This document shows, in pieces, positions 1-20,000 of a DNA stretch of 20,000 nt. The stretch covers positions 161,177 through 181,176 of the forward strand of contig JBNGIO010006246.1 of NCBI GenBank assembly GCA_049999805.1, given 5' to 3'. The notes below the pieces were generated by a model, which was not told where the DNA came from, did no database searches, and was given only the letters and a program-made list of their open reading frames with translations. The position numbers and the translations under genes are program-made. Every line of letters begins with the position of its first letter. Position 1 is the first letter of the stretch. This stretch comes from Folioceros fuciformis (Eukaryota).

Positions 1-93
1 ACTAGTTGCGGGTTCTCTTTGGGGAACCTATTAAACCAGTCCATGCTGAAGGTTGATTTCATACCTATAAATTGAATTTCACGGTACCATATG

Positions 94-150
94 GTCCTTT
101 ACTCGCAACAAAGGTAGTATGTCGTCCTTTACTCACAACGAAGGTAGCAT
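94..150. repeat. Short 30-bp-period direct duplication
   Basis: gtcctttactcgcaacaaaggtagtat (94-120) and gtcctttactcacaacgaaggtagcat (124-150). Confidence 0.75.
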
Positions 151-389
151 ATGGTTGTTGACGTGCTTACCAAAGCCTTTACAACAACCAAACATCAACA
201 ATATTTAGTTTCAATGAGAAAACCTATCTACCCTAAAGAGAGAGATGAATCATGATAAAGGCTAACCCCTTAAGCCTAATGACTATCAATAGCACCTAAA
301 ATGCAGTAGTTTAGAAGAAGAAAGGGTCTACCTCTAGAATTGTTGATGGCACCTCTCTTACTAATGTTGTAGTCCTATATATGACATTA

Positions 390-687
390 GCCAATGCTCG
401 CTATAAAGCAATGAAAACCCTATGTCGAAAGAACACTGCAATACACCTACTACTTTTGAAACATTGTATAGTAATAGCCATGTTGTAGTAAGAATGTGTC
501 AGGGGTAGCACCACAAAACAAGTGTGAGTATTTTGATATCGCTAATATGTACATGCATGATAAGCCTAATGTGCAATGTAAGGCACATGTAGATGTGAAT
601 AGGAAGGGCCTTGTCGAAGCCAAGTTTAGTATTGAGGCTAACACAAATATCACCATGCTAAAACAAGTTGAGACATTATGCCCTTAA
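390..687 (+). mobile_element. Possible decayed Myb/SANT(trihelix)-like accessory ORF of a PIF/Harbinger element
   Basis: Fragments 'NARYKAMK' and 'CEYFDIANMYMHDKPNV' resemble the end of Myb/SANT-like domains (CxYFDxLDxxLxDRP-type). It lies convergent to the Harbinger transposase remnant. Weak, by-eye similarity. Confidence 0.3.
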
Positions 688-1264
688 TTTTAACTAAATA
701 GAATTCTTTATGGAAATTCTCTATTTAGTAGTTGTCATGGATGAAGTTATAGTTGATTTACATAAAACTCCTATAGTCTATAGATTCTGACCTTTAAATA
801 AAAGCATTCATTACACAAAAGTCTTCACTTAATACTTGTACTAGAAGAAGTATAAGAAGCGTCCGGACTCTTCTTTGTTACTCACCTACCCATCCATACG
901 GAGATGGAGACAGAGAGGTAACACACCTCAACATTGAGATGGACCGCATAGGGCACCATAATTCTAGATATAGTTAATGATATTGAGGCAAAAAAATTGG
1001 CTTTTAGAGAAAGCATGACATAAACCATGTGTTCTATTGCAATAATTTTGCAAAGCTTCTTAACATCAAAAGAAAAAGACAAATTGAGGTTCAAGAGTTT
1101 GATTCTAATGAATCATACTCTTTTAGAAATGCTTGTGAAACTATACCTTTTCGATGTGGCTCATATACGGCACTACTTAAAGCAACAACCTTTGGATGTC
1201 CTTTCTTGTAGCTTAGCAATCTTAGCTCTCAGATCAATCCGCACTTTGTCAAAAGTTAATTTTT

Positions 1265-1498
1265 TGCACCATGCACAAGAAACGTAGAGACTATGAAAGA
1301 CATATTTTAAAGAGCCATGTCACACCACTTCAAAAGAATCCTAAACTTGCACTTCAGCATTCCAAAGTCCCTTTCAACACACATCCTATTATTAGATTAC
1401 ACAAAATTATAATGCTAGCTTTGTTGAAAACCCATTTTACTTCCATGAAAGGGAGTGAACATATATACCCTTTGCCAATACCTTGCATTTGTAAGTAA
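1265..1498 (-). mobile_element. PIF/Harbinger DDE transposase remnant (DDE_Tnp_4-like, C-terminal catalytic part), with in-frame stops
   Basis: Single minus frame reads LLTNARYWQRVYMFTPFHGSKMGFQQS*HYNFV*SNNRMCVERDFGMLKCKFRILLKWCDMAL*NMSFIVSTFLVH. This matches the Harbinger signature YLxxDxxYxxxxxLxTPF...FN...S..R..VERAFG.LK.RF.IL...IVxACxVLH. Not in the ORF track because of three stops. Confidence 0.8.
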
Positions 1499-1740
1499 AG
1501 CATACTATCTAAGAACATCCTGCTCATACAATGATAATCAAACAATCACCTCTAGCCAACCTACATAATACCATTTCTACACTCCACCCCAACCCTCCGT
1601 CAATCCCTAGTCCAACCCTGTAGATCACTACATCTTGTTGTTGGTATTCTTGAATAGAAAGGAAACTTCAAGTCCTTGGTGGACACCAAGCTACTTGGTA
1701 TGAATAGCCAGCTCGCTATGCACTTTCCTCCTCCAGCTCT

Positions 1741-4700
1741 ATGTCTGGCGTCACAAGGATTGAGTTGAACATCGGCAAGCGTGGGGAGCCGGGCCTGCCG
1801 CACGCCCTGTACCAAGTGCTGGGCAGCAACCATTGTATCCAGACGCTGGTCACCAGCCCATTCGCTGTCATCCACTGCCTCCAAGGCTTGCGCCACCCAG
1901 ACTGCACCCTCTCCGTACTTGACTTCAATGTGCTCCCATCGTATTATTCTGCTGATGAGGCCCATGTCAGTGAGTGTTGGCTGCGCCTTGCCCAACTGCT
2001 CCCTGGCTGGAAATCATTGCGTGCCCTGCGCTTGCCTGCCAAAGTCAACGCTTCTTGCAAGAAAGAGCTCATCAGAGCTTTGGAGGGCAACTCTTCTCTG
2101 ACCAAGCTTGCCATTCGCGACTGGTCCGACGATCTCGACGATAGTCTCTTCAGAGACTTGATGCACTCCCTCCAACTCAACACCACGTTACGGGAGATCA
2201 ACGTCAAGGGCACGAGATGGGAGAGGGAGGGAAAGGCCGCCATTATCAAAACGACCTTGGCACGCAATGTTACGCAAAGTGCATACAGGCCCTTGTTTCT
2301 GGATGGGCAAGTGCCCGTGAAGCCCAGGGCCGGGCGCCTCTTCCTGTGCGGTGCGCCCTTCGCAGGCAAGGCCACTGTCCGCACCTCCTTGATCCGCGCA
2401 TGGAGACAGGAAGGCGCATCAAAGACCAAGCGCATGCAGGATGCACTGTCTCGTACTCAGCGATCATGGAAGTCTTGGGGCACTGACACCAGGACGGAAG
2501 GCATTGAAATCGAGGTGCTGCGAATGACGATCATATGCAAGTCATCATCTGGGATCTGGCTGGACAAGCTCACTACCGGGCTCTGCAAGACTACCTCTTT
2601 CCGACCTACAACCAAGCATGTGTCTTCGTCTTGGCCTTCAGCCCTTTTGATTCCCAAAGGCCTCATCAACTCCCACGGCAGGAGATGGTGCAGGACAAAT
2701 TCAAAACGAGCTTGGCGTTCTGGCTCCGTTTCATCAACTCAAATTCTCGCAATGTGGGCTCAGCGTTACCCCAAATGCTTGTGGTGGCAACTCATGTGGA
2801 TCAGATGGAGGCTTCTCAAGCTCGTGCATTACCGGATATCCTGCAACCCATTCTGACACAGTTGGCCGCCGAGTTTAAGCATATTGTCACAATGCAGACA
2901 ACAACACTCTTCTGCATGGACGCTCGATCTCCCAAGAGTGTGAAGCCTTTGCTGCACGCAGTCATGCAATCGTTTCGAGATTCATTTGAATCTGAACTCT
3001 TCTGGGTACCCGAGCTCTGCAACCGATTGAGTGCTGCCTTGACTGCCTGGGTATCTCAACATCCAGCTCAACCTCTTGTGAGGAAACGGCACCTTCAAAC
3101 ACTGTTTGACGAGGAGCTACGGCGTTTCCACAAAGCTGGTGGAGTTCCAGAGAAGGGGGTTCCACTGGAAGCCATTCTCGCCTATTTGAACGATGTAGGT
3201 AGCATCATCTGTTTTCAAGGCACAGAAATGGTGGTCATCAGTCCACACTGGATCAGTCATGGTTTTCTAGGGCAACTCATTCAGCTTCTTCGCAGACCAG
3301 ATCGGGCGTCCACGAGTAGTTTGACACAAACGTCAGATGGATTTGTTGCCAGAAGTCACCTCCATTCCACCTTGGACAAGATCGTCAAAGGCACGCTCAC
3401 GGAGGGGGTCGAACGGGAAGATCTGTTATCATTGATGACTACTCTCAACTTATGCTACGAGGAAGATTCGACTCGACGTGTCGGATTCTTTGTTCCCCTC
3501 ACCCTGAACTAAGGTGATGGTAAAACCCTTGATGGGAGACGACAGTTGACCTGGAAAGCTGATGATAAGGCCAGCATTTACAACTACCTCGGAAGAAGGT
3601 TGCAGTGCCGCGACACGACCAAGACGTTTCTTGGTCCAGGCTGTTTCCCGAGATTCCAAGTACGATAACCAACAACATATCAGAATTGGACTTTGTTTGA
3701 TGGGTGGATGGGTGGCTCTGTGTGTCTTCAACCTGTTTCATGACGTTGTGGAGGTTTGCGCATTGCAGGTCTGCCTTCGGAAGCACTTGTTTGCCGGAAG
3801 CCATGCCTTGTCACTTCATCAATCTGATCAATATCGTATCGAACGCAACCTCATTGAGATCGTGTGCGATGGTATGGTTGTGTTCCTGGAAAGCAGTGGG
3901 GATATTGGAGAGGACACCGGAGACATCGGAGATCATGTTGATATTCTGGTGAGGTCACTCAAGAGCAAAGATCAAACTTTCGAGCTTCTCAAAGAACATG
4001 TGATGGCAAAGTTGAGAGCATTTTGCTCTTCCCCTGAAGGCAGTCCGGGTGTCGAGCTTGTGGAAGGCATTATCAGGACCGAGTGCGTCGAAAACCTCAC
4101 GCCCTGTATCTATCGGCAGGACCAGTCAGTGCGAACGCAGACGTTGCTTGAGTGTGTTCTTGCAGATCCTGAAGATCCACCGGGGCAGATTTTCTCGTCG
4201 TTGGACCCAGCGGACTTCAGATGGCCGTGGCCAGCATGTCCAGGAGCCGGTTTGGAGGGAGCCTTCGAGGGAGCTAAAGAGCTCTTAACTGATGGTGAAA
4301 TGTTGAATGTCTTGCGCAAGCAACGAACAGGTCTCCTTCAAACCGTCTCCAACATCTATGCAGCTGCAGAGAATGAGATGCGCGCACGACAAGACGCCCA
4401 CCTACCAGTTCAAACTTCTGGGAATTTCCGACGTACGGTATTCGTCCCTGCAACAAGTCACTTGGAGACGTGGTTGGAAGCCATGATTAGAGATTTGAAC
4501 GATCCGGTGGAAGCAATGGGAGTTCAGCGAAATGAGTTCAGCGATATGAAGACCAAGCTGGAAGAGGCTCTACAACGTTTAGTTTCCAAGATGGATGAGA
4601 TTATGAATTTCTCAGCAGAGTTAGAGAGCAGTCAGATACCCGGACGTCCCTACTTCACGACAGCAGACGTGGGTCAAGTACAGAAACTTATTGCACATGT

Positions 4701-5208
4701 GCGTCTGGGCAAAGCGGCTAAGCTCCACTTCATGTGCGAAAACATCTCTGGGAATCATGTCGTGAAGGGCCAAACTGGATTTGAGCTGACTTTGGAAGAT
4801 GCGAAGTGGAGCTGGATCAGGCCCTTAGCGATCAACGGTGCAAAGGTATTGTCCTTCCTGACCAAGGCTGGCCTACACGTGGCGGCCGGCGTTGGGAATA
4901 TGGTTCCATATCCTTTTGGCAGCTTGGGTGAAGCGGTTTCTGTCGCTGCGAGTTTTGGGAACGCAGCCCTATCCGATTCGAATCTGGACCTGACAAGACC
5001 AGCTGTGAGCCCAACCACTTCTCTGAAAGAGGCATGGATTATTCTGAAGAATATGTTGCAGCCGTTGTTGAGGGATCACGTGGCCGACAAATTCCAATTG
5101 CACAAGGTGCACTATAGGAAGAAGCCTCACGGAGAACGAGCGGTGGCATGGGTTCGCGAACGGTGTATGCGGACGGGAATCAAGAGACAAGTCTACCAGC
5201 CGCTTTAG
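1741..5208 (+). pseudogene. TORNADO1-like LRR-ROC-COR (Roco GTPase) gene, ~1120 codons; 1-bp frameshift near 2523, in-frame TAA at 3510-3512, intron 3660-3768
   Basis: RI-type LRRs (ALEGNSSLTKLAI, SLQLNTTLREINV). ROC motifs: G1 RLFLCGAPFAGKA, G2 TRTEGIEI, G3 IWDLAGQ, G4 VVATHVD. COR-like segment follows. Reading through the stop gives the TRN1-family motif YLGRRLQC..TFLGPGCFPRFQ|V across a phase-0 GT-AG intron. TRN1-type C-terminus LHFMCE..HVVKGQ.G...AGVGNMVP...VAWV. Confidence 0.85.
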
Positions 5209-5680
5209 CGTCGACGGGAGTAACTACGACGTGGTGAGCTGAAGCCTCACGTCGGCATCTGCAGGATGGATCGAGGAGTCATCTGGAGCATCATGTGATC
5301 GGATAGGGCGAGGTAGACAGGCACATGTAGAGCCAATCCTGCAGTGTTTTGCATTGTTGTTTGCGAACGCTCACCTTTTATGAATTCGTCATTTGTGGAT
5401 TCGTCTCAGTTAGTTGTAGGATAAGGAGCTCCGTATTTTAGTTGTACATCCTTCCGCCACCGGCGCCATCCTTTCGTGGTATTGGCCTCGTAGATCGTTG
5501 GAATGAAAACGTGTTTGATGTGCAGAGCAAGCACATGCCTGCAAATTCACAGGTTTGAAAGTGGGGTGCTAGCAGCGCTACCATCAATATTTAGAAAAGG
5601 TTGAGGCTGGACCAGATACGTAGGAAGCAAGTGTCTTACCTGCAGGCCCACTTCCACCAGTGGCTGACATCTAACATGCG

Positions 5681-6795
5681 ATGCAAATCTCATTTCCTAC
5701 GACGGCTGCTGCCCCGCGAGTGTCCAGGCTGGATACGAAAGAAGCAACGAGGAAAGCCTGTGTCTGTGCCAAAAGACCACGATTGTGCTCAACAGTGCAG
5801 CAAGAATGGGAGGGGACATTTCTGGTGCATGTTGCTATGCCGTCAGCTCCAATCAACCCAAGCCGGCCGGCTTCTGGGAGTTGTGGAGACATTGAGCAGC
5901 TCTGCTCCACCTGCGGGCTATGCAGATGCCTGCCCTTCTGTACGGCACCTGCGGTTCCATATGCCTTCGGAAGGCAAGCGAAAGTAACAAACATGGTTGC
6001 CCATTACAGGGGTGTGGTCGTTCATTGTATGCACCTGGGCATCCTGGCATCGTCTGTCAATCTGTCTTACAGCTGCACCATGAGATGCGTAGGTCAGGAT
6101 GAAGGCGAATGGTCACGTCTTCGTTGCTGCGCTTCAAGCTTGCGCATTTGCCGCCAACTTGGAATCTGGCACAAAGGTGCACTGTGGCATTCCCACTGAC
6201 TCGTTTGTTGGAAACTGCGTTGTGGACATGTATGCAAAATGTGGCCAAATGAAAGATGCACACCAGGTTTTCGTCAGCATGGCCAAAAAGGACGTGGTGG
6301 CATAGACTTCCCTTAATCTATATCTGGGTATGTAAAATGTGGTGAATTGGAAGACGCACACAAGCATGAGCACAGAAGATGTGGTGACATGAACTGCCCT
6401 CATCTGGGTATGTACAGAGGCGCTTCTTGTATATGTACAAATCGATGAAGATGGCCTGATTTTGGCTGACCGTTTTACTTCTGCTTGCCTTCTGAGGCCT
6501 GTGGGAGTACTGGTGCCTTACGCAAGGGCAAACAGCTGCACTCACAGATTGTGGGAAAAGGACTGGTCGATGATGTAGGGTTGGGCAACCGCCTGGTGGA
6601 AATGTATGCAAAATGTGGTGAGCTGGAAGATGCACGCCAGGTTTTCGACAGCATGAACAGAAAAAATGTGGTGACGTGCACACCCTCATAACTGGGTATG
6701 CAACATGTAGTGAACTGGAAGATGCACGTCAGGTTTTTAAAAGCATGGACGCAAAGAACGTCGTGACTTGGAATGCCCTGATTGCCGGGTATGTA
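5681..6795 (+). pseudogene. PLS-class pentatricopeptide repeat (PPR) pseudogene, truncated
   Basis: L motifs (HVFVAALQACAFAANLESGTKVH; ACGSTGALRKGKQLHSQIVGKG) and S/SS motifs (DSFVGNCVVDMYAKCGQMKDAHQVFVSM; GNRLVEMYAKCGELEDARQVFDSMNRKNVVT; KNVVTWNALIAGYV). Several frameshifts and Trp->stop changes. No E/DYW domain in the window. The 5' limit is approximate. Confidence 0.9.
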
Positions 6796-7820
6796 ACTGA
6801 TTTCCAAGTCAAAATCAACTAAATACTTGTCCCATCTTCGTTGGCGGGGAATCAAGTAAGGCTGGGAGAAGAAATGATGCAACGAGTGGCAGTTTGTGTG
6901 GCCCACCACCTTTTGCTTGAAACAATAAGGTCTGCAGACCTTCGATGCATGGGTTGTAGCTAGCATTTATCTATGTTGTGTACGGCATTATTTATCTGGG
7001 CACCCTGTAATGTTCTTGCAGAACTCATAAGCTATTGCCCTATCCTGATGTGATAGGACGGCCCCTATTGCATAATTTGATGAATCTGTATGCAATATGT
7101 AGAGTAACTGGGGGTCTGCTACTACGAGGACTGATGCTTTACTGAGGCCTGTTCTGAGAGTGTTGAAGGCTGCCACTGCCTCTGGGCCCAGTTGTTGTAA
7201 TTGTCTCAGCGCATTCGTAAGGGAGACAACAATCTTGCTGAACCCTTGTCTGAAGCAGCAGTAGAACCCTACCATGCTCAAGAATTCACGAAGATAGGTG
7301 ATATCTCATGGCTCTAGAATCCATGAACCTAAGTGATATCTTGTGGCTCAAGGATCCATAAACCTAGGTGATATCCGGTGGCATCGGTCACTCCACTAAC
7401 GCTTTTACATTCCGAGAGTGGGCAGCCCCCCTAATGTCTAAAGCATTGATGACATGCCCAATGTACTCGCATTTCTGACCTCATAAAGAGGTACTTACTG
7501 CATTTTGCTAGCAGTTTATTTTCTCAGTTTATTTTGCTAGTACTTTTCTAACTAGTGAGTGGTGGGTTTTGGCATCCTGGATGTAAGCCAGGATGTCATC
7601 CAGCAACAAGTACTCGTACGCCAAGAGCCTCAAAATCTTCTACATCAAGCAATGGAAGGTTGCTGGTGCATTGGTGACGCCCAAATGCATGGCCAGAAAC
7701 TCTAAGAGGCCGTCTCGCATCTTGAGTGCTGTTTTGTGCTCTGACCTTCTAGAGTACTCACTACAATACTACCTTCTGATGATTAGGTCTTGACGAAGGA
7801 CCAGGAGGTGCCACCTGGTC
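6784..7820 (-). mobile_element. Ty3/gypsy LTR-retrotransposon pol fragment (RT + RNase H), degenerate
   Basis: Minus strand gives HKTALKMRDGLLEFLAMHLGVTNAPATFHCLM (RT), LLDDILAY (YLDD box), YIGHVI, FLSMVGFY..FSKI, LHTDSSNYAIGAVL (RNase H) and RQRRWDKYLVDFDLEISYIPG, with stops and frameshifts. No LTRs seen. Confidence 0.9.
7276..7382. repeat. 35-bp tandem repeat, ~3 copies, inside the gypsy pol fragment
   Basis: gtgatatc recurs at 7298, 7333 and 7368. Unit is approximately gctcaaggatccatgaacctaggtgatatcttgtg. Confidence 0.85.
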
Positions 7821-7981
7821 CTTTCTTTGAGCCTCCAGGGAACCTGAGTTCTCTGCTCCTTATTTGTTGTCTTCCCCTCCCCACACCGGAACTTCTCCCC
7901 TCCGCCCAGCCTCCCCTCCCTTCCCTCGCCTCGCTGCATCTAACGTTCGCTGACACATTCAGCCTGATCCTAGAGAGTTTT

Positions 7982-9542
7982 CTAGTAATACTCGGCCCCG
8001 TCCCACGATTTTCTGATGAGGGGAACGCCATCTTCTCGCCAGAAAATGCGGTCTTCGCAAAGCGCCGCCACAACCGCAACATACAGTTTGTGTTCCTGCA
8101 GGAAGTATTTAACACCGATATCAGTGCTGAGATATACATAGAACCATGCCGAAAAGCTTGGGAGGAGAACAGTACCTCTTTCAGCACTCTCGCAGCCAAG
8201 TCATGGGGCGTGTCATCCGGTAACACTCGCACAGTTCGTTGTGCCAGGATTGGCCCAGTGTCGTACTCCTCGTCGATGAAGTGAACGGTTGCACCTGAAA
8301 ACCTGGATATGCAGAACAAAGAGAACTAATCAAAGATGTGAGCAGTTGCTGAGGAAGCCACAACAACTCAAGAATTCGAACAAAGAGTACACGGCGTGGG
8401 GCAGAGGATTGGCTCAGACACTTTTTTTTTCATCATCCACCAGATGTCAGGCAAACTGTGAAATAGAAACAAGTCATCACAGCCAATCCTTTTCCTGCTG
8501 CACTGACTGCAAAATCGCAGAGACGTCAGAGAAATAGGATGCTGTGGGGAACACACCGAGCACCAGACTTGATAACCGCTTCATGTACTTTCATTCCGTA
8601 AAAGCCCTTCCCACCAAAAGCAGGTAGAAGCGCAGGATGGATGTTCAGTATAGACCGTGGATACGCTTGCACAAGCTCAGGAGGTAACATCCTGAGGTAC
8701 CCGGCAAGTAATATATAGTCCACACCACACGCCCTGCAGAACCAACTCTAGGGTTACTGTTTGGTCCTTGATAGAAGATCACAGCTACAGGCCCCATACG
8801 TGCTCATTCGGTTCCTGCTCAAGGAACATGAATTGAATTTAGCAGTAGAGCGTGTACAGAATGAAAAAAACGATAGACTTCCAAAGACCCACAACCAAGC
8901 AGGGCGTAAAGAAAATTAAATTTGTCACAGCTCTCCTACAGCACGACTCTGTTACAGCAAGGCAGAATCACCTCAATCTTTCCATCAGCTCACTCGACGA
9001 AATGCCATCCAAAGCGTTCTTTCCTTTAGGATACGCCAACAAGGGAATGCCGTGCTCTCTAGCATACTCACACGCTTTGCACCCTGCAAGACTCAAACAA
9101 GTCAACCATCTGCACACTCCGACAACACGGCCCCACCGGCGAACAAGCGTTACAACGATTATAGAGACGCACCTGGTCTGTCAGACACCACAAGATCCAC
9201 CTGCCCATATATCTCGTTCCTCAAAGTAGCTTCGTGCAAAGCCCGAAAATTGGAGCCACCTCCGGACACGAACACTGCCAGCTTAGATCTGAAGAAGCCG
9301 CTACCACCCACCTCTTCCTTCCCTCCCACCGTCTGAGCCCCAGTCTCCAACTTCTCACACAAAACCGGCCAAGGGGTCGCTTTCCTTCTCTCCAGCCCCC
9401 CTGAGCGCAGCGCACAACCAGAAAACACCCTCCGCCCAGCTGAACCCAAGGAAACCCGCTGTCCAGTAGCAAAACGTCTCTCGTCGTTCCACACACCAGC
9501 CCCTAGCCGCACACTGCCGGCACCAGCTCTAATACACTGCAT
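7982..9542 (-). CDS. PUR3: Phosphoribosylglycinamide formyltransferase (GAR transformylase, PurN), plastid-targeted; exons 9542-9173, 9083-8972, 8733-8557, 8302-8176, 8095-7982
   Basis: Transit-peptide-like N-terminus, then KLAVFVSGGGSNFRALH, VDYILLAGYL, ILNIHPALLPAFGGKGFYGMKVH, SGATVHFIDEEYDTGPILAQ and EHKLY..LCEDRIFWREDGVPLI. All four introns are GT-AG with consistent phases. Confidence 0.96.
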
Positions 9543-9837
9543 GACTGCCGAGCTGTGCTCTCCTCTGTTTTTTCAGCGAGGTTTGGTGGTTCCGCTGGCT
9601 CCCTTCATCTGTTGTGTCAGCTGTTCTCGGCACAGCTGACAATGGAGAAATCCTGTTAGCCCTAGACATCATGTAGACTAGGTCTACATGTGGGCAGATT
9701 CGTATTAAGAAGAGTCGTACTTCCATACCGAGCACGTTGGAAGGCGATGGTGGAGACGGGCTAGGCTAGCATTTCGTTTGTGAAAGTTTCAAACATCGAA
9801 GAAGCAGCGGCGGAACAAGAATTCTGCGAGCTGAGAC

Positions 9838-10521
9838 TCAGGGCACGTAGTCCTCATCTTCCTCATCGAACTCACTAAAATCGATATCATCCAATCGGCC
9901 AGATCCCTGCCGGTTGTTCACTCTGCCGAGGTATCCTGTGCCCTTAAAGTTTCTGAGCTCCAGCGGCCCCAGCTGCGCCTGCGACTCGCTCACGGTGATC
10001 TGGAACGAAATCTTGCTCTTCCCGGGCGGGATTTCGGAGATGGTGTCGATGCGCAGACTCTCTGCAGCATCCAGGGCGGGCTCGCCTTGGGCGTCGTAGA
10101 CTCGGCCGAAGATGTCCACATTGTACACAGGCTGCTTCATGGGGTTGAGAGCGTCTCCTGTGACTCGAAAACACCTAGCTCCAAACGACGTGCCGCCAGT
10201 CACAGTGGTCTGACCTTCGGGGCACGGCACCGGAGTTGCCTTGATTCCGGACAGAACAATCCTCACATCCGCCAGCGCTGGCCCACAGCCGCTCAGACCC
10301 GCAGCTGCTGCTCCCAGCAGAAGCAGTATCCGCCTCTCCAGATGAGCCGGCGAGCGGACTTCCGATGAGGATGACGATGCGGTTTCCTCCTCAAAGATGG
10401 CTCGGAGAGGTAAGAGCGAAGGAGGTCTCCGTTGCAGGACGGACCCTGAGGTGAAGGATGAGAAAGGCGTGCGCACTGCCGCTCGAGCTGAGGAGCAGGC
10501 TGTGGCTGGGAAGGAAGCCAT
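9838..10521 (-). CDS. Intronless 227-aa predicted thylakoid-lumen (Tat) protein with a cyanobacterial-type FxLYD-like beta-sandwich domain, function unknown
   Basis: Ser/Ala/Arg-rich transit peptide, twin-arginine signal ERRILLLLGAAAAGLSGCGPALA with AxA cleavage site, mature domain with a Cys pair (CPEG...ARCF), motifs VTGDALN..VYNVDIFGRVYDAQG and EIPPG, and an acidic tail. Confidence 0.85.
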   Translation of the reverse strand: MASFPATACSSARAAVRTPFSSFTSGSVLQRRPPSLLPLRAIFEEETASSSSSEVRSPAHLERRILLLLGAAAAGLSGCGPALADVRIVLSGIKATPVPCPEGQTTVTGGTSFGARCFRVTGDALNPMKQPVYNVDIFGRVYDAQGEPALDAAESLRIDTISEIPPGKSKISFQITVSESQAQLGPLELRNFKGTGYLGRVNNRQGSGRLDDIDFSEFDEEDEDYVP

Positions 10522-10691
10522 CGCTTCGGTGTGAGGCGCTCGATACGAAGGTGGAGGACAAGGTAGCAGGAGGAAGAGTGCTCAGAGGTTGGCTTGTATG
10601 ACGCGAGAGTGATAAAAAGCTTCATTTACCAAACGGTGTTGTGTAGACTGGCCCTCAGGGCACAAGAACGTATTCGGAAACTTGGCCAGAT

Positions 10692-11422
10692 CTAGGGGAC
10701 CTTCCGCAAGATTGCAGCAAGAATATAACTGAAAGCCGAATCAACTGTCGCCAAGAAGATGATGAGAAGAATAACCACTCCCAAAGTCAGAAATGCCATC
10801 TTCACCTGCAACACGATGAAGTGTCCCACAATCAAAACTGGGAAAGCTTCCATGGGGTTGCAAAGCGAACACCACGAAGTAGCTAAGCTGCGTAAGACTG
10901 AACGAACCATGCTGTCAAGGGGAGTGAATTCGATGTATTTGAGCTGGCCAGGTTGCTCCCAAAGGAACTGTATAAGCTCCTTACAGGATCTGAAGAACGA
11001 CAAAACACAGCAAAATTTACAGATGTGAACCAGGTGTGGAGGTACAGAGGATCGCAACAACCAGAAAAGGTGAGGATGCTGTGCCTGTATACGAACTTCA
11101 ACGCCCAAATCCAAACAGGCTGTGACTCTGGACCTTGCTGGGCACCATACTGATTAGGAACATGCTCTGGCCGCTGTCTTGTGTCATCAAAAACCCTGCA
11201 CCCTAGCCGAGACCAACCGCCTTGCCTCTTCCGGCATCCCAGGGCTCCGAAACTGCGTCCTGGCCTGAGGCCCCATGACGCTCTTGCTGTTGGACGAACT
11301 GTTCTGAGGTGACCATTTCCGGCTGAGCAAAACCTTGGGCGAAGGGAAATAGGCTGAGCTGCAGGAACAGCGAGGACAAATCTCGCGTCCCGACCGTATG
11401 AGCTTCTCAAAGCGTCCATCAT
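10692..11422 (-). CDS. SECE2: Plastid inner-envelope SEC2 translocase subunit SECE2-like; exons 11422-~11085/11097, 10989-10908, 10805-10692
   Basis: Transit peptide, then the SecE-type amphipathic helix and motif FLWEQPGQLKYIEF, and a C-terminal TM helix FLTLGVVILLIIFLATVDSAFSYILAAILRK. The first donor site is ambiguous. Confidence 0.8.
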
Positions 11423-11443
11423 GCTAGTGTGGGGCTATTGTGG

Positions 11444-11452
11444 AAACCCTAA
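11444..11452. promoter_or_regulatory. Telo-box (AAACCCTAA) in the 72-bp divergent spacer
   Basis: Exact AAACCCTAA between the SECE2 ATG (11422) and the PBAC5-like ATG (11495). Confidence 0.55.
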
Positions 11453-11494
11453 ACCTTTCCGGTAGCAAATCCGTTGAAACGGGTATTGAGCTCT

Positions 11495-12487
11495 ATGCCT
11501 CCCTCCACCATGTCTCAGGTGCTCAAGGTGGTGGTATTCTTGGATCGGACTGGATTTGAATGGGCTGAGAGTGGAACACCACGTCCAAAGGTCCACGCAC
11601 ACGAGTACGAATGCCAAACCATAACCCGTTGATGCCCTTTCTTTCCTGTCCCAATGTGCTTAGGTGGTGCTTTGCAGACTGAGGTTGGCGTATGAGAAAC
11701 ATGGCTTGTCTGCGACTGATGATCCTTTTCGGGCCGTCGATGTGACTGGGCCAGATGGGGCTCAGAAGGTACTCCTCATTCGTTCCGAGTCTCTGCAATA
11801 ATTTCTCCTCGTCTGTACCTCTGAAAGCAAGTTTCTGTTTGTGTGTTGACAGTTCTTGTTGTTCGATTGTAGGCACTTGTCATCTACGCTGTGCACGAAA
11901 TTCCGTGGTCTGGCTGCATCAACTGGCTTGACATACTCTTTGATTATTTGTTGAAGACTGTAGTTTGCATGCAGTCGCGAGAGTTTGCTCTGATCGTTGC
12001 TGGTTATGTTCCCATACCTGTTAATCACCGGGGTGGAGCAGTGAGCCTCGTTCATGAGGGACTCAGTCGAGACGGTGTGCAAGTCCTGTTGGCAGAATTG
12101 AATGGATCAGGTGAAGCGTCGAAAGGACTTTTCGGGGAACTACCGCGGGCGCCTCTGGACTTCCCACTGAACGACGAGTTTCTGGCATCGATTGTGCACG
12201 TGGCTAGAGTGATGCAGGTGCCTACAGTTCTGCTGCTTGCCGCTGAAAGTGAGGAGCATTCTGAGGATAAGGTAATTCCCAAGAGTGGTCCATATGCGTC
12301 TGCCCCTTTTCTAGGTCTCGTTGCAAATCTCCCCTTGTCTGATTCACATCGTGCAAATCAGGATGCTGGGGACACTTCTGGTCTGGCCATCATCCTCCAA
12401 AAGCAGCTTGGAATTCCTGTACGACGAGTTCCCCTGAAGATTCGGCGCGCAAATTCAGTCGGGGAATGGAAGGCTCTGTATATCTGA
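11495..12487 (+). CDS. Putative PBAC5-like 20S proteasome assembly chaperone; exons 11495(or 11510)-11590, 11664-11768, 11873-12271, 12362-12487
   Basis: The spliced product begins MSQVLKVVVFLDRTGF and contains LRLAYEKHGL and EFLASIVHVARVMQVPTVLL. It ends EWKALYI*, a C-terminal HbYX motif, recalling Arabidopsis At3g07640/PBAC5 (..WRALYG). Introns are phase 0, GT-AG. Family call is from memory. Confidence 0.65.
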
Positions 12488-12714
12488 AGTTGTGATCGAC
12501 TCTGGGAACGATTTTGTGGAGGAGCAATAGTAATATATATGGATTACTCAAGAGAAACGTCAGAATGCTACCGGTATAGTAAAGCAAGAGTTAATTGCCA
12601 AACTCAGGTCACAGCAGGAAATACTCAAAAGAAGAAATTCTGACAACGCAAAAACAGACCTCTGTTGCCTGGGTAGCAACTGGACACAGGTAACAGTGCC
12701 AGATGGCAGGAATT

Positions 12715-15700
12715 TTACAACAAACTTACATAAATGGCTAGCATGATAGCCGGAAGCAAAACAGGTAATTCTAAGCTAGTAGCTCCACTTGGGGGTGCCG
12801 CAGGAGGAGGCACAGGGGACGGAGGAGGTGGTAGTACCTGGGCGCCATTAGGAGGCAACGGGGTTGCTGGGATAGGAGGTTCAGACACATTAACGAGGGG
12901 CACGGAAGAGGGGGTAGGTACTGGTGCTTTCGTCACATTTAATGCGAAGTCGTAGAGCTGTCCAGGAATGACAGACTGGATTGTGTAGTTTGATAAAGAA
13001 GATAGCAAACCTCCCTGCTGCACAGGGGCATAGCAACTTTGACCTGCAAGTCCGGATGTCGCGAGTGAGATAGTTGTGAGTGCTATACACTGAAAAATCA
13101 TATACAAAATCTGTAATAAGAGAAGGTTGATGGAGGCTCACGCAAGAAGGCAGCCAATGTTGCTGGGTAATCCGTGATGAAGCCGCTCACGTTGTAGTAC
13201 TTCGTCAAGGTATTGAGCTCCCTTGCAGGATCTGTCTCATAGTCGAAAGCAATCACAGTAGGGTCATTCCTCTGAACACTCACGTAAACAGTGAGACCTT
13301 GTTGCAGAGCATCTTGGACAACAGTTGTCGGTCCTGCCAGAAAGTTCTCAAAGACAGGGTCCAAGGGCTCCACCAACTGAGTCTTGGTCAAAGTTACTGC
13401 ACTTGCAAAGCTCTTGATCTGCTGCAAAGCTGCCACAGTTACATTCGCCGCAAGTAGTACTTGCGAGGCCACTTTGATCTTGTAGACTCGTTCGTAGGAA
13501 GGAAGAACCTGCTGTAGCCTCTTCAGAGCAGAGCTGTCCTCAGACTGCAAAAGAACTCGCTGTGTGGAGTTGCTACCATCAAACCCTGCCTGCTTCAGGA
13601 CAGCCACAACTGTGTCGACAGCATTGAGACCAGCCTCTGTTGCAAGAAAGTAGGCATTCTACAGGACAACAGAGCCCCTACGGTTAGCTCCTAGTTATAA
13701 CACAAACCAATCCGTATGTCTCACAAGCAATCGCTTGAAGTGCTACCTGGATATCAATAAAGATTCCTGTGCTCGAATGGTTCTTGGCGAGGTCCAGGAA
13801 GGTCGAGAGCGTAATGATCCCTTCAAGCCCATCATAAGCCGGATTCCTCACCACAGGAAACACCGGGTTACTTTGCTTCACTGAAAATTTGTGCAATCCA
13901 TGGTCAGGGTGGATGAATCACGAGAGCACGAAACCATCAAAATGACACACACCCAGCTGGGAAAAGGTGGGACATAAGCCCATCACCAACGAATCCAAGA
14001 TAGGCATCGGACCTCACCATCCAGCTGACTGATTTCGCTCCATGTCAAATTGAACGTAAACACACCTGGACCACGTTGCAAGGCTTCTATAGTACTGGAC
14101 CTGGAAAGCAGGTCAATGTACTTGCTCACATCGGTGCTGGGAATAAGGTCGGGTGATTCGTGACATATAGCAACACCATCCTTGGTAAGCTGCACTTTAC
14201 AATCGATGTAATCGGCTCCATCCCTTACAGCTGCCTCATAAGACATCACAGTGGACCCAGGGAAATCGCCACTGGCTCCGTTATTAGATATGATGGTCCG
14301 CTTAACAGCCGAGGGACTTAGTGGAGTTTGCCCTGCAGCATCCAAGGTAACTCAGAGAAGGAAAGGAAGCCTGAGCCCACGGAGCACAAGTTGGTGAGAG
14401 AAACGAACTGCTTGCTGACCTATTTGCAACGCCGCGGACGAACCACCCGATGCATAGCAAGCTGTTATCACGTACAAGCAGTGACGCTCCGAGTCAGGCG
14501 GTGGTGTACAAGAAGCCGCAGTCCAATACAAGAGGTACACATAGTCTTGAGAAGCGAACTAAACAGCAAACAAGACATGAATGTCTCACCCAATGCCTCA
14601 GACGCAGTTGTAGGGAAATCTGTGAGGAGACCGTCGGGGGCGAAGTCGCCATTGGCTACAAAGTTAATGTACTCCCTGAGAGGGTCGTAACTGTAGTTGT
14701 AGCTGTAGGGATTCTCGTCATTTGCAAAGACACCAGTGTAGACAGTGAGATTTGCATTGTGGTAGTCCGACACGATGGTGGTGGGTGACGTCAAGTACAG
14801 AGTCTGGGAATCCACCGGCCATATTGCATCCTTGGGAACAAGCACTCCTGAAGAGAAGTTGGCAATCTCTTCCACAGTGAAGCTGGAGTACGTCCTATTG
14901 GTAGATGGCTCCACTGCATCCAGGGAAGGGATCTTAAAGATAAGCTTTGTGGCAAGTTGACGGGCAATGCTCCCGAGACTCTTGAGCAACGCCACTTCCG
15001 TTGCTGAAAAATAGGATACCGAGCGAGTGTTGAGTGCAGATACTGCGGAGGCGGTCACATTATACCCGTTCTGCTCGTAGAACAAAGCATACTGTGGAAA
15101 GCACGGAGGTCAGTTCTCAGGCGGTGTGGAGAAAAACCCACGACCCGAATTCCACGCAGCTCACTGCTGTAATCCTCACCTCCACGTTGAGCCAGAGGTA
15201 TGCTGGATTCCCAGTTTGAGCTGTGAAGCTATCCAGCAGCTGGACGACATCTAAAGGAGTTATGATCGGAAACAGATAATCGAACGCGTTGGTTCGAGCC
15301 AAGCTGCTCTGAGCAGCTGCGTCGCAGAGGCATCCAGACACACAGCATCAGGAAAGCACTGCAGCGGGAGTCGGAAGGGTACTATGTGGCGAGACGTGAT
15401 GGGCACTCACCGCTGATGCTGAGGAAGTCCTGGGAGGTTTTATCGATGGAGAAGATTGCAGTGACATTCACCCCGTTCACCTCCCGCGTCGTGACGTTGT
15501 TGTCGAGAACCAAGGAGGTGCTGTTCCGGAGATCAAGGCCGGTCCGGCAGATGGCCGCCGAGTCCGCGGTGAGCTGCACATCGCAAAAGAGAGCGATGCC
15601 CGGCAAGGAATCCGTAAGCGCGAAAGAGTAGGCCCACGCCGTCTGATCGGGGAACAGACCGGACGACCCACCACGGGCAATGATCAAGGGAGCCGCACCT

Positions 15701-15941
15701 GCGCAAGCAACAAAGACCCACAATCACAAGATTACAGCGCCAAGCGCGCGCAACGCTCCACCCTACCGCCCATCACCAGCGGAAGCGTACCTGACAGCGT
15801 CTGCCATTGCGACGCAGATGAGTTCTGCGCCAGACCCAACACCGGCAGCAGCAGCAGCAGCTGCAGAAACAAGAGCGGCTGCAACTGCAGCTGCCAGAAG
15901 ACGCGTCGGTCCTCCCGATCCATGGGTGTTGCCCTCCACAT
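12715..15941 (-). CDS. GDPDL: Glycerophosphodiester phosphodiesterase-like protein (GDPDL/SHV3 family), signal peptide + two GDPD domains + GPI-anchor signal; 9 exons: 15941-15791, 15698-15411, 15316-15180, 15091-14590, 14461-14420, 14332-14018, 13880-13747, 13658-13142, 13043-12715 (805 codons)
   Basis: Motifs WQTLSG..PLIIARGGSSGLFPD, FCDVQLT.D, YLWLNV, YNYSYDPLREY, DGLLTDFPTTAS, IISNNGASGDFPGST, IDCKVQLTKDG, VLLQSEDSSAL and GFITDYPAT. Pro-rich stalk and hydrophobic C-terminus. Exon lengths sum to 2415 nt with consistent phases. Alternative start ATG at 15923. Confidence 0.95.
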
Positions 15942-17137
15942 TGCTCGCCCAGCCGCAGCTCCAGCAGCTATGTGGCGATGCTGCGGGGTAACGCGTACTC
16001 ACGCGTAGGTCTTGCCCTCGAGGTGGGTCCACCTCCGACTCCGCCTTCAACTCCCACCTCCAGCTACGTGCAGAGGGACCTGGGACTGGGACATTGGTAG
16101 CCTGACTGCCTTCGACGCTGCTCGCAGCAGCAGTGGAGGCCAGCTGGAAGAGTGGTGGAGGAGGTGAGCGAGATCATGAGTCTCAGGTGCCCCTGCACCA
16201 GAGGCAGCCGGGGGTACGGACTAGTTCGAAGCAGATGCGTGCTGGCCTGGCCTGCGAAGCGGAAAGCGCACAAAACGCAACGCCCTTCTTGATTTGCGCA
16301 GAAACTGACACAGGAGGGTGCTACGAGATCGGTCCCCGGGACTGAAGACGTGGCCAGCCGCGTTGAATCCCGGAGCCTGTACACCCATACTGCAGGCCAA
16401 GCAATGACTCCTGCACCGCCTGCCTTGACCTGACCTGGCCTGCCAAGGCCCACACTCGCTACAGATACGTACTACGACGAATACTCTACTTCCCTCCAGT
16501 AGTCTGCAGTCCATGCACATGCGGAGCCCGGGAATCATGAGCCCTGTGTTGTTTTTGCGAGGGAGACTTGGAGGGAAACCAGGCTTATTCAAATTCTTCT
16601 GTCGCGCGCGGCTTCTTTTTTGGCAGCGGCATGGCATGCCATGGCGGCTGGCGCTACCCCACAAAGCAACCATCTCCAAGGCACGCCCTCCCAGGAGAGC
16701 GCAGGAAACACGGCGGACTGCCCCATCTTTTTTGCCTCGCTCCCATACGTGAATCCCACCGGGGACCAGCCCACTCTCCGTACGCCATATTAATTCAGCT
16801 TTAACCCGATTATTTAAACAATGTAAGCACTGGTTAAGTAAAGCATTTTTCTTGTTCGTATCTGGACCCTTCTTGACACAATTGTTGGGAAAGATGACAT
16901 GCCATCCTGAGGCCAAGTCCTTGTTCTTTCGGCCTTCTCGGGTCTCTTGCTCGGCCTGCACATGATCTCCATCTCTTTTAAATAAAATATACAAATCTAT
17001 TTAGATTCTTGTGATTCGTTCTCTGGGTTTTTTCTCTCTCTACATTCAGTAGGCTCCGCGTTGTCATCATGGATGACTGTTGGGTACATCTGGCACCTTG
17101 TATCCCATGGTAGCGCATTACCACATCAGGTTTTTGA

Positions 17138-17250
17138 TGACAATAGGTGCCACATGTCATGTTCTCGAGGACTCTAGGTGCCACTTGTCATGCTCTCAAT
17201 GACTCTAGGTCCCGCACGTCACTGGCTCTTGATGACTCTGGGTCACATTC
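17138..17250. repeat. 31-bp minisatellite, ~4 degenerate copies
   Basis: taggtg/taggtc at 17144, 17175 and 17206, with a diverged copy near 17239. Unit is approximately gactctaggtgccacttgtcatgctctcaat. Confidence 0.8.
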
Positions 17251-17683
17251 ACACATTGTACCTTGAAGAAGGGCAGTCCATCGTAACACATTGTCGGTGA
17301 CCATGACATGTCCTTGATTCATCTGGGTCCCATCTTACGTAAGCCTAATGGCATGAGAGAGGTGAGGATAACCACACTGTGTGTCGTTACCGATGTCATG
17401 TTCTCAATCACCAAGGAGTATGAACGTGGTTTTACACATCCCTGTAAGGAAGCTATTTGTGAGCGTGTCATTTTCAAGCCTTAAGGTATTTTCAAGCACT
17501 TTGCGACTCATCTTTTGGAGTAAATGGCGCTTCTCATCTCTTCATTTATACGTAAGTTTCACAACATGGGATGTCATATAACTATATATAGATAAATATG
17601 GAAGGAAGACTGTTGCATGGAAATGTTATATATCTTATATGGAAAGAACATATATTCATTTTACAATTAGGGATTTCAGAACC

Positions 17684-17776
17684 TCTAGGGTTTAGGGTTT
17701 AGAGTTTTAGGGTTTAGGGTTTAGTGTTTAGAGTTTTAGGGTTTAGGGTTTAGAGTTTTAGGGTTTAGGGTTTAAA
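17684..17776 (+). repeat. Interstitial telomeric repeat (TTTAGGG)n with TTTAGAGT variants
   Basis: About 13 units: ctctaggg tttaggg tttagagt tttaggg tttaggg tttagtg tttagagt tttaggg tttaggg tttagagt tttaggg tttaggg tttaaa. Confidence 0.95.
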
Positions 17777-17840
17777 GGTTGTCTCATAGATTTTGAATGA
17801 ATGAGCTGTTGCAAAACCTTGCACAACATAGATGTACAAC

Positions 17841-18092
17841 AAGCCGTTAAGAGACGTAAAGTATATTTTTAACGAGCCGTTAGAAAATTCTGTGGACGTA
17901 TAACGAGCCGTTGGAAAAGCCCTTTTGCAAATTTCCAAGGAGCCGTTGGCAAATCTATCGTGGTATCTACATATTATAGTGATTTGCTTTAATGTCATGT
18001 CACTTTATACCAACTAGACGTTAGAAACCGTTACCGATTTTTTCGAGGCCAAATTAACATGTTGTCAGAGTAAAGAACCGTTGGAAAACGGT
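17841..18092 (-). promoter_or_regulatory. Cluster of MSA-like (YCYAACGGYY) motifs, or TE subterminal repeats
   Basis: CCGTT cores at 17844, 17877, 17908, 17943, 18028 and 18078, and AACGG at 18087. Several read TCTAACGGCT, TCCAACGGCT or TCCAACGGTT on the minus strand. Confidence 0.5.
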
Positions 18093-19092
18093 ATCATGGC
18101 TAGTTGTAACTTCAGATCAGAATGTGTGAGAGTAGTGTTGTTTATTTAAAATTTTATTGATTTTATAAATATAATAAAATCTAAAACTAATTCTACAATG
18201 AGCATCAGTGAAACCCCGTGTAAATCACAAGGATTTTACTGCCTGATGTCGAAGCTTGGTGCACGGAATCTTTGTGATAACGTTTGGGGAGAGCGGACGG
18301 AATACAACGGTTTCAAAGACGCGCGAACCCTAGGAGATGTTTTCTTGCTGATGTAAGGTACCGCTTTCTCGCCTGTCGTTGGCAGCAGGATGTATGCACC
18401 CCGGCTCCAGCTTTGGGGAATTCAGGGCGGATTCGGCGTCAAGGATCCACTTCCCTTCATAACTGTGACTACCAACCGAACTTCCCGTCTTGATGTCTGG
18501 CAGGAGCTGTGAACTGTTCTCCTTTCTCATCTCGCAGAACCTTGGACGAATTCCAACCACGCCTGTTGCTTCCAAGGAATTGACAAGGTTGAACTCACAT
18601 GCCCGGCAGTACCGTAGCAGGATCGCGAGGGTCTGGAAAAGCTTCGGCTGCATACAGGCAAGGCAAGGCAAGGCGAAGCCACCAATTCTACTGCATCTGG
18701 TCGAGGAGCTTGGCAGCTGACTGGCAGCCACATCCGGGCGATGACTACAGGGATCCAAGACTTCATGCACAACACAGCACAGCTCAGCTCCGAGGCAGCG
18801 GACGCCGCATCAGTAAGTTCACGCACAGCGGCGGCTGATCAAGAGACAGCGGCCTGTGGGATTGGATCGAAGGCAGGGCACCAGGTTGAAAGGGACGGCA
18901 CGAGACGAACACTGGACGAGTGAAAACGCGAAAACCAAGAAACAAACGGAACGGGAGACGCAAACGAGACAGGGCCGCTCCTTCCATGTTCTCGTTAATC
19001 CCTATCTGCAAGGAAATATTACATCACTAGACCGGGACGCGTGATTTTATTGAACAGATCATGTGTGCACTTGAGATGGAAATTTCATGTCG

Positions 19093-19192
19093 NNNNNNNN
19101 NNNNNNNNNNNNNNNNNNNNNNNNNNNNNNNNNNNNNNNNNNNNNNNNNNNNNNNNNNNNNNNNNNNNNNNNNNNNNNNNNNNNNNNNNNNN
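19093..19192. other. Assembly gap (100 N)
   Basis: Run of exactly 100 N, which suggests a placeholder gap of unknown size. Sequence is strongly AT-rich after it. Confidence 0.99.
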
Positions 19193-20000
19193 CAAGTTCA
19201 ACTCTCAAAGTGTGATCCTTAAAAATGATATTAAATTATTACATTAATTTATTTTGATGTATCTCAAAGCTAGTCTTCCTTAGTACACTAAAGTATTTGT
19301 TGCTAAGGGTTCAGGAAGTCTTGGAGGGTTTTTAAGAAGTATATTTAAGAGTAGTAGAATATAAAACTTAATATAAAAGATAATTATATTTCTTATATTC
19401 TTTAGAAAAGATGTAAAAGTATGGAAAGTGAAGAATGTAGTTTGTTATGAGAATGAATCTAGAGAAAGACATTCCAAAACATGATCATATTAAAGTAAAG
19501 GAGAAGGACAAAATAAGACAAAATAACATGTGCAAGAAAAACATATGCATCTTGCTTTGTGATCAAAATAAGTTGACACAAATGTACAATAAAACAATGC
19601 TACAACTAATTTAGAGTAGTTTGTTAGTCTATAAGTGATAGCATTCTTTCACCCAATTGCGTAAGTGTTGAAAACAACATGTGAAGAAAAGACCCTTCTA
19701 ATAAACTTGATAGCCCCTAAAATTTATCTTAAAAAAGTTAATTTAATGTTGTTGGATAGGTTGCATACTTTGTCTCTATTACTCACTGAAGTGTTACTCA
19801 CTGAATAGTGAAGCAAAGTGTGCTGACTATTAGCAATGTGACAATATGTACAAAAGAAACACATATTGCATGTTACTTATGTTAGCTATATTAATTTGTG
19901 TTGCAAAAACGTAATCATCAATTTGTTCATGTTCTGATGCTAGCGTAGTAGTACAATATGTGGAGAGTTGTATCACTAAGGAGTTTTTGTGTTTGATCCA

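Follow-up and report, generated by a model that had tools for sequence, protein, structure and literature searches.

A disrupted TORNADO1-family Roco gene in Folioceros fuciformis and its placement on a hornwort/liverwort branch

The 20,000-nucleotide stretch of Folioceros fuciformis DNA analyzed here (the window) contains, at positions 1741-5208 of the forward strand, a gene that encodes a TORNADO1-family Roco protein of ~1119 residues and is now disrupted. The gene model extends over two exons from an ATG at 1741 to a TAG at 5206-5208, all on the forward strand, with a total coding sequence of 3.36 kb; its read-through translation comprises 1119 codons, with an X at both breaks. Three open frames (1708-2856, 2508-3512 and 3550-5208) lie along this strand, which the preliminary description had joined into one protein of ~1120 residues. 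The length holds, but the three frames cannot simply be joined, as a frameshift, a TAA and an intron intervene. The intron, 109 nt long with GT...AG borders (3660-3768), was placed by homologue alignment (tblastn). Its excision connects ...FPRFQ to VCLRKHLF, comparable to QVRLRNKLF in the hornwort homologue, and over 3550-3659 the third frame of the preliminary description differs from the coding frame. A comparison of the N-terminal parts of 63 homologues with the sequence before 1741 revealed no upstream exons, the best match having an E-value of only 0.65.

Downstream of the gene, three open frames in two reading frames (6093-6822) contain PPR fragments, and the reverse strand carries an RT RNase H fragment at 6988-7305 (Pfam). 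These account for part of the debris reported previously for the flanks, but not for the Harbinger element: no Pfam domain, Harbinger or other, was found at 1-1700, where the matches of nine open frames (71-1545) had E-values of 0.04 at best, all far under the cut-offs. Frames beyond 7.8 kb match ordinary gene families (formyltransferase, DUF7894 and GDPD), and the best named matches of a neighbouring open reading frame are moss, fern and lycophyte proteins with 64-81% identity, consistent with a non-seed land plant, probably a hornwort, as the host.

The encoded protein starts with RNI-type leucine-rich repeats (LRRs; residues 1-187, positions 1741-2301), located N-terminal of the Roc domain. 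In the AlphaFold model of the N-terminal 260 residues (mean pLDDT 80.1), they form ~6 strand-helix units. Foldseek returned 43 PDB matches to this model at E<=0.001; among the matches listed, these were largely LRR proteins, with tropomodulin/leiomodin, CARMIL, NLRP, NOD2 and ribonuclease inhibitor representing the RNI type. None of the Pfam LRR models matched the gene product. The region is encoded in a single exon and is short, as noted before: it comprises ~190 residues, compared to 385-650 residues ahead of the aligned part in long homologues.

The Roc GTPase domain follows at 2329-2860, its outer limits being approximate, and was delineated by motifs, Pfam and the family alignment. All four motifs from G1 to G4 are present and align with the family: G1 (GAPFAGKAT, 2350-2376), G2 (TEGI, 2494-2514), G3 (WDLAGQ, 2550-2567) and G4 (THVD, 2790-2801). 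In G1, the family has a Thr after GK, where an Ala is found here; judging from Ipomoea TRN1, whose P-loop reads GKN, this Ala need not be a defect. The Pfam Roc match of the middle open frame (E 3.3e-4, 21.3 bits) remains under the cut-off of 27 because the frameshift splits the domain. Of 38 long homologues scanned with Pfam, 25 have a Roc match.

COR directly follows Roc, although the Pfam match to COR-A and the COR-B fold are each borderline when taken alone. COR-A (3108-3497) was assigned with PF16095 (E 1.2e-7, 32.2 bits, under the cut-off of 35.3), while COR-B (3513-4305), which is interrupted by the intron, contains the motif LGRRLQC at 3588-3608. Its best VIA-align match is to residues 807-940 of 3dpu_B (Z 7.9, rmsd 2.7 Å, 129 aligned residues). 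The COR-B fold is thus common to the prokaryotic Roco proteins (PDB 3dpu/3dpt RocCOR tandem; Chlorobium-type), which have 12% identity to the window copy and are devoid of a TRN1-type C-terminal extension. The subsequent region, previously termed a coiled coil, appears in the model as a long helical bundle (4318-4629; model helices 175-287) with generic spectrin-like matches only (VIA-align, Z <=7.6).

Finally, a C-terminal α/β domain conserved in the TRN1 family closes the protein (4636-5205; family motifs and model). It retains the TRN1-type motif LHFMCE (4723-4740) and a Gly/Ala-rich helix, AGLHVAAGVG (4867-4896), and matches 161 library proteins at E<=0.001, including 'protein TORNADO 1 [Ipomoea batatas]' (E 2.6e-20). 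Structural searches were less informative for this part: Foldseek gave 0 matches at E<=0.001 with the 479-residue C-terminal model, the VIA-align matches of that model fall mostly on COR-B and the helical bundle and not on the last 190 residues, and the ESM Atlas contained no usable match to the C-terminal domain. The LRR-ROC-COR architecture with a TRN1-type C-terminal module, as initially described, is consequently borne out by Pfam, the fold matches and the similarity to Ipomoea TORNADO 1.

Two lesions interrupt this architecture, in agreement with the decay proposed earlier. The first is a frameshift: a single nucleotide is missing at 2521-2523, in the part of Roc that separates G2 from G3. 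This deletion was recognized from a frame switch in the homologues and from other Roc sequences in the read contigs. All seven full-length homologues switch frame at 2520-2529 (tblastn), and in four of them the residues are consecutive over the switch with none lost, which leaves no room for an intron. At the deletion site, the window reads CTGCG-AATGAC, compared to C[GC]CAAC in four Roc sequences from the same organism's runs; by eye, the missing base is present in four loose-end run sequences (...LRNDQE, LRNDDEMEVTI, LPNDHDMEIT and LRNDDEKVVT). The second lesion is a premature in-frame TAA at 3510-3512, at the border between COR-A and COR-B. It lies within a residue-for-residue alignment to the hornwort homologue, and its flanking residues align in frame with homologues. 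An intron spanning the frameshift or excising the TAA was ruled out, as homologues align without loss on either side. U-to-C RNA editing in hornworts is an organellar process; editing of the TAA was ruled out as well, given that the gene is nuclear and that the frameshift is beyond repair by editing.

We consider it highly probable that the locus is a recently inactivated member, either pseudogenised or a null allele, of the TORNADO1-type Roco family and belongs to its hornwort/liverwort branch. As reconstructed from the family, the ancestral protein would have been an intracellular GTPase switch in which a short RNI-type LRR preceded Roc, COR-A and COR-B, with the helical bundle and the C-terminal domain behind them. 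The deletion between G2 and G3 would halt authentic reading after 260 residues, and translation from the ATG would yield a 371-residue product in which the LRR and the P-loop are followed by 111 out-of-frame residues. Judged from its sequence, the copy cannot work as a Roco GTPase, nor as a working sensor. We infer a young age for the inactivation, since almost every residue conserved in the family persists: the read-through protein retains 80 of 86 (93%), which is mid-range among 57 rows. Two lesions and a Thr-to-Ala change in the P-loop of an otherwise intact-looking sequence would fit both a very young pseudogene and a null allele whose counterparts in other individuals are intact.

In run X3, which originates from another sample and is only guessed to be RNA, we found a 710-nt contig identical to 4792-5500, plus short paralogue-like pieces, so the 3' end of the gene may still be transcribed. 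The broken gene could then act through a truncated product, such as an LRR-only decoy or a regulator of intact paralogues, or through a regulatory transcript. The ATG, LRR and P-loop do stay open for 260 authentic codons, and the possibly RNA-derived contig spans the 3' end. However, no RNA run is recorded for the stretch and the 111-residue out-of-frame tail argues against a shaped product, making such a role improbable.

Contigs rebuilt from DNA runs X1 (1400-2579 and 2550-4454) and X2 (2347-2704, 2678-3461 and 3442-3642) showed 0 differing letters and 0 gaps relative to the window. Together they span both lesions letter for letter, at a word depth of ~8-10, X1 and X2 being one sample and possibly the assembly's own source. 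With both lesions present in the read contigs, the window lacks an intact reading frame for a Roco GTPase. These contigs also weigh against the view that both breaks are assembly or consensus errors in an undamaged, functional gene, as the two runs agree over both sites. Furthermore, the deletion falls between GCG and AAT, where there is no homopolymer, and the stop arose by substitution, not by an indel. What speaks for such errors is that there are just two lesions per 3.36 kb of coding sequence, that 93% of the conserved residues are retained and that the confirming runs share their sample with the probable assembly source; on balance we regard them as very improbable.

In the depth profile of the read contigs, one bin reached 92, compared to ~10, and a 53-nt contig had a depth of 94. 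Such peaks hint at a motif common to several copies, with depth not being equivalent to copy number.

The closest relative of the window copy is a transcript from the hornwort Nothoceros, with 42% identity over 512 columns. Both sequences pair with an SH-aLRT of 96 and are nested in a set of hornwort and liverwort sequences with a support of 99. In these unrooted trees, which include one angiosperm row only, a split with a support of 98 separates the hornwort/liverwort side from Ipomoea TRN1 and a Pteridium sequence. Forcing the window copy into a clade with TRN1 cost 96.25 log-likelihood units (AU p 0.0013, for a group named after the tree had been inspected). The earlier view that the gene is not a TRN1 ortholog of the angiosperm type is therefore upheld by the split and the AU test, within the limits of unrooted trees.

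TORNADO1 of flowering plants (TRN1/LOPPED1), whose role as a developmental gene is described in PMC4104024 and PMC11378527, has the same RNI-type LRR, Roc, COR-A, COR-B and C-terminal module, and Ipomoea TRN1 can be aligned with window positions 2065-5169. However, the identity amounts to only 23-31%, and TRN1 has ~400 residues ahead of the aligned part where the window copy has ~100. TRN1 is reported in one or two copies (PMC11378527), whereas the branch of the window copy is multi-copy and the window copy itself is broken. That this locus represents TRN1 itself in Folioceros, as a developmental orthologue of low copy number and divergent in appearance only, is most improbable: the shared Roc-COR-C-terminal architecture (module E 2.6e-20) and the unrooted trees, because of which the whole hornwort/liverwort branch could be co-orthologous to TRN1, are set against the AU rejection of the post hoc TRN1 clade, the split separating both, further Roc paralogues in the same runs and a breakage that would be unexpected in a low-copy developmental gene.

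Liverwort Roc-COR proteins annotated as 'hypothetical' (for example Mp1g27080, Mp5g17320 and the Mp8g15055/15075/15140 group, together with proteins from Riccia and Marchantia paleacea) belong to the same branch as the window copy, with a support of 99-100. They share its architecture, with 27-33% identity over Roc-COR, and include forms with a short N-terminus (1025-1101 residues). They are annotated as intact and represent a different lineage, while the window copy is broken and nearest to Nothoceros. The same liverwort group holds 16 MpXg locus names in Marchantia polymorpha, with near-identical neighbours among them; Mp8g15055/15075/15140 and Mp4g13145/13150 form tandem groups. At least four other Roc sequences, spelled differently and all in frame at the base lost in the window, occur in the same organism's runs. 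These two sets of sequences support a multi-copy hornwort/liverwort branch of the TORNADO1 family, with the window gene as one of its diverged paralogues, as the preliminary description had suggested. In public protein sets, TRN1-family Roco proteins are found in Chara, mosses, ferns, a hornwort and liverworts, and some family members are fused to NB-ARC or α/β-hydrolase domains (P0070, P0106).

The LRR-ROCO proteins of brown algae, candidate immune receptors for which PMC11378527 proposes a receptor role on genomic grounds, likewise form an expanded LRR-bearing Roc-COR family. They belong to an unrelated lineage, the comparison covering Roc-COR, and the window copy has a TRN1-type C-terminal module. 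Their exon-per-LRR shuffling has no counterpart in the window copy, because its LRR region is one exon.

An α/β-hydrolase domain is also found N-terminally in some liverwort NLRs. The hornwort/liverwort branch might conceivably constitute a set of intracellular LRR-Roc-COR sensors that is specific to bryophytes and has an NLR-like turnover by tandem duplication and pseudogenisation, of which this locus would be a casualty. We put this forward tentatively, as a reading that may well not hold. The near-identical neighbouring genes in Marchantia, the broken copy alongside several intact-looking paralogues in Folioceros (one pseudogene and at least four other Roc sequences from the runs) and the fusions to NB-ARC or α/β-hydrolase domains would be hints in this direction. 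Full-text searches of the literature listed no paper on Roco genes in bryophytes, and none of the 'TORNADO1' matches listed was about them; the terms Roc, COR, GTPase and TORNADO do not appear in the main text of the Marchantia pangenome paper. As a dead gene the locus is ordinary, and its value lies mainly in pointing to its family, a little-described expansion. If that expansion were indeed a receptor repertoire, it would represent a second, GTPase-based class of intracellular sensors in early land plants.

The disabled Roco gene, which runs on the forward strand from an ATG at 1741 to a TAG at 5206-5208, is a young pseudogene, and the branch of the TORNADO1 (TRN1) family to which it belongs is multi-copy and distinct from the TRN1 type. 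Three long open frames lie on this strand in 1708-5208 (1708-2856, 2508-3512 and 3550-5208). The preliminary description had joined them into a single gene, and that observation holds, but the joins had to be corrected to a one-nucleotide loss, a premature TAA and an intron.

The frame structure was derived from tblastn searches of the window with eight homologues, seven of them full-length and the eighth a partial hornwort protein. For every one of the seven full-length queries, the alignment leaves frame 1 and resumes in frame 3 at 2520-2529. Four queries (the library homologues P0003, P0151, P0012 and P0006) have consecutive residues flanking base 2523 with none missing, which excludes an intron and indicates the loss of one base. 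The window reads CTG CG- AAT GAC at the break, and the deletion site is outside any homopolymer. The middle frame continues past the TAA at 3510-3512: the residues GDGKTLDGRRQLTW...YLGRRLQCRDTTKTFLGPGCFPRFQ follow without a change of frame and can be aligned to the hornwort homologue as well as to the other family members, which makes this TAA a premature stop. A 109-nt GT...AG intron starting at 3660 leads to the third frame, and its excision fuses FPRFQ to VCLRKHLF, compared with QVRLRNKLF in the hornwort protein. The third frame was thus wrongly assigned to 3550-3659 in the preliminary description, since this segment belongs to the frame read through the TAA, up to the intron. The read-through product comprises 1119 residues, with an X at both breaks.

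To evaluate the lesions, read contigs from four of the six runs listed for the stretch were compared with the window. Contigs of the DNA run X1 span 1400-2579 and 2550-4454, and those of the DNA run X2 span 2347-2704, 2678-3461 and 3442-3642, all with zero differing letters and zero gaps. Contigs rebuilt from reads thus contain the intron as well as the two lesions, at a word depth of ~8-10. As X1 and X2 come from one sample, flagged as one from which this DNA may derive, a consensus artefact is ruled out, while the agreement speaks for one individual only. The decay that had been proposed for the copy is thus confirmed as a one-nucleotide loss plus a premature TAA. With only these two disabling lesions, inactivation looks recent, or the copy looks like a null allele. 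The read-through protein keeps 80 of 86 conserved residues (columns in which at least 80% of the other rows agree), placing it mid-range among 57 rows that span 0.74-1.00.

With the last 481 residues as query, HMMER, run exhaustively, retrieved 161 library proteins at E<=0.001, 95 of them at <=1e-10 and 18 at <=1e-30. The best match, at 41% identity, was a transcript product of 605 aa from the hornwort Nothoceros aenigmaticus; liverwort proteins of 1400-1630 aa came next, and 'protein TORNADO 1 [Ipomoea batatas]' was matched at 2.6e-20. In a Pfam scan of the long homologues, 25 of 38 carried Roc and 31 of 38 Roc and/or a COR model, while the remaining seven carried none. In the copy, the middle piece gave COR-A (E 1.2e-7) and Roc (E 3.3e-4), both under the curated cut-offs, and the other two ORF pieces had no credible Pfam match. 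Based on the Pfam, HMMER and homologue domain scans, the TORNADO1/Roco family assignment is sound, though the Roc and COR domains are near the limits of Pfam. Among the homologues, the P0008 cluster comprises 25 members of 280-830 aa from JGI/IMG, ENA and NCBI metagenome records and carries the TRN1-type C-terminal module (E 2.3e-38). These proteins probably derive from plant or algal DNA within metagenomes; the source record of one gives its name as 'negative regulator of replication initiation'.

A model of residues 1-260 built on a 40-row alignment (pLDDT 80.1) shows about six strand-helix repeats. Foldseek returned 43 PDB matches at E<=0.001 for this model; those listed were mostly LRR domains, including the RNI-type repeats of tropomodulin/leiomodin, CARMIL, NLRP1/3/9, NOD2 and ribonuclease inhibitor. 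Alignment with the homologues begins at residue 100-108 of the copy, corresponding to residues 385-650 of the long forms, and none of 63 N-terminal query pieces of homologues matched upstream of 1741. As annotated short forms exist in liverworts (1025-1101 aa) and Ceratodon (1031-1186 aa), the short LRR region may represent natural length variation, not truncation.

The Roc motifs G1-G4 are all kept. The sole notable deviation is in the P-loop (2350-2376), where the family consensus AGKT is replaced by AGKA in the copy and by AGKN in Ipomoea TRN1. The Mg-binding Ser/Thr position therefore varies within the TRN1 family, and the Asn of Ipomoea suggests that the Ala after GK could be tolerated too. 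A model of the last 479 residues was built from a 57-row alignment (pLDDT 79.4). Residues 1-179 of this model resemble COR-B of the prokaryotic Roco 3dpu_B (Z 7.9, rmsd 2.7 Å, 129 aligned residues), a long helical bundle with generic matches only follows at residues 184-287, and residues 290-479 form an alpha/beta domain with a conserved LH[LF]MCE motif and a Gly/Ala-rich helix. The latter domain, searched only as part of the 479-residue model, gave no structural match.

A FastTree reconstruction (57 rows, 990 columns) was limited to rows spanning residues 260-980, less seven near-duplicates or isoforms. In it, the copy is sister to a 33-row group (support 100) whose named rows are, without exception, Marchantia or Riccia. 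An IQ-TREE reconstruction (LG+C20, 925 columns) contained 28 rows, 26 picked from the 57 plus two partial proteins. Here the Nothoceros protein is the partner of the copy (SH-aLRT 96), and ten liverwort rows plus an unnamed Logan protein join the two (support 99). A further split (support 98) places Ipomoea TRN1, a Pteridium protein and other fern rows, Ceratodon and Chara opposite the copy's side, which at this level also includes a second liverwort group around Mp7g08800. A constraint uniting the copy and the hornwort and Logan proteins with Ipomoea TRN1 and Pteridium in one clade, a grouping chosen after the tree was seen, was 96.25 log-likelihood units worse (AU p 0.0013). These placements, from unrooted trees with one angiosperm row, support the earlier proposal that the copy is not of the angiosperm TRN1 type.

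Short contigs of the same runs match the G3 region alone (2535-2594) at 90-98% and then diverge from the window. They yield four distinct loose-end sequences, at 2522, 2535 and 2546, which translate in frame by eye as LRNDDEMEVTI, EIEALRNDQE, LPNDHDMEIT and LRNDDEKVVT. All four read CGCAAC or CCCAAC where the window reads CG-AAT, revealing the identity of the lost base. At least four Roc sequences besides the copy are thus represented in the runs that carry this organism's label: three come from the DNA sample and one from X3, a run of another sample that is only guessed to be RNA. The X1 depth of that bin (92 versus ~10) agrees with extra Roc sequences and is not a copy number.

The preliminary description had placed the gene in a TE-rich flank. 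Downstream of it, PPR repeat fragments occupy three open frames in two reading frames at 6093-6822 (forward strand; Pfam domain scan), which looks like a decayed PPR gene; 90-nt direct repeats, 66-80% alike, lie within it at 6210, 6584 and 6676. An RT RNase H fragment (6988-7305, reverse strand; PF17919, E 1.5e-11) is followed by three 35-nt tandem units (7276-7382). Farther downstream are a formyltransferase frame (7783-9572, reverse strand; PF00551), a 227-aa ORF (9841-10521) conserved in mosses, ferns and lycophytes, its best named relatives being 64-81% identical, and a DUF7894 frame and multi-exon GDPD-like gene (frames within 7783-15723, reverse strand, and 11873-12487, forward strand). 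The PPR and RT RNase H debris is thus real, but with these ordinary gene families beyond it the region is not TE-rich overall. Upstream, 1-1700 is AT-rich (37% GC versus 52% in the coding sequence), and its open frames contain no domain recognisable by Pfam. A further run, X4, yielded a contig that aligns to 1400-1619 with 21 mismatched letters, of which 15 are G>A. It resembles another copy of a repeat, rich in transitions, and this segment is probably repeated elsewhere in the genome. An assembly gap of 100 N lies at 19093-19192.

Beyond the Roc sequences in the organism's own runs, the multi-copy nature of the family, as earlier proposed, is borne out by 16 different MpXg locus names among the named homologues of Marchantia polymorpha. 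Near-undiverged neighbours there include Mp4g13145/13150 (FastTree end branches 0.009 and 0.013) and Mp8g15075/15140 (0.005 and 0.012). Named loci elsewhere number five in Riccia sorocarpa, four each in M. paleacea and Ceratodon, and two in Chara braunii, both Chara rows sharing one clade with two unnamed rows. No dedicated paper on bryophyte members of the TORNADO1-type Roco family appeared among the papers listed by full-text searches (subscription journals and supplements lay outside the search), and none of the 40 papers listed, out of 58 containing 'TORNADO1', concerned such genes in bryophytes.

An immune-receptor role for the non-TRN1 branch, suggested by the proposal of a fast-turnover, NLR-like family, is an attractive idea, not a result. 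Among the homologues, P0070 (Riccia fluitans, 1704 aa) combines NB-ARC, LRR, a COR-B-like part and an alpha/beta hydrolase, and P0106 (2310 aa) combines Roc with two hydrolase-type matches. The domain composition of these two proteins suggests that Roco-type and NLR-type genes may have exchanged domains in liverworts.
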